A stretch of 64,000 nucleotides of DNA from an uncultured Clostridia bacterium (GTDB lineage: Bacteria > Bacillota > Clostridia > Oscillospirales > CAG-272): NCBI GenBank assembly GCA_944381075.1, contig CALWJT010000006.1, positions 7,575-71,574 on the forward strand, written 5' to 3'. Below are positions 1 through 64,000 of the stretch, one piece after another; positions within the stretch are counted from its first letter, which is position 1, and each line of letters starts with the position of its first letter. The notes beneath the pieces are model-generated. The model did not search any database. It saw only the letters and a list, made by a program, of their open reading frames with translations, and was not told the DNA's origin. The position numbers and the translations under genes were made by a program.

Positions 1-95
1 TTGGAATGATGCGTAATCCCCATTTTATCAGTCTCATAATAATTTACTTTCCGAATGTAATCACGAATCTCATTTTCCACTTTTTTCCCGCATCC

Positions 96-2111
96 TCATT
101 CATGTTTATTCAGCAATTCTCCAAGCGTTTTCTCCGCCCAGCTGTAATTGGTCAGATAACTGCCCTTGAAGGCGGAGGTATTCTTGCCCGAAAGATAATC
201 GAACAGGTCGCACTGCACTCTTTCCGGTATAATACGGCGTTTTCCATCCACCGATTCCATGATACTGGATATACCGTATTCCTCCAAGGTATTTTTTAAC
301 CGAAGCGCTTCCTTCCGATATCTTGACAGCGTCACGGAATTTACCGCTTCGTTTTCCCACAGAAATCCGATCGCCTCCTCAGAGGAGACATAGCCGCCCC
401 GCCGGTCGACCAAAAGTGCAAGGAGCTCCTTTGCCTTTTTATTCCGAAAGGCGATCGGATTGTCATTGACAAACACGTCAAAATATCCGAATGTCCGAAT
501 CACGATTTTTTTCTGAGACGGATTTGCCGCCTTTCCTACAGGATCCAAATGATACAGCATCACATATCGGGAAGCAAAAGCGTCAGAGGATTTTTTGGAA
601 CAAATCGCCTTGACCTGGCGCTCCGTTCCCGTACCGACGTCAAAGTAAGCGAACGATGCTTCGCCATTTTCCAGCAAATCCATGAACTTTTCATAATCCA
701 CGCCGCATCTGGAGACAAATTCCCGAATGGACGTGCTTTTTTGCATCATAGAAAGCCATTCGTCTCTTTCAAAGCCAAAAAAGCCGCATAGATTATCGCT
801 TGCATACAAAGGCGTCACGTCATTTCCCTTCACCTCAAACGCTGCGACACCGTCGGTAAAATGCCTTACCATCTCCCGCATATTTTCATTCAAGCCCTTG
901 AGAGAAAGGTTTTCACTGCGCAAGCTGTCCGCTTCCCGTTCATTTTGGATCCTTCTGCAGCAGAACAAACCGATCCCTGTGTCAATTTTCAAAAAAATGC
1001 TGCTGTAAGCCTGAGTCCCTCCCGTCTTCGTTTGGACACGATATTCAATCGGAGCAGGACGTCCCGCATTCTCATATGCCTGCTGATCCAAAATATGCCG
1101 GAAGAAATTTTTGACAGCACCGCGGTCGTCCGAGCTTACGCTGCGTTCGATCCACCGTGCAGTCGCCTCTTCCATTTCCATCGGGATATCTTGAATTCTT
1201 CCCAAGGCATCAGAATGGCTTCCGTATACATATCGCACGGTCTGATTGATAAAGTCATATTCAAAGATTTTATCATATACATTGCCGAGTACCTTGACAT
1301 ACTGATCGGTTTGAGACATCCGCTTGGTAAGATAGCGCTCGGTTACATCGATGCAGACGCTCTGATATTCCCCTTTTCCCTGCGGACCGGGCCCCCTTGT
1401 GACCCAGCCGTATAAACGCGCCTTGGTCCCGTCGCAGCGAAGGACCGACAATTCGCCGGATACAGTCTCCCCTTCTCCGCCCACTTTGGCAAGACAGCGG
1501 GAAAACCGCCGCCTTTCCTCCATCGGGATCATAAGATAAATGTTGTCCTTATACAGCTCCCAATAATCGATTTCCCCTTCCTTCGCTTTGGGAAATCGCA
1601 TCATTTTCAGCATCTGTTCATTGATATATGTGATCTTCGGATTTTTTTCACAGGTGTACCTTACGATTCCGCACGGGACCGTCTCATTTAAAAAGCGCAA
1701 GCCTTCGCTCTCTGTTTTTATCTGCGTGATATCGGTCAAAACCGAATGACCGACAAGAGTGCCGTCCTCCCATCTCTCCGCCGTCATCGAATCCCGGACA
1801 TAAAGAACGCTGCCATCCTTGCGCACAATTCTGTAATCCGCAGTTCCGGCACGTTCTCCCGAAGAAAGCCGGACCAAGAGCGATTCATATACCGGCCTGT
1901 CGGCCGGATAGACCACAGCGGCATATAAGTCCGTCCCCTCACAAAAAAGCTCTTCCCTTGCATATCCGAGCATATCGCATAGATTCCGGCTGATAAACGT
2001 CGGGCAAAACGGCTCTTGCAGCTTATATTGACGATAACCGCCGATATGCTTGTCAAGAATTTCCCTCTGATTTTCCAGTTGAAAATCGACGGCATCCGCA
2101 GCATAAAGCAT
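96..2111 (-). CDS. PAS-domain one-component transcriptional regulator with a C-terminal OmpR/SARP-type winged-helix domain
   Basis: 671-aa ORF. The N-terminal ~520 aa contain several PAS-like blocks. The last ~130 aa (IVIRTFGYFDVFVNDNPIAFRNKKAKELLALLVDRRGGYVSSEEAIGFLW...) look like a SARP/OmpR winged helix. Confidence 0.55.
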   Translation of the reverse strand: MLYAADAVDFQLENQREILDKHIGGYRQYKLQEPFCPTFISRNLCDMLGYAREELFCEGTDLYAAVVYPADRPVYESLLVRLSSGERAGTADYRIVRKDGSVLYVRDSMTAERWEDGTLVGHSVLTDITQIKTESEGLRFLNETVPCGIVRYTCEKNPKITYINEQMLKMMRFPKAKEGEIDYWELYKDNIYLMIPMEERRRFSRCLAKVGGEGETVSGELSVLRCDGTKARLYGWVTRGPGPQGKGEYQSVCIDVTERYLTKRMSQTDQYVKVLGNVYDKIFEYDFINQTVRYVYGSHSDALGRIQDIPMEMEEATARWIERSVSSDDRGAVKNFFRHILDQQAYENAGRPAPIEYRVQTKTGGTQAYSSIFLKIDTGIGLFCCRRIQNEREADSLRSENLSLKGLNENMREMVRHFTDGVAAFEVKGNDVTPLYASDNLCGFFGFERDEWLSMMQKSTSIREFVSRCGVDYEKFMDLLENGEASFAYFDVGTGTERQVKAICSKKSSDAFASRYVMLYHLDPVGKAANPSQKKIVIRTFGYFDVFVNDNPIAFRNKKAKELLALLVDRRGGYVSSEEAIGFLWENEAVNSVTLSRYRKEALRLKNTLEEYGISSIMESVDGKRRIIPERVQCDLFDYLSGKNTSAFKGSYLTNYSWAEKTLGELLNKHE

Positions 2112-2156
2112 TTCTCTTTCACCCGCCTTTTTCCCTTGGTCCTGAACGCCAAATTA

Positions 2157-2171
2157 TGATATATTATATCA
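2157..2171. promoter_or_regulatory. Perfect 15-bp palindrome TGATATATTATATCA upstream of the PAS regulator. It contains TATAAT on the minus strand.
   Basis: Read directly. It lies 46-60 nt upstream of the start codon at 2111. Confidence 0.35.
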
Positions 2172-2203
2172 TGGAAAAAGGCAAACGTCAAGCGAAAACC
2201 TCC

Positions 2204-2226
2204 AAGCCCCTAAACAAGGGGGGCTT
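2204..2226 (-). terminator. Candidate intrinsic terminator after plsX
   Basis: AAGCCCC / GGGGCTT stem with a 7-9 nt loop just downstream of the plsX stop. A short U-rich tract (GGAGGTTTTCG) follows on the minus strand. Confidence 0.4.
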
Positions 2227-2231
2227 CCCTT

Positions 2232-3242
2232 TTACACTTCCGCCTGGCTTGCGCCGAAATCCAAGGCGGCCTTCGCGATCTCTTCGCTCACGCCGCTTTC
2301 CGCATAGCGGATCGCTTCCAAAATCGCATTTTTAAAAGCCTTGGCGTCAGAGGAACCGTGAGCCTTGATAACCGGCTTCGATATCCCGAGGATCGGAGAG
2401 CCTCCATATTCGGAAGGATCCAAGCTATGCTTCATTTCGGCCAGAGAGCCTTGGAACAAAAGCGCGGACAGCTTTGTCATGGCATTTTTGGAATATTCCT
2501 TTTTCAAGGTTTTCATCATCCATTTGCAGGTGCCCTCCAGTGCCTTCAAAAATACATTTCCGGTAAAGCCGTCCGTCACAAGGACGTCGCAGGCGCCGAA
2601 CATCGCCTCGCTTCCCTCCACATTGCCGACATAGCGAATGGCTCTGCATTGCCTCAGTCTATGATTGGCCTCCACATGCAGCGGGGTCCCCTTTCCTTCC
2701 TCCGTCCCATTGTTCAGAAGGCCAACGACAGGTGCCGAAATGGAAAACATGCTCTTCATATAGGCAGAGCCCATCACTGCAAATTGTTCCAAATACTCTG
2801 CGCTGACGGTAATATTGGCACCGGCATCGAGCAAAAGAAAAGGGGCGGTGCCGGGCAGGACCGTCCCGATCGCGGCGCGTCCGACCCCGCTTAGCCTTTT
2901 CACAAGCAGACTCGCGCCGGTGAAAAGAGCGCCTGTATTTCCTGCGCTGACAAAGGCATCTCCTTTTCCGTCGGCAAGCATTTGCAGGCCGGTGATCATA
3001 GAGGAGTCCTTTTTCCCCCGCAAAACTGCGATCGGATCGTCCTCCATGGTAATGACAGAAGAAGTATGCACTATTTCAAAGCCGCTTATATCACAGGCAT
3101 ATTGCCTGGCGATACGCAGGAGCTCCTCTCGGTTGCCAACCAAAACAAAGCTGGCGCTGCATTCTCCGGCGGCAGACACCACGCCTCGCAGGACCTCCAG
3201 AGGCGCCTTGTCGCCGCCCATCATATCTACAATTACACGCAT
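2232..3242 (-). CDS. plsX: Phosphate acyltransferase PlsX
   Basis: N-terminus MRVIVDMMGGDKAP and full-length PlsX-like sequence. The start was trimmed from 3350 to the ATG at 3242, because the longer ORF overlaps the upstream gene. Confidence 0.9.
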   Translation of the reverse strand: MRVIVDMMGGDKAPLEVLRGVVSAAGECSASFVLVGNREELLRIARQYACDISGFEIVHTSSVITMEDDPIAVLRGKKDSSMITGLQMLADGKGDAFVSAGNTGALFTGASLLVKRLSGVGRAAIGTVLPGTAPFLLLDAGANITVSAEYLEQFAVMGSAYMKSMFSISAPVVGLLNNGTEEGKGTPLHVEANHRLRQCRAIRYVGNVEGSEAMFGACDVLVTDGFTGNVFLKALEGTCKWMMKTLKKEYSKNAMTKLSALLFQGSLAEMKHSLDPSEYGGSPILGISKPVIKAHGSSDAKAFKNAILEAIRYAESGVSEEIAKAALDFGASQAEV

Positions 3243-3253
3243 ATATCCCTCGG

Positions 3254-4900
3254 CTATTTTACCGCAGCCTTGGCCCGCAGCTCCGTTTTCCGGATCTTTC
3301 CGCTGATGGTCTTGGGCATCTCCTCCACAAACTCGATCAGACGGATCCATTTATATTCCGCAAGCTTGCTGTTACAGAAGTCCTTGATCTCCTTTTCCAG
3401 CTCCTTAGTAGGCAAATACTGCTCAGAAAGGACGATGAAGGCCTTGATCGCCTGCCCTCGGAGCGCGTCAGGCACTCCGACGACGCTGCATTCCAGAACC
3501 GCCGGATGCTCCATCAATACGTTTTCCACCTCATAAGGACCTACGCGGAATCCGCCGGTTTTGATAATATCGTCAAACCGGCCATGGAACCAGTAAAGTC
3601 CGTTTTCATCCTGCCACGCAGCGTCTCCAGTATGATAGACGCCGCCGCGCCACACATGCTGATATTGCTTTTCGTCATCCAGATAGCCGCAGAATACCCC
3701 CGGCTGTCTCCCCCCTGCCGGCGGGACGATCACGACCTCGCCGATCTTTCCCGGCGGTGTCGGACTTCCGTCCTTATCCTGGAGCTCGATATGATAGAGC
3801 GGCGAAATCGTCCCCATGGACCCCTCAACCGGCTCTCTTCCCTTTAAATTGCCCATCAGAAGAGTGGTTTCGGTCTGCCCATAGCCTTCGCACAGCGGAA
3901 TCCCCGTGCGTTCTGTAAACAGCCGGAACACCTCCGGCGCCAGCATCTCCCCCGCCGTAGAAGCATGGCGGAGCTTCGGCATATCCGGAACGCCCTTGCG
4001 CACAAGATATCGATATACCGTAGGAGGAGCGCAAAAGGAGGTGACGCCGTAGCGATTGATGATATTTGTGAGCTGTTTGGGCACGAAATTGTCGAAATCA
4101 TATACCATAACCGCGCATCCGACAAGCCATTGCCCATAGATCTTGCCCCATGAAGCCTTTGCCCAGCCGGTTTCTGCAACAGTAAAATGCAGTCCGTCCT
4201 CCTCTGCCTGCTGCCAGTATTTTGCAGTAACGATATGTGCCAGCGGATAGGAGAAGTCATGGATGACGCCCTTGGGTTCTCCGGTCGTTCCGGACGTAAA
4301 ATAGAGCAGCATCGGATCGGTCACAAGCGTCGGACGGCGTTCCAGCTTGTCGCTCGCCGCCTTCATCTCTTCCGTCAGATTCCGGAAGCCCTCCCTGTCG
4401 GACTGTACGCACCACAGACGTGCGCTGGCTCCTAAATTGGTCAATGCAGACTGGATTTTTTCCGGGACTTCATTCTGCGGCGTGCAGATAACGGCATCCA
4501 CATGCGTCGCACGGATGCGGTATTCAAGGTCCTTTACCGTCAGCATATGTGTGGCAGGGATCATCGTCGCCCCCAATTTATGAAGGGCCACCGTTACAAA
4601 CCAATATTCATAATGGCGCTTCAGGATCACCATGACCCGAGAGCCTCTTGTGATCCCTGAGGCCTCCAGTACATTGGCAGCCTGATTGCTGAATTTCTGG
4701 ATATCGGAAAACGTAAAAATATGTTCTTCATTCTCTGTATTGCACCAAACAAGCGCCTTTTTTTCCGGTTCACTCTCTGCAATCGCATCGACCACATCAT
4801 AGCCGAAGTTGAAATTCTCAGGGTAGTCAAGCTCAATTTTCGCAAGAGCGCCGGAGGAATCCAGCTGCTCTCTGCAAAATTTCTGGTAAATACTCTTCAT
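3254..4900 (-). CDS. AMP-forming acyl-CoA/acyl-ACP synthetase (ANL superfamily ligase)
   Basis: 548 aa with the AMP-binding motif YFTSGTTGEPKG and the GYGQTE and C-terminal SGKIRK motifs. The stop codon is TAG. It is packed between accA (18-nt gap) and plsX (11-nt gap). Confidence 0.8.
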   Translation of the reverse strand: MKSIYQKFCREQLDSSGALAKIELDYPENFNFGYDVVDAIAESEPEKKALVWCNTENEEHIFTFSDIQKFSNQAANVLEASGITRGSRVMVILKRHYEYWFVTVALHKLGATMIPATHMLTVKDLEYRIRATHVDAVICTPQNEVPEKIQSALTNLGASARLWCVQSDREGFRNLTEEMKAASDKLERRPTLVTDPMLLYFTSGTTGEPKGVIHDFSYPLAHIVTAKYWQQAEEDGLHFTVAETGWAKASWGKIYGQWLVGCAVMVYDFDNFVPKQLTNIINRYGVTSFCAPPTVYRYLVRKGVPDMPKLRHASTAGEMLAPEVFRLFTERTGIPLCEGYGQTETTLLMGNLKGREPVEGSMGTISPLYHIELQDKDGSPTPPGKIGEVVIVPPAGGRQPGVFCGYLDDEKQYQHVWRGGVYHTGDAAWQDENGLYWFHGRFDDIIKTGGFRVGPYEVENVLMEHPAVLECSVVGVPDALRGQAIKAFIVLSEQYLPTKELEKEIKDFCNSKLAEYKWIRLIEFVEEMPKTISGKIRKTELRAKAAVK

Positions 4901-4918
4901 AAAATTTTTATCCTTATC

Positions 4919-5713
4919 TCATACAATCTCATCGGATTCCACCATGCCGATCCTCCGGAACCTGTCGTACCTCTTCTGAAGCAGCTCCGGGTCCTCGGAC
5001 AGCTCCGCCACTTCATCGATAAGAAGAGAGCGGATGCGCTCGTAATACTCTTTTTTTCCAATATCGGTCTCCGAGAGAATGCGTTCAATCACGCCAAGAC
5101 TCTTCGCGTCCTCAGCCGTCAGCTTCAGGCTTGCCGCCGCAACCTCAGCTTTAGAGGAATCCTTCCAAAGAATGCTGGCGCAGCCCTCGGGAGAAATGAC
5201 GGAATATACCGCATTTTGCAGCATCCATACACGATCGGCCACCGCCAGCGCCAGCGCGCCGCCGCTTCCGCCTTCTCCGACCAGGATCGAGACGATAGGA
5301 ACGCACAGCGTGCTCATTTCCATCAAATTTTCGGATATCGCCTGTCCCTGCCCGCGCTCTTCAGCACCGATCCCGCAGTATGCGCCCGAAGTGTCCACAA
5401 AGCATATGATGGGACGTCCAAATTTCTCTGCCTGCTTCATCAAGCGCAGGGCTTTCCGATATCCCTCCGGATGCGGCGCACCGAAATTGCGCGCGACGCG
5501 CTCCTTCGCTGTATGTCCCTTTTCAATGGCAATCACAGTAACGGGATTTCCGTTAAGACGCGCAATCCCTCCAATAATCGCAGGATCGTCGCCAAAGCTG
5601 CGGTCGCCGTGAAACTCAAGGAAGCCCTTGAAAATATTTTTGATATAGTCCAGTCCCGTGGGGCGGCTGCTGTCACGGGCAAGCTTTACTCGGTCATAAG
5701 GAGCCTGGTTCAT
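4919..5713 (-). CDS. accA: Acetyl-CoA carboxylase carboxyltransferase alpha subunit
   Basis: 264 aa with an AccA-like core (GFLEFHGDR, IICFVDTSGAYCGIGAEERGQGQAI). Confidence 0.9.
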   Translation of the reverse strand: MNQAPYDRVKLARDSSRPTGLDYIKNIFKGFLEFHGDRSFGDDPAIIGGIARLNGNPVTVIAIEKGHTAKERVARNFGAPHPEGYRKALRLMKQAEKFGRPIICFVDTSGAYCGIGAEERGQGQAISENLMEMSTLCVPIVSILVGEGGSGGALALAVADRVWMLQNAVYSVISPEGCASILWKDSSKAEVAAASLKLTAEDAKSLGVIERILSETDIGKKEYYERIRSLLIDEVAELSEDPELLQKRYDRFRRIGMVESDEIV

Positions 5714-5717
5714 TTCG

Positions 5718-6569
5718 TTATCCTCCTGTATGCATTTTCAAAAGCTCGGCAAGAAGCTTTTTTTGGTCCTTGCGCGGCACAATGCGGTCGATAAATCCAT
5801 GCTGCAGCACAAATTCCGATTTTTGGAATTCCTTAGGCAGGGCTTTTCGCGTCGTCTGCTCGACGACGCGCGCGCCGGCAAAGCCGACCGTTGCGCCCGG
5901 CTCCGCCAGAATGATATCGGCTTCCATGGCAAAGCTCGCCGTAACCCCTCCCGTTGTCGGATCGGTCAACACCGCTATATACAGAAGTCCCACATCGCTG
6001 TGTCTCTTGACGGCAGCGCTCGTCTTCGCCATTTGCATTAGGGACAAGAGCCCCTCCTGCATTCTGGCGCCGCCCGAAACCGTGAATCCGATAACCGGCA
6101 GACGGTGCGCCGCCGCATACTCAAAGAGAGCCGTTATCTTTTCTCCTACGGCGCTGCCCATGCTTCCCATCATAAAATGAGACTCCATGACAAAAAGACA
6201 GCACTTCTGCTTTCCGACAGCCGCCGTACCGCAAATCACAGCCTCTTCCTCGCCGCTCGCGTTCTTCACCGTCTCCAGCTTCTCCGTATAACCGGGAAAA
6301 GCCAGAGGATTGCAGGATTTTACATCCCCAAACAGCTCCTGAAAGCTATTTTTGTCCGTTATCATCCCGATCCGCTGTCTTGCCTTCATCCGGAAATGAT
6401 AGCCGCATGGGCATACGAGCTGATTGGCCCACAAATGGCTGATGGGAATGTTTTTATGACAGTTCGGACAAGTTTTTTCCGGCTCGCCCGCGTCTTCCTG
6501 GATGGGAGCGGAGGTCCTGCCTCCCTCCTCCAATACGTTTTTCGGTTTTAGAAAATTCAGTAACGCCAT
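5718..6569 (-). CDS. accD: Acetyl-CoA carboxylase carboxyltransferase beta subunit
   Basis: 283 aa with an N-terminal Zn-ribbon (CPNC...CPCG) and an AccD core. Confidence 0.9.
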   Translation of the reverse strand: MALLNFLKPKNVLEEGGRTSAPIQEDAGEPEKTCPNCHKNIPISHLWANQLVCPCGYHFRMKARQRIGMITDKNSFQELFGDVKSCNPLAFPGYTEKLETVKNASGEEEAVICGTAAVGKQKCCLFVMESHFMMGSMGSAVGEKITALFEYAAAHRLPVIGFTVSGGARMQEGLLSLMQMAKTSAAVKRHSDVGLLYIAVLTDPTTGGVTASFAMEADIILAEPGATVGFAGARVVEQTTRKALPKEFQKSEFVLQHGFIDRIVPRKDQKKLLAELLKMHTGG

Positions 6570-6573
6570 TTCA

Positions 6574-7881
6574 TCACCTGCTACCCATAAAGGTCAAATC
6601 ATAATCCCCGGAGGCAAAGCGCTTATCGGAAACGATTCGCAGCTGTTCCTCAACATTGGTGGGGATGCCTTCAATCACAAGCTCGCACAAAGCCGCGCGC
6701 AGCTTGCGCAGCGCTTCCTCTCTGGTCTTCGCATGCACGACAAGCTTTCCGAGCAAAGAATCATAATAAGGAGTGACCACGGTCCCCGCAACAAGACAGG
6801 TGTCAAAGCGAACAAAGGGCCCCCCCGGTACATGAAGCATTTTCAGGGTCCCGCAGCCCGTGGCATTGATCCTGCATTCGATCGCAGAACCGACAAGAGG
6901 GACATCCGCCTGACAAAAGCTTAAGGGGATCCCCGCCGCAATGCGGATCTGCCATTTGACAAGATCGATTCCGGTCAGCATTTCGGTCACGCAGTGCTCC
7001 ACCTGAAGCCGGACATTCATTTCCATAAACCAGAAGTTTCCCTCTTTGTCATAGAGGAACTCCAGTGTGCCGGCGCCCACATATCCGATTCTCTTCACAG
7101 CATTTACCGCCGCGTCCATGATGTCGCGGCGCTGCGCCTCACTGACGGCGGGAGACGGCGTCTCCTCGATCAGCTTCTGATTGCGCCGCTGAAGCGAACA
7201 GTCTCTCTCTCCAAGGCAAACGACATCTCCCGCCTCGTCTGCAAGGATTTGAAGCTCGATATGCCGAGCCGGAAAAATATATTTTTCCAAATAGACGGAA
7301 CCGTCCCCGAACGCGCTTGCCGCCTCCGCCGTCGCCTGCATATAAGCGTCGTCAAGCTCGGCCTCGCTGCGGATCAGCCGGATACCGCGTCCGCCGCCGC
7401 CCGCGCATGCCTTCAGCATCACAGGATACCCGATCTTTCCCGCCGCTTTTTTCGCTTCTTCAAGCGACGATACCGCCTGTGTACCCGGAATGACGGAAAG
7501 ACCGGCATCCCGCATCAGCTCCTTGAGCACGGCTTTGTCGCTGAGCCGCTCCATATTTTCCGGATCTGGTCCGATAAAGACGATGCCGTTTTTTCGGCAA
7601 AGCCGTGCGAAGTGGGCATTTTCCGATAAAAATCCATAGCCCGGATGGATGGCCTGCGCACCCGACAGAAGCGCCGTGCTGATGATTCGATTTTCATTCA
7701 AATAGCTGTCCGACGCCTCCGGCGCGCCGATGCAGTAGCTTTCGTCGGCAAGCGCCACATGCAGGGCGCCCGCATCCGCCTCGGAATATACGGCGACCGT
7801 CGCGACGCCCATTTCCTTGCAGGCGCGGATGATGCGCACGGCGATCTCGCCTCGGTTTGCAATCAAAATTTTTGAAAACAT
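6574..7881 (-). CDS. accC: Biotin carboxylase
   Basis: 435 aa with MFSKILIANRGEIAVRIIRACKEMG and an ATP-grasp domain. Confidence 0.95.
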   Translation of the reverse strand: MFSKILIANRGEIAVRIIRACKEMGVATVAVYSEADAGALHVALADESYCIGAPEASDSYLNENRIISTALLSGAQAIHPGYGFLSENAHFARLCRKNGIVFIGPDPENMERLSDKAVLKELMRDAGLSVIPGTQAVSSLEEAKKAAGKIGYPVMLKACAGGGGRGIRLIRSEAELDDAYMQATAEAASAFGDGSVYLEKYIFPARHIELQILADEAGDVVCLGERDCSLQRRNQKLIEETPSPAVSEAQRRDIMDAAVNAVKRIGYVGAGTLEFLYDKEGNFWFMEMNVRLQVEHCVTEMLTGIDLVKWQIRIAAGIPLSFCQADVPLVGSAIECRINATGCGTLKMLHVPGGPFVRFDTCLVAGTVVTPYYDSLLGKLVVHAKTREEALRKLRAALCELVIEGIPTNVEEQLRIVSDKRFASGDYDLTFMGSR

Positions 7882-7885
7882 AGCT

Positions 7886-8302
7886 CTATTCTCCGACGAC
7901 GGCGAAAGAAAATTCTGCGCTCACACACACAGTACCGCCCACGTTCACAGTTCCCTCGGCAAAATAAAACGGAGGCTTTGCCCGCTTGATGCTGCATTTT
8001 GTTTCCACCGTATCTCCGGGACGGACCGGATGGCGGAATTTCACATTGTTCAGCCCCGTATACACGGGCAGCTTTCCGTCCGTCATGACGTCCGCCATCA
8101 AAACACAGGCGGACTGCGCGAGGATCTCGCAAAGGATCACACCCGGCACAATCGGATTGCCCGGAAAATTTCCCTGAAGAAAAAATTCATCGCCCTTTAT
8201 CGTATAATGGCCGACAGCCGTTCCGTCCCGGTTCTCGACATCGTCAAGCAAAAGCATGTTATCTCTGTGAGGCAGAATCTTTTGGATTTCTTCCCGTGTC
8301 AT
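7886..8302 (-). CDS. fabZ: 3-hydroxyacyl-ACP dehydratase
   Basis: 138 aa hot-dog fold with LPHRDNMLLLD and FPGNPIVPGVL. Confidence 0.9.
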   Translation of the reverse strand: MTREEIQKILPHRDNMLLLDDVENRDGTAVGHYTIKGDEFFLQGNFPGNPIVPGVILCEILAQSACVLMADVMTDGKLPVYTGLNNVKFRHPVRPGDTVETKCSIKRAKPPFYFAEGTVNVGGTVCVSAEFSFAVVGE

Positions 8303-8305
8303 CGC

Positions 8306-8740
8306 TTACCTCCTGATCCGGAACAGCTCGGTTCCATATTCCACGACCTGACCGTTGGTGACACAGATCTTTTCAATGACGCCGCTTTCCTCTGCCGCAA
8401 TTTCATTCATCAGCTTCATCGCCTCGATGATACAGAGCGTCTGTCCCTTTTCTACCCGGTCTCCGATGGCAACAAAAGGCTCTGCGTTCTCCGCAGGCGC
8501 CGCATAAAATACGCCGACAAAAGAGGATCTTACGCTGACGCAGCCGTCGCCGCCCTCCATCACGGGCATCTCAGCTCCCACCGGCGCCGCAGGCGCCGCC
8601 TGAATCACCATCGGCTCATGCAAAGCACCTGGCAGCGAACGTTCCAGACGGACCCGCTTGTTGTCCTCAGAAATCTCAAGCGCCGTAAGCTCAAGCTCCT
8701 TCATCAGAGCCGCATATTTACGAATATCTGCTTCTTTCAT
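8306..8740 (-). CDS. accB: Biotin carboxyl carrier protein
   Basis: 144 aa with the biotinylation motif EAMKLMNEI. Confidence 0.9.
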   Translation of the reverse strand: MKEADIRKYAALMKELELTALEISEDNKRVRLERSLPGALHEPMVIQAAPAAPVGAEMPVMEGGDGCVSVRSSFVGVFYAAPAENAEPFVAIGDRVEKGQTLCIIEAMKLMNEIAAEESGVIEKICVTNGQVVEYGTELFRIRR

Positions 8741-9984
8741 ACCGTCACCTTCCTAAAGGCAAGGCACGCATTGTGCCCGCCGAATCCGAGAGAATTGGAG
8801 AGCGCAAGATCGACCTGCTGCCGGATGGCCGTCTCCGGAATATAGTTCAGATCGCATTCGGGATCCGGCTCCTGCAAATGGATGGTCGGAGGAAGGATTC
8901 CCTCCTTCAGAGCGAGCAGGCACGCAAGCGCCTCCACGGCGCCTGCCGCGCCAAGCATGTGTCCCGTCATCGATTTCGTCGAGCTGATATAAGCGCGTCT
9001 GGCTGCTTCTTCGCCAAGCGCCTTTTTGATCGCCAGCGTCTCCACCTTATCGTTCATGGGAGTCCCCGTCCCATGCGCATTGATATAGACCCTGTCGCCC
9101 TCGGTATATCCCGCCTCGCGCATCGCGTCCAGCATCGCCTGTGCGCCGCCGCGCGCCTCGGGATGAGGCGCCGTGATATGGTTTGCATCGCAGGTCGAGC
9201 CATATCCGCACACTTCGCCGTAGATTTTAGCGCCCCTTGCCACGGCGTGCTCATATTCCTCCAGCACCAGCGAGACCGAACCCTCGCCGATGACAAAGCC
9301 GGCGCGCCGCTTGTCAAACGGCAGGGACGCTGCTTCCGGATCCTCCGAGGTGGAAAGCGCCTGCATATTTACAAAGCCCGCGATGGAGGATGCGCAGATC
9401 GCCGCTTCCGATCCGCCCGTGATAACAGCGTCTGCATATCCGTGACGAATGAGGCGCATCGCCTCTCCGATCGCATTGGAGCCGGATGCACACGCCGTCA
9501 CCGCCGGCATCGCGGGACCTCTGCAATCATACTGGATAGCGATCATCCCCGCCGCCATATTGGGGATCATCATCGGAACAAACAGGGAGGATACCCTGCG
9601 CGGTCCCCGTTCCATCAGCTTGGTATGTTCGATCTCAAAGGTACGGATACCGCCGATGCCGACACCGATATAGACCGCCATGCGCTCAGGGGCGACAGTT
9701 CCGACAACGCCGCTTTCCTTCACCGCCTCCGCCGCCGCGACAAGCGCAAACTGCGTATAGCGGTCGGTGCGAAGCGACTCGGATTTCTCCATATAATCAA
9801 GCGGATTGAAGCCCTTGACCTCGGCGCCGAGCTTTGCTTTATAATTTTCTGTATCAAACAAGGTGATCGGCGCGATGCCGTTTGTTCCGGATTTCAGCGC
9901 CTGCCACGTTTCTTCTGTATTCTTGCCCAGCGGCGTGATGGCGCCGAGGCCCGTCACCACCACTCTTCTGATGTTCTCATTCAT
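8737..9984 (-). CDS. fabF: 3-oxoacyl-ACP synthase II
   Basis: 415 aa KAS-II with the ACASG active-site Cys region, HGTGT and GFGGHN. Confidence 0.9.
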   Translation of the reverse strand: MNENIRRVVVTGLGAITPLGKNTEETWQALKSGTNGIAPITLFDTENYKAKLGAEVKGFNPLDYMEKSESLRTDRYTQFALVAAAEAVKESGVVGTVAPERMAVYIGVGIGGIRTFEIEHTKLMERGPRRVSSLFVPMMIPNMAAGMIAIQYDCRGPAMPAVTACASGSNAIGEAMRLIRHGYADAVITGGSEAAICASSIAGFVNMQALSTSEDPEAASLPFDKRRAGFVIGEGSVSLVLEEYEHAVARGAKIYGEVCGYGSTCDANHITAPHPEARGGAQAMLDAMREAGYTEGDRVYINAHGTGTPMNDKVETLAIKKALGEEAARRAYISSTKSMTGHMLGAAGAVEALACLLALKEGILPPTIHLQEPDPECDLNYIPETAIRQQVDLALSNSLGFGGHNACLAFRKVTV

Positions 9985-9995
9985 TCTGATTCTCC

Positions 9996-10724
9996 TTACA
10001 TGGCGATGCCGCCGTCCACGCGCAGCACCTCGCCCGTTACGTATTTTGCGCCGACAAGATATGCCACCGCATCCGCCACGTCCTCCGGCTCCCCCATTTT
10101 TCCGAGCGGGATCATGGAAAGCAACGGATTTTCTTCATGCGATCCGGTCATATCCGTATGAATGAAGCCGGGTGCCACTGCATTGCAGCGGATCCCCTTT
10201 GCCGCGTATTCCTTTGCGATGGATTTGGTAAGTCCGATAAGTCCCGCCTTAGACGCGGAATAATTGCACTGCCCTGCATTGCCCATCATCCCCGATACGG
10301 AGCTGATATTGACGATGCAGCCCTCGCGTCCGCGTATGAAAAGCGGGAGACAATGGCGGATCATGTTGAATGCGCCCTTCAGATTGACATCCAGCACCCT
10401 GTCGAAATCCTCTTCCTTCATCATCGCCGCAAGTCCGTCTCTCGTGATGCCCGCATTGTTGACAAGAATATGCACCGCGCCGAAATCCGTCTTGATCCGC
10501 GCCACCGTTTCCTTTACGGTCTGAAAATCGGAAACGTCACAGGCATAGGACCGCGCCGTGACATGGAATTCGTCCTCGCATCTGCGGCAGACCGTCTCCG
10601 CCGCCGCGGCATTTCCCGCGTAGATCACAGCGATGTTCGCGCCGAGCTCAGCAAGCCGGCAGGCGGTCGCCGCGCCGATCCCACGGGAGGCGCCGGTTAT
10701 CACCGCTACCTTATCCTTTAACAT
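9996..10724 (-). CDS. fabG: 3-oxoacyl-ACP reductase
   Basis: SDR with MLKDKVAVITGASRGIG and YSASKAG. The start was trimmed to the ATG at 10724. Confidence 0.9.
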   Translation of the reverse strand: MLKDKVAVITGASRGIGAATACRLAELGANIAVIYAGNAAAAETVCRRCEDEFHVTARSYACDVSDFQTVKETVARIKTDFGAVHILVNNAGITRDGLAAMMKEEDFDRVLDVNLKGAFNMIRHCLPLFIRGREGCIVNISSVSGMMGNAGQCNYSASKAGLIGLTKSIAKEYAAKGIRCNAVAPGFIHTDMTGSHEENPLLSMIPLGKMGEPEDVADAVAYLVGAKYVTGEVLRVDGGIAM

Positions 10725-11626
10725 TTCGCCACCTCCGAAAGCAGGACGGGCAGCTCGCATACCGCATATACCCGCGCCTGCGCGTCGATCTTCTTCATCA
10801 TATTGGCAAGCGTTTTCCCGGGGCCCACCTCAACAAACGTGTCGATGCCGGACGCCGTCATATGCCGAATCGTCTCCTCCCAGCGCACAGGACTGCAGAT
10901 CTGCTCCGCCAGAAGCCGGGCCGCATCTTTCCCATAAGGCTCCGCTGTCTTATTGGAATAAAGGACGACCTCCCCCTTTTGGAAAGAGATCCCCGAAAGT
11001 GCCTCGGCAAAGGCGGCGGATGCCTCCTGCATAAAGGGAGAATGGAAGCCTCCCGAAACCTTGAGCGGAATGGCTCTGCCTCCCGCGCCCTTCACATCCG
11101 CAGCGAACGCTTCCATTTCCGAGCGCAGTCCCGCGACTGAAACCTGCCCGGGACAATTATAATTGACGGGATAGACGGCCGAATATTTCGAGCAGAGCTC
11201 CCGTACCTTTTCGTTATCCAGCTTGACGACCGCCGCCATGGAGGTATCTGCCTTTTCCGCTGCCGCCTGCATCAGCTCTGCGCGCCGGCACACAAGCCGG
11301 AATCCGGTCTCCATATCGACCATTCCGGCAAAGGTAAGCGCCGCAAGCTCTCCGAGCGAAAACCCGGCGGCCGCCTGCGGACGGATTCCATGCGCCGAAA
11401 GGACCCTTGCCGCGGCAAGCTCCACGGCAAACAGACACGGCTGAGTGTTGCGGGTCTCCCTTAGCTGCTCCTCCGTGCCGGAAAAGCACATCTTTGCCGT
11501 TCCCGGGCGGATGGCGTCGCATAGATCGAAAATTTCTTTTGCCTCCGGATGGTTTTCGTATAAATCTTTTCCCATGCCGGGATATTGATCGCCCTGTCCG
11601 GAAAATAAAAACGCTATCCGAGCCAT
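10718..11626 (-). CDS. fabD: Malonyl-CoA:ACP transacylase
   Basis: 302 aa with FLFSGQGDQYPGMG and the GFSLGE active site. Confidence 0.9.
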   Translation of the reverse strand: MARIAFLFSGQGDQYPGMGKDLYENHPEAKEIFDLCDAIRPGTAKMCFSGTEEQLRETRNTQPCLFAVELAAARVLSAHGIRPQAAAGFSLGELAALTFAGMVDMETGFRLVCRRAELMQAAAEKADTSMAAVVKLDNEKVRELCSKYSAVYPVNYNCPGQVSVAGLRSEMEAFAADVKGAGGRAIPLKVSGGFHSPFMQEASAAFAEALSGISFQKGEVVLYSNKTAEPYGKDAARLLAEQICSPVRWEETIRHMTASGIDTFVEVGPGKTLANMMKKIDAQARVYAVCELPVLLSEVAKC

Positions 11627-12558
11627 GAGTCCGCCCTCCGAAGGACCGCTTCCGCCTCATCCATGACCTCTTTGACAATCTGGGCCGCCGGCTGTTCCTT
11701 TTTCACCATCGCCGCGATCTGACCGGATAAAAAGCATCCCTTCTCGATATCGCCCTCCTGGACCGCGATCCGGAAAGCCCCCGTCGCCAGCGCCTCCAGC
11801 TCGTCGTCCGGCATGCCGCCGTACTCCGCCTTGGCGTAATTCTGAGAAAACCGGGTCCGCAGGCTGCGTACGGGATGGCCGAGCCGCTTGCCGGTCACCA
11901 TCGTGCAAAGATCGGTCGCCTTCAGGATCTTTTCCTTATAGGTAGGATGGATGGTACATTCCTCGGCAGAAAGGAAGCGCGTCCCCATCTGGATGCCCAC
12001 CGCGCCGAGCATGAACGCCGCAGCAGCGCCGCGTCCGTCTGCGATGCCGCCGGCTGCGATCACCGGAAGCTCCGTCGCGTCGCAGACCTGCGGGACAAGC
12101 ACGATCGTCGTAAGCTCACCGACATGACCGCCGCTTTCCCCGCCCTCCGCAATCAGCGCGGTGGCGCCGAGACGGGTCATCAGCTTGGCAAGGGCAACGG
12201 AGGCCACCACAGGGATCACCTTGATCCCCGCCGCCTTCCAGTCCTTCATATATTTGGAAGGATTGCCCGCTCCCGTCGTCACGACCGGAACGCCCTCCTC
12301 GACAACGACTGCCGCGACCTCATCGGCATGCGGACTCATGAGCATGATATTGACGCCGAACGGCTTTTTCGTCAGGGATTTGACGATCCGGACCTGTTCG
12401 CGCACATAAGAGGCCGGCGCGTTCCCCGCGCCGATGATGCCAAGTCCGCCTCCCTCGGAAACCGCCGCCGCAAGCTTTCCGTCGGCGATCCACGCCATGC
12501 CGCCTTGAAATACCGGATACTGGATCCCGAGTATTTCGCAAATTTTGGATTTTATCAT
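11614..12558 (-). CDS. fabK: Enoyl-ACP reductase II (FMN, nitronate monooxygenase family)
   Basis: 314 aa with YPVFQGGMAWIA. Its position in the fab cluster supports the call. Confidence 0.85.
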   Translation of the reverse strand: MIKSKICEILGIQYPVFQGGMAWIADGKLAAAVSEGGGLGIIGAGNAPASYVREQVRIVKSLTKKPFGVNIMLMSPHADEVAAVVVEEGVPVVTTGAGNPSKYMKDWKAAGIKVIPVVASVALAKLMTRLGATALIAEGGESGGHVGELTTIVLVPQVCDATELPVIAAGGIADGRGAAAAFMLGAVGIQMGTRFLSAEECTIHPTYKEKILKATDLCTMVTGKRLGHPVRSLRTRFSQNYAKAEYGGMPDDELEALATGAFRIAVQEGDIEKGCFLSGQIAAMVKKEQPAAQIVKEVMDEAEAVLRRADSWLG

Positions 12559-12561
12559 AGC

Positions 12562-12798
12562 TTACTCCTGCGTCTTGCCCTGTGTTTTGCTTTGAATGAA
12601 TTTATCCAGATCCGCAACCGTCTCGACCTTCTGGTCAAGCTCGATTTCAACGCCGATTTCATCCTCAAGGCTCATCAGAAGCTCCACGGTATCCAGAGAG
12701 TCGATCCCAAGCTCTGCAAAGGTGCTTTCCGGCTTGATGGTCGAAATGTCACAATCGGTTCTTTCTGCAATAACTTTTGCAATCGCGTCAAAATACAT
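12562..12798 (-). CDS. acpP: Acyl carrier protein
   Basis: 78 aa with the LGIDSLDTVEL phosphopantetheine site. GGAGG lies 9 nt upstream of the ATG at 12798, so the longer ORF to 12921 was rejected. Confidence 0.9.
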   Translation of the reverse strand: MYFDAIAKVIAERTDCDISTIKPESTFAELGIDSLDTVELLMSLEDEIGVEIELDQKVETVADLDKFIQSKTQGKTQE

Positions 12799-12865
12799 GG
12801 TAAAAATACCTCCAAAATTTTTCGAACAATTTGATCTGTGATATAGGTATTGTCCGTCGTCCTCT

Positions 12866-12874
12866 ATTATACCA
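12866..12874 (-). promoter_or_regulatory. Extended -10 element (TGGTATAAT) of the fab operon promoter
   Basis: Read on the minus strand about 68 nt upstream of the acpP ATG. No good -35 was found. Confidence 0.35.
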
Positions 12875-13254
12875 AATCCCAGTTCCCGTTCGGTTCCATA
12901 AGAGTTCCTTCTCCGTTCCAAATTTCATTTAAACTGTGAATTTTTTGTAAATTCTGAATTTGCTGGTGAAAATTGGCGGCTAAGATGTTTCCATTTTCCC
13001 CATTTTGATTATTTTTCAATCATGTCGGCTTTTGCTATCCCTTCGGCACGATATTCCTGTACGAACGATGCCTCCCCGCAGCCAACAGCCCCTCTGTCAT
13101 GGCGGACGGTCCCGAATATGCAGCGATTCTGCTTTTTTCCTGCAAGGATCTATCCGACTGCCGTCCCTTTGCTTTCCTTTCAAAACATTCGCCTGAAAAC
13201 GCCGTCTCTCGGACTCGCCGCTTTCCTTTTTTTCCGGCGCCCTAAAAAGGAAAA

Positions 13255-13283
13255 AGCCGCATGGAGGACCTCTCATGCAGCCT
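13255..13283 (-). terminator. Candidate intrinsic terminator after the MFS gene
   Basis: Imperfect stem GCTGCATG...CATGCGGC followed by TTTTT on the minus strand. Confidence 0.4.
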
Positions 13284-13290
13284 TTTATTT

Positions 13291-14535
13291 TTATCTGTCA
13301 CAGACGGAGGAATGTTTTTTCCTCACCGTTCTTGTTAGAATCAGGACCGCCGCGACGCCGGCAAGCGGAAACAGAGAAGCCGCCAGCATACCGAGCTTCA
13401 GTCCGATCTGTTCCGCAGACAAGCTCTCCGATAAAGATGCGAAAAACGCGCTTTGTGAAACGGCATCCGTGATCCCGCCGACAAGCTGCGGCGCGATCGA
13501 TCCCCCAAGATCGCCGCCCGCCGCAAGCAGCGCATATACGGCGACGCTCGCCTTCGGAATGGACTGCGCCGTATAAATCAAAGTCCCCGGCCACAGCATG
13601 GATACGCAGAGCCCGGTGAGTGCACAGGCGGCAAGTCCCACGACGGCATTCTGGGAAAGCGCGGCGGTAACATAGCAAAGAAAAGCGCCGGCAAATCCAA
13701 GCAATAAAAATCTTGAAATATTTTTGCCGAATTTTGCATAAAGCGTTCTGCCAAGTCCCAGCATGACAGCAAAAACGGCGACGCCGAATACATCTCCCCA
13801 AAGCTTCGGGAGCTTCAGTGCCGCTTCAAGATAGCCGGAGCACCATTGTGACATGGTATTCTCAGAGGCTCCTCCTAAAAAGATACAGAGCACACAGAGC
13901 AGCAGCACAGGATTCCGAAGCGAGCTGCCGGCGCTTGAGGCTTTTGCCATCTCGAGGGCAGGAAGCTCCGAGCACGAAAAAAGGATAAACGCGGAAAGCG
14001 GCAGCACCGCCCAAAGCATCGCAAGAAAATACCACGCTTCCCTGCCGAATATCTGAAGATACAGCGTACTGACAAGAACCACTCCCGCAACGCCCCAGGC
14101 ATATACGGAATGGGCACGGCTCATGTCCCGCTCCGGATTGTCGGACGGCAGCGCCGCGATGACAGGACTTATCAAGACTTCAGCAAGTCCGGCAGACGCT
14201 GAAAAAATCACAGTCCCAAGCACAAGAAACCAATAGGCTTTCTCGGCAAACAGCGCCGGCAAAATGGAATACACAAGAAGCCCGACGACAGTCAGGACCG
14301 GCATAACGCGCACGGTTTTCTGGATCGGAAACCGGTGGGAAAAGAAAGAAAAAACAAGGTCCACACAAAGCTGCGTACAAAAATTGATCAAAACCAAAAG
14401 TCCGAGCAGCGTATAGGAGATCCCATAGAGCTGATGGAAGGTGATGAACAGAAGCGGCGACAAATTCGCCACCGCCGCCATGGAAACGTTGGACATATAG
14501 CAGGCATATCGAACGACTGAGGGACGAGTACACAT
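13291..14535 (-). CDS. MFS transporter
   Basis: 414 aa, highly hydrophobic with about 12 predicted helices. The exact start is uncertain. Confidence 0.7.
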   Translation of the reverse strand: MCTRPSVVRYACYMSNVSMAAVANLSPLLFITFHQLYGISYTLLGLLVLINFCTQLCVDLVFSFFSHRFPIQKTVRVMPVLTVVGLLVYSILPALFAEKAYWFLVLGTVIFSASAGLAEVLISPVIAALPSDNPERDMSRAHSVYAWGVAGVVLVSTLYLQIFGREAWYFLAMLWAVLPLSAFILFSCSELPALEMAKASSAGSSLRNPVLLLCVLCIFLGGASENTMSQWCSGYLEAALKLPKLWGDVFGVAVFAVMLGLGRTLYAKFGKNISRFLLLGFAGAFLCYVTAALSQNAVVGLAACALTGLCVSMLWPGTLIYTAQSIPKASVAVYALLAAGGDLGGSIAPQLVGGITDAVSQSAFFASLSESLSAEQIGLKLGMLAASLFPLAGVAAVLILTRTVRKKHSSVCDR

Positions 14536-14742
14536 AGACGAACCGATCCTTTTTTGATTTTCCGCCGTATTTTCCGCGGACGCCCGGCAAAGGCGCCGTA
14601 TAAAATTTCGGCATATGTTTCAGTATAGCACAGCAGAAGGAACAACGCAACAGAAAAATCGGCGGACCGCAAGACTTTGTCTGCACAAGCCTTAGAAGAG
14701 AAAAAACAAAAATTTTTTAAAGGAAGGATTGCGGCAGATAAG

Positions 14743-15018
14743 CTATCTTCGTCTCTTTGTTCTCTTTTTGCTTTTGCACCGCGAACGGCAAAAAAGCAGA
14801 TTCTTCAAGCAGGACTTCAAACGCGCCGCCTCAGGATATGGCAGATACCGGCTTCCAAGCTGGGCGCGGAACAGCCGGTTCATATTCCGTTTATGCCGGA
14901 AGCTGAAGCTTTCCGGCATTTCGGCAAACGAATTCCATCTTTCCATTTCCCTGTCCTGTGCATTTGTCAGCGCTTCCTTTAAAACTTTTTCAAAGTCCTT
15001 CTCTTTTTTTTCCTGCAT
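14743..15018 (-). CDS. Hypothetical small protein, possibly a gene remnant
   Basis: 91-aa ORF with a weak RBS. The arginine/lysine-rich C-terminus looks non-genuine. It is the first ORF that the invertible promoter would face after inversion. Confidence 0.2.
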   Translation of the reverse strand: MQEKKEKDFEKVLKEALTNAQDREMERWNSFAEMPESFSFRHKRNMNRLFRAQLGSRYLPYPEAARLKSCLKNLLFCRSRCKSKKRTKRRR

Positions 15019-15058
15019 TTTAACGTTCTTCCCGGCAGATTTTTTTCACCGGTGTTCT

Positions 15059-15077
15059 CCTATTAACATAATAGATG
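15059..15077. repeat. Left inverted repeat of the candidate inverton
   Basis: 19/19 complementary to 15205-15223. Confidence 0.9.
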
Positions 15078-15158
15078 AACATATCCGCAAAAAATCTGTT
15101 CAGAAAAGAAGAATGCGGAGGGAATCAAATTGTTCTTTTCCCAATATTCTTGCCTAAC

Positions 15159-15187
15159 TTTACAAAATATGTAATCTGTGTTAGAAT
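15159..15187 (+). promoter_or_regulatory. Sigma-A type promoter inside the inverton core
   Basis: TTTACA, a 17-bp spacer ending in the TGt extended element, then TAGAAT. Confidence 0.55.
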
Positions 15188-15204
15188 ATGTATTGTAAAA
15201 CTTC

Positions 15205-15223
15205 CATCTATTATGTTAATAGG
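15205..15223. repeat. Right inverted repeat of the candidate inverton
   Basis: 19/19 complementary to 15059-15077. It ends 12 nt before the recombinase stop codon. Confidence 0.9.
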
Positions 15224-15235
15224 CACCATATTCCG

Positions 15236-16165
15236 TCAAAAAAGCTCGCCAATCCTGTCCATCATTTCTTTTTTATGCTCCATGAGCGAATGGACATATC
15301 GATTCAGCGTAATGGCAGGCGACTTATGCCCAAGGATCTCGGAAAGCGTCTTTGCATCCATCCCGCATTCTATGGCACGGGTAGCAAAGGTATGGCGCAG
15401 GGTATGGAATTTCCTTTTCGGAATTCCAAGCTTTTTCAAAAGCAGCTCAAAGCTCCGCTGATAGGAGCGGACAGAAACCGTTCCGCCCGCGTCTGAAATG
15501 ACATAGGAGGAAACACGGCTTTCCCGCATGTCCCGCAAAACCGGAAGGATCGAGCCCGGCAGCGGGATCACACGCCTTGAGCTTGCGGTCTTCGGCGTAT
15601 CTATGATGCGGCAGAATACGCCCTTCTCATCCCTTCCGTCATAGCAGGACTTTTCCACAAAAAGCTCTGCCCTGTCAAAATCGATGTCATCCCATTCCAG
15701 CGCCAGCAGCTCTCCAATGCGAAGACCGGTATATAAACATAACACTATGCCCTTCATCTTGTCCCTTTTGTCTGTCATTGCCGCGCGCTCGAGTATTTTC
15801 TGTTCAGCGACCGAAAAGCAGGAAACCTGTCTTTCGGCGGACTTCGGCCTTTTGACTTTATTCATCGTATAGTCCGCCGTCAGTCCCAGCTCATACGCCG
15901 CCTTAAGCGAGCTTCGTATCACGGAGAGGATCCCATCCACCGAATTTGCCGACAAGCCCTTCCCCGTCTTTAAATTACCGCTACGCAAAAGCTCCGTCAT
16001 ATAATGCTGGATCCGCAAAGGAGAAAGCGCCTCCATCTCATATTCTCCGAGCTGTGGGATCAAGCGCCGGCAGATAATCTCCTCATATCGGCAAAAAGTT
16101 CTATTTTTTGAGGAAGGCTTGATATAAATATCAAGCCATTCTCTCAGCCATTCTTGATATTGCAT
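15236..16165 (-). CDS. Tyrosine site-specific recombinase (phage-integrase/Xer family)
   Basis: 309 aa with an N-terminal SAM-like domain. Catalytic signature present: GLRIGE (Arg), HTLRHTF (HxxR), LGH, NRYVH (Tyr). Confidence 0.9.
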   Translation of the reverse strand: MQYQEWLREWLDIYIKPSSKNRTFCRYEEIICRRLIPQLGEYEMEALSPLRIQHYMTELLRSGNLKTGKGLSANSVDGILSVIRSSLKAAYELGLTADYTMNKVKRPKSAERQVSCFSVAEQKILERAAMTDKRDKMKGIVLCLYTGLRIGELLALEWDDIDFDRAELFVEKSCYDGRDEKGVFCRIIDTPKTASSRRVIPLPGSILPVLRDMRESRVSSYVISDAGGTVSVRSYQRSFELLLKKLGIPKRKFHTLRHTFATRAIECGMDAKTLSEILGHKSPAITLNRYVHSLMEHKKEMMDRIGELF

Positions 16166-16187
16166 ATGGAGCCTCCTTTCTTTCTAT

Positions 16188-16217
16188 ATTTTATCCATGA
16201 AAAAAAGCAGAATTCAA
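16188..16217 (-). promoter_or_regulatory. Candidate promoter of the recombinase gene
   Basis: TTGAAT, 18 bp, TAAAAT on the minus strand. AAAGGAGG RBS lies before the ATG at 16165. Confidence 0.4.
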
Positions 16218-16303
16218 AGCCGTTTATTTTTCAGAAAGAAAAAGAGACCGATTGAAGCATCCCGCATTCAGACAAAAAAAGGCAATCCGCACAAAGCGGA
16301 AAA

Positions 16304-16327
16304 GGCGCTGTGATTTTTCACAGCGCC
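16304..16327. terminator. Bidirectional hairpin terminator
   Basis: GGCGCTGTGA / TCACAGCGCC stem with a TTTT loop, flanked by A- and T-runs. Confidence 0.55.
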
Positions 16328-16361
16328 TTTTCCGTCCTTGGAAGAAAATATCTGCCCCTAC

Positions 16362-16399
16362 AAAAAGCACCGGCTTCGTTTTGATAAACGAAGCCGGTG
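16362..16399 (-). terminator. Intrinsic terminator of the M6 protease gene
   Basis: 12-bp stem CACCGGCTTCGT / ACGAAGCCGGTG followed by CTTTTT on the minus strand. Confidence 0.65.
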
Positions 16400-16439
16400 A
16401 CAGCAGAGAGGTTACTGCAAAGACTTCAGCAGCTGACGG

Positions 16440-18617
16440 TCATTGCTCCACCCACTTCGCGTAGAGCGAGAAATCCTCTGTGCCGCTTTCAATCACAGTA
16501 TTCATATCAAACGGTTCGGTAAGTGCCTCGTCGTAATACCAGCCCTCCAGCGTATAGCCGGGCTTCTTATTGCTGATGCTCTTCAGCCAGCCCGACGGGA
16601 TGGAAAGCGTTTCGCCAAAGTCCACACGGATCCCATAGCCGCTCGCACCCGTATCGGAATACAGCGTGACGGTCGCATATTCCTTCGGCTTCGGCATAGA
16701 GGATGTCGGCGTATTGCCGGTAGCCTCCGCATAGCCGTTGTCACTGTTGACAAACACCTTATAATAGTATCGCGTTTCCGGCGTCAATCCGTCGAAGGTC
16801 GCGGTAAAGGTATTGTTCTCGCCAAGCTCCGGCACTTTGATGACAACATTCTCCTGAAAATCCGGATCGGTCGCCAGCATAATTCCATATTCGGAAATGA
16901 CGGACTCGTTTACAGCGTCGACCGTTCCTTTTACCGTAATCGAATCGTAGGACTTTTCCGAGTACTCAGCAGACAGAATCGGCGCATAATCCTTGGTTCC
17001 GGTTGTGATTTTAATGGTCATCTCCTGTCCGGGCTCGCTCAAAACCTCGATTTTCAGGTTAAAATTCTGCTTGCCTTCCCACGAAGCAGGATAGGAGTTC
17101 AGCGACTGGGTTCCGTTGGTCACAGAACGGAAATCGCCGGAATTGAAAATCGCGGTAGAAATGTCGTCGCTCAGATAATAGAACGGGTCCATCGGATTGG
17201 TATTTGTCATAAGCTGTCCCGTCTTGTCATAGGCGCCGCGGAACAGCGGAACGATTCCGGGATCATGGCGCTTACCGGTCGAAGCGTCCGCATAGGAGGA
17301 CGATGCCATGCCGGAGGCAAAATATTTCCGGTTAATCTCCTCGTCGATGTGCCACACCATGATACCGCCCTTGGAGTCGCCGTCCGTCAGATTCTTTTCA
17401 AAGCCCTCCTTCAGGCGGATCTCGATGAGATAGTATTCGTCAGGGTCCGGCGTATTGACGCGAAGGACCGTATATTTATCGGTGCATGTAGAGTAGATGG
17501 TGTAAACGCCGTCCTCCACCACATGCTCCTCCGCCCAGCCGAGATAGATTCTCTGGTACGGGTCGAGATAGGACGGCATGGTCCCATAGCCGCAGTTGTT
17601 GCCGTTGCACTGAAGCGAGAAATAGTAGGCTCTCGGCCAGCCGGAAATCGTACCGCCGGTCGCGTTGACATTACGATCATAGAGGTCCTCCGCACCAAGA
17701 TTGTGCGCAAGCTCATGGACCGGAACGCCGATAGGCAGAATGTTGCCGACCGTCTTGTATTCTCCGACGTTCGAGACCTTGGAGAACGAAACGCCGTCGA
17801 GATAAGCGTTCAGGCTCTGAGAGGTTCCCCAAACCTCGAAATAGAATCGGGGAGCACCTGAATTGCCGCCTGATTTACCGCTGCTGCTGGAAGCGTCAGC
17901 GCCCGGATTCAGAATAATGACGCCAAGCTCCATCTCGTCGATCTTGCCGTTTCCATTCTTATCGAGCTTTGAAAAATCAATGTAAGGATCGCAGGCGCTG
18001 AAAATCTTTGTGATCGTTCCCTGCGCGTCGCCGGACGCCGAAGGATGCGGAATATCCACAACGACCTCGATCATGCCGTTCGGGACCGGAGAATTTTCCG
18101 GCATCACATCGAACTCAATCGGCACAAAATGAAACGCGCCCATCGAAAGCTCGTCATAATAATTGGTCAGCGAAGCGCCGTCGCCGAAATAAAGCTCATA
18201 ATGCTCGAGCAAATCGGTGCCCGCCCACTGTTCGCCGTAATAGTCCTTTGTTTTATCACTATAAAGCTTGTCGGGATCGTTCTCATCCCAATCGTTGACG
18301 CCATTCCCGTTGGCATCGAAGTTCGCAAGAATAATGAGAAGCGGGATCTCCGTCGTTTCCGTGACGGGAGACGCCTCGATCTTGATGGCATTTTCGATTT
18401 CGTCAAGCGGAAGCTCCGTTTGCCCCGTCGTGGTCTCACCCGGCGTCGGAAGCGAAGACGTCGTCCCGTCCGTGGTCGTCTCGCCCGGAGTTGTCTCACC
18501 CGAGGTCGTTCCTGTGGAAGAGCTGTCAGTTGGCTGCGTATTGCCGCAGGCGCCTACCGCAATCAGCATCACGGCGCAAAGCAGAGCGGCAAACAAGCGT
18601 TTCAGATTCGTACCCAT
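16440..18617 (-). CDS. Secreted lipoprotein, M6 (InhA-like) zinc metalloprotease with Fn3-like and Listeria-Bacteroides repeat C-terminal domains
   Basis: Lipobox LIAVGACGN followed by a T/S/G/E-rich linker. Zinc motif HELAHNLGAEDLYD. C-terminal GYTLEGWYYDEALTEPFD repeat. The start was trimmed to the ATG at 18617, which has an AAAGGTGA RBS. Confidence 0.7.
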   Translation of the reverse strand: MGTNLKRLFAALLCAVMLIAVGACGNTQPTDSSSTGTTSGETTPGETTTDGTTSSLPTPGETTTGQTELPLDEIENAIKIEASPVTETTEIPLLIILANFDANGNGVNDWDENDPDKLYSDKTKDYYGEQWAGTDLLEHYELYFGDGASLTNYYDELSMGAFHFVPIEFDVMPENSPVPNGMIEVVVDIPHPSASGDAQGTITKIFSACDPYIDFSKLDKNGNGKIDEMELGVIILNPGADASSSSGKSGGNSGAPRFYFEVWGTSQSLNAYLDGVSFSKVSNVGEYKTVGNILPIGVPVHELAHNLGAEDLYDRNVNATGGTISGWPRAYYFSLQCNGNNCGYGTMPSYLDPYQRIYLGWAEEHVVEDGVYTIYSTCTDKYTVLRVNTPDPDEYYLIEIRLKEGFEKNLTDGDSKGGIMVWHIDEEINRKYFASGMASSSYADASTGKRHDPGIVPLFRGAYDKTGQLMTNTNPMDPFYYLSDDISTAIFNSGDFRSVTNGTQSLNSYPASWEGKQNFNLKIEVLSEPGQEMTIKITTGTKDYAPILSAEYSEKSYDSITVKGTVDAVNESVISEYGIMLATDPDFQENVVIKVPELGENNTFTATFDGLTPETRYYYKVFVNSDNGYAEATGNTPTSSMPKPKEYATVTLYSDTGASGYGIRVDFGETLSIPSGWLKSISNKKPGYTLEGWYYDEALTEPFDMNTVIESGTEDFSLYAKWVEQ

Positions 18618-18651
18618 AGATTTCACCTTTCTATTCAAAAAATATGCGCAT

Positions 18652-18680
18652 ATTATAGCATACGGCGCAGATATTGTCAA
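18652..18680 (-). promoter_or_regulatory. Consensus sigma-A promoter of the M6 protease gene
   Basis: TTGACA, 17 bp, TATAAT on the minus strand. Confidence 0.6.
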
Positions 18681-18685
18681 CCAAC

Positions 18686-18701
18686 ATGAATAAATATTCA
18701 T
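18686..18701. promoter_or_regulatory. Palindrome ATGAATA-AA-TATTCAT between the divergent protease promoters (candidate operator)
   Basis: 7-bp perfect arms. It lies 5 nt upstream of the M6 -35 and 13 nt upstream of the S1 -35. Confidence 0.35.
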
Positions 18702-18714
18702 CGCAAAAAAGTTA

Positions 18715-18743
18715 TTTACAAACATGTTAATATATGGTATACT
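18715..18743 (+). promoter_or_regulatory. Candidate promoter of S1 protease copy 1
   Basis: TTTACA, 17 bp, TATACT. The leader is about 150 nt. Confidence 0.5.
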
Positions 18744-18896
18744 TATAGTATAAGAACGGAACTTCATCTCAAAAAAAATTCCGGAATGCTTTCAGGCATG
18801 TGATTTTCCATATTTGGAAGCGGAAGGCCGTCAGAAAGGAGGAAGAAAAAGGCCTTATCGTAACTACGCCAAAAACACACAAGAAAGGATAGTACC

Positions 18897-19936
18897 ATGA
18901 AAAAAGCACTCAAACGTATCTTTGCATTTCTTCTCTGCGCTTGCTTTTGCATCGCGTTTTCCATCACCGCCGGCGCTGCGGACGCACTATCCGATATCCT
19001 TGCGAGCCTTGACACGGTTAAAAAGTATGATATAATTGAATATGATTATATCACCAAAACAAAACGTGTCATCCCATGGGAGAGCATCCCGAATTACAGC
19101 AGTACCACCTCCACCACTTATGAGCTTGCCGCCATGGCCTCTGAGCTGCCAAGGCTTGCCCAGATGAAAGCGGCGCAGGCAGAATTTTCGGTGTCTCCGT
19201 TTTCCGTGATCGACCCGAGCAAGCCCTATACCCTGACGCCGCCCAAGACGGGCAGCACCTATAACGTGCCGTATTCGGGCGTGGTATATCTCATGTTAGG
19301 GATCGACTGGGACAGCGATGGAATAACGGATTTACCCAATTGGAGCCGCGCTACCGGCTTTATGGTCGCACCGGACGTGATGGTGACCGCCGGACATGTC
19401 TTCGTAGATGAGAAACAGGAAATATCCGAGGTCCGCGTCTATCCCTATTATCACAGCTCCATACAGCCGAGCATCTATTACGGAGATTATATCCATCCCG
19501 AAAGATGGGTATGTGTCGATTTTGCAGCACCATCGGCACCAGTGAGGCCGACAATCACGACTGGTGCGTGGTGAAGCTGCAGGAGCCGCTGCCCGATGCG
19601 TTTTATTTTCCCTGCACCTATGAATCGCTCGCGCCGTTCTCACATCCGGTGCTTGTCTCCGGCTATCCCACCTGCACCAATGCCGCCTGCACAATAGAAA
19701 ACTGTTCGCATCAAGACTTTCATCAGGTCACAAGCGAGGGCTACGCGACGCAGGCAAGCCCGTATCTGCTCCACTATGACAACAATACATACCAGGGTAA
19801 CAGCGGAAGTCCGGTCTATCTGCCAAGCTATGTCTGCGTGGCGATCCACTCGAAGGGCGGTGTGACCTATAACCAAGGCGTCAAAATCACAGAGGAAATC
19901 TATAACGTCATTTCCTATTATATCAATTTAAATTGA
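18897..19936 (+). pseudogene. Secreted S1 (glutamyl-endopeptidase/trypsin-fold) serine protease, interrupted by a frameshift
   Basis: ORF 18897-19574 carries the signal peptide and the His motif VTAGHVF. ORF 19505-19936, in another frame, carries DWCVVKLQ (Asp) and GNSGSPVY (Ser). Together they are colinear with the intact paralogue at 28833-29759. The frame switch is near the T4 run at 19520-19523. Confidence 0.7.
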
Positions 19937-19946
19937 GGAGGCCGTT

Positions 19947-20630
19947 ATGTCTAAGAAATCTGCCTTTACGTGTTTTATACTGTGCATCGCTATTATTCTT
20001 TCACTCGCCTTTTCTGCCTGCGGAAGCACCAAAGTCGACAACACCACAGGACCATCTAGCAGCACCGAAGCCACGAACAATACCACCTCGGCATCCGAGC
20101 CAGCTGAAACTACAAGCAATTCCACCGCGTCCACGCCTCTTGAAACGACAGAGACAACAACACAGGCGCTGTGGCAGCCTAATTTTGATGAGCCATGGAA
20201 TTTCAATCCGACTTTCACAAGAGGCGGAATCGATTTCGATTATAATGACTACGACATGGAGATCATTCTCGATCAGACTGTATATGAAGAAGCTCCAGAC
20301 AGCATTTCTGTAAAAATCGTCAACAGAACCGGGAAAAAAAGCATTTGGATGTGCATCGGCGCTTTTCTTGAAGATCTCTATCTTGACCCTACCTATGAGG
20401 GACTCGAAGGACGAGTGAATGCTTATATGTGGGTCCGCCTCCCTTATTATGTGGGGATGTCATGGGGAGAAATGTGGGTGTCTGAAATGACATATACGAT
20501 CGACCTCACCAAAAACGGCTCACATTGGCAAGCCCCTTATGAATTCAAGCCCGGCAAATATCGCATCGTCTTCTTCTTCCCAGATGGACCACATTACGCT
20601 TATTTTGAAATAACCGGATCATCCTCCTGA
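19947..20630 (+). CDS. Lipoprotein partner of S1 protease copy 1 (BsuPI-like Ig-fold suspected)
   Basis: 227 aa with lipobox LAFSACGS and a T/S-rich linker. The C-terminal beta-rich domain shares ISVKIVNRTGK and PGKYRIVFFF with the product of 28248-28814. Confidence 0.6.
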   Translation: MSKKSAFTCFILCIAIILSLAFSACGSTKVDNTTGPSSSTEATNNTTSASEPAETTSNSTASTPLETTETTTQALWQPNFDEPWNFNPTFTRGGIDFDYNDYDMEIILDQTVYEEAPDSISVKIVNRTGKKSIWMCIGAFLEDLYLDPTYEGLEGRVNAYMWVRLPYYVGMSWGEMWVSEMTYTIDLTKNGSHWQAPYEFKPGKYRIVFFFPDGPHYAYFEITGSSS

Positions 20631-20720
20631 ACCTTCCTCCATAAGAAAATCCCATGCTGTGAAATATTCCAAAGCCCTCTATTTCTCAATATCAGCGTAT
20701 TTGCCGAAAGGAAACCACAT

Positions 20721-21422
20721 ATGCGTCTTGACAAATTCCTGTCCGAAACCGGAACGGCCTCCCGCTCGGAAAGCCGTAAGGCCGCAAGGGCCGGCGGCAT
20801 CTCCGTCAACGGCGATCCCGTTTCCGATCCCTCCTTTCCGATCGACCCTGAACACGACGAGGTCTCTTATTTCGGACGCCGCGTTCATTATCAAAAATAT
20901 GTCTATCTCATGATGAACAAGCCGGAGGGCGTGATCTCCGCCACCGACGACATATCCGAACGGACCGTACTCGACCTGCTGCCGGACAAGTACCGAAGGC
21001 TCGGCCTTTTCCCATGCGGCAGGCTTGACAAAAACACAACGGGACTCCTGATTCTGACCAACAACGGCGCGCTTGCCCACAAGCTGCTTTCTCCCAAGCA
21101 CCACGTAAAAAAAGCCTACCGCTTCACCTGCGAGAGACCGCTCTCGCAGGCGGACTGTGTTCAGCTGGAGCACGGCGTGGATATCGGCGAAGCCCGTCCG
21201 ACAGCGCCGGCAAGGCTCTCCCTTTCCGGCGACTGTGCGGGTGAGATCACGGTCACGGAAGGAAAATTTCATCAGATCAAGCGCATGTTTGAAGCGGTGG
21301 GCAACCGCATCATCACCCTGGAGCGGACAGCCTTTGCCGGGATCCCGCTCGACCCGACGCTCGCATACGGCAGCTTCCGGACGCTCACACAGGAAGAAGC
21401 CGAAATACTGGAGGGCAGATAG
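20721..21422 (+). CDS. rsuA: RsuA/RluB-family rRNA pseudouridine synthase
   Basis: S4 domain MRLDKFLSETGTASRSE and catalytic GRLDKNTTGLLILTNNG. The stop codon is TAG. Confidence 0.8.
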   Translation: MRLDKFLSETGTASRSESRKAARAGGISVNGDPVSDPSFPIDPEHDEVSYFGRRVHYQKYVYLMMNKPEGVISATDDISERTVLDLLPDKYRRLGLFPCGRLDKNTTGLLILTNNGALAHKLLSPKHHVKKAYRFTCERPLSQADCVQLEHGVDIGEARPTAPARLSLSGDCAGEITVTEGKFHQIKRMFEAVGNRIITLERTAFAGIPLDPTLAYGSFRTLTQEEAEILEGR

Positions 21423-21474
21423 TCTTTTTCACCGCCATCTAAAAATTTCACCAATACGGAGGTTCCAATTCAGC

Positions 21475-23628
21475 ATGGACATCATTCAAAAACTCAGCGA
21501 AGAGCTCTCGATCCGGCCGTCTCAGGCCGAGGCTGCAGTAAAGCTTCTTGACGAAGGCAACACCGTTCCCTTCATCGCACGCTACCGTAAGGAAGCGACA
21601 GGCTCGCTCGACGACGAACAGCTTCGCGCGCTTTGTGAAAGGCTCGCTTACCTGCGCGGGCTGGAAAAGCGCAAAGAGGAGGTCCGCCGCGCCATTTCCG
21701 AGCAAGGAAAAATGACGCCGGAAATCGAGCAAGCCCTGCAAAGCGCCGAGATTCTCGCCGAAATCGAAGATATCTACCGTCCGTTCAAGCAAAAAAAGAA
21801 AACGAGAGCCTCCGTCGCAAGAGAACGCGGACTCGCGCCGCTGGCGGAACTCCTTTTCTCTCAAAAGCCTCGTTATGACGCGCCGATTCCCGAAATCGCC
21901 GCCTCCTACATCAATGAGGAAAAGGGCGTCGCATCGGCGGAAGAGGCGCTTGCCGGCGCAATGGACATCATCGCGGAGGAAATTTCGGACAATGCCGACT
22001 ATCGCCATGACATCCGGACGCTGACCTTCCAGCACGGCTTTCTTTCCGTCAAGCAGGCGAAGGACGAGGATTCCGTTTACTCGATGTACTACGACTACAC
22101 GGAAAAGCTCACCGCCATGCCCTCTCACCGCGTCCTCGCCATCAATCGCGGTGAAAAAGAGGATTTTTTGAAGGTCTCCATCGACATATCCAAGGACATC
22201 CTGCTCAACGATCTGCTCTATCATGTCGTTACCGACGAAAAAAGTCCGGCATTTCCCTATGTGGTTTCCGCAATGACGGACAGCTATGACCGCCTCATCG
22301 CCCCCTCCATCGAGCGCGAGATCCGGGCCGATCTGTTCGACAAGGCGAGCGAAGGCGCCATCAAGCTCTTTTCCCAAAATCTCAAGCATCTGCTGATGCA
22401 GGCGCCGATCAAAGGGAAAACCGTTCTGGGCTTCGATCCCGGCTATCGTACCGGCTGTAAGCTCGCCGTCGTGGACAAGACCGGCAAGGTGCTGGATACC
22501 GCCGTCATTTATCCGACAAAGCCGCAGGAAAAAATCGAGGAATCCAAGAAGATCATCGGCCGTCTTATCCAAAAATATAACGTCGATATCATCTCCATCG
22601 GAAACGGAACGGCCTCCAAGGAAAGCGAGATCTTCGTTGCCGATACGCTGCGTGAGCTCGGCACGGGGACCAAGTATATCGTGACAAGCGAGGCCGGCGC
22701 TTCCGTTTATTCCGCCTCCAAGCTCGGGGCGGAGGAATTCCCCGATTTCGACGTTACACAGCGCAGCGCGGTGTCGATCGCGCGCCGCATTCAGGACCCG
22801 CTCGCGGAGCTTGTCAAAATCGACCCCAAATCCATCGGCGTCGGACAGTACCAGCACGATATGAAGGAAGCAAGGCTCGACGAGGCGCTTTCCGGCGTTG
22901 TGGAGGACTGCGTCAACGCGGTCGGCGTAGATGTCAATACGGCGTCCTATTCCCTGCTTGAGCACATCGCAGGCATCAACGCCGCCTCCGCCAAAAATAT
23001 CGTCAAATACCGAGAGGAAAACGGCGAATTCCACAGCCGCGCCGAACTGCTCCGCGTTCCAAGGATCGGCGCCAAGGCATACGAGCAGTGCGCGGGTTTC
23101 CTGCGCGTTTCCGGCTCGGAGGAAATTTTCGACAACACCGGCATCCATCCGGAATCCTATGAAACTGCCAAAATTCTTCTCGGCAAATTTGGGTATAATA
23201 AAAATGATATGACAAGCGCCGGTCTTTCCGGGATCCGAAAGGCCGCGACGGCCTATGGAATCGAAAAGCTCGCACGCGAGCTTTCCGCCGGCGAGCCGAC
23301 CGTGCTCGACATCCTTGCCGAACTCGAAAAGCCGGGGCGCGATATCCGCGACTCGCTTCCGACGCCGGAGCTCCGTTCGGACATTCTTGACATCTCCGAT
23401 CTATCGATCGGCATGGTCCTCGAGGGCGTTGTGCGCAATGTCATCGATTTCGGCGCATTCGTCGATATCGGCGTCCATCAGGACGGTCTTGTTCACATCT
23501 CTGAGATCAGTGAAAAATATATCAAGCATCCAAGCGAAGTGCTCGCGGTCGGAGACAAAGTCAAGGTCAAAATCAAGTCCCTCGATATCGCAAAAAAACG
23601 GATCGGACTTACGATGAAAAATCTTTAA
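21475..23628 (+). CDS. tex: Tex transcription accessory protein (S1 RNA-binding)
   Basis: N-terminus MDIIQKLSEELSIRPSQAEAAVKLLDEGNTVPFIARYRKE with YqgF, HhH and C-terminal S1 domains. The start was trimmed from 21157 to 21475. Confidence 0.9.
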   Translation: MDIIQKLSEELSIRPSQAEAAVKLLDEGNTVPFIARYRKEATGSLDDEQLRALCERLAYLRGLEKRKEEVRRAISEQGKMTPEIEQALQSAEILAEIEDIYRPFKQKKKTRASVARERGLAPLAELLFSQKPRYDAPIPEIAASYINEEKGVASAEEALAGAMDIIAEEISDNADYRHDIRTLTFQHGFLSVKQAKDEDSVYSMYYDYTEKLTAMPSHRVLAINRGEKEDFLKVSIDISKDILLNDLLYHVVTDEKSPAFPYVVSAMTDSYDRLIAPSIEREIRADLFDKASEGAIKLFSQNLKHLLMQAPIKGKTVLGFDPGYRTGCKLAVVDKTGKVLDTAVIYPTKPQEKIEESKKIIGRLIQKYNVDIISIGNGTASKESEIFVADTLRELGTGTKYIVTSEAGASVYSASKLGAEEFPDFDVTQRSAVSIARRIQDPLAELVKIDPKSIGVGQYQHDMKEARLDEALSGVVEDCVNAVGVDVNTASYSLLEHIAGINAASAKNIVKYREENGEFHSRAELLRVPRIGAKAYEQCAGFLRVSGSEEIFDNTGIHPESYETAKILLGKFGYNKNDMTSAGLSGIRKAATAYGIEKLARELSAGEPTVLDILAELEKPGRDIRDSLPTPELRSDILDISDLSIGMVLEGVVRNVIDFGAFVDIGVHQDGLVHISEISEKYIKHPSEVLAVGDKVKVKIKSLDIAKKRIGLTMKNL

Positions 23629-23730
23629 TTTATTAGTTTTTTTCTTTATTTTTCTCTTTGTTCAATATTATTTTACTGTTTTTGTGCAATAACGACAAAT
23701 AGAAAACTGAAATTTTGGAACTTTCCCCTC

Positions 23731-23759
23731 TTTCAAAATTTCATTCTATCTGCTATAAT
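23731..23759 (+). promoter_or_regulatory. Candidate promoter of the ABC ATPase gene
   Basis: TTTCAA, 17 bp, TATAAT in an AT-rich intergenic region. The leader is about 135 nt. Confidence 0.4.
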
Positions 23760-23895
23760 AATATCGTTACATTAGCATCGACACTTTTATTTTTTGAAAT
23801 AAGAATGCGTGTCCGCATTCTTTCCACATCTCTCACCGGCGGCTGAGTGATGGAAAATAGAAAATTCGTTATGTCGCCGAGAACGGAGTCTAATA

Positions 23896-25068
23896 ATGGC
23901 AAGCCTATCTTTAAGACACATCTACAAAAAATATCCCGGCGGAGTAACGGCAGTATCCGATTTTTGCCTTGAAGTCAAGGATACCGAATTCATCATCTTC
24001 GTCGGTCCTTCCGGATGCGGAAAATCCACCACGCTCCGTATGATTGCGGGACTCGAGGAAATCACGGAAGGCGAGCTCTTTATCGGTGACAAGCTGGTCA
24101 ACGACGTCGCGCCGAAGGACAGAGACATCGCAATGGTGTTCCAGAACTATGCTTTGTATCCGCATATGACGGTGTTTGACAACATGGCGTTCGGTCTGAA
24201 GCTTCGCAAAATGCCGAAGGAGACGATCAAGCGCAAGGTGGAGGAAGCGGCCCGCATCCTCGATATCACCCACCTGCTCGACCGTTATCCGAAGGCGTTG
24301 TCCGGCGGTCAGAAGCAGCGTGTCGCGCTCGGACGCGCCATTGTCCGTGACCCGCAGGTGTTCCTGCTCGACGAGCCGCTCTCCAACCTCGACGCAAAGC
24401 TCCGTGCAGCCATGAGAACGGAGATCACCAAGCTCCACAACAAGCTTGCCGCAACGTTTATTTACGTTACGCATGACCAGGTCGAAGCTATGACGATGGC
24501 AACAAGAATCGTCGTCATGAAGGACGGCATTATCCAGCAGGTCGACTCTCCTCAGAATCTGTACGACAATCCTGTCAACGTATTCGTCGCGGGCTTTATC
24601 GGTACGCCCCAGATGAACTTCATCAACTGCACGCTTGAGAAGGAAAACAGCGGTGTCTACCTGAAGTTCGGCGAGGTCAAGGTCAAGCTTCCCGAGGAAA
24701 AAGGAAATCTTCCGGAGCTTCAGCCCTATATCGGCAAGGAGGTCATCGCCGGTGTGCGTCCCGAGTGCATCGTCGATACGCCGATGCAGATCGCTGCCCT
24801 TGAGGAATGTTCCTTCGACGCTTATGTCGACGTAACGGAGCTGATGGGTGCCGAGGTTTACCTCTATCTCATTGCAAACCGCGTTGTCGTCGACGAGGAG
24901 CTTGCAAAGAGAAAGAATATCGTCATCGATAAATCCGGTGAGGTCAAGCTGACCGCCAGAGTTTCGCCGAGAACAACGGCGACGGCCGGCGATACCATCA
25001 AAGTGGCCATCGATACGACAAGAGTTCATATCTTCGACAAAGATACGGAAAAGTGCATCTGCCACTAA
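23896..25068 (+). CDS. Sugar ABC transporter ATP-binding protein (MsmK/MsmX/UgpC type), with no adjacent permease
   Basis: Walker A GPSGCGKST, signature LSGGQKQR, Walker B FLLDEP, and a MalK-like C-terminal regulatory domain. Confidence 0.9.
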   Translation: MASLSLRHIYKKYPGGVTAVSDFCLEVKDTEFIIFVGPSGCGKSTTLRMIAGLEEITEGELFIGDKLVNDVAPKDRDIAMVFQNYALYPHMTVFDNMAFGLKLRKMPKETIKRKVEEAARILDITHLLDRYPKALSGGQKQRVALGRAIVRDPQVFLLDEPLSNLDAKLRAAMRTEITKLHNKLAATFIYVTHDQVEAMTMATRIVVMKDGIIQQVDSPQNLYDNPVNVFVAGFIGTPQMNFINCTLEKENSGVYLKFGEVKVKLPEEKGNLPELQPYIGKEVIAGVRPECIVDTPMQIAALEECSFDAYVDVTELMGAEVYLYLIANRVVVDEELAKRKNIVIDKSGEVKLTARVSPRTTATAGDTIKVAIDTTRVHIFDKDTEKCICH

Positions 25069-25080
25069 TGAAAAAGAAAA

Positions 25081-25110
25081 GCCCCGCTTCCGTTTGGCGG
25101 GGCTTTTTTT
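25081..25110 (+). terminator. Intrinsic terminator
   Basis: GCCCCGC / GCGGGGC stem followed by T7. Confidence 0.7.
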
Positions 25111-25137
25111 AAATCCACGACGAAAGGAAAACAGCGT

Positions 25138-25605
25138 GTGAAACGATATGTGAAACAGAAGGTTTTTTCTTTCCGCGACAGCTTTACGGTCAAGGACGAG
25201 GAAGGAGTTGACCTCTACACGGTGGTCGGCGACTTTTTTTCCTTCCCGAAAGCCCTTCATATTTACGATGCGGCAGGCGCCGAAGTGCTGAAAATCTCCC
25301 GCAGGCTACTCACCTTCCTTCCCCGTTATCAGGTATTTCGGGGCGACGTGCTCGCCGTTGAAATCGCAAAAGAATTTTCCTTCTTCACCCCGAAATATTA
25401 TATCGACAGAGCGCCCTTTACCATAGAAGGAGATTTTCTTGCTCACAATTATGAAGTCCTGCGGGATGGAACCCCTGTCGCCAGCATCGGAAAGGAATGG
25501 TTCACATGGGGCGACAGCTACGTCATCGACATGGAACCGACGGAGGACGAGCTGATGATGCTCTCGATCCTCATTGTGATCGACTGTATCCTCTCGTCTG
25601 ACTAA
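25138..25605 (+). CDS. LURP-one-related / YxjI-family (tubby-like fold) protein
   Basis: 155 aa with a GTG start and a YxjI-like pattern (KQKVFSFRDSFTVKDEEG...LKISRRLLTFLPRYQVF). Confidence 0.6.
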   Translation: MKRYVKQKVFSFRDSFTVKDEEGVDLYTVVGDFFSFPKALHIYDAAGAEVLKISRRLLTFLPRYQVFRGDVLAVEIAKEFSFFTPKYYIDRAPFTIEGDFLAHNYEVLRDGTPVASIGKEWFTWGDSYVIDMEPTEDELMMLSILIVIDCILSSD

Positions 25606-25628
25606 TAAACAAAGAAAGGAACAATAGA

Positions 25629-26966
25629 ATGGTAAAAATTACATTTATCGGCGCAGGCAGCACGGTGTTCGTCAAAAATGTCATCGGAGACTGCCTGCTC
25701 TGCGACGCCATGCACGATGCCGAAATCGCGCTTTATGACATTGACGGCGCGCGTCTTTCTGAATCAGAGGAGCTGATTCTGGCCCTGAACCGCAGCATCA
25801 ACAAGGGCCGCGCGGTGATCCGGACGTATCTCGGCCCCGAAAACCGGCGTGCAGCGCTTGCCGGCGCGGACTTTGTCATCAATGCGGTCCAGGTCGGGCT
25901 TTATGAGCCCTGCACGGTCATCGATTTTGAGATCCCCAAGAAATACGGCCTGCGCCAGACCATCGGAGATACGCTCGGAATCGGCGGCATTTTCCGCGCG
26001 CTGCGCACGATCCCCGTTCTGCGCGGGATCGCACGGGATATGGAGGCCGTCTGTCCAAACGCATGGTTCCTCAATTACACCAACCCGATGGCGATGCTGA
26101 CCGGCTTTATGCAGCGGTATACAAAAATCAAAACCATCGGCCTTTGCCACAGCGTCCAGACCTGCGCGGACACGGTGCTCCGCGAATGCGGCATCGAGAC
26201 AGCAGGACACAGGGAGCTGATCGCCGGCATCAACCATATGGCATGGCTTTTAAAAATAGAGGATTTAGACGGCAACGACCTATACCCGCAGATCCGCCGC
26301 ATCGCGGCGGAGAAAAATGCGTCCTCTGAAGGACACCGCGACATGGTGCGCTTTGATTATATCCTCAAATTCGGATACTACTGCACGGAAAGCAGCGAGC
26401 ACAACGCGGAATATAACCCATTCTATATCAAATCCAAATATCCGGAGCTCATCGAGCGGTATCACATCCCGCTCGACGAATATCCGCGCCGCTGCGTGAA
26501 CCAAATCGAGAAATGGAAGACACAGAAGGAGGAAATCCTGAATGGCGGCAATATCGAGCATACGCGCAGCATCGAATATGCTTCGCATATATTGGAATCC
26601 ATCCTTACAGATACGCCGTACCGCATCGGCGGAAACGTCATCAATCGCGGGCTTATCCCAAATCTCGTAAAGGATGCCTGCGTGGAGGTCCCCTGCCTTG
26701 TGGACGGCAGCGGCATATCTCCGACCTACGTCGGCGAGCTGCCGCCTCAGTGCGCTGCGATGAATATGACGAACATCAACGTCCAGCTTCTCACCGTCGA
26801 AGCAGCCGTGACCGGCAAAAAGGAGCTGGTTTACAACGCCGCCATGCTGGACCCGCATACCGCCGCGGAGCTTTCCATCGACGATATCATCGCCATGTGC
26901 GACGAGCTGCTGGAAGCCCACACAGCGGCGGGCTATCCCTGCCTCGGCGCAGATCTTGCGTTCTAA
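25629..26966 (+). CDS. GH4-family NAD-dependent alpha-galactosidase/alpha-glucosidase
   Basis: 445 aa with the N-terminal Rossmann motif KITFIGAGSTVF, GLCHSV and INHMAW. Confidence 0.85.
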   Translation: MVKITFIGAGSTVFVKNVIGDCLLCDAMHDAEIALYDIDGARLSESEELILALNRSINKGRAVIRTYLGPENRRAALAGADFVINAVQVGLYEPCTVIDFEIPKKYGLRQTIGDTLGIGGIFRALRTIPVLRGIARDMEAVCPNAWFLNYTNPMAMLTGFMQRYTKIKTIGLCHSVQTCADTVLRECGIETAGHRELIAGINHMAWLLKIEDLDGNDLYPQIRRIAAEKNASSEGHRDMVRFDYILKFGYYCTESSEHNAEYNPFYIKSKYPELIERYHIPLDEYPRRCVNQIEKWKTQKEEILNGGNIEHTRSIEYASHILESILTDTPYRIGGNVINRGLIPNLVKDACVEVPCLVDGSGISPTYVGELPPQCAAMNMTNINVQLLTVEAAVTGKKELVYNAAMLDPHTAAELSIDDIIAMCDELLEAHTAAGYPCLGADLAF

Positions 26967-26984
26967 TTTCATCTCAAACCAAAA

Positions 26985-27008
26985 AGCCGGCATTTCTGCC
27001 GGCTTTTT
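26985..27008. terminator. Bidirectional terminator between convergent genes
   Basis: AGCCGGCA / TGCCGGCT stem flanked by A5 and T5. Confidence 0.7.
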
Positions 27009-27019
27009 GGTTTGAAATA

Positions 27020-28183
27020 TCAGCCTTTGATGGCGGCAAACCGATGATGCTCCGAAGATTCCTTCGCCGCAAGACACATATTCACACTGAGGATCCCGTC
27101 CCGCAACGACGAACGAGAGCGGGCGCGTCCTGCGACCACGTCGGTAAAATTCCGGCACAGCGCCTCGTCACCGCCGCCGTGCCCGTCCTTTGCGTCAAAA
27201 TGATACGTTTCTGTCCGGCATACATGATGCATGAAAACGCGGACATCTCCGCTTTGAAAATCAAACTCCGCTGTTCCGGCATAGCCGAGGAAGCGCGCGC
27301 CCCTCAAACCGGCGCCCTTTCTCGCGAAAAAGTTCTGCGAATAAACGACGTGCATGCCCGTCTCATAGCGAATGATCGCGCTGCCGCTGTCCTCATTGCC
27401 GGTATCCTCGGCAAAGCAGCACCAAGGACCATATAAGTATTCTCCGGCCCGGTGCGCGCTGACATAGCTTTCCGGACAGGTCTGCTTCTCCTCACATTCG
27501 TCACACAGCTTTCCGGCCGGCTTGTCTCCTTTGAAAATCTGTTTGGAGGTCATCGCACAGATTTCGACCGGCCGGATTCTCAGGATCGAATTGATATAGT
27601 CAAAATCGTGCGTTGCCTTTTGCAGCCAAAGACCGCCGGTTTCCTTTTCATCCCGATACCATCCGTGAAAGTAAACACGCCCGTAAGGAACATCGTTGAC
27701 CGCCTGAACATGCTCCACCGTTCCGATTTTTCCGCTGTCCACGATTTCCCGCAGCATCTGCACCTGCTCCGTTAAACGGAGCGGAAAGGAGACGACCGTC
27801 TTATCGTTCATCTCCGGATGGACAGCGAGAGCCTCTTCGATCTCGGCCAGTCCTTTTGCAGAAACCGCGATCGGCTTTTCCAAAAACATCGGGATCCCGC
27901 GGCGGATCACCATAGCCGCAAGGTGCGCATGCGCCGAGCACCGAGTCCCGACCATCACACCGTCAAGCGCTTCCCTCTCCAGCATCGTCTGCGCTTCGGC
28001 ATAAATCGGCACAGAATCGATTTTCGGCTCGTCCCATTTGAGAACGTCCCGCATTCTGGCTCTTACGCCTTCCGCATCCGGATCCGCAACGGCGGCAAGC
28101 TCACATTCCCGAAGCCCCGCAAGACGGCAGAAGACGTCGGTCATCCGCAGCCCCATACCAATGATTCCAATCCGATAAGACAT
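27020..28183 (-). CDS. Gfo/Idh/MocA-family oxidoreductase
   Basis: 387 aa with the N-terminal Rossmann motif YRIGIIGMG and EKP. Confidence 0.8.
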   Translation of the reverse strand: MSYRIGIIGMGLRMTDVFCRLAGLRECELAAVADPDAEGVRARMRDVLKWDEPKIDSVPIYAEAQTMLEREALDGVMVGTRCSAHAHLAAMVIRRGIPMFLEKPIAVSAKGLAEIEEALAVHPEMNDKTVVSFPLRLTEQVQMLREIVDSGKIGTVEHVQAVNDVPYGRVYFHGWYRDEKETGGLWLQKATHDFDYINSILRIRPVEICAMTSKQIFKGDKPAGKLCDECEEKQTCPESYVSAHRAGEYLYGPWCCFAEDTGNEDSGSAIIRYETGMHVVYSQNFFARKGAGLRGARFLGYAGTAEFDFQSGDVRVFMHHVCRTETYHFDAKDGHGGGDEALCRNFTDVVAGRARSRSSLRDGILSVNMCLAAKESSEHHRFAAIKG

Positions 28184-28247
28184 AACAAAGCCCCCTCATT
28201 TTTTTACCCATTGTAGCACCAGAAGCGGAAAAAGTCAACGCATTCCT

Positions 28248-28814
28248 TTAGGCAAGCCTAAATTCAACGGTATATGGGACATCTTCTATTACGACCACCG
28301 CGCGGTACCGTCCCGGCTGCGGCGTATATCCCTCCGCCCAGTACTCCGCACGGATCGCAAGCGTTACGCGGCCGCTCTCATCGGTATGCGCAAAGGAAAC
28401 GGGAGAGATATAGGTATACGGCTGACGAATCCAAAAATCTCCCTCATAGGGATAGATCTCCGCGCAGCCCAGCTTTTCGACGCAGATCATCGGAGAAAAC
28501 GAAAACGGCTTTCCCGTCTGATTTACGATTTCGATTTCGATGGATTCAAAATCCACGGGATAGACGTCCGAACCCACAGAAAGCGCAATTTCCAGCTCCT
28601 CCGGAGAGCACAGCGTCGGGATGCTGGGCAGTCCGAGCCAGATGCCGCCTGCGGGCTCCGAGCCGGGCGATCCCTCGGCAATCTCCGGCGCTGTAGTTTC
28701 CGGCGGACTGCCGTTCGTGGTCTGTTCCGTCTGCTCTGCGGTCCCATCTCCGCAGGATGCCAGAAAAATACACAAAGCAAAGAAGGCCAAAAGCAAGGAA
28801 AAAAGCTTTTTCAT
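28248..28814 (-). CDS. Lipoprotein partner of S1 protease copy 2 (BsuPI-like Ig-fold suspected)
   Basis: 188 aa with lipobox FLASCGD and a T/E/P-rich linker. IEIEIVNQTGK and PGRYRAVVVI are shared with the product of 19947-20630. Confidence 0.6.
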   Translation of the reverse strand: MKKLFSLLLAFFALCIFLASCGDGTAEQTEQTTNGSPPETTAPEIAEGSPGSEPAGGIWLGLPSIPTLCSPEELEIALSVGSDVYPVDFESIEIEIVNQTGKPFSFSPMICVEKLGCAEIYPYEGDFWIRQPYTYISPVSFAHTDESGRVTLAIRAEYWAEGYTPQPGRYRAVVVIEDVPYTVEFRLA

Positions 28815-28832
28815 ATGATTTCCTCCTTAATA

Positions 28833-29759
28833 TCAACTGTTGTCTATTACATAGCAGATAGAATCATATACTCCCTGTGTGATCGGACATCCGCTGTTTG
28901 TGACTCCGTCCGCCGTTCCGCTTGTATGAATGGCAAAGCATATATTGGAATCCGTATATACCGGAGCCCCGCTCATCCCCCCAACCGTGTCATTGGTATA
29001 ATGAGCAACATCCGTAGCTGAATAACAATACAAATATCCCTCTGAAGTATATTGGTAATAGTTATGGTCTCCCGGATATCCAGAAATATAGCATGACGTT
29101 CCGACGCTAACCCTGTTTGGTGTGCAGGTAAAATAATAACCAGATATGTTTTCCTGTAATTTTATTACTACCCAATCGTTTTTCCTGTCATTTGGATTGT
29201 CCAAATAAGCAGTTGAATAAATCCAACTTTCAGGATGAACATAATCACAGCCATTCAACGAAGCCTGATGAACGTTTGCATAAACCTTCATCTCGATCAC
29301 CCTGTCCGTGCCGGTATAAACAAGGGAATGTGCACAGGAAACCAAAACATTCGGTGCAACCAAAAAACCAGTAGCTTGGCTGACATACTCTTCTCCCTCA
29401 GGGGATACCACACGCATTGACAGGAGCATCACTCCGCTGTACGGATCAGAAGTAGGCGGCGTAGGAACTCTTGCGTCTAAGCCAATAATACTTTTTGTTC
29501 CAACTTGAGGCTTTGTCGCAAATTCGGATACTTCTCTGATAATATTCTTTTCCACAAGCAGCTTATCTGTAGAAGAATAAATTTCAGAATAAGACGCAAC
29601 CGTTTCTTTTGAAATAAGCGTCTCCGTCTGTGTCTTATAGTCATACAAAACCAAATCGTCGCTCAAAGATGAATCTTTACTCTGTGCAGCAAATACCGAG
29701 CCAGAAAATATTGTAATCAGAAACGAGAAAACACAAATCAGCGTTACAACTTTTTTCAT
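28833..29759 (-). CDS. Secreted S1 (glutamyl-endopeptidase/trypsin-fold) serine protease, intact copy
   Basis: 308 aa with a signal peptide, His in VSCAHS, Asp in DWVVIKLQ and Ser in GGMSGAPVY. It is markedly AT-richer than its flanks. Confidence 0.8.
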   Translation of the reverse strand: MKKVVTLICVFSFLITIFSGSVFAAQSKDSSLSDDLVLYDYKTQTETLISKETVASYSEIYSSTDKLLVEKNIIREVSEFATKPQVGTKSIIGLDARVPTPPTSDPYSGVMLLSMRVVSPEGEEYVSQATGFLVAPNVLVSCAHSLVYTGTDRVIEMKVYANVHQASLNGCDYVHPESWIYSTAYLDNPNDRKNDWVVIKLQENISGYYFTCTPNRVSVGTSCYISGYPGDHNYYQYTSEGYLYCYSATDVAHYTNDTVGGMSGAPVYTDSNICFAIHTSGTADGVTNSGCPITQGVYDSICYVIDNS

Positions 29760-29851
29760 TATAATCTTCCTTTCATTGTAAATTATCTTACCTCATTCTC
29801 ACATATCTTCTACAAATCATCTGGAGCCCAACGGTATCACCCCCTGTTTTT

Positions 29852-29880
29852 ATCATATAGAAATTTTTTCCATTTGTCAA
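29852..29880 (-). promoter_or_regulatory. Candidate promoter of S1 protease copy 2
   Basis: TTGACA, 17 bp, TATGAT on the minus strand. Confidence 0.55.
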
Positions 29881-29900
29881 TGTTTTTAAGGAAAAAAACA

Positions 29901-29928
29901 AAAAAAGACCGGCGATGCCGGTCTTTTT
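29901..29928. terminator. Bidirectional terminator after spoIIIAH
   Basis: GACCGGC / GCCGGTC stem flanked by A6 and T5. Confidence 0.7.
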
Positions 29929-29936
29929 GGATAAAT

Positions 29937-30593
29937 TTACTTTTCTGAAATTGTTACGTTTGCCGGAAGGATATCCGCTTGGAGATAAACGATCTCCAGG
30001 ATCTGGGAGAGCTGATTCGGTTTTAACCCCTCGCTCTTGACGATGATATTCGCCTTATCGCCGTTGATGACGGCAACGCACTCCTCAAAGCCCTTCGCCT
30101 TGATCAAGGATTCGATATTGGCTTCCTTCTCGATGGTAGCGGCAATGGCGGCGATGTCGGCAAGCGCCTGCTCTTTCGCGGAATCCAGCGCATCGGCATC
30201 GTCTACGACCCCCTGAAGCACCTCGATAGCTTCATCTCTCGCTCTCTGGCGCTCGATCTGAGAAGCGGCAAAATAGTTGGTCTCCTCTTCGCCGCCGGAG
30301 GGCGTCACGTCATCGGTCTCGCCGGGAACGTCCGCATTCAAATCGTCACCGGGTTCGGCACTTCCGCCGAACAACGCCCAGTTGACATATACCGCCACGC
30401 CGATCAGCAGCACGGAGAGAACAATGACAAGGTTGCGCACGCCGAATTTTTTGATTCCCTTTTCTCCGCTTGCAAAAAAGCTCTTGAATTTGAATTCCTT
30501 CTTCTCTGCCTCGGGAAGATCCAGAACGCCCGTATCCTCTTCCTGTGCCATACCCGCTCTCATAGCGGCTCTCTCTTCGTTTCTCATCTTCAA
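29937..30593 (-). CDS. spoIIIAH: Stage III sporulation protein AH
   Basis: 218 aa with one N-terminal TM helix. It is the last gene of the spoIIIA operon, and its C-terminal domain is YscJ/FliF-like. Confidence 0.75.
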   Translation of the reverse strand: MKMRNEERAAMRAGMAQEEDTGVLDLPEAEKKEFKFKSFFASGEKGIKKFGVRNLVIVLSVLLIGVAVYVNWALFGGSAEPGDDLNADVPGETDDVTPSGGEEETNYFAASQIERQRARDEAIEVLQGVVDDADALDSAKEQALADIAAIAATIEKEANIESLIKAKGFEECVAVINGDKANIIVKSEGLKPNQLSQILEIVYLQADILPANVTISEK

Positions 30594-30610
30594 TTCTCCT
30601 TTTTGATAGT

Positions 30611-31114
30611 TTATTTGGTTCCTACAATACAGATTCGGTTGCTCGATACGTCAAGCGCTGTAGAAATCACCTCGATCAGCTTTGCCTGAAGACTCGGATT
30701 GTCTCCTCCCGGACAGGCGACGGAAACGCCCTCCACCTTGGGATAGATTTCCTTGAGAAGGATCAGCGCATCGGAGCCGTTCTCCGTTTTTACCGTTATG
30801 TATTCTTTGGCAGAATAATTTTCGTCAAGCTCCTCGTTGGATACATAAACATATTCGGGACCGGATGCGATGCTGACGATTACCTTCACATTGTCCGAAC
30901 CTGTAATTTGCTCCGTTATGGTTCTAATTTTATTCTCAAGCGTCTCGATATATTCCAAGGTTGACAAATTTTTTTCCGTACCCGCGCCCGTCTCCGTATC
31001 CGAGCGCTTTTTCTCTCCCACCGTACCGATTATAATCAGCAAAACGCCGATCAGTCCGATCACAGCAAGGAAAATTCCCTTCTTTTTCCCCGACATCTTA
31101 TCCAAAAAGCTCAT
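30611..31114 (-). CDS. spoIIIAG: Stage III sporulation protein AG
   Basis: 167 aa with an N-terminal TM helix. The call rests on operon position. Confidence 0.75.
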   Translation of the reverse strand: MSFLDKMSGKKKGIFLAVIGLIGVLLIIIGTVGEKKRSDTETGAGTEKNLSTLEYIETLENKIRTITEQITGSDNVKVIVSIASGPEYVYVSNEELDENYSAKEYITVKTENGSDALILLKEIYPKVEGVSVACPGGDNPSLQAKLIEVISTALDVSSNRICIVGTK

Positions 31115-31602
31115 TGCTCCTCCTCCGATACCAAAATCGTACTTCTGCCAAGAAACATCTCCTCCAGTTCCCTTTGAATTTTCTCCTCATTTTCAGAAGG
31201 CGGCAGCACAAGCGCGATTGTCGTGATCTCAATATTGGAAATATCCCTCGCATCAAGCTCGATCTCACACGTGACCTGTCCTTTTGTATAGCCGTATTTT
31301 GCACAAATATAGGAGCATATCGCCTGCTCGATCTCATCTTTGCTCGCCTTTACTACTGCATTTTCAATATCTTCAAAATTTTCCGCACTCACATCCTCCC
31401 ACGCCTCCTCTTCATACCGAATAGACTCCGGCAAATGGACGACCGCCGAGATCATCGGTGCAACGATCGCCGCCAAAATACAAATGGAAATGGCAAAATT
31501 GATATATTTCTTGACATTCCCCTCCGGCGCTACCATAAATAAGATTCCGGAGACCGCCGTCAAGATGATGATTTCTCCAAAATAGGACAGGATATCGCTC
31601 AT
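31111..31602 (-). CDS. spoIIIAF: Stage III sporulation protein AF
   Basis: Two N-terminal TM helices. The start was trimmed to the ATG at 31602, which has an AGGAG RBS. Confidence 0.7.
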   Translation of the reverse strand: MSDILSYFGEIIILTAVSGILFMVAPEGNVKKYINFAISICILAAIVAPMISAVVHLPESIRYEEEAWEDVSAENFEDIENAVVKASKDEIEQAICSYICAKYGYTKGQVTCEIELDARDISNIEITTIALVLPPSENEEKIQRELEEMFLGRSTILVSEEEQ

Positions 31603-31616
31603 GACCTCTCCTTTCT

Positions 31617-32810
31617 TCACATCCCGGACGCCGCCATAAGGGACAGGGAAAGCACGAAAAATACCGATGATATCGCCATGACCGCCGCCGTATAGCCAAG
31701 AAAGGAAGCCATTTCCGATATCAGCTTCCCTTCCGGTCCAAGCCCTAAAATTCCGGAGCAAACGGAAAGCAGCTCGAGAAACAGCTTGTGCAGCAAAAGC
31801 TTGATGATCGGCAGTGCCGCAAGCAGGCATACCGCAACAGCTCCGACGACTCCCGTCGCGGCCTTGATGGCTCCGATACCGCCGGCAATGGTAGAGAGCG
31901 CTTCATTGACGGCGCTCCCAACAATCGGGATAAAGCTGCCCACTGCGAATTTGATTCCCTTGATTGCGAGACTGTCCGCGCTTTTGGAAATGATGCCTTG
32001 AAACGCAAGTACGGCCGACAGGCACAAAGCCACAAAACCGAATATGTATCCTATCACTTTTTTGATAAGCGGCGTGATCCCGCCAAGTCCGGTGACGCCG
32101 AATACCGACGATATGGCAGAAAGGCACAGGCAAAGCCGAATAAGAGGAAACAGGACGCCGGAGCAAATGGAAGAAAGTACGGCAAGCGCCGCCTCAATGA
32201 CACCGGACATGACGGCCGCCGAGGTAATGTTTCCGCTTGCCACCATCAGTGCCGTCATGGTCGGCGTTACCGCGGTCATAAAAGCGGAAAGCGAGTCGAT
32301 AAAGGATTCCGCAAGCGCAAAGGCAGACTCCGTCGCGGAAAAGACCGCTGTACATATGCAGAGCATGCCGATAAGCTCCAGCGCCGTCCTCATACCGGAA
32401 AGCGTCATGGTATCTCGAAGCGCTCTCAGGCAAGCGGCGATGATGAGAAGTCCTAAAAGAACAGCAAAGTCCTTCGTTGCCTCAGGAACGGCCGCCGCAA
32501 TCAGCCGGAGTCCGGTTTCAGAAAAATAGGAAAAATCAAAAGCTTTATAAATTTCTGATGCATCGATGTCAAAAATATCCTCCGGTAAATATTCTTCGAT
32601 TTCCTCCGGGACCGTGATCTCGACTTTATTTTCTTCAGAATCCATGTTCCCGTCACCTTGAGCAAAGACAGGAAAGCCAATCAGCAGCAGCAAAAAAATC
32701 GATATAACGGCAATTTGAATAATCTTTTGGATTCTCTTGGCATTCTGACGCAGGCAGAAGCGCCGTGGCGGTATAGGCCGCCAAATTCCTTTTCCGATCC
32801 TTTTTTTCAC
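31617..32810 (-). CDS. spoIIIAE: Stage III sporulation protein AE
   Basis: 397 aa polytopic membrane protein at the matching operon position. Confidence 0.85.
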   Translation of the reverse strand: MKKRIGKGIWRPIPPRRFCLRQNAKRIQKIIQIAVISIFLLLLIGFPVFAQGDGNMDSEENKVEITVPEEIEEYLPEDIFDIDASEIYKAFDFSYFSETGLRLIAAAVPEATKDFAVLLGLLIIAACLRALRDTMTLSGMRTALELIGMLCICTAVFSATESAFALAESFIDSLSAFMTAVTPTMTALMVASGNITSAAVMSGVIEAALAVLSSICSGVLFPLIRLCLCLSAISSVFGVTGLGGITPLIKKVIGYIFGFVALCLSAVLAFQGIISKSADSLAIKGIKFAVGSFIPIVGSAVNEALSTIAGGIGAIKAATGVVGAVAVCLLAALPIIKLLLHKLFLELLSVCSGILGLGPEGKLISEMASFLGYTAAVMAISSVFFVLSLSLMAASGM

Positions 32811-32857
32811 ACAAGCCTCCCTCCGTCCGATCCGGTTTCGACATCCGCAGGTCTGTC

Positions 32858-33244
32858 TCAGCCGCCGAGAAATCCGGCAATGAGCTCCAGCAGTGTTTTT
32901 AAAATCGGAAGCGCGAGCAGCAAAATAATGATTTTCGCTGCAAATTCCACCTTGGAAGCGATTGCCGCTTCTCCGTTGTCCCGACAGATATCCGCAGTCG
33001 TCTGTGCCAGAATCCCAATTCCAAGCGATTTCAAGATAACCGTGGAATACAGAGAAAATCCGGTCTTATCGGTCATATCCTGTATCGTTTCTATCACAGA
33101 AGACAGCTCCCAAATGGAGGCGGCAAGCAGAATGAGTCCCGTCAGCACACCGGCCATGACCGCATATTCAGGACGAGTCCCGCGCAGTACGATAACAGCC
33201 GTCAGCCCAATGACAGCGATTCCGCAGATCTCGACGATATTCAC
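32858..33244 (-). CDS. spoIIIAD: Stage III sporulation protein AD
   Basis: 128 aa, four TM helices. Confidence 0.85.
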   Translation of the reverse strand: MNIVEICGIAVIGLTAVIVLRGTRPEYAVMAGVLTGLILLAASIWELSSVIETIQDMTDKTGFSLYSTVILKSLGIGILAQTTADICRDNGEAAIASKVEFAAKIIILLLALPILKTLLELIAGFLGG

Positions 33245-33435
33245 AGCCCGAAAATGCTTTTCACAGAATCGAAAAGCCCTCCCATCTCACGCACAAGCAT
33301 GAGAAGCACAATGATAATACCCGATATCGAAACCAGCATTGCCTGCTCATCTCTGCCGGACTTATTCAGGATCTGATAAGCAATGGTCACAAGGATACCG
33401 ATTCCCGCGACCTTCAGTAAAAGCTCCGTATTCAT
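33241..33435 (-). CDS. spoIIIAC: Stage III sporulation protein AC
   Basis: 64 aa, two TM helices. Confidence 0.85.
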   Translation of the reverse strand: MNTELLLKVAGIGILVTIAYQILNKSGRDEQAMLVSISGIIIVLLMLVREMGGLFDSVKSIFGL

Positions 33436-33478
33436 TTACAGATATTCCTTTCTTCTTTTTTCCCATAATGCCGGCCGA

Positions 33479-34003
33479 TCAGATGACGAGAATGGCAATG
33501 GCGGCGCCGACGGTAAACCCGATGGTCCGATAAAGCTTGATATTCTTTTGCATTTCAGTTTTTTGCTTTGCCGTCTCATCCTTCATCGCCGCAATATAGT
33601 AATCGAAATTTTTCAGTTGGAGCTGTTCATTGCTTTTTCCAATACAGGCGCCGAATGCTTTGACAATTTCCATCTGGGATCTGCTGAGCTTCAGCCTGTC
33701 TCGACACTGCTCCAGCGCTGCCTGCCAAGCGTCAAAATAAACCTCATCCTTTTCATGAGAAACCAGCGCCGCAAGGAACCCCGTTTGCGCCAGCGTCTCA
33801 TTTTCAAAGCTCTGATAGATCCTCTTCGTCGGCGCAAGGAAAAAACCGACTTGATTTCTGACGTACTCAAACAGCTCTAAAAACGCTTCACACTGCGCTG
33901 TTCTTTCTCTCTCGCTTTTGCCGGCGGAAATTCCGATGAAAAACGATGCCAAAAAACATAAAGCAGCACCCATTAGCTTTATCATAACTTGCCTTCCCTC
34001 CAA
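33479..34003 (-). CDS. spoIIIAB: Stage III sporulation protein AB
   Basis: 174 aa at the matching operon position. The true start may be the internal MIKLMG. Confidence 0.8.
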   Translation of the reverse strand: MEGRQVMIKLMGAALCFLASFFIGISAGKSERERTAQCEAFLELFEYVRNQVGFFLAPTKRIYQSFENETLAQTGFLAALVSHEKDEVYFDAWQAALEQCRDRLKLSRSQMEIVKAFGACIGKSNEQLQLKNFDYYIAAMKDETAKQKTEMQKNIKLYRTIGFTVGAAIAILVI

Positions 34004-34027
34004 GCCTCGGTTGGAAAATGCCGCCGC

Positions 34028-34942
34028 TTACGCGCCCTTTTCTGCATCGGAAACGGTATAGATAAAACGCTTGGAGCCAGACGCGCGGCTAAGTCCGATA
34101 TAATACCGAAAAATGTGATTTTCATAAAGCGTCCTGATATTAGGCCGCTTCATCAGCCCGTCAAAGGAATCCGCATGGGCCGTTGCGATCAGCGGGACGC
34201 CGCTGTTCTGGGCCGATAAAATGGCTTTCGCCTCTTCAAGGGAGCCGATCTCATCACAAACAATGATCTCCGGCGACATGGTCCTCGTCGCGATTTCAAT
34301 TCCTTTGGCTCTCGGATATCCAGTCAAAACATCCGCAATGGAATCTGCAAACATCGATTGAATGTACAGCTCCGCCCTCGTATCCACAATGGCTACCCTG
34401 CGGGCGGCGTCACCGGTCGACAGAAGGCGTGCGATGTCCCTGACAAGCGTTGTTTTTCCTACGTTCGGAGGAGAATAGAACAGCGTGCTGCGAAGTCTTC
34501 CGCCGGCTGTCACATACCGCATAGCCTCCGCACCGACATCGGGCACCGCATGCGGAAGCCGGATTGACAAAGACGAAATCCCATATACGCTCTTGACACT
34601 TTCTCCATCACCGCCGGTCCTCCCGACGACACCGATCCGATAACCGTTCTCAAGGGAAACAAAGCCTTCCCGAATGGTTTCGCTGTAGGTATGTACCGAA
34701 TCCTCACAGAGCCTTTGCAGGGTCCCTGTCACCTCGGATTCGCTGCAAACGACAGGCCTCCCGCCGAAAGAAAGAATATTCCGGTCAAGATATGTCACCG
34801 ACATAGGCGCACCGGCACGCAGCCGAATTTCTGAAAGATACCGGTCTGCTCCCGATATCGTAGAAACGAACCCTCCGACGGCATCCGATACCTTCGCCGG
34901 CAAATATTTTAAAATCCGAAGCAATTCCGGACAAACCTGCAT
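34028..34942 (-). CDS. spoIIIAA: Stage III sporulation protein AA (secretion-type ATPase)
   Basis: 304 aa with Walker A SPPNVGKTT and Walker B IIVCDEIG. Confidence 0.85.
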   Translation of the reverse strand: MQVCPELLRILKYLPAKVSDAVGGFVSTISGADRYLSEIRLRAGAPMSVTYLDRNILSFGGRPVVCSESEVTGTLQRLCEDSVHTYSETIREGFVSLENGYRIGVVGRTGGDGESVKSVYGISSLSIRLPHAVPDVGAEAMRYVTAGGRLRSTLFYSPPNVGKTTLVRDIARLLSTGDAARRVAIVDTRAELYIQSMFADSIADVLTGYPRAKGIEIATRTMSPEIIVCDEIGSLEEAKAILSAQNSGVPLIATAHADSFDGLMKRPNIRTLYENHIFRYYIGLSRASGSKRFIYTVSDAEKGA

Positions 34943-35010
34943 CCCATTTTCCCCCTTTGTACGCTTGTACTACATTTATATTATCTTGTCCGGGAAAATA
35001 TACGAAAGAA

Positions 35011-35048
35011 CAAAAAAAGAAAAACGGCGCTGCCGCATTCTGCGGCAG
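35011..35048. terminator. Strong hairpin terminator after the 1232-aa lipoprotein gene
   Basis: 13-bp stem CGGCGCTGCCGCA / TGCGGCAGCGCCG flanked by A- and T-runs. Confidence 0.75.
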
Positions 35049-35081
35049 CGCCGTTTTTCTTTTTATAGCTTCCAGATAACC

Positions 35082-38000
35082 TTATTCAGCCGTTTTAGAT
35101 TCGTTCCAGCTCGCCTCCAAAGTACCGACGACCGCCATGAAGAAATAATCCGAAGAGAGAGCATCCGATGCTTCATCGAGATAGGCCGCCATATCATCAG
35201 CGCTGTCCAAGCCATTCATCCATTCCGCAGACAAGTCTGCTAAGACGTCCTCCAGCAACACTTTCTCCGAAAAATACTTTTCTTCGATGATATCCTTGAG
35301 AACTGTCTCCATGGTGTCCCTGTCCAGCTTCACAAACTCAGATACCTCATAGCCAAGTTCACCGAGCTCCGCGGACAGTGCGTTAGCAGCCGTCCGGATA
35401 TAATTCTGATACGTCACCGCATCGCTCTTCGCAAGCATATAATCACTCAGCGAATAGCCGATATATCTCGCCATTTCATTGGTGTAGAAGCCCGTATTAT
35501 ATAGGAGATTGTAAAGATTGGTTTCCATCTCCTCATAGGACCAGGAATCAATCTGGCTCTGTGTATACTGGGTACGCAGCGTATAGATGAAGGAGGTCTG
35601 CATTCTGTTCAAATACATCTCGTAGTTCTCCATCGACTCTTCCGCTGCCGAAAAGTCCTCATAGCTGATATTTGCCAGCGCACAAAGCTGGTCATAAATA
35701 TGCAGCTCATCTTCCAAGTAGTAATTGAAAATTGCGTCTATGACTTCATCGTTTTTAATGCCGTTGGCAGAATCGTACGCTTCCTTGGAATACGTATCGA
35801 TAAGGATATTCTTATATTCCTTTCTAAGTGCTGCAAGAATATCGTCATATTCATCGGAAGACTTGCTCAGTGCAGAAAATTCCGCATTGGTAGTGCCCAC
35901 AGCATCGAGGATTTGATCCATCAGGGCATTTTCATATTCCGTTTTGTCAAGACCATTGCTCGTCAAGTACTCTTCATAAGCAATCTCATAGATCTCATCA
36001 ATCGTTTCCGGCAAAGACAAGAGATTCAAATAGCCGGAGCCGAGCTTTGCAACCAAACGATCATAGTAAATGTCTCGAATCGTTTCCGCAGCAGTCAGAT
36101 AAGGCTGTGCGCTTTCCTTTGCCTGCTGGAATTCCTCCCAAGAAACAGTATACGTGGAATTGTCAGAGCCCGAGAAGGACAAAACAGACGCCATAAACTC
36201 ATGCACAAGATTTGCATAATCCTCATCCGTCAAATTGTTTTCCTTCTCATAATTGGCGCGCACGTAATTAAATACGGCGGTTTCAAAATCCACCTCACTT
36301 AACGCACGATAACGCTCCAGCTCGCTTTCCGGAAGCTCATCCCAAAGAAGGATCTCCGCCATCACACGCAGATAGGAAATATTAGAATAATACTGGTCTG
36401 CACTGGCCTTTGCATTTTCAAAAACAACCGTTTCCGATGCCGGACGGGACGATTCACTGTAGCGGGAAAGGTCGATGCCGGCAAGCTCTCCCAGCTTATT
36501 GCTGATCAAGAGATCAAGACCGCTCTGAGAAACGATATCCGAATATTTTTCGGCGGTGATCTTTTCGATCATCTTATTTTCATACCAGGAGATCGGATAC
36601 GCCATATTGGTCGAGCTGTCAAACACCTCAAGATATTCTACGGCGATCTCCGTCGAGGTAAGTCCTCTGGCCGCATCCACATCAGACAGCGCCGAACCCA
36701 TGAACGCAATGTCATACGTTCCGTCCGCAACGCGAGTCATGCTCATCGCATAGTTGCTGTTCTGGTCTCTCTGAGGCACATTCATGACAACGTCAGGATA
36801 CATTTCCTGATAAGCCGCGACCAAGTCCTCGATCGCCCCCTCGAAATAGCCTCTTTCATAGTTGGACATATTGGCGCACATATCGATGGTTCCCGTGAAC
36901 GGCGTATCTTTTTGCACATAATGCTCGGCATCCGTATCAACGGTATAGCCGTTTTCTTTCAGGATCGCCTGCCCTTCCGCGCTCAAAATGAACTCAAGGA
37001 AATCGGCCTCCAGCTCCGACATCGAATCTCTTGTCACATAGCGGAAGGTATTTGCAGTAAGCCCTTCTTGGCTCAGATACTCGATGAATTCGACTATATA
37101 ATATCTTTTGAAGGCCGTCCTCATCGTACTGCCGGTATTGGTTCCGTTGGCATCCTCATACTCATCATAATCGTATCCAAGCGGCGCCAGCACCTCCATC
37201 ATGCAAGCCCTGCGGATAATATCGTCAAACATTCCGTCAAGGTCGCTGTCGCTGAGATAGAAGGTAAGGAACGGCGAGAGCGCAGAGGCAAGATTGGTTT
37301 CTTTGTAGTAGGTCCAGGCGTCTACATTCTGTCCCTCCTCCGGATATCCCATATAGACATTTCCGGTCAGGGCATTGTTCATCATATAATTATGATTCAG
37401 TCTGGTGATAGAATAGGAAAAGCTTCCGTCTTCATTTTCGATCGTATTGACCTGATAATTCGCGACATCCTCATTGTCTCCGTCGTACGCGATCCCATAC
37501 TGCAAAAGATTCTTTACCTCAGAATCGGTATTGATCATTTCCAGCACCTGGAGCGCTCTTTTCTCATCCGAGGTATACGAGGATACGGCGAACATTCCCT
37601 CAAAGATGGAATCAATCTCAACAAAGGGATTTTGAAGAACCTTGACATAGTAATCATCCCCGTACAGATCCGGCACGGAAGCGTCTCCCTTGACCACCGT
37701 CACCGCATATTCATCGGTATCCGAGGATGCCGAAAAATACCCCTTCTCCTCATATTCCTCCATCAAAATCAGGTGCTCCCGATACTGAGGGATAGAGAAA
37801 AGATTCTGGATGGTAAAATCCGTCCCCTCGTTCGTGTCATAGCCGTAAATCGGATCAAAATACGTTCCGACAGCAATGCCGTCGTCAAAATACTGATAAA
37901 TGCCGAGCGCGTCCGGAACCGTCGCCATCGGGATGACGTCTTCATTCTCCTTGATCTGCGTCAGGAAGCCGGCGTCTCCTGCATCCAAGTCGTCATAGCT

Positions 38001-38780
38001 GTCCACTGCATCCACATCAAAATTATATTTGTCCGCAAGCGTTTTATCGACCACAAGATAGGTATACTCTGAGAGCAGATTGTTGTTGGGGATCGCCTTC
38101 ACATCGCCGGTGACAGCCTTTAAGGATTCGAGGAAGGTAGGATAAATATATTGCCTGAATTTCGTAAAATCCGTTCTCAGCAGATCTTCCACAGACAGCA
38201 GATATCCCTTCGAATCAAAATAATCGTACATATCCTTTCCGGCGATCATAATAATATCGACCGGAGATGCCGCTTCCGGATACAGGGTCTCGATTCTGCC
38301 GTCCTCAAGGATGGTAGTTTCTTCCGCCGTATAGACCTCGCCCGTGGAAATCGTCTCCGCAATCACCTTATTGACATGAATCGTCCATTTCCCGAAGAGC
38401 AGCTTCTGATCCGACTGGCTCTGGGATTCGTTCGCTTCCCGCTGGGCCAGATCATTGAAGCTCGTGATCGCTTCAAGCCTTATCGTATTGGCCTCGGCTT
38501 CGGCAAACCGCTCGTCAACAAGCGCGATATATTCATCGGCAGTCACCAATGTCAGATTGATCTGTGTTTTATATCGAGTCTTGGAAATACGATTCAGCGC
38601 CTCCTCTACGGCCTCAACCGCTTCAGGAGTCGTGGATTCCTCCGTAATTCCCAGCAGGTTAATGGTTGCCGGGAGCGTCTCCGTTGTATCTGAAACCTCG
38701 GTCTCTCCGCAGCCGGAAAACAGAAGTGCGCCCGCAAGCATACCGAGACATAGCACAACGCTAATTATTCTTTTCATCAT
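35082..38780 (-). CDS. Giant acidic lipoprotein with solute-binding-protein-like modules (orphan)
   Basis: 1232 aa with lipobox LLFSGCGE. By eye, the N-terminal ~480 aa resemble family-1 extracellular solute-binding lipoproteins. A second PBP-like segment is present (EFILSAEGQAILKENGY). There is a long D/E/Y-rich helical C-terminal half. Confidence 0.65.
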   Translation of the reverse strand: MMKRIISVVLCLGMLAGALLFSGCGETEVSDTTETLPATINLLGITEESTTPEAVEAVEEALNRISKTRYKTQINLTLVTADEYIALVDERFAEAEANTIRLEAITSFNDLAQREANESQSQSDQKLLFGKWTIHVNKVIAETISTGEVYTAEETTILEDGRIETLYPEAASPVDIIMIAGKDMYDYFDSKGYLLSVEDLLRTDFTKFRQYIYPTFLESLKAVTGDVKAIPNNNLLSEYTYLVVDKTLADKYNFDVDAVDSYDDLDAGDAGFLTQIKENEDVIPMATVPDALGIYQYFDDGIAVGTYFDPIYGYDTNEGTDFTIQNLFSIPQYREHLILMEEYEEKGYFSASSDTDEYAVTVVKGDASVPDLYGDDYYVKVLQNPFVEIDSIFEGMFAVSSYTSDEKRALQVLEMINTDSEVKNLLQYGIAYDGDNEDVANYQVNTIENEDGSFSYSITRLNHNYMMNNALTGNVYMGYPEEGQNVDAWTYYKETNLASALSPFLTFYLSDSDLDGMFDDIIRRACMMEVLAPLGYDYDEYEDANGTNTGSTMRTAFKRYYIVEFIEYLSQEGLTANTFRYVTRDSMSELEADFLEFILSAEGQAILKENGYTVDTDAEHYVQKDTPFTGTIDMCANMSNYERGYFEGAIEDLVAAYQEMYPDVVMNVPQRDQNSNYAMSMTRVADGTYDIAFMGSALSDVDAARGLTSTEIAVEYLEVFDSSTNMAYPISWYENKMIEKITAEKYSDIVSQSGLDLLISNKLGELAGIDLSRYSESSRPASETVVFENAKASADQYYSNISYLRVMAEILLWDELPESELERYRALSEVDFETAVFNYVRANYEKENNLTDEDYANLVHEFMASVLSFSGSDNSTYTVSWEEFQQAKESAQPYLTAAETIRDIYYDRLVAKLGSGYLNLLSLPETIDEIYEIAYEEYLTSNGLDKTEYENALMDQILDAVGTTNAEFSALSKSSDEYDDILAALRKEYKNILIDTYSKEAYDSANGIKNDEVIDAIFNYYLEDELHIYDQLCALANISYEDFSAAEESMENYEMYLNRMQTSFIYTLRTQYTQSQIDSWSYEEMETNLYNLLYNTGFYTNEMARYIGYSLSDYMLAKSDAVTYQNYIRTAANALSAELGELGYEVSEFVKLDRDTMETVLKDIIEEKYFSEKVLLEDVLADLSAEWMNGLDSADDMAAYLDEASDALSSDYFFMAVVGTLEASWNESKTAE

Positions 38781-38843
38781 TTGGCGTTCCTCCCCAAAAT
38801 CAATCTTCTATCTGTCAGAAAACTACAACAATATAACATTATT

Positions 38844-38872
38844 ATCATACATCAAAAAGGCATCTCTGTCAA
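38844..38872 (-). promoter_or_regulatory. Candidate promoter of the giant lipoprotein gene
   Basis: TTGACA, 17 bp, TATGAT on the minus strand. Confidence 0.55.
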
Positions 38873-39064
38873 GGCGTTTTTTCTCCCCGCAGCCTATGTA
38901 CGGACCCCTGGAGCCGCTCGAAAAAGCCATTTTTGCAAGAATCAAATCGTCATAATGCACAAACAATATTTTCATAGTTAGAAACAATATCCAACAAGAA
39001 TGTGTATTTAATCCAAAGCATTCTTTTTTTCTTGTGCAAAATATACTATTTTCGTCTGGAATCA

Positions 39065-40273
39065 TCAATTCAGATAATCCCTCAGCTTTTTAGAACGGCT
39101 GGGGTGCCGAAGCTTGCGCAGAGCCTTCGCTTCGATTTGACGGATCCGCTCTCTTGTAATGTTGAACTGCTGGCCAACCTCCTCCAGCGTGCGCTGACGG
39201 CCGTCCTCCAGTCCGAACCGCAGACGCAGGACCTGTTCTTCTCTCGGCGTCAGCGTATGGAGCACCTCGTTGAGCTGTTCACGGAGCAGCTCATAGGAGG
39301 CAGCCTCCGCGGGCGCAGGAGATTCCTGATCTTCGATAAAATCGCCGATATGGCTGTCCTCTTCCTCGCCGACCGGCGTCTCCAGCGATATCGGATCCTG
39401 CGCGATCTTCAAAATTTCACGCACCTTGTCGGGATTCATATTCATTTCCTTGGCGACCTCCGCCGCGGAAACCTCGCGTCCCTTCTCCTGAAGCATCTGA
39501 CGCGAAACCTTCGTCACCTTGTGGATGGTTTCCACCATATGAACGGGGATGCGGATCGTGCGCGCCTGGTCGGCAATGGCACGGGTGATCGCCTGTCTTA
39601 TCCACCATGTGGCATAGGTGGAAAATTTATAGCCCTTGGTATAATCAAACTTGGAAACGGCCTTCATAAGTCCCAGATTGCCCTCTTGAATCAGGTCAAG
39701 GAAGAAAAGCCCTTTGCCGACATACCGTTTCGCGATGCTGACGACAAGGCGCAGATTCGCCTCTACCAGCTCCTTTTTTGCCTGCTCGTCGCCCTCCGAC
39801 ATTTTTTTGGCAAGCTCCGCCTCCCTGTCGGCGTCGAGCAGCGGGACGCGGCCGATCTCCTTTAAATAAAGCTTCACCGGATCGTCGATGGTAAGTCCTT
39901 CTTGGACAAGGATCTTCTCCATATTTTCCGGCTTATCGAAATTCTCAAGGTCGGATTCGATGTCATCCTCGATATCGCCCACGATATCATCGTCGTCAAA
40001 GCACTCCGTGACGTCGATCCCGAGAGAATCCAGCGCCTCGTACAGCTTATCGATCTGATCGATATCATAGTCCGTATCGCCGAGCGCTGCAATGATCTCG
40101 CTGTTGGTAAGAGACCCCTTCTTCTTTGCTTTTTCAATCAGCTCCTGAAAGTCGTTCTTCTCCGGCTTTATGCCCTCGGCACTTTTTTCCGCTGGCTCCG
40201 CCGGAGCCGTTTCCTCCTTCTCCGCCGCCTTTGCTTCTTCGTTTTCCAACTCAGACATCCATTCCAAGTTCAT
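39065..40273 (-). CDS. rpoD: Primary sigma factor RpoD/SigA
   Basis: Regions 1.2-4.2 are present ([47 protein letters not shown]). The start was set at the ATG at 40273, 7 nt after GGAGG. Confidence 0.95.
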
Positions 40274-40296
40274 TGGTTTTCCTCCATCCATCTCTG

Positions 40297-42042
40297 TCAT
40301 TTCTTTTTTTTGCTCAACAGACTTTTGATTTCTTCGAGCTCGTTTTCCGTATTTTTCTCCTCCGCCGCCGCTTTCAGCGTCTGCACGTTCTCCTGAAGAA
40401 CCGCGAGATCGTTCTTCGACAGCGCGGACCGCTTGACCTGCATTGCCGTAATGCGGTCGATCTCCTCCAAGGTAAAGTCCTGCGCAAGCGCCCCGATATC
40501 GCATTTTTCCCCGCACGCCGTCAGTGCCTCGAATACGCGCCGGTTGAACGCCGTCACAAAATCGTCTGCACACAGTGCGACCGTACCGCGGCGGATCTCC
40601 GGGATAAGCTCCGGACGAAGCAAAAGGATCCCGATGATCGCTTCCTCTGCACGCGCGGCCTTGGCGTTGCCGACGAACTCCCGGTTGACGCGGTCGCCAT
40701 AGCCGAGCGTATCAGAGACGACCTTACGCCGCAGCTCCGTATCCTCTTCCCTTTGTTTCCGGCGCATCCGGCGCTCGACATCACGGGCGAGATTGGACGG
40801 CTCAACGGACAGCCGCTCTGCGATTCTCGTTATGTAAATTTCCCTTTCCACATCGGACCAGATCCCGCAGATCACGCCGCAAAGCTCGTCGGCCGCCTTC
40901 ATTTTCTCCTCCGGAATGAGGATATCATACTTTTTCAGCACGCTGTCGCAAAGATAATCGAGCTTGCCCTGGCTGTCTTCCAGCAGCGTCTTGAACCTCG
41001 CCGCGCCGAATTTCTTGATATATTCGTCCGGATCCTTGGCGCCCTCCATGCGAAGCAGCTTCACCTCCAGTCCGACGTCCGTCAGGATCGGGATCGCGCG
41101 CTTGGCTGCCGCGACTCCTGCGTCGTCGCTGTCGTAGGATAAAATGACCTTTTTCGTGTATTTCGCCATGATGCGCGCCTGCTCCGACGTCAGCGCCGTA
41201 CCGAGCGTCGCCACCGCGTTCGGGAAACCGGCCATATTGACGGCGATCACATCCATATATCCCTCGCATAGGATCAGAGATTCTGCGCAGGCGTTTCTCG
41301 CAAAATTGAGGGCGAACAGATTCCGGCTTTTTTTGAAGACCGGCGTATCCGACGTATTGAGATATTTCGGCTTCTCATCCCCCAGCGCTCTGCCGCCGAA
41401 AGCGATTACATTGGAGAAATTATCGATGATAGGAAACATGATCCGTCCGCGGAAATAATCGAAATATCCGCCTGTACGCTCGCTTTTCCCACATAAAAAC
41501 GCTTCCTTCAGCTCCTCGTCCCGGTATCCCAGCGAATGCATATGATCGCTCAGCGCATGGAAGCTGTTCGGCGCAAAGCCAAGTCCGAAGCGTTTGACCG
41601 CGGCGCGGGAAAGTCCGCGTTTTTTCAGGTATTCTCTTGCCGGCTCCGACTCCGGCGCATACAGCGCCTTATTGAAAAAAAGCGCCGCAGCCCGGTTCAT
41701 TTCATACATACGGGAGCGCTTGATCGTCTCGCTTTTCCCCCCGTCCGCTTCCTCCGGCATCTCCAGTCCGGAACGCTTGGCAAGGAATTCGACAGCACCC
41801 GGATATTCCAGATTTTCCGCGCGCATGATAAAGGATATGACATCACCTCCCGCGCCGCAGCCGAAGCAGTGGAAGGTCTCCGTATTCGGGAACACCGTAA
41901 AGGACGGTGTCCTTTCGCTATGGAACGGGCACAGTCCCTGATAAACAGACCCCGCCCTTTTGAGATTCACATAAGAGGCAATGACATCTTCGATTTTATT
42001 TCTATACTTTATTTCATCAATGAAGCTTTGAGGGATTCGCAT
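40297..42042 (-). CDS. dnaG: DNA primase
   Basis: 581 aa with the Zn-finger [13 protein letters not shown]...CFGCG and a TOPRIM domain. Confidence 0.95.
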
Positions 42043-42091
42043 CGCACCGCCTCCTTTCGATTTTTGCAGGGTCCTGTCCGCTTATGCCGTT

Positions 42092-43099
42092 TCAATTCAT
42101 CTTCCAAACCTTCGGGATAAACAGCGTCTCAAAAATGTTGATGGCATAACGGTCCGTCATGCCGGCAATATAATCGCATACGCGCCGCTCCACAGGCTCT
42201 CCCGTATCGCAGACGCTGTATTCGTCGACAGGCATTTTTTCCGGATTTTTTACAAAATATTCATACATCTGCCGCAGCATGTCCTTGGCGCGCCCCTCTT
42301 CGCTCTTCGCTTCCGGATTTCGGTAGACGCGCTCGAACAAAAACGCACGCAGCCGCATCATCGCATCATAAATCTCATCGGTCATGATAATATCATTTTT
42401 ACCCGACGACGCAAAAATTATGTCATTTACGAGCGTTCCGATGCGCTCGGAATGCGTAAATCCGAGAATTTCGCAGAGCTCCCGCGGAATATCCTCTTTT
42501 TTTAGGATCTTGGCACGGATTGCGTCGTCGATATCATGATTGATATAAGCGATCCTGTCCGCAAATTTAACAATCCTTCCCTCCAGCGTAGAAGCAAGAT
42601 TCTCTCCGGCATGGTTGACGATTCCGTCTCGCACCTCATAGGTAAGGTTCAGTCCCATTCCGCCGTTTTCCAGCTTGTCCACGACGCGCAGGCTCTGCCT
42701 GTAATGGGTAAAATCCGGAGAATAGCATTCCTGGAGAACATATTCCCCCGCATGACCGAACGGCGTATGCCCAAGATCATGGCCGAGCGCCGCCGCTTCC
42801 GTCAAATCCTCGTTGAGGGAAAGTCCGCGGGCGATCGTGCGCGCGATCTGCGTCACCTCCAGCGTATGCGTGAGGCGCGTGCGGTAATGATCGTCCTCCG
42901 GACAAAGAAAAACCTGCGTTTTGTGCATCAGGCGCCGAAACGCCTTGCAGTGGATAATTCGATCGCGGTCGCGCTGAAATTCCGTTCGCGTCGTACATGG
43001 GACACAAAGATGCTCTCTGCCCCGCGTATTCTCACAGAGGCAGGCGAATTCCGACAGATATTCCCGTTCCCGTGCGCAAAGTCTTTGAGCAATGGTCAT
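42092..43099 (-). CDS. dGTP triphosphohydrolase-like HD-domain protein
   Basis: 335 aa with FQRDRDRIIH and an HD motif (HDLGHTPFGH). Confidence 0.85.
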   Translation of the reverse strand: MTIAQRLCAREREYLSEFACLCENTRGREHLCVPCTTRTEFQRDRDRIIHCKAFRRLMHKTQVFLCPEDDHYRTRLTHTLEVTQIARTIARGLSLNEDLTEAAALGHDLGHTPFGHAGEYVLQECYSPDFTHYRQSLRVVDKLENGGMGLNLTYEVRDGIVNHAGENLASTLEGRIVKFADRIAYINHDIDDAIRAKILKKEDIPRELCEILGFTHSERIGTLVNDIIFASSGKNDIIMTDEIYDAMMRLRAFLFERVYRNPEAKSEEGRAKDMLRQMYEYFVKNPEKMPVDEYSVCDTGEPVERRVCDYIAGMTDRYAINIFETLFIPKVWKMN

Positions 43100-43183
43100 T
43101 TGAAACCTCCAAAATCGTCATAGAACGTTAAAAAACAGCTTCCGCAGCGTTGATAAAAGAATCCCTTCTATAAATAAATACGC

Positions 43184-43242
43184 AAAAAAATCGAAAAATC
43201 CTTTTTCCAAACAAAAATTTTAAAGGATTTTTCGATTTTTTT
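43184..43242. other. AT-rich perfect 21-bp inverted repeat (hairpin or bidirectional terminator-like)
   Basis: AAAAAAATCGAAAAATCCTTT (43184-43204) and AAAGGATTTTTCGATTTTTTT (43222-43242) with a 17-nt loop. Confidence 0.6.
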
Positions 43243-43499
43243 CACGAGCCGACAGCCGTATCTGCCAAATCCTTCCGAGGCCATCCGGCTTTTTCGGTCT
43301 GACGCCCTTGCCATGGAATGGCAGGAGGAACCGCGGCGCTGCTGAAATTCTTCCATGGAATCGGAATTTTCCCCGCGCTGCAGGAACGGTCCTCCCCCTG
43401 CCTGAACCGCGGCATCCTGCGGGGCTTGCCCAATATTCTGTTCAGGCAAAAAATTTCGATCTCCCTCAAACAGGGATACAGCTTTTCCTTGTTCCCCTC

Positions 43500-44114
43500 T
43501 CAATCGAACACAGGCGTCCAAGCGTTTGCCTCATAGGCGCGGAAGCACATACGGACCTGGTCTTCCGTATTTTTCTCGACGGAAAGTTCCGGAAGATTTT
43601 TTTCATCAAAATAATCAATCCCTATCGTCTCTATGTTGTCTTTGAAATTCCCGCCGAGAACGGAACATAAAACAAAGATTTTGCATACGCCGTATGCGTA
43701 GACAGGAGAATTATGCTTATTTCTGTCTTGGATGGCAATGATTCGATCAGCGGACACCTGCAGTCCCGTTTCTTCTTTTACTTCCTTTATGGTGTTTTCC
43801 TTTACCGATACATTGACATCGACCCAGCCGCCCGGCAAAGACCATTTTCCGTTCTTCTCCTGCGCAAGAAGGATTTTCCCATTTTTAAAAATCGCCGCTC
43901 TCGTATCCAGCTTCGGCGTTTGATAGCCGCTCTCATTACAAAACAGATCTTTTACCTTGTCAAGCGGGATGTCTGTTTTATACGACATCATTTCAGCGGA
44001 AATCTCCCGTATCCGCTCATAGCGCTCTTTATCATATACATCTTTCGTATACGTCAACCCCGCCTGCGCAAGGCTTTGTAATTCGATCGCCCATTCCAGC
44101 CATTTCGTATTCAT
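43500..44114 (-). CDS. NUDIX hydrolase with an N-terminal Nudix_N_2-like domain
   Basis: Nudix box GGWVDVNVSVKENTIKEVKEETG. The start was trimmed to the ATG at 44114, which has a GGGAGG RBS. Confidence 0.8.
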   Translation of the reverse strand: MNTKWLEWAIELQSLAQAGLTYTKDVYDKERYERIREISAEMMSYKTDIPLDKVKDLFCNESGYQTPKLDTRAAIFKNGKILLAQEKNGKWSLPGGWVDVNVSVKENTIKEVKEETGLQVSADRIIAIQDRNKHNSPVYAYGVCKIFVLCSVLGGNFKDNIETIGIDYFDEKNLPELSVEKNTEDQVRMCFRAYEANAWTPVFD

Positions 44115-44419
44115 ACATGCCTCCCGTATCCGCGCCTTCCCATCCCGATAAGACGCATTTTTCCAATCGAACCGCATAGGCCGGCCTGCTCTTTCACACC
44201 GTCCCGGGGTCCAAAGCCCAAAATCCCGCAAAACCATATTGAGATTTCCCGCAAGCAAGCCCATATAGTGCGTGCGGCGACGGACCGTCAAAGGGCAGGC
44301 AGCACGAAAAATGAAGTTTCTGCTCATCCTGCTTTTTCCTTCCCGGAAAAATCGCCGCAATCCCAGACAGAATGCCCGCACTTACCGCCAGAAAAACCAA
44401 ATGCCGAGCACTCGCGCGC

Positions 44420-45058
44420 TCACCTGTCCGCCGGCATTTTCCCATCCAAGCGCACAGCTACCTTTTCCGGAAGCCTTTTGCCGCCGGTCAGGGAGAATAC
44501 CATTTTGCAGAAAGCTTCGTAATCCGATGTAAGAACAGCGAGCCGCAGCGTGATCTCCCCCGCAAAGTCCGTACCGTCCACCAGGATATCCCGCTTTCCG
44601 ATCTCATACATCATGCGGTCGTACACCGAATAATCAATGATAAGCCGGCATTCCGTGTAACTTTTGTATACGACAAGTCCCGCCGCGCTGACCGCCATCG
44701 ACGCCGCCTTGGAATAGGCGCGCACAAGTCCCGGCGCGCCGAGCAGGATCCCGCCGAAATACCGCGTGACGACGATAAGCGCCTGATCGGCCCCGCTCTT
44801 TTTCAGCACCTCCAGCACCGGCACGCCTCCGGTCCCCTTCGGTTCCCCGTCGTCACTGCACCGCACGGCGCTCCCGATGATGTAGGCAAAGACATGATGG
44901 CGCGCTCCCATGTGTCTTTCCCGCACTGACAGCAGGAACGCCTCTGCTGCAGGAACACTCTCTACCGGCGCCGCCTGTCCGATAAAAATCGATTTCTTCT
45001 CCGTATATTCGGCCTCGGCGGCGCATCCGAACGTAACAAGTCCTTCCTTCATATACAT
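44420..45058 (-). CDS. yigZ: YigZ/IMPACT-family protein
   Basis: Motifs KKSIFIGQAAPV, HHVFAYI and VVTRYFGGILLG. The start was trimmed to 45058. Confidence 0.8.
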   Translation of the reverse strand: MYMKEGLVTFGCAAEAEYTEKKSIFIGQAAPVESVPAAEAFLLSVRERHMGARHHVFAYIIGSAVRCSDDGEPKGTGGVPVLEVLKKSGADQALIVVTRYFGGILLGAPGLVRAYSKAASMAVSAAGLVVYKSYTECRLIIDYSVYDRMMYEIGKRDILVDGTDFAGEITLRLAVLTSDYEAFCKMVFSLTGGKRLPEKVAVRLDGKMPADR

Positions 45059-45068
45059 GCAGGACCCG

Positions 45069-46340
45069 TCATGACCGGACCAGATATTCGCCGAGCTGTC
45101 CTGCTGTTTTCCTGTCACAGACCGCAAGGACATGCGCGCCGTCGTCCCCATATTCGACGGAGGTGACGTTTGCCCCCGCATAAAGCGCCGCGACAAGCCC
45201 CAGCTTATCGGACGGGAAGAAAAACTCGCACGGGCGCTTGCCGTCTGCGGCAAGCGCCTCAAGACGGCGCACAAGCTCATCCACGCCCTCGCCGGTCGCG
45301 GCGGAAAGAAACACATTCTGTCCGGAATCCGTCGCCGGGTGAACGGCGATGCCAAGATCGCACTTATTGTAGACAAAGAGCATGGGCTTATCCGAGGCGT
45401 CCAGCTCGGCGATCAGATTTTTCGTGACCTGCACCTGCGCCGGCGCTTCGGGATCGGACGCATCGATGACGACAAGGATTGCATCCGCATAGCGCACCTC
45501 ATCGAGCGTGGAACGAAAGGCTTCGATCAAATGATGCGGCAGGTTGCGGATAAAGCCGACCGTATCGGTCAGCAGAATCTCCTCGCCGGACGGGAGCACA
45601 AAACGCCTTGTCGTTGGATCGAGCGTCGCAAACAGCTTGTCCTGCGCAAGGATACCGGCACTCGTCAGGAAATTCATCAGCGTGGACTTGCCCGCATTCG
45701 TATAGCCGGCGATCGCGACCTTGAAAATGCCGGCGCGCTCTCTCGCGCTTCGCTGGACGGTCCGGTTTTTGGCAAGAGAAGCAAGCTCCGCCTCCAAAGC
45801 GTCGATCCTGCGCCTCACATGGCGGCGGTCCGTCTCCAGCTTGCTCTCGCCCGGGCCTCTTGTCCCAATCCCGCCGCCAAGCCGCGAAAGCTGAGCGCCG
45901 TGTCCCATGAGGCGCGGCACCGTATATTTGAGCTGTGCCAGCTCGACCTGAAGCTTCCCCTCTCCGCTTTTCGCATGGAGCGCAAAAATATCAAGGATCA
46001 GCATGCTCCGGTCGATGACCTGCACCTCTTCCAGCGCATCCTCCAGATTTTTGATCTGAGACGGTGTGAGCTCGCAGTCAAAGATCACCATATGGATCTC
46101 GCCGGAGCGGCAAAGCTCTGCAAGCTCCCCTACCTTTCCGCTGCCGATATAAGTACGCGCATCGGGCGCTTCCTTTTCCTGTATCATGCGGGCGTAAACA
46201 TCGGCGCCGGCCGTTTCGGCAAGGCGCGCAAGCTCATCAAAGGACGCCTCCGCCTCCCGTTTGTCCGCTCCCTTTTCCATCACGGAGACGAGGATAACTC
46301 CATTTTTTTCCTTTTCATTAAAAATTTTTTCTGCTGTCAT
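45069..46340 (-). CDS. hflX: GTPase HflX
   Basis: G1 motif GYTNAGKST, DTVGF and NKCD. The start at 46340 follows GGAGG. Confidence 0.9.
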   Translation of the reverse strand: MTAEKIFNEKEKNGVILVSVMEKGADKREAEASFDELARLAETAGADVYARMIQEKEAPDARTYIGSGKVGELAELCRSGEIHMVIFDCELTPSQIKNLEDALEEVQVIDRSMLILDIFALHAKSGEGKLQVELAQLKYTVPRLMGHGAQLSRLGGGIGTRGPGESKLETDRRHVRRRIDALEAELASLAKNRTVQRSARERAGIFKVAIAGYTNAGKSTLMNFLTSAGILAQDKLFATLDPTTRRFVLPSGEEILLTDTVGFIRNLPHHLIEAFRSTLDEVRYADAILVVIDASDPEAPAQVQVTKNLIAELDASDKPMLFVYNKCDLGIAVHPATDSGQNVFLSAATGEGVDELVRRLEALAADGKRPCEFFFPSDKLGLVAALYAGANVTSVEYGDDGAHVLAVCDRKTAGQLGEYLVRS

Positions 46341-46363
46341 AGATACCTCCGCAGCTTCCGAAA

Positions 46364-46398
46364 TAAAAAAGCGGGAAAACCACATGGTTATCCCGCTT
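46364..46398 (-). terminator. Intrinsic terminator after rpmE
   Basis: AAGCGGGA / TCCCGCTT stem followed by TTTTTTATTT on the minus strand. Confidence 0.6.
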
Positions 46399-46418
46399 TC
46401 AAATCCCAATAAAAGCTC

Positions 46419-46622
46419 TTACTTCTTGGATTCCAGACGCTTTTTGAATTTGTCAACGCGTCCGCCGGCATCTACAAATTTCTGCTTGCCGGTAAAGAAA
46501 GGATGACATTTCGAGCAGATTTCCACTCTGAAATCGCCCTTTGTGGATTTTGTATTTATCACTTCGCCGCACGCGCATCTGACCGTCGCGTCGACATAGT
46601 TCGGATGGATTCCTTCCTTCAT
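46419..46622 (-). CDS. rpmE: 50S ribosomal protein L31 (Zn-binding type)
   Basis: 67 aa with MKEGIHPNY and the CxC...CSKCHPF motif. Confidence 0.95.
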
Positions 46623-46717
46623 TGTTCACACCTCGCATTTCTCATATTCACAGTATTTTTTATGATATCACAGTTTTTTCTTTTTTGCAAGAGGTTTTTC
46701 AGATTTTCTTGTTTTTT

Positions 46718-47428
46718 TCAGATTTTATCCTTGATTTCGTCGCGCAGGCGGTCGATGATCTTCTTTTCAAGCCGCGATATGTACGATTGAGAAATGCCGA
46801 GCGCGTCCGCGACCTCTTTCTGCGTCATTTCCCTGCCGCCGGCAAGCCCGAAACGGAGCTCGATGATTTCCCGCTCCCGCGGCGCAAGCCCTGCGACGGC
46901 CTCGTATATGATCTTTCGCTCCTCGTCCATTTCGATATCCCGCATGGCGCTGTTTTCTTCCGTTCCAAGCACATCGGAAAGCAGCAGCTCGTTCCCGTCC
47001 CAGTCGGTCGAAAGCGGCTCGTCGAAGGAGAGTTCTGAGCGGATATTTCCGCTTTTGCGGATATACATCAGGATTTCGTTTTCAATACAGCGGGAAGCAT
47101 AAGTGGCAAGCTTGATGTTCTTATCCGGACGGAACGTATTCGCCGCCTTGATAAGGCCGATGGTCCCGATGGAAATGAGGTCCTCGATGCCGACGCCGGT
47201 ATTCTCGAATTTTTTGGCGATGTACACGACAAGGCGCAGGTTTCTCTCAACAAGGATCCTTCGGCCTTCCCCACCCTCATCAAGCCTTGAAAGAATCTCT
47301 GCTTCTTCCTCTGCGGAAAGCGGCGGCGGAAGCGTTTCCGCGCCGCCGATATAGTATATGCCCTTCCCCAGTCCAAGCCTTTTGAGAAGCCGTATCCATA
47401 TCTGTTTGATTTTCGTCAGAAGCTTCAT
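46718..47428 (-). CDS. sigE: Sporulation sigma factor SigE (pro-sigma-E)
   Basis: Pro-sequence followed by [14 protein letters not shown], and near-identical blocks to B. subtilis SigE ([46 protein letters not shown]). It lies directly downstream of spoIIGA. Confidence 0.9.
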
Positions 47429-47488
47429 CGTTTTTCCTCCTTCTTTGCTATGCCAAACGCCGGAACGTCGGCGTTTCCGTACTCCCAA

Positions 47489-48352
47489 TCACAAAAGCGC
47501 TTCCGGCACAAGCGCTGCGAAGCCGTCAAAGTCCCCTCCGGTGAAATCCACCGCCACAAGCGCCTTTTTGGGCTCGTATTCCCCGCCGCAGCGCAGATAG
47601 CAGCGGTCCGGTACGGCGGCGACCACCAGTCCCTCTCCGGCGATCGTTTTCGACGGGATCAGACGCAGCTTTCCGATGGTCCTGATATCCAAGGATGCGA
47701 CACCGTCTGTCATCGCAAGCAAAATGTCGTCCGGCAGAAACCGTGCATGCTCCGATTTGACGAAGATAACAGGCGTGCCGGATACCGGCTCCGAAAGCAG
47801 GTTCCCACTGTCCACAAGGCAGGTAAAATCGGTATCCTTCCCGCCGAAGCCAAGCCGCACCTCACAGCTGCGTATACCGCGCTTCCTCTTGATCAGCCTG
47901 CCGATCCCCCATGTAAGCAGCGCGGAAAGCGCGGCGAGCACGGCAAAAAGCCAGATCGGAAGATCCCCGTATATGGTATGAATGCTGCCTCCGATTTCTA
48001 TGTAGGACTGATATTTGCCAAGCGATGTAAAGGCAGCCGTCATAATCCCGCCGATCAGCATGCTGATCCCGCAGAACAGCGCTGCCGTCGCAGCAAAGCT
48101 GCGGAAGCTGCCGTACCGAAACGCAATGGCGCACATGAGCAGCATCACGAGCAGCGTGATCAAATGATTCAAAAAAGCGCCGAAATCAAAAAGAAGAGAA
48201 CATACGCCGTAAAGGGCGCCAGTCGACGCGCCGAGGATCACCCGCCATGCGGACATTCCGAAATGCATGATTTTTCCGGCAAGATAAAGAGAAAGAAAAT
48301 CCATGCTGAAATTGATGATAAACAGCACGTCCCCGTATACTTCCTCCGTCAT
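47489..48352 (-). CDS. spoIIGA: Sigma-E processing aspartic peptidase SpoIIGA
   Basis: 287 aa with five N-terminal TM helices and the LVDSGN active site. Confidence 0.85.
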   Translation of the reverse strand: MTEEVYGDVLFIINFSMDFLSLYLAGKIMHFGMSAWRVILGASTGALYGVCSLLFDFGAFLNHLITLLVMLLMCAIAFRYGSFRSFAATAALFCGISMLIGGIMTAAFTSLGKYQSYIEIGGSIHTIYGDLPIWLFAVLAALSALLTWGIGRLIKRKRGIRSCEVRLGFGGKDTDFTCLVDSGNLLSEPVSGTPVIFVKSEHARFLPDDILLAMTDGVASLDIRTIGKLRLIPSKTIAGEGLVVAAVPDRCYLRCGGEYEPKKALVAVDFTGGDFDGFAALVPEALL

Positions 48353-48384
48353 GCTACCACTTCCTTTTTCTTTTGCATGCTTCC

Positions 48385-48419
48385 ATTATACGCGGAAGGA
48401 GGGAAAAATTTTGTCACAA
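48385..48419 (-). promoter_or_regulatory. Candidate spoIIGA promoter with an over-long spacer and a Spo0A-box-like sequence
   Basis: TATAAT (48385-48390 complement) with TTGTGACAA 20-23 nt upstream. TGTCACA on the plus strand resembles a 0A box (TGTCGAA). Confidence 0.4.
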
Positions 48420-48434
48420 TAAAGGGTACGAAAA

Positions 48435-48468
48435 TAAAAAAATGCACGAATATTTCGTGCATTTTTTT
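48435..48468. terminator. Bidirectional terminator after the hydrolase gene
   Basis: ATGCACGAA / TTCGTGCAT stem flanked by A7 and T7. Confidence 0.65.
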
Positions 48469-48497
48469 CATATAGATTTCATTTTCCCGCGGCGCAT

Positions 48498-49247
48498 TCA
48501 TGATTTGGACTGTGAAAGAAGCCAGTCCACAAGGCCTTCTTCCCTGTAGGCAGGGATCCAGCAATTATGTCCCTCATCCGGAAATTCGGTATAGCGGATC
48601 TTCGTGCCGCCCGCCGCACGGATCGCCGCTACCATATCGCGCGAGCCGCTCACAGGGACCGTAGGGTCCATCGCGCCGTGGAATGCCCAGATCGCGATAT
48701 CCGTAAGCCGCGAAGCAAGGCTCGGGATCCCCGCGCCGCAGACTGGGATGGCGGCGGCAAAGACCTCCGGACGGCGTGTGATGAGCTCCCACATGCCGTA
48801 ACCGCCCATCGAGATGCCGGCGGCGTAAACCCTTTTGAGATCCACCGCCTCACAGGTCAGGAAGCGGTCTAAGAGCGCCATTGCGGCCGCAAGCCCGACA
48901 GTCGGCTTTTCCGAAAGCTCACGCGAGCCTGTGGACCATGCGTGGCAAAGCGGGACCCATTCATAGCGCACATCGCACGGACACTGCGGTGCCACAATGA
49001 TACAGTCATCCCGTTCCATCATCAGATTGATCAACCGGTTTTCCTTATGCAGAACGCGGATCTGCTGCTCGTTGTCCGTACCGCATTCGCCGTGCCCATG
49101 CAGAAAAAACAGCATCGGATAACGTTTTTCCCCCTTGGCATCGTATCCGGATGGGAAATAGACGCGGTACGGAAGATCGAACCGCTCGCCCGTCTTAAGA
49201 TCCTCGTAATGCTCCACGCCTCTTGCCATTACATCTACATTTACCAT
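48498..49247 (-). CDS. Alpha/beta hydrolase (carboxylesterase / prolyl-oligopeptidase-type)
   Basis: Nucleophile elbow GISMGG, and FFLHGHGE. The start was trimmed to 49247. Confidence 0.7.
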   Translation of the reverse strand: MVNVDVMARGVEHYEDLKTGERFDLPYRVYFPSGYDAKGEKRYPMLFFLHGHGECGTDNEQQIRVLHKENRLINLMMERDDCIIVAPQCPCDVRYEWVPLCHAWSTGSRELSEKPTVGLAAAMALLDRFLTCEAVDLKRVYAAGISMGGYGMWELITRRPEVFAAAIPVCGAGIPSLASRLTDIAIWAFHGAMDPTVPVSGSRDMVAAIRAAGGTKIRYTEFPDEGHNCWIPAYREEGLVDWLLSQSKS

Positions 49248-49266
49248 TGTTTTCCGTCCCTTTCCC

Positions 49267-49707
49267 TTATTCTTTATAAAACTGAAGATAGCCGAGCTCT
49301 TCAAAGCCGAGCCGACGATAGAGCGCCTGCGCCCTTTCGTTTTCCGGCTCGGTCTCCAGACGGAAGCGTCTCACAGCACCGCCGTACCGCTCTTCCAGAA
49401 AAGCAAAGAATTCCCTGCCGAGTCCCTTGCCGCGTGCCTCGGGAACGGTATAGAGCTCCTCGATCCAGACGACAGGCCCGCCCGCTTCATGCGAATAGGT
49501 CTTTGCAAGCAGCGCATAGCCTGCGGGAACGCCGTTCGCTCCTATCAGCAGGTAGCCCTCGGCATATACGTCCGAGCGCATCATTTCTTCAAACACCGCA
49601 GTATGATATGCGTCCGGAACCGGATGCAGAACAGCCGGCGACGCATAAAAATCTCTTGTAAGGCGCAAAAACAGCTCCTTGTCCTCTTTTTCTATTTTCC
49701 GTATCAT
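49267..49707 (-). CDS. GNAT N-acetyltransferase
   Basis: 146 aa with the RGKGLG acetyl-CoA loop and AQALYRRLGF. The start at 49707 follows GGAAGGAG. Confidence 0.75.
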   Translation of the reverse strand: MIRKIEKEDKELFLRLTRDFYASPAVLHPVPDAYHTAVFEEMMRSDVYAEGYLLIGANGVPAGYALLAKTYSHEAGGPVVWIEELYTVPEARGKGLGREFFAFLEERYGGAVRRFRLETEPENERAQALYRRLGFEELGYLQFYKE

Positions 49708-50124
49708 TGATTCTCCTTCCTTGCGGCGGAATGCGGGACGATCCGAATGGCAGCATAGATCCGCACCGCCGCTCTCAAAATAAAAAGCCGTGTCGTTCGC
49801 AATGGCCGATGCTCCGCCGCAGGATACGGCGCCGGACGCCGCCGCGTCCGTCATACGCCAAGCCCGTCAGGGCACCGAAGCATCTTTTATAGAAATCTTT
49901 TTCTGCATACGGCGGGCAAGGCCGCGGCTGCAAATCCATTTTTCTGATAAAATCGTTCAAGACCTTCCGCGCAGCCGGATGTCCCCGCGGAGAAGCGGCA
50001 GAGACGGCCCATAGGAGACGAAAGTGCCGCCGCTGGCCTCCGAGACGGCCCTTCCCGCCCGTCTGCGGCGACGAAATCTACCGCTTGCCCGCAAAGCGGC
50101 GGATGCTCTCTTCCGGATAAAACT

Positions 50125-50891
50125 TCAATCGATAGATAACGACACACATTCTGTACGGGAGAAAGCCGATTCGATTTCCATTTTCATGGATTCCGCCGCC
50201 GCTTCTTTTTCTCCCGTCCAGCAGTCCTCGGTCAATCCTTCGCCGCCCGTTCCAGGACCGCCGCATGGGCGGGCGGCAATTTCAGGACCGCCATGCGGCC
50301 GCCATAAGATGTCAGAGCTCCCACACAAAGCGTGTACCGCATCTGGGCAGCGTAAGGAGACATTGCGCTTGTCGCCATCGGTTCCGGAGTGCAGATGCGG
50401 CAGAAATTCCCGTATCGCAAGGCGGATTTTCCCGTCGGAAACCGGCGGCAGCAGCGAGGACGCCGCGGGACCATAGAGCGGGACGCTGTGTTCTCCCGCC
50501 TGCCGGAGCAAAATCATCATATCCGGGTCGCATGCCGCCCGCGGAAGATACCCCGATTCGATTTCGTTCCTCATCCATTCTCCGTACATAAAATCAAATC
50601 CCCGCGGACATTCGCGCCCGGTCACATCCGTGACCTCCAAGGGACTCCCTCTGCCGCTGCCCGGTCTTGTCAAAAGCCGGAGAAGAATTTGCGCAAGCTG
50701 CCTTCTCTGTGCTTGCGCGATAGGCATCCGGCGTACCGCCAGAAGACCGGCTCGCTGTCAGAGTGCAGTCCCCCGAACACAGCCGCGCCATAGAAATAAA
50801 GTCCGATAAGCCCGTCGGACAGCAGCGATTTTATCTTCTCCGCAGCCCATAGCGCCTCTTTCTCTCTGGGGATGTGTGATGTCTCTTTCAC
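50125..50891 (-). pseudogene. ANT(3'')/ANT(9)-like aminoglycoside nucleotidyltransferase (AadA family), multiply frameshifted
   Basis: Three minus-strand ORFs in three different frames are colinear with AadA. ORF 50670-50891 has LYFYGAAVFGGLHSDSE. ORF 50125-50727 has FMYGEWMRNEI...ILLRQAGEHSVPLYGPAA...GDKRNV. ORF 50232-50474 has LPPAHAAVLERA. Confidence 0.6.
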
Positions 50892-52138
50892 TGGGAAAGC
50901 AGCTCTTCCGCCGCCGTCATGATGGCGAACCTTCCGCTTTCATAGGTAAGCCCCCCTTGGAAATAGGCCGTATACGGCGCACGCAAGGGTCCGTCGGCGG
51001 AAAGCTCGATAGAGGCACCCTGCGTGAACGTGCCCGCCGCCATGATGACTTTGTCCTCATATCCCGGCATATCCCATGGCTCCGGCGTGACGAACGCATC
51101 GACAGGAGAGCCAGACTGGATGCCCCGGCAGAAGGCGCAAAGCCCGTCAGGATTGCCGAATTTCACCGTTTGAATAATATCATGGCGGCATGCGTCCCAG
51201 GACGGCTCGACCTCATATCCAAGAGCGTCGAACAGATAAGCTGCGAGCGCCGCCGTCTTTTTTGCCTGCGCCACGATATGCGGCGCAAAGAAGAATCCCT
51301 TGCAGATATCGCGCGTTTGCCCAAGGGTAGCGCCGCATTCCGTCCCGATGCCGACCGTCGTCAGCCGATAAGAGACAAGCTCTACCGCGCGCGAGGTTCC
51401 GGCCACATAGCCGCCGGTCTGCGCGATCCCGCCGCCGGGATTTTTGATAAGAGAACCAACGATGATATCCGCTCCGTGCGCCGTCGGCTCCGTTCTGTCG
51501 CAGAACTCGCCGTAGCAGTTGTCGACGACGACATACGCTCCGCATCTCGCCTTGGAAAACGCCGCGATCCTGCCGATCTCCTCGGAGGAAAGCGTCGGGC
51601 GGTTCGCATATCCCTTGGAACGCTGGATAAATACGACCTTGATGCGGGAACCGAGCTCCCGCAACTTTTTTTCGATGCCGGCAAAATCCACGCCGCCGTC
51701 CGGAAGAAGCGCTACCTCGTCGTAGATGACGCCGAAGTCGGCAAGCGAGCCGTCTCCGTTCTTCGTTTTGTCTCCGATGACCTCGGAGAGCGTATCGTAG
51801 GGCCGCCCCGTCACGGCAAGCATGACATCTCCCGGACGCAGAAGCCCGAACAGGACCGTGGAGATCGCATGCGTCCCGTTGACGAAATTGTGGCGGACAA
51901 ATGCCGCCTGCGCGCCGAATACGTCCGCATAAACCGCGTCCATCGTATCGCGCCCCGTATCCCCATAGCCGTAGCCCGTCGAACCCGCAAACATGGTTTC
52001 CGATATCCGGTGGCGCCGGTAGCTTTCCAGCACACGCGCCGTATTGTCATAGGCGACCGCGTCGAAATCCGCGAACACGGGCGCAAGCTCGCGCTCCGCC
52101 TTCTCCGTCAGCTTCAAAATTTTTTCTGAAAATCCCAT
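50888..52138 (-). CDS. PLP-dependent Met-gamma-lyase-family protein (YnbB / aluminium-resistance family)
   Basis: Motifs GSTGYGYGDTGRD and FVRHNFVNGTHAIS. The start was trimmed to the ATG at 52138. Confidence 0.8.
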   Translation of the reverse strand: MGFSEKILKLTEKAERELAPVFADFDAVAYDNTARVLESYRRHRISETMFAGSTGYGYGDTGRDTMDAVYADVFGAQAAFVRHNFVNGTHAISTVLFGLLRPGDVMLAVTGRPYDTLSEVIGDKTKNGDGSLADFGVIYDEVALLPDGGVDFAGIEKKLRELGSRIKVVFIQRSKGYANRPTLSSEEIGRIAAFSKARCGAYVVVDNCYGEFCDRTEPTAHGADIIVGSLIKNPGGGIAQTGGYVAGTSRAVELVSYRLTTVGIGTECGATLGQTRDICKGFFFAPHIVAQAKKTAALAAYLFDALGYEVEPSWDACRHDIIQTVKFGNPDGLCAFCRGIQSGSPVDAFVTPEPWDMPGYEDKVIMAAGTFTQGASIELSADGPLRAPYTAYFQGGLTYESGRFAIMTAAEELLSQ

Positions 52139-52174
52139 TTTTATTAACCTCTCTGCTCTTTTCAAATCTTCCCC

Positions 52175-52227
52175 GTCTGCAGCGCCGCCGCGCGAGAGCT
52201 CCCGTCCGCTGCGGCGGCGCTGCAGAC
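52175..52227. other. GC-rich 17-bp perfect inverted repeat (intercistronic stem-loop)
   Basis: GTCTGCAGCGCCGCCGC (52175-52191) and GCGGCGGCGCTGCAGAC (52211-52227). No U-run follows. Confidence 0.6.
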
Positions 52228-52230
52228 GCA

Positions 52231-53229
52231 TCATTCAAACCGCGTCCCGCAAAGCCCAGCAAGGATCCGGACGCCGCCTGCAACGTCGTTCATATCGACG
52301 ACCTCGACCGCGCTGTGCCCATACCGCGTCGGGATGGACAGCGCCCCCGCCACGCAGCCGCCCGCCGCCTGTTGGAGCATGCAGGTATCGGTTCCGCCGG
52401 ATTCGAGGACCTCATACTGGATCGGGACGTTTTCCTCGTCGGCGACAGACTTCATCGCCTCGATCATTTTTTTATGGCAGATGACCATGCCGTCCTTGAG
52501 CTTGACGGCGATGCCGCCTCCGAGCACCACCTCGAACGGCGCGCAGTTCGGAACATCCCCCGCGCCTCCGATGTCCACCGCCACGGCATAATCGGGCGCA
52601 ACGGAAAACGCGGAGGTCTTCGCGCCGCGGACGCCGACCTCTTCTTGGACGGTAAAGACAAAATAGACGTCGTTCTCGTAAACCTTTGCCGTCTTTGCCG
52701 CTTCAAACAGCATCAGACACCCGATCCGGTCGTCGATCGGACGTCCCGCCACGCGGCTGCCGGCAAGGCGGATCAGCTTCGGCGCGACGCGGCAGGTATC
52801 GCCGATCTTGACCCGGCGCTCCGCATCCTTTTTACTTTTCGCGCCGATATCGACATAAAATACCTCCGGACGAAAATCCTTCGCCGCCGTTCTGGCATCC
52901 GGCACGATCACGCCGCGCAGGCCGTTTTGGAATTCCACCTCGGAAAAGGCCGCGGCATTGAAATTGATGCCGCCCATTTTGGAAACGCGAAGATAGCCCT
53001 TCTCGTCGATGAAGCTCACCATGAAGCCGATCTCATCCATGTGCGCGGCGAACATCAGCTTTTTCGGATGCTTTCCCGTCCCTTTCTTGAACGCGTAAAG
53101 ATTGCCCATTGCATCGGTGTAAACCCTGTCCACATACGGCGCGATGTCCGCCGCGATAACGGACGCGATATTCCCCTCGTCCCCGGACACGCCGGGCGCA
53201 TATATAAATTTTTTCAGCTGTGCAAACAT
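52231..53229 (-). CDS. M42-family (TET/FrvX/YsdC-like) aminopeptidase, copy 1
   Basis: Motifs APGVSGDE, AHMDEIGFMV and VQEEVG. The start is at 53229 or 53238. Confidence 0.85.
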   Translation of the reverse strand: MFAQLKKFIYAPGVSGDEGNIASVIAADIAPYVDRVYTDAMGNLYAFKKGTGKHPKKLMFAAHMDEIGFMVSFIDEKGYLRVSKMGGINFNAAAFSEVEFQNGLRGVIVPDARTAAKDFRPEVFYVDIGAKSKKDAERRVKIGDTCRVAPKLIRLAGSRVAGRPIDDRIGCLMLFEAAKTAKVYENDVYFVFTVQEEVGVRGAKTSAFSVAPDYAVAVDIGGAGDVPNCAPFEVVLGGGIAVKLKDGMVICHKKMIEAMKSVADEENVPIQYEVLESGGTDTCMLQQAAGGCVAGALSIPTRYGHSAVEVVDMNDVAGGVRILAGLCGTRFE

Positions 53230-53421
53230 AAAATCCATCCTTTCGATTGTTCGTTGCAGGCGCGACCCATACGCCGCCTACCGTTTTCTGCTGCTTATCG
53301 TTTGGACATATGCCCGACCCTTCTTTAGTCCGCTGGCCTTGCCCATTCGGCCGGACCCTGCGTCGGACCGCTTCGTCCTCCGTTTCGTCTGCTATTTTCT
53401 ATAGAAAGACGTCTCTTTGCA

Positions 53422-54474
53422 TCACGGCGCCACAACAAGCGCACAGGCAAGCGAAAGCACCGCCTCGTAGTCCGAGCGCTGAATGATTTCCGCGCCGGAA
53501 TGCAGGTTCCGCGTCGGGATCCCGACCGAAAGCGTGCGGATGCCGGACGCCGTCTTGTGGACGGTCTTCCCCTCTCCGCCGGGCAGCGCGGCGCTCGCAG
53601 GATGCTGATACCGGAGGCCGCGCGCCTTCGCCATACTCACAGCCTGTGCAAAAAGTGCTCTGTCGTAAAGCGTTCCGGCATCCGCCGGCGCAATCACGGC
53701 GCCCGCGCCGAGCGAGGCGCCGCGCGCCGTTTCCGGAGCGTCTCCGAAATCCGCAGCCGGCGCTGCGTCAAATAAGACCGCGCGGTCCGGACGGATCGTG
53801 AAAGCCGCCGTTTCGATGGCGAACTGCGCCCTTGCGATCTCCCGCTTGGCAGAGAAAACAAAGAAGAGCTCATCCGCCGCAAGCTTGTCCTTATCCATTC
53901 CGTGCAGCTTTTCCAAAAGCTCGCAGAGGAGCACGCACATGGAACGTCCGCCAAGTGCCTTGCCCGCATAAAAACCGCCGGCAAGGGGCGTAAACTTCGG
54001 TTCCAGCGTACCGTAATCGCCTATCTGCACAAGCGTCTCCGCCTGCGCCCTGTCTTTTGCGCCAAGCTCGATATAAAGCTTGTCCGCAGGCGTCGGCTTG
54101 GAACGCTCCTCGCCTGACTGCGCATGGATCGGCTTTGCACAGACGACGCCGCGCACGCCGGATGTCATAGCGATCCGCCGCCCCGACAGCACGCGCGTAT
54201 CCAGATTGCCGAGAAGCGCAATGCGGGCTTTTCCCTCCGCATCGATGCTTTTTATCATGAAGCCGACCTCGTCCATATGCGCCGCAAGCATGAGCCGTTC
54301 TTTTCCGCGGCTCTTGCCGGAGGAGAGCCTCACGATAAGATTGCCGGCGCCGTCCGTCCAAGCCTCGTCGAAAAGGCCGGCAATGCTTTTCAGAATCGTC
54401 CGCGCCGCCTCCGTCTCACAGCCGGACGGCGCGACGGCACGCGCAAGCGCGGCAAGAAGATTTTCCCTTTCCAT
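53422..54474 (-). CDS. M42-family aminopeptidase, copy 2
   Basis: AHMDEVGFMIKSI. AAGGAG lies 8 nt before the ATG at 54474. Confidence 0.85.
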   Translation of the reverse strand: MERENLLAALARAVAPSGCETEAARTILKSIAGLFDEAWTDGAGNLIVRLSSGKSRGKERLMLAAHMDEVGFMIKSIDAEGKARIALLGNLDTRVLSGRRIAMTSGVRGVVCAKPIHAQSGEERSKPTPADKLYIELGAKDRAQAETLVQIGDYGTLEPKFTPLAGGFYAGKALGGRSMCVLLCELLEKLHGMDKDKLAADELFFVFSAKREIARAQFAIETAAFTIRPDRAVLFDAAPAADFGDAPETARGASLGAGAVIAPADAGTLYDRALFAQAVSMAKARGLRYQHPASAALPGGEGKTVHKTASGIRTLSVGIPTRNLHSGAEIIQRSDYEAVLSLACALVVAP

Positions 54475-54479
54475 TGTTC

Positions 54480-55526
54480 TCACTCCTTTCCGTCCACGCC
54501 GCGGCCGTATCTGCGGCGGATGACCGCCGCGATAAGGCGCGCGGTATGCTCGACGTCCTCGAGATTCAAGATTTCATTTGCCGTATGCATAAACCAGATC
54601 GGAATCCCGATAAGCGCCGTCGGGATTCCGCCCGCAGCATAGACCAGTTCGTCCGCATGCGTTCCGGTCCCTGTCGCCTCTACCACCGTTTGGACAGGGA
54701 TCTTTTCGATTTCCGCCGTCTCCACGACAAAATCGGTCAGCGCTTTGTCAAGAATCGCGGAAATCGAGACGGCGGGACCGCCCTGCATCTCGGAGTCCCC
54801 CGGCTTTTTGCCCTCCGGCGCGTAGCCGAAGGTCACATCGAGCACCAGCGCGGCGTCCGGCCGGATGCGGAACGCAGCCGTTGACACGGCGCGGTGTCCT
54901 ACCTCCTCCCTTGCGGAAAGCGAAACATAAAGATCGCATTCCAGCGCGGACATCTCCAACTGCGACACCGCCAAAATGACGGCGGCAGCGGAACATTTGT
55001 TGTCAAAGCCCTTGCCGGCAAAAAATCCGCCCGCAAGCTCCGTATAGACCGGCTCAAAACCGACGGGCGTCCCGATCGGCGCCGCCTTTTCCGCTTCTTC
55101 TTTGGTAAGGCCGGTATCGATAAGAAGCTCCGTCACCGGCGTGAGCCGACCGCTCTCATCGCCGGTCATGAGCTCCCTTGGCTTTGTCAGTACGATGCCG
55201 GGCAGTCGCTCTCTGCCGTATACGACCACCTCGGCGGCGGGCAGGATACGGGCGTCTACGCCTCCCTGCCCGCATACGCGCAGATAGCCCTCCTTCGTGA
55301 TGCCCTTGACCATGAGCCCTACCTCGTCATAATGCGCATCGAGGAAAAGCCTTTTGGCCTCCGGCTTCCCGCATCGGCGGATAAAAATATGATTCCCTGC
55401 CGCGTCGTATTCGTGCTCGTCAAGATACGGGTCAATCAGCGCCGATAGCGCCTTCTCATCATAGGATTCGAATCCGACGACGGACATTTTGCCGCAAAGT
55501 GCGGCCAAAAGCTCCTTTGTCTGCAT
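54480..55526 (-). CDS. M42-family aminopeptidase, copy 3
   Basis: AHYDEVGLMVKGI and AREEVG. The start at 55526 follows GGGAGG. Confidence 0.85.
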   Translation of the reverse strand: MQTKELLAALCGKMSVVGFESYDEKALSALIDPYLDEHEYDAAGNHIFIRRCGKPEAKRLFLDAHYDEVGLMVKGITKEGYLRVCGQGGVDARILPAAEVVVYGRERLPGIVLTKPRELMTGDESGRLTPVTELLIDTGLTKEEAEKAAPIGTPVGFEPVYTELAGGFFAGKGFDNKCSAAAVILAVSQLEMSALECDLYVSLSAREEVGHRAVSTAAFRIRPDAALVLDVTFGYAPEGKKPGDSEMQGGPAVSISAILDKALTDFVVETAEIEKIPVQTVVEATGTGTHADELVYAAGGIPTALIGIPIWFMHTANEILNLEDVEHTARLIAAVIRRRYGRGVDGKE

Positions 55527-55690
55527 GAAGCTGTCCTCCCTTTTTTCTCCGTTTATCTTTGATTTTCCATAAACGTTCATTTCCCTGCCGCCGAAGCATC
55601 AAGATGCCCCGCGCGGCGTCAAGCCCAACACGCCCTTTTCCAAGGGCGCAGGCGCCTTTTCACAGTCGCCCGCCTTGCGCGTTCTTTCCG

Positions 55691-57085
55691 TCAGCCCTCC
55701 ATCTCCCTTACAAGCTCACAGAAGCGGTCGCCGCGGCGCTCGAAATTCGGAAATGCGTCAAAGCTCGCCGCCGCCGGCGACAGAAGAACCGTATCTCCTG
55801 TCTGCGCGCGTCCTGCGGCGTACCGCACCGCATCGTCGAACGAACCGATATAAGCAGTTCTCTCCCGCGGATAGCCGTGCGCCACAAGCTTTTCCAAAAC
55901 CTGCATGCCGGTCTCGCCCGTCGCCGTGACAAACTTCGCCTTCTCGGCAAGAGGGGCGATGAGCGGTTCGACGGGGATGTGCTTATCATAGCCTCCGACG
56001 ATAACGATCAGCGGCTCCTCGAACGAGGCAAGCGCCGCAAGCGTGCGCGTGGGACTGGTATCGATCGAGCTGTTGTAGAATTTCACGCCGCCCTTTTCCG
56101 CCGCAAGCTCGATCCGGTGCCGCACGCCGCCGAAGGTGCGCGCGACCTCCGTCATATCGGCGATGTCAACGACGCCCCAAACCGCGCAGATCGCCGCCAT
56201 ATAATTTTCCACATTGTGCAGGCCCACAAGCCTGATATCGGAGCGGTCCATGACAAAATGCTCCGTTCCGTCATAATACCAGAGCGCCCCGTCACGGAAA
56301 TAGCAGGCGTTCCGATGCGCAAGCGTGCGCCGCGAGGAAAACAGCGTGACCGCGGCGCACGCTTCCTTCGCCATCGCCCGCGTGATCTCGTTTTCCGCAT
56401 TGAGCACAAGGCGGCAGCTTTTGTCCTGATCGCGATATATATTTTTTTTGCTGTCTATGTACTCCTCCATCGAGGTGTGCCAGTTGAGATGGTTCGGCGT
56501 GACATTGGTAACGACTGCACACCACGGGGAAAACCGCATCGTATGGAGCTGAAAGCTCGAAAGCTCCAGCACGGCGAAGTCCTCCTCCCGCATTTTCTCC
56601 ACCGCGGAAAGGAGCGGCGTGCCGATATTCCCGCCGAGGAACACGCGCGCACCGGATCTTTCTGCCGCGCGCTCCAGCATTTTGGAAATAACGGTCGTCG
56701 TAGTCGTCTTGCCGTCGCTGCCCGTCACGGCAAAGATTTTGCACGGGCAAAGGGACACCATGACCTCCATTTCCGAGGTCACGACCGCTCCGCGCGTCCG
56801 CGCCGCGAGGAGCTCCGGCACATCATATCGAATGCCGGGGGACTTGAAGATCACGTCCTCGTCGAGTGACGAAAGATATCCTTCCCCATAAATCATACGG
56901 ATCCCGCGCTCCCTTAAAAACCGTTCCGTTTCGCCGTCCGGCACGGGACTTTTGTCGCGCGCGGTAAGCACTGCCCCGCAGGACAGCAGAAAATCCACTG
57001 CCGCACGGTTGCTGATGCCCATGCCGACAAGGGCGACCCTTTTTCCTCTTATCTCTTTTTTGAACGCTTCCAGCTTTCCATTCAT
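55691..57085 (-). CDS. murD: UDP-N-acetylmuramoylalanine--D-glutamate ligase
   Basis: Motifs VALVGMGISN and VTGSDGKTTTT. The start at 57085 follows GGAGG. Confidence 0.9.
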   Translation of the reverse strand: MNGKLEAFKKEIRGKRVALVGMGISNRAAVDFLLSCGAVLTARDKSPVPDGETERFLRERGIRMIYGEGYLSSLDEDVIFKSPGIRYDVPELLAARTRGAVVTSEMEVMVSLCPCKIFAVTGSDGKTTTTTVISKMLERAAERSGARVFLGGNIGTPLLSAVEKMREEDFAVLELSSFQLHTMRFSPWCAVVTNVTPNHLNWHTSMEEYIDSKKNIYRDQDKSCRLVLNAENEITRAMAKEACAAVTLFSSRRTLAHRNACYFRDGALWYYDGTEHFVMDRSDIRLVGLHNVENYMAAICAVWGVVDIADMTEVARTFGGVRHRIELAAEKGGVKFYNSSIDTSPTRTLAALASFEEPLIVIVGGYDKHIPVEPLIAPLAEKAKFVTATGETGMQVLEKLVAHGYPRERTAYIGSFDDAVRYAAGRAQTGDTVLLSPAAASFDAFPNFERRGDRFCELVREMEG

Positions 57086-57107
57086 AAAGGCCTCCTTCGT
57101 CAGTCCG

Positions 57108-57965
57108 TCACAGCGTGAGCATATCGGAGATCCGCGCAAAATCCACAAGACCGAGCGCCTCGCCTCGGATATCCGTCCGATAGCCGAGCGCCGCAAGCGT
57201 CTGCTCGATCTCCGCCTTCGTATGGCGGATGGTTTCCCCCGCCAGAGAATTGGCAAGCGTTTTTCTGCGCTTGGCAAACGCGCCGCGGATGACCCGCATC
57301 AGATTTTCGCGGCTCTTACATTGTACGGGAGGGGAGCGGTAAAGGTTCATGCGGATGACCTCGGAGGTCACCTTCGGCGGCGGAAGGAAGCTCGACGGCG
57401 AAACGGAAAAGCACTTTTCCGTTTCGGCATAATATGCGCACACCGCCGTGATCGCACCATATTCGGGCGTTCCGGGCAAGGCGCAGAGCCTGTCCGCTAC
57501 TTCTTTCTGGATCATGACCGTCACCGCCTCAAAAAGCCCATCCGTTTCAAGCAGGCGCAGAAGAATCGGAGACGTGATATAATACGGAAGGTTGGCGCAG
57601 ACGCAGACGCGCATCCCGCCGAACTCCTCTTTTACAAGCGCCGCAAGATCAATCTTCAGCGCATCTCCCTGTACCACCCTGACATTTTCATAGCCCGAAA
57701 GCGTCTCTGCAAGTACCGGCAGCAGGGAGCGGTCCAGCTCGACTGCCACGACTCTGCGGTAGCGCTGCGCAAGCTTCTGGGTCAGTGTCCCGATGCCGGG
57801 ACCGATCTCAAGGATCCCCAGCTCATCGTCTCCCATGCCCGCCGCCTCCGCGATCCTGCATACTGTATTTTCCTGAATCAGAAAATTTTGACCATACCGT
57901 TTCTGCGGCGCGACGCCGTATTTCTGCATCAGGGAACGAACCGTTGAAATATCCGTCAGCCTCAT
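57108..57965 (-). CDS. rsmA: 16S rRNA (adenine1518/1519-N6)-dimethyltransferase
   Basis: Motifs QNFL, LEIGPGIGTLT and NLPYYITSPIL. The ATG is at 57965. Confidence 0.9.
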   Translation of the reverse strand: MRLTDISTVRSLMQKYGVAPQKRYGQNFLIQENTVCRIAEAAGMGDDELGILEIGPGIGTLTQKLAQRYRRVVAVELDRSLLPVLAETLSGYENVRVVQGDALKIDLAALVKEEFGGMRVCVCANLPYYITSPILLRLLETDGLFEAVTVMIQKEVADRLCALPGTPEYGAITAVCAYYAETEKCFSVSPSSFLPPPKVTSEVIRMNLYRSPPVQCKSRENLMRVIRGAFAKRRKTLANSLAGETIRHTKAEIEQTLAALGYRTDIRGEALGLVDFARISDMLTL

Positions 57966-58011
57966 AGGTGACAATTCCTTTCAGAATTTTGCTTTTATTT
58001 TGAATTAGGTG

Positions 58012-58040
58012 TTGACAAACCGAATTTGTTATGATAAAAT
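58012..58040 (+). promoter_or_regulatory. Promoter of the tRNA-Thr/tRNA-Gly unit
   Basis: TTGACA, 17 bp, TAAAAT, 21 nt upstream of the tRNA 5' end. Confidence 0.6.
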
Positions 58041-58061
58041 AGTCCATGCAAAAAATCCGAT

Positions 58062-58137
58062 GCTAATGTGGCTCAGTTGGTAGAGCAGTTGATTCGTAAT
58101 CAACAGGTCGGGGGTTCGAGTCCCCCCATTAGCTCCA
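58062..58137 (+). tRNA. tRNA-Thr (anticodon CGT)
   Basis: Hand-folded cloverleaf. Acceptor GCTAATG/CATTAGC, anticodon loop TTCGTAA, T-arm GGGGG-TTCGAGT-CCCCC, encoded CCA. Confidence 0.9.
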
Positions 58138-58161
58138 AACTCCGCTTGCCGGAGTTTTTTT
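58138..58161 (+). terminator. Intrinsic-terminator-like hairpin filling the spacer between the two tRNA genes
   Basis: AACTCCG / CGGAGTT stem with a 5-nt loop, then T5. tRNA-Gly starts at the next base. Confidence 0.5.
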
Positions 58162-58235
58162 GCAGGCGTAGTTCAGTGGCAGAATCTCAGCTTCCCAAGC
58201 TGATTATGCGGGTTCGATTCCCGTCGCCTGCTCCA
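58162..58235 (+). tRNA. tRNA-Gly (anticodon CCC)
   Basis: Hand-folded cloverleaf. Acceptor GCAGGCG/CGCCTGC, anticodon loop TTCCCAA, T-loop TTCGATT, encoded CCA. Confidence 0.9.
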
Positions 58236-58584
58236 CGCGGGAGCAAAGTCCGCTTTGCATCCGCATTTTTCTTTTTCAGAAGCTTCCTCTCGTTTCGCTC
58301 CGCAGGCAAAGGGTGTTTTTTATCTGCCCGGAACACCGGCAAAAAGCCACGCCCCATTTCCAGCGGGAAGCACACGCGTCGCTTTTTGCAGGATTTTTCC
58401 TCCCTGCGCCGCCTCTCGACGCAGGCTTTTTTATTATAGCGCAGCCGGCAGAGAAAAGCAACCAATATTGAAAAGATTTCCGAAAAAATCTGCCATTCCA
58501 TTCTCCTATGGCGAGGACAGGAGCCAAATTGAAAAAAGACGGCTCTTTTTTTGTCTGTACGGCGAGAAAGGCATTTTCGTCTCA

Positions 58585-58625
58585 AAAATAAAAGACCGCA
58601 CCGGATTCCGGTGCGGTCTTTTATT
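58585..58625. terminator. Bidirectional terminator after the deo/EamA/GNAT transcription unit
   Basis: GACCGCACCGG / CCGGTGCGGTC stem flanked by an A-rich and a T-rich tract. Confidence 0.7.
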
Positions 58626-59838
58626 CGGATGATTCGGGGTCCCTTTGCCCCGGCTGAAGCTGCGCGGGAAAATACTGCTTTTTCATCGGCGGGAAATTCC
58701 GGTCGAAGTCCTCGGCCTCCGAGGGCGACACCGCTTCAAAAAGCGCCGCCTCATGGAAATTGCCGGAAATCCCCCGCATCGCGCCCGGGGTCAGCTCCAC
58801 CCCCAGCAAGGCAGGCGGAATTTTCCCATCCGGCGTGGTGATGCCGAAGCGCGCACAGCTGCAAAATCCAACGCGCGAATAATAGGCAGGGCTACCGAAT
58901 ATAACAATGCCCGGATATGCCGCCTTTCCTGCAAGCGCCATCGTCTCCCGCATCAGCATCTCCCCGATGCCGGCGCCCTGCCATTCGGGCGCGACGCCGA
59001 GAGGACCGAACGTCAGCACCTCCCGGCGCCGTTCCCCTTCGCCGACCGACGAACGGGTATAAAAAATCCCGCCGGCAATCTCCCCGTTCACAACGGCGAT
59101 GCGGCAAAGCTGCGGCAGGTAATCCGCATCCTCTCTCATTTTATGAAGCAGATAATGCTCGTCGCACCCGCGTCGGTATCGGTTCCAAAAGGCGCACCGG
59201 ATCATCTGCTCGACCGCATGGTATTCCTCCGGACGCTCCTCACGGATCTCCACCTCCTGTCTGGCAAGCTTTCTCGGACGATGCGGAAACCAGCCAAGCT
59301 CCATACGGACCTCGCGGCGCTCGATGTCGCAGTTGCTGTAGGCGCATGTATCGCATCCGATGAGGGTAAATCCCTCATGCAGATAAAAGCCGACGGCGTT
59401 TGCATTGCAGGACTGCGTTTCCAGAATGACGGCACGGCGGCATTCCAGCCTCGCCTGCTCCTTGGCGACCGCCATCAGCGCGCGCCCGATCCCCTGCCGC
59501 CGGTAAGATGCATCCACCCAAAGCTCCGTCACGCGCAGCCGGTTCGACCATGCTTCAGGACAGGTCTCGATGGCGGCGATAAGACGCTCCCCCTCGATCA
59601 CGCCCCATGCGCAGGCGCCGTCCCACCATGGCTCATACAGCTTGTCCGGAAAGTCATATTCCTCCGGAGAATGCGCAATGGGCGGATCCGCCGTCCGCCT
59701 CCGGAAGGAAACGGAAAAGCCGTCCGCTGTGCGTTCCGTTTCCACCGCGTAGTATTCGTTTGTCGTATAGCCGATGGGGAGCACGGTCCCCTGCCATTTC
59801 TCCTTTGGCAAATGAACGATTCGATCTGTATCTATCAT
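58621..59838 (-). CDS. Two-domain GNAT acetyltransferase (streptothricin-acetyltransferase-like N-domain fused to a YhbS-like GNAT)
   Basis: The N-domain has ELWVDASYRRQGIGRALM...ILETQSCNANAVGFYLHEGF. The C-domain has LGVAPEWQGAGIGEMLM. The start at 59838 follows AAGGAG. Confidence 0.7.
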   Translation of the reverse strand: MIDTDRIVHLPKEKWQGTVLPIGYTTNEYYAVETERTADGFSVSFRRRTADPPIAHSPEEYDFPDKLYEPWWDGACAWGVIEGERLIAAIETCPEAWSNRLRVTELWVDASYRRQGIGRALMAVAKEQARLECRRAVILETQSCNANAVGFYLHEGFTLIGCDTCAYSNCDIERREVRMELGWFPHRPRKLARQEVEIREERPEEYHAVEQMIRCAFWNRYRRGCDEHYLLHKMREDADYLPQLCRIAVVNGEIAGGIFYTRSSVGEGERRREVLTFGPLGVAPEWQGAGIGEMLMRETMALAGKAAYPGIVIFGSPAYYSRVGFCSCARFGITTPDGKIPPALLGVELTPGAMRGISGNFHEAALFEAVSPSEAEDFDRNFPPMKKQYFPAQLQPGQRDPESSE

Positions 59839-59863
59839 AAAACTCCTTTTCGGGTCCCATCCT

Positions 59864-60739
59864 TTAACGGAAAATCGCCATAGCAAGCGTTCCGACGGTG
59901 ATAAGGGAAAGACCCGCTCCCGTTTTTTTCGTCAGCTTCTCCCCGAACACAAAATAAGCGAGCACAGCCGTGATAACGATACTGAGCTTGTCGATGGGCA
60001 CGACCACGCTCGCCTGTCCGCGAAAGAGCGCCCGATAATAGCAAAGCCATGAAGCGCCCGTCGAAACGCCGGAAAGACAGATAAACAGGAGCTCTTTCGG
60101 CGGAATATGCCGTACCTCTCCCGTTTTCCGCGTAACGAGCACCATGACCCATGCCATCACGAGCACCACCACCGTCCGAACCGCCGTCGCGAGATTGGAT
60201 TCGACGTTCTCTGCACCGAGCTTTGCCAGTACCGAATGAAGGGCGGCAAACAAGGCGGAGCCCGCCGCAAACGGAAGCCATGCGCGTTTCTCGCGCGCGC
60301 CGTTCCCCGCCTTTTTCCATTCCAGCATCAAATACGTTCCGACGGCAATGAGAAGCGTGCCGCAAAGCTTGACGGCAAGATGCGTCGTTTCTCCGAATAT
60401 CAAAATGGAAAGCAGCACCGTAAGGATCGTGGAGGACTTGTCCACAGCCGTTACCCGGTTCACTTCCCCTATGGAAAGCGCATGAAAATAGCAGAGCCAC
60501 GACGCGCCCGTCGCAAGTCCCGATAAAATAAGAAACAGCAGCGATTTCCCGTCCAGAGAAGCAATATCTCCGGCCGAGCCGGCAATTCCTGCGACAAGCC
60601 ACGATCCCGCCAGCACCACGACGGTTCGGACCGCCGTTGCAACCGTTGAATCCGTCTTACGGATACCGATTTTGGCAAGGATGGCGGTAAGTCCGGCAAA
60701 AAATGCCGATAAAAATGCAAATAAGATCCACATAAACAC
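59864..60739 (-). CDS. EamA/DMT-family transporter
   Basis: 291 aa with ten TM helices and a duplicated EamA pattern. Confidence 0.8.
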   Translation of the reverse strand: MFMWILFAFLSAFFAGLTAILAKIGIRKTDSTVATAVRTVVVLAGSWLVAGIAGSAGDIASLDGKSLLFLILSGLATGASWLCYFHALSIGEVNRVTAVDKSSTILTVLLSILIFGETTHLAVKLCGTLLIAVGTYLMLEWKKAGNGAREKRAWLPFAAGSALFAALHSVLAKLGAENVESNLATAVRTVVVLVMAWVMVLVTRKTGEVRHIPPKELLFICLSGVSTGASWLCYYRALFRGQASVVVPIDKLSIVITAVLAYFVFGEKLTKKTGAGLSLITVGTLAMAIFR

Positions 60740-60760
60740 GCCTCGGTGAAAGGATCTGTC

Positions 60761-62062
60761 TCAATCAAGAATTTCATAGATCAGCGGCATGGGCTCCGGC
60801 CGATCCTCGGAAAACGCAAGTGCGGAAAGGAATATTTCCTGCGCTTCCGGCAGTCTTGCCTCGTCGTTCGTATGCAGCTCGCAGAGCGTTTCGCCGCATG
60901 CCGCCCAGTCTCCGGTCTTTTTCCGGAGCAGAATGCCGGCACTGTGGTCGATGGGCTCACCCTTTTTTTCGCGGCCGGCGCCAAGCACGGAGCTTGCTCT
61001 TCCGATCTTGTCCGCGTCCATATGGGAAAGCCATCCGTCCTGCGTCGCCCTCACCGTATGGATCCGCTTTGCCCTGCGGAATTTTTCCGGCCGCTCGATA
61101 TAGGAAGCATCTCCGCCCTGCGCCGTTACCATTTCGCACAGCTTGCGCATGGCGGACCCGTCCGCCATCGCCGCTTTGCAGCGCTGCGCGGCGGCATCCC
61201 TGTCTATGCCCACCGCAAGATGCAGCATCTCGCCGGCCAAAGCAAGACATACCTCGGTAAGATCCGCCGGACCTTCCCCCGCCAGAACACGGACCGCCTC
61301 CGCCACCTCAAGGGCATTGCCGACCGCCTGTCCCAGCGGAGCATCCATATTGGTGAGCACCGCTCCCATCCGCCGTCCCGCGGCTCTGCCGACGGCCGTC
61401 ATCTTAGCGGCAAGCTCTTTTGCCGCCTCGATATTTTTCATGAAGGAACCGCTCCCGACCTTGACATCGAGAACAATGGAGCGTGCGCCCGCCGCCAGCT
61501 TTTTCGACATGATGCTCGAGGCGATGAGCGGAATGGAATCCACCGTCGCCGTCACGTCGCGCAGCGCGTAAAGCTTTTTGTCCGCCGGCGCAAGATTGCC
61601 GGACTGTCCGACAACGCAAAGCCCATGCCTTGCCGAAAGCGCGAGAAATTCATCTGAGGAAAGCTCCGTACGAAAGCCCGGGATCGATTCCAGCTTGTCG
61701 ACCGTGCCGCCGGTAAAGCCAAGCCCCCTGCCGGACATCTTCGCCACGATCCCGCCGCAGGCGGCGACAAGCGGCGCGACGACAAGCGTCGTCTTGTCGC
61801 CGACGCCGCCCGTACTGTGCTTGTCGACCGTCCGGCCGCCGAGCGAGGAAAGGTCCAGCCGGTCGCCGGAGCGCGCCATCGCGTCGGTAAGTACCGCCAG
61901 CTCCCTGTCGCTCATGCCGCGGAAATACACCGCCATCAGCCACGCTGAAATCTGATAGTCCGGAATGCCTCCGTCCGTGACGCCGCGGACGAGCCATTCG
62001 ATCTGCTCGCGCGAAAGCCCGCTGCCGTCCCGCGTCCTCTCAAGGATATCGGTCATACGCAT
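60761..62062 (-). CDS. pdp: Pyrimidine-nucleoside (thymidine) phosphorylase
   Basis: 433 aa with VDKHSTGGVGDKT and SGRGLGFTGGT. Confidence 0.9.
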   Translation of the reverse strand: MRMTDILERTRDGSGLSREQIEWLVRGVTDGGIPDYQISAWLMAVYFRGMSDRELAVLTDAMARSGDRLDLSSLGGRTVDKHSTGGVGDKTTLVVAPLVAACGGIVAKMSGRGLGFTGGTVDKLESIPGFRTELSSDEFLALSARHGLCVVGQSGNLAPADKKLYALRDVTATVDSIPLIASSIMSKKLAAGARSIVLDVKVGSGSFMKNIEAAKELAAKMTAVGRAAGRRMGAVLTNMDAPLGQAVGNALEVAEAVRVLAGEGPADLTEVCLALAGEMLHLAVGIDRDAAAQRCKAAMADGSAMRKLCEMVTAQGGDASYIERPEKFRRAKRIHTVRATQDGWLSHMDADKIGRASSVLGAGREKKGEPIDHSAGILLRKKTGDWAACGETLCELHTNDEARLPEAQEIFLSALAFSEDRPEPMPLIYEILD

Positions 62063-62071
62063 ACCGTCACC

Positions 62072-62800
62072 TCACGCAGAAGCCGTCTTGTCCAGCGCCT
62101 CCGCCATGCCGAGCGCCAGCTCCATCATCTGTGTATAGGAGCTTTGCCGCTCTTCGGCGCTCGCATGCTCGTCCCGAAGGATATGGTCGGAGATCGTACA
62201 TATGGCAAGCGCATTTTTTCCAAGCCTTGCCGCATTCATATAAAGCGCCGCCGCTTCCATTTCTACGGCAAGCACGCCCATTTTCGCCCATTCGCGGGAC
62301 GCCGTGGGGTCATCGTGATAGAACGTATCCTCGGAAAGTAGATTGCCGACATGCAGAGAAATCCCCTCTTTCTCTGCGATCCTGTCCGCTGTTTTCAAAA
62401 GCTTGTAGCTCGCTGTCGGCGCGTACGTTCCCTGAAGCCGGTATTGTGCGGCAAACGCGGAATTGGTGCAGGCACCGAGTCCCGCGACAAGGTCGCGCAG
62501 GTTCAGCGCATCGGAGATCGCGCCCGCCGTACCGATGCGGATGATATTTTCCACATCAAAAAAACGGAAGAGCTCATAGCTGTAGATCGCCATCGAAGGC
62601 ATGCCCATGCCGCTTGCCATGACCGAAACGCGCGTGCCGTTCCACGTGCCGGTATAGCCCTGCACGCCGCGGATATTATTGACAAGAACCGGGTGCTCAA
62701 AATACGTCTGTGCAATGAATTTCGCGCGCAGAGGATCGCCCGGCATCAGAACGGTTTTTGCAAAATCCCCCGGCGACGCCGCTATATGAGGTGTTGCCAT
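62072..62800 (-). CDS. deoD: Purine nucleoside phosphorylase DeoD-type
   Basis: MATPHIAA...MPGDPLRAKFIA and VEMEAAALY. The ATG is at 62800. Confidence 0.9.
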   Translation of the reverse strand: MATPHIAASPGDFAKTVLMPGDPLRAKFIAQTYFEHPVLVNNIRGVQGYTGTWNGTRVSVMASGMGMPSMAIYSYELFRFFDVENIIRIGTAGAISDALNLRDLVAGLGACTNSAFAAQYRLQGTYAPTASYKLLKTADRIAEKEGISLHVGNLLSEDTFYHDDPTASREWAKMGVLAVEMEAAALYMNAARLGKNALAICTISDHILRDEHASAEERQSSYTQMMELALGMAEALDKTASA

Positions 62801-62844
62801 AGTCAAAAATTCCTTTCTTTCTGTTTCTCTTCTTTCCTATAACT

Positions 62845-63525
62845 TCATTTCCTTGGACCGCCCGGACCGGCAATGCCGGCTTTCATGGCGAGCTTTACAA
62901 GCCGGCTCGTCCCGAGCCTGTCCGCACCGAGAGAAAGAAGTGCCTCGGCGTCCTCGAACGTGGAGATCCCTCCCGCCGCTTTGATTTTCAGGGTCGGCGT
63001 ACGATGCTCGGCAAACAGCCGAATATCTTCCCTTGTCGCGCCGCCCGAAGAAAAGCCCGTGCTCGTTTTGATAAAGTCCGCGCCGGAAGCAGCGACAAGT
63101 CCGCATACGCGGATCTTTTCCTCCTCGCTGAGCAGGCAGGTCTCCACGATCACCTTCAGGACCTTCCCCTCGCACGACGCCCGCACCGCCTTGATCTCCG
63201 AAAGAAGCTCCGCATAACGCCTGTCCTTCAGCCATCCGATATTGATCACCATGTCAATCTAATCTGCGCCGTTTTTGACAGCATCCTCCGCCTCATAGAC
63301 CTTCGCCGCCGTCGTCTCATATCCATTGGGGAAGCCGATAACGGTGCAAACCCGCATTCGGTCCCCGACATACTCCCGCGCGGCGTGGACATAAGACGGC
63401 GGAATGCAGACGGAGGCGGTCTGAAAGCGAACGGCCTCGTCACAAAGCACGCCAATCTGCGCCTGCGTCGCAGCAGGCGCGAGCAAGGTATGGTCGACCT
63501 TTGACAAAATCGTTTGAATATCCAT
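62845..63525 (-). pseudogene. deoC: Deoxyribose-phosphate aldolase interrupted by one in-frame TAG
   Basis: The two ORFs (63259-63525 and 62845-63252) are in the same frame. The sequence reads ...AVKNGAD-TAG-IDMVINIG..., where DeoC proteins have GADE(I/V)DMV. The Schiff-base region FIKTSTGF is in the downstream part. Confidence 0.8.
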
Positions 63526-63587
63526 ATAACGGGTCCCTTTCCTCCTTCTTTTTTCACTCGACTGCCTCGGAAATATCCGTTATTTTT

Positions 63588-63616
63588 ATTATAGCCCGTA
63601 AAGCTGCCGCTGTCAA
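63588..63616 (-). promoter_or_regulatory. Consensus promoter of the deo operon
   Basis: TTGACA, 17 bp, TATAAT on the minus strand. A GGAGG RBS lies before the ATG at 63525. Confidence 0.6.
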
Positions 63617-63695
63617 TCGGTTAAGAGCTTCATCCGGAATTTTTTGGAATTGTTATGCTTTTCCGCAATTTTTTTCATTTTCTTTTAGAATTGGG

Positions 63696-63724
63696 TTGAC
63701 AAAGCGCCCGGAAAGTGCTAAGAT
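63696..63724 (+). promoter_or_regulatory. Promoter of the tRNA-Leu/tRNA-fMet unit
   Basis: TTGACA, 17 bp, TAAGAT, 24 nt upstream of tRNA-Leu. Confidence 0.55.
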
Positions 63725-63748
63725 AAATAAGCAGGCAGACCGAACGAT

Positions 63749-63837
63749 GCCGGAATGGCGGAACAGGCAGACGCCCGGGACTTAAAATCCCGTGGGACTA
63801 ACATCCCGTACCGGTTCGATCCCGGTTTCCGGCACCA
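63749..63837 (+). tRNA. tRNA-Leu (anticodon TAA), class II with a long variable arm
   Basis: Acceptor GCCGGAA/TTCCGGC, anticodon loop CTTAAAA, variable arm GGGA..TCCC, T-arm ACCGG-TTCGATC-CCGGT, encoded CCA. Confidence 0.9.
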
Positions 63838-63843
63838 AGATAG

Positions 63844-63921
<78 letters not shown>

Positions 63922-63928
63922 ATGAAAG

Positions 63929-63976
63929 CGCTGTGCCCATCGGACTTTTCCGAGCGGCACAGCGTTTTGCTTTTTT
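63929..63976 (+). terminator. Intrinsic terminator after the tRNA pair
   Basis: CGCTGTGCC / GGCACAGCG stem followed by TTTTGCTTTTTT. Confidence 0.65.
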
Positions 63977-64000
63977 CTCGGAAATTGAGGTTTGCTACTT

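Follow-up and report, generated by a model that had tools for sequence, protein, structure and literature searches.

A putative fim-like promoter switch beside its own tyrosine recombinase in an uncultured gut Clostridia bacterium

Introduction

The described invertible promoters that come closest to the locus treated here include fimS of Escherichia coli, which is served by the recombinases FimE and FimB. The fim invertible segment is 314 bp long, and in fimE the control of the recombinase is orientation-dependent. In C. difficile, the RecV switches (cwpV, flgB and cmrRST; Cdi1-7) are intergenic invertible segments of 154-230 bp that control downstream genes; RecV serves several unlinked sites in trans, and an adjacent recombinase is found only at Cdi7 (PMC5903667). 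Many Bacteroides invertons are flipped by the global serine invertase Mpi (cited in PMC5903667). For the defined gut community hCom2, a 2025 survey (PMC11892184) describes inverton group 139 with invertase group 35, comprising 33 invertons from 17 strains, 32 of them in Clostridia. Nearly all members of group 139 have an adjacent tyrosine-type recombinase or integrase, and orientation shifts were observed in read data (PMC11892184).

Phase variation in uncultured gut Clostridia has so far mostly been catalogued and little dissected. Here we follow up a preliminary description of a 64-kb stretch of DNA from such an organism (64,000 nucleotides, referred to below as the window), in which a short invertible promoter segment next to a tyrosine recombinase gene had been proposed. 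The locus was compared with homologous loci in other Clostridia and with further assemblies of its own species.

Results

Inverted repeats and core sites

The sequence CCTATTAACATAATAGATG at 15059-15077 and its exact reverse complement at 15205-15223 match at 19 of 19 positions with 127 nt between them, and constitute the longest perfect spaced inverted repeat of the 64-kb window. This pair alone accounts for six 14-mer inverted-repeat seeds, against a mean of 0.22 in first-order Markov simulations, and the window holds two copies of the 19-mer at three or fewer mismatches where 0.02 would be expected. The 127-bp segment between the repeats (15078..15204), the putative invertible core, has a GC content of 31% compared with 53% across the window. 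The preliminary description was thus accurate for both the 19/19 repeat and the AT-rich core.

Judged by sequence, the 19-mers are the common portion of larger core sites. The proximal (recombinase-side) repeat at 15205..15223 belongs to the proximal core site; it ends 12 nt from the stop codon of the recombinase gene, and its position equals that of the proximal core sites in more than 60 loci of the family described below. The distal core site (15054..15080) is a 27-bp near-palindrome, GTTCTCCTATTA-ACA-TAATAGATGAAC, which contains the repeat at 15059-15077 and differs from the family consensus by one mismatch. It forms the centre of an extended imperfect palindrome of 63 bp (15036..15098), whose 30-nt arms are 73% complementary. 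Because extra half-sites flank the distal core in family loci, this palindrome may provide accessory binding positions.

Written on the recombinase coding strand, which is the reverse complement of the plus strand of the window, the predicted proximal junction is GGTGCCTATTAACATAATAGATG joined to GAAGTTTTACAATAC in the reference orientation and GGTGCCTATTAACATAATAGATG joined to AACATATCCGCAAAAAATC in the flipped orientation, the latter also given as GGTGCCTATTAACATAATAGATG joined to AACATATCCGC. On the same strand, the predicted distal junctions are GCGGATATGTT joined to CATCTATTATGTTAATAGGAGAAC (reference) and GTATTGTAAAACTTC joined to CATCTATTATGTTAATAGGAGAAC (flipped). Elsewhere in the window, a long hairpin at 43184-43242, rich in AT and bordered by A and T runs, has the look of a bidirectional terminator, and a 15-nt perfect inverted repeat with arms 456 nt apart was observed in GC-rich, apparently coding sequence at 56924-56938 and 57394-57408.

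The adjacent tyrosine recombinase

The gene at 15236..16165 (minus strand) encodes a tyrosine recombinase of 309 aa, a putative dedicated invertase, with Pfam matches to Phage_integrase (E 4e-26) and Phage_int_SAM_3. Residues R149, K192, H254, R257, H280 and Y290 were invariant in an alignment of 31 sequences, which agrees with the earlier view of an intact enzyme. Homology searches returned 7866 homologues at E<=1e-3; proteins of this type, of about 309 aa, number in the thousands, and the closest outside the species of the window share 60-70% identity. The best PDB match was the Tn1549 integrase (E 5e-15). Based on NCBIfam models, the recombinase scored below the cut-offs for the FimB/FimE family NF007371 (20 bits against 222) and for XerC/XerD (TIGR02224, 77.8 bits against 335; TIGR02225, 54.2 against 330), and it likewise stayed below the NCBIfam cut-offs for the integron family.

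No phage or conjugation genes were seen near the recombinase gene, as the preliminary description had noted, and none of the phage and plasmid relatives of the protein exceeded 40% identity. These neighbours and these low identities speak against a phage or conjugative-element integrase. In the locus of the closest recombinase from another species (L108:4690-4990; 70% identity, same upstream neighbours) we observed a proximal core directly followed by an N-terminally truncated histidine-kinase ORF, and no distal core. This arrangement may represent a rearrangement or a chimeric contig.

Promoters and neighbouring genes

A promoter scan ranked TTTACA-17-TGtTAGAAT as the top promoter-like site of the region (15159..15187, plus strand; -35 at 15159-15164, -10 at 15182-15187), at 10/12 plus the extended TG. 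This is the sigma-A-like promoter already reported for the core. It sits where the family has TTGACT-17-TGnTATAAT, with hexamers slightly weaker than the family consensus, and is conserved in a related species (L107). The promoter previously assigned to the recombinase gene at 16188-16217 corresponds to a promoter-like site, TTGAAT-18-TAAAAT (minus strand, 9/12), and the hairpins that had been placed beyond this gene were located at 16297-16334 and 16368-16399. Upstream of the recombinase gene lies a gene for a 775-aa secreted protein with weak similarity to M6 peptidases, followed by terminator hairpins. One further candidate, TTAACA-16-TACAAT (15219-15192, minus strand), reads toward the cargo in the present orientation; it was taken as a chance match since it has no counterpart in other family members. 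A scan of 12500-17000 against Rfam gave nothing near the gathering score.

Downstream on the recombinase strand, the gene order is a 91-aa ORF, a transporter of the major facilitator superfamily (MFS) and then the acpP/fab genes of fatty-acid synthesis. The first cargo gene (14743..15018, minus strand) begins 40 nt beyond the distal repeat and encodes a basic protein of 91 aa. All strains keep this ORF intact. Its homologues form only two clusters among 5.8 billion proteins, and a motif is common to it and the ORF behind the switch at locus L051. In L107 a homologue of equal length and 47% identity is located behind the same switch. The layout bears out that inversion would turn the core promoter to face this small ORF.

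The MFS gene (13291..14535, minus strand; Pfam MFS_1) had been included in the proposed target as part of a transporter locus switched ON and OFF. A terminator scan detected none between the 91-aa ORF and the MFS gene (14536-14742), and some read-through into the latter is therefore possible. However, an extended -10 promoter-like site, TTGCGT-17-TGCTATACT, was read by eye between the two genes (14622-14650, minus strand; TGCTATACT at 14622-14630). It is conserved among strains, and its -35 element lies below the detection level of the promoter scan. The MFS gene is probably driven from this promoter of its own, which makes strict ON/OFF control of the transporter unlikely and a switch dedicated to the 91-aa ORF more likely. 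We infer that the 91-aa ORF is the gene regulated by the switch.

Just outside the distal core, several strains lack one base of the T7 tract at 15040-15046, which reads A7 on the coding strand, and the difference brings another upstream start codon in frame with the small ORF. Gene calls of 101, 112 and 152 aa for this ORF (minus strand) were rejected as signs of inversion: the ORF itself is unchanged, and the calls differ because the tract upstream of it is either A7 or A6.

A family of recombinase-plus-cassette modules in Clostridia

In order to find related loci, species-representative genomes were scanned with an alignment of 31 recombinase homologues. Among the 599 pattern matches listed, 574 encode a recombinase relative, corresponding to at least 574 loci, of which 80 were fetched. 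All were from Clostridia MAGs, including Christensenellaceae, Oscillospiraceae and Ruminococcus, and in these 80 species-level genomes the recombinases beside the module are 55-63% identical. A 14-nt inverted repeat with at least 12/14 matches, starting within ~130 nt after the stop codon and with a gap of 90-175 nt, was present in 61 of 67 testable loci, whereas controls (upstream of the recombinase gene; shuffled sequence) peaked at 10-11.

The module, as defined from loci L016-L095, consists of a proximal core site 10-60 nt past the stop codon of the recombinase gene, a core of 104-160 nt, a distal palindrome and a cargo gene on the same strand. The distal core is the palindrome GTTCAYCTATTA-N3-TAATAGRTGAAC, with a long form TTTGTTCAYCTATTA-N3-TAATAGRTGAACAAA, and a further half-site often precedes the next gene. 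The family promoter, in the AT-rich core, reads outward through one of the core sites, from which it is ~15-25 nt away. In many members the proximal core doubles as a terminator-like hairpin with an A-run, a palindrome and a T-run. All of the defining features recur in the window, namely the repeat 12 nt after the stop, the 127-nt core, the distal core with its single mismatch and the same-strand 91-aa ORF. By these features the element is one of many Clostridia loci in which a conserved module lies beside a homologous recombinase.

The gene after the switch is encoded on the recombinase strand, and its identity varies widely across the family. The cargo includes N6/N4, EcoRI-type, C5 and MmeI-type DNA methyltransferases and SNF2/ResIII helicases, as well as a reverse transcriptase, a VanZ protein, several lipoproteins and small proteins, a range typical of phase-variable genes. 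Most often the gene encodes an uncharacterised protein of ~160 aa (..IYRVSFIGHR..KEYVEFYVGRNGEFD..), with no significant match in Pfam or NCBIfam (best match YpsA SLOG, E 0.15). It is the first gene after the switch in L017-L020, L023-L025, L027, L029, L030, L033, L037, L038, L042, L044, L048, L057, L063, L065 and L067, and could be an accessory factor of the switch rather than cargo. In L017, L024, L025 and L044 the gene for this protein is followed by a second complete cassette with core sites and promoter, ~700-1020 nt past the recombinase stop codon, so that one recombinase apparently serves two tandem switches. In L025 the promoter of the second cassette faces away from the recombinase, in L044 toward it.

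Orientation across the family and in the species of the window

Across 70 family loci the promoter was directed toward the recombinase in 56 and away from it in 12. Opposite orientations were observed between close relatives. In L086 and L076, the flanks are 99% identical on the recombinase side and the cores are 99% identical when one is read as the reverse complement, compared with 59% in the same orientation. The corresponding values for L019/L023 against L033 are 86-90% in the flanks and 90% as the reverse complement against 66% in the same orientation, and for L085 against L089 they are 82-86%, 72% and 50%. In addition, the inner edge of the proximal core is exactly where three MAG contigs (L062, L068 and L084) stop, as is expected of an assembly graph when the reads contain both orientations, since the repeats are shorter than the assembly k-mers. 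Taken together, the opposite core orientations in close relatives and the contig ends at the core edge indicate that the switch family inverts. The inverton architecture proposed earlier gains from the same opposite orientations and from the conserved module. Contig ends at the proximal core were seen in different assemblies (L062, L068, L084 and L004:4739-4757), and, as an assembly signature of mixed orientations, could serve to find such switches.

Assemblies of the species of the window were gathered by exact-protein look-ups with the recombinase, two near-identical variants of it, the 91-aa ORF and the MFS gene, and by an exact 19-mer scan of JGI metagenome contigs. The promoter faced the 3' end of the recombinase gene, as in the window and as first described, in 31 of 31 independent assemblies containing both repeats; a flipped copy was found in none of these 31 informative public assemblies. 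Consensus assemblies show the majority orientation alone, and an ON fraction below 50% would therefore never appear in them. The sole hint of orientation heterogeneity in this species is a break in a Logan contig (L004, ERR10101752), which terminates on the final base of the proximal repeat. In L107, where the small ORF has diverged to 47% identity, the repeats, the promoter and the orientation are the same, yet the middle of the core has diverged, which points to selection on the repeats and the promoter. In a strain of the window's species (L126:1501-1673) the core is 134 nt long, with 7 additional nt and unchanged repeats. Both orientations thus occur among homologous switches in relatives, with no flipped copy among the 31 assemblies of the species itself.

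Discussion

Proposed mechanism

The sequences compared show the anatomy of the element, its conservation across species and, between related genomes, the inversion of homologous switches in nature, and we consider it probable that the element is a fim-like ON/OFF promoter switch with its own tyrosine recombinase. The recombinase would bind two core sites in inverted orientation, each made of two GTTCAYCTATTA-type arms around an asymmetric 3-nt centre (ACA/TGT). As this centre fixes the inverted orientation of the sites, recombination between them would invert the core. The 127-bp segment is predicted to hold one strong sigma-A promoter that always reads outward through one of the core sites. 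In the OFF state, which is the assembled one, it would read across the proximal site and enter the recombinase gene from its 3' end, and since it faces the recombinase the cargo would not be driven. In the ON state it would read via the distal site, with transcripts starting ~70 nt ahead of the 91-aa ORF and possible read-through into the MFS gene. In the species of the window the switch would be mostly OFF.

Transcription in the OFF state would presumably dampen expression of the recombinase. In a strict scan, a terminator blocking the antisense transcript was detected in 15 of 54 family members in the 'off' orientation and not in the window. Antisense feedback on the recombinase, which the preliminary description had also suggested, is plausible in the window because no terminator intervenes, but the terminators in relatives argue that such control is not universal in the family. 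A tentative extension, which we put forward with some doubt, is that the unit could be a self-latching, portable phase-variation module placed before diverse cargo, in which the default promoter, antisense to the recombinase, holds the switch OFF. Self-latching would account for the recombinase-facing orientation in 56 of 70 family loci and in all 31 assemblies.

Alternative explanations

The unanimous orientation in the species could also mean that the switch is a locked or fossil one, of invertible ancestry and with no or negligible inversion now, with the promoter permanently facing the recombinase gene and the 91-aa ORF either silent or otherwise expressed. We regard this as unlikely, even though 0 of 31 flipped copies contrasts with 12 of 70 loci in the other orientation across the wider family, and the promoter hexamers TTTACA and TAGAAT are degenerate compared with the family consensus. 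A fossil is difficult to reconcile with perfect 19/19 repeats and an intact recombinase with all catalytic residues, or with repeats and promoter kept in L107 despite a small ORF of 47% identity. The contig break of L004 exactly at the repeat edge speaks against it as well, and a minority ON fraction below 50% is invisible in consensus assemblies. We infer that the window copy still flips, with the ON state confined to a minority subpopulation.

The terminator-like hairpin at the proximal core of many family members, and a Tn1549 integrase as best structural match, would fit repeats that serve another purpose, either as binding sites for autoregulation or termination of the recombinase transcript or as the attachment site of an integrative element. 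This is improbable given the clean inversions between two sites in family members. For an integrative element, phage or conjugation genes are missing nearby, phage and plasmid homologues all stay below 40% identity, and the neighbouring genes are common to the species with the 70%-identical recombinase, which implies long residence. That a short AT-rich segment with terminal inverted repeats is a miniature inverted-repeat transposable element (MITE), or arose by chance, is an explanation to which we give hardly any credence. The two repeat copies in the window already exceed the chance expectation of 0.02, and the element invariably accompanies the 3' end of a recombinase gene. Dispersed copies, the check for a MITE named in the preliminary description, were found neither in the 64-kb window nor in JGI metagenome contigs, where the exact 19-mer occurred at this locus and as three unrelated single matches. 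The latter (L012-L014) were rejected as further copies, being unrelated AT-rich DNA.

Significance and comparison with known systems

The proposed switch adds a well-delimited, sequence-defined family, with a core-site consensus, a promoter and a recombinase, in hundreds of species of uncultured gut Clostridia. The core-site consensus makes such switches findable by sequence alone, and the junction strings given above are exact enough for read-level tests. For the window, the 91-aa protein and possibly the MFS transporter beside the fatty-acid synthesis operon are flagged as candidates for expression in a subpopulation only. The strong bias toward the recombinase-facing orientation provides an opportunity to test whether a switch controls its own enzyme.

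In its layout the locus resembles the fim system of E. coli, where the recombinase gene also lies immediately upstream of the switch on the strand of the regulated gene (fimE-fimS-fimA), and where a short invertible promoter segment is combined with recombinases of the tyrosine class and a promoter that faces the recombinase gene when OFF. It differs from fim in its 127-bp core, in 19-bp repeats within 27-bp palindromic cores compared with 9-bp repeats, and in having one recombinase, outside the FimB/FimE family, instead of two, in a Gram-positive gut anaerobe. With the RecV switches it shares a clostridial host, a tyrosine recombinase, a similar size and flanking repeats, but the architecture sets it apart, as each switch here has its own adjacent recombinase, linked in cis. 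Group 139 of hCom2 could be this family or a sister of it, although the two examples printed for that group have cores of 206 and 228 nt, compared with 104-160 nt here (PMC11892184). The Bacteroides invertible promoters are likewise promoter invertons, on capsule and other surface loci and on restriction-modification genes, with a similar cargo spectrum, and are distinct in repeat motif, promoter motif and phylum. By this comparison the element very probably joins a known kind of system, the promoter inverton.
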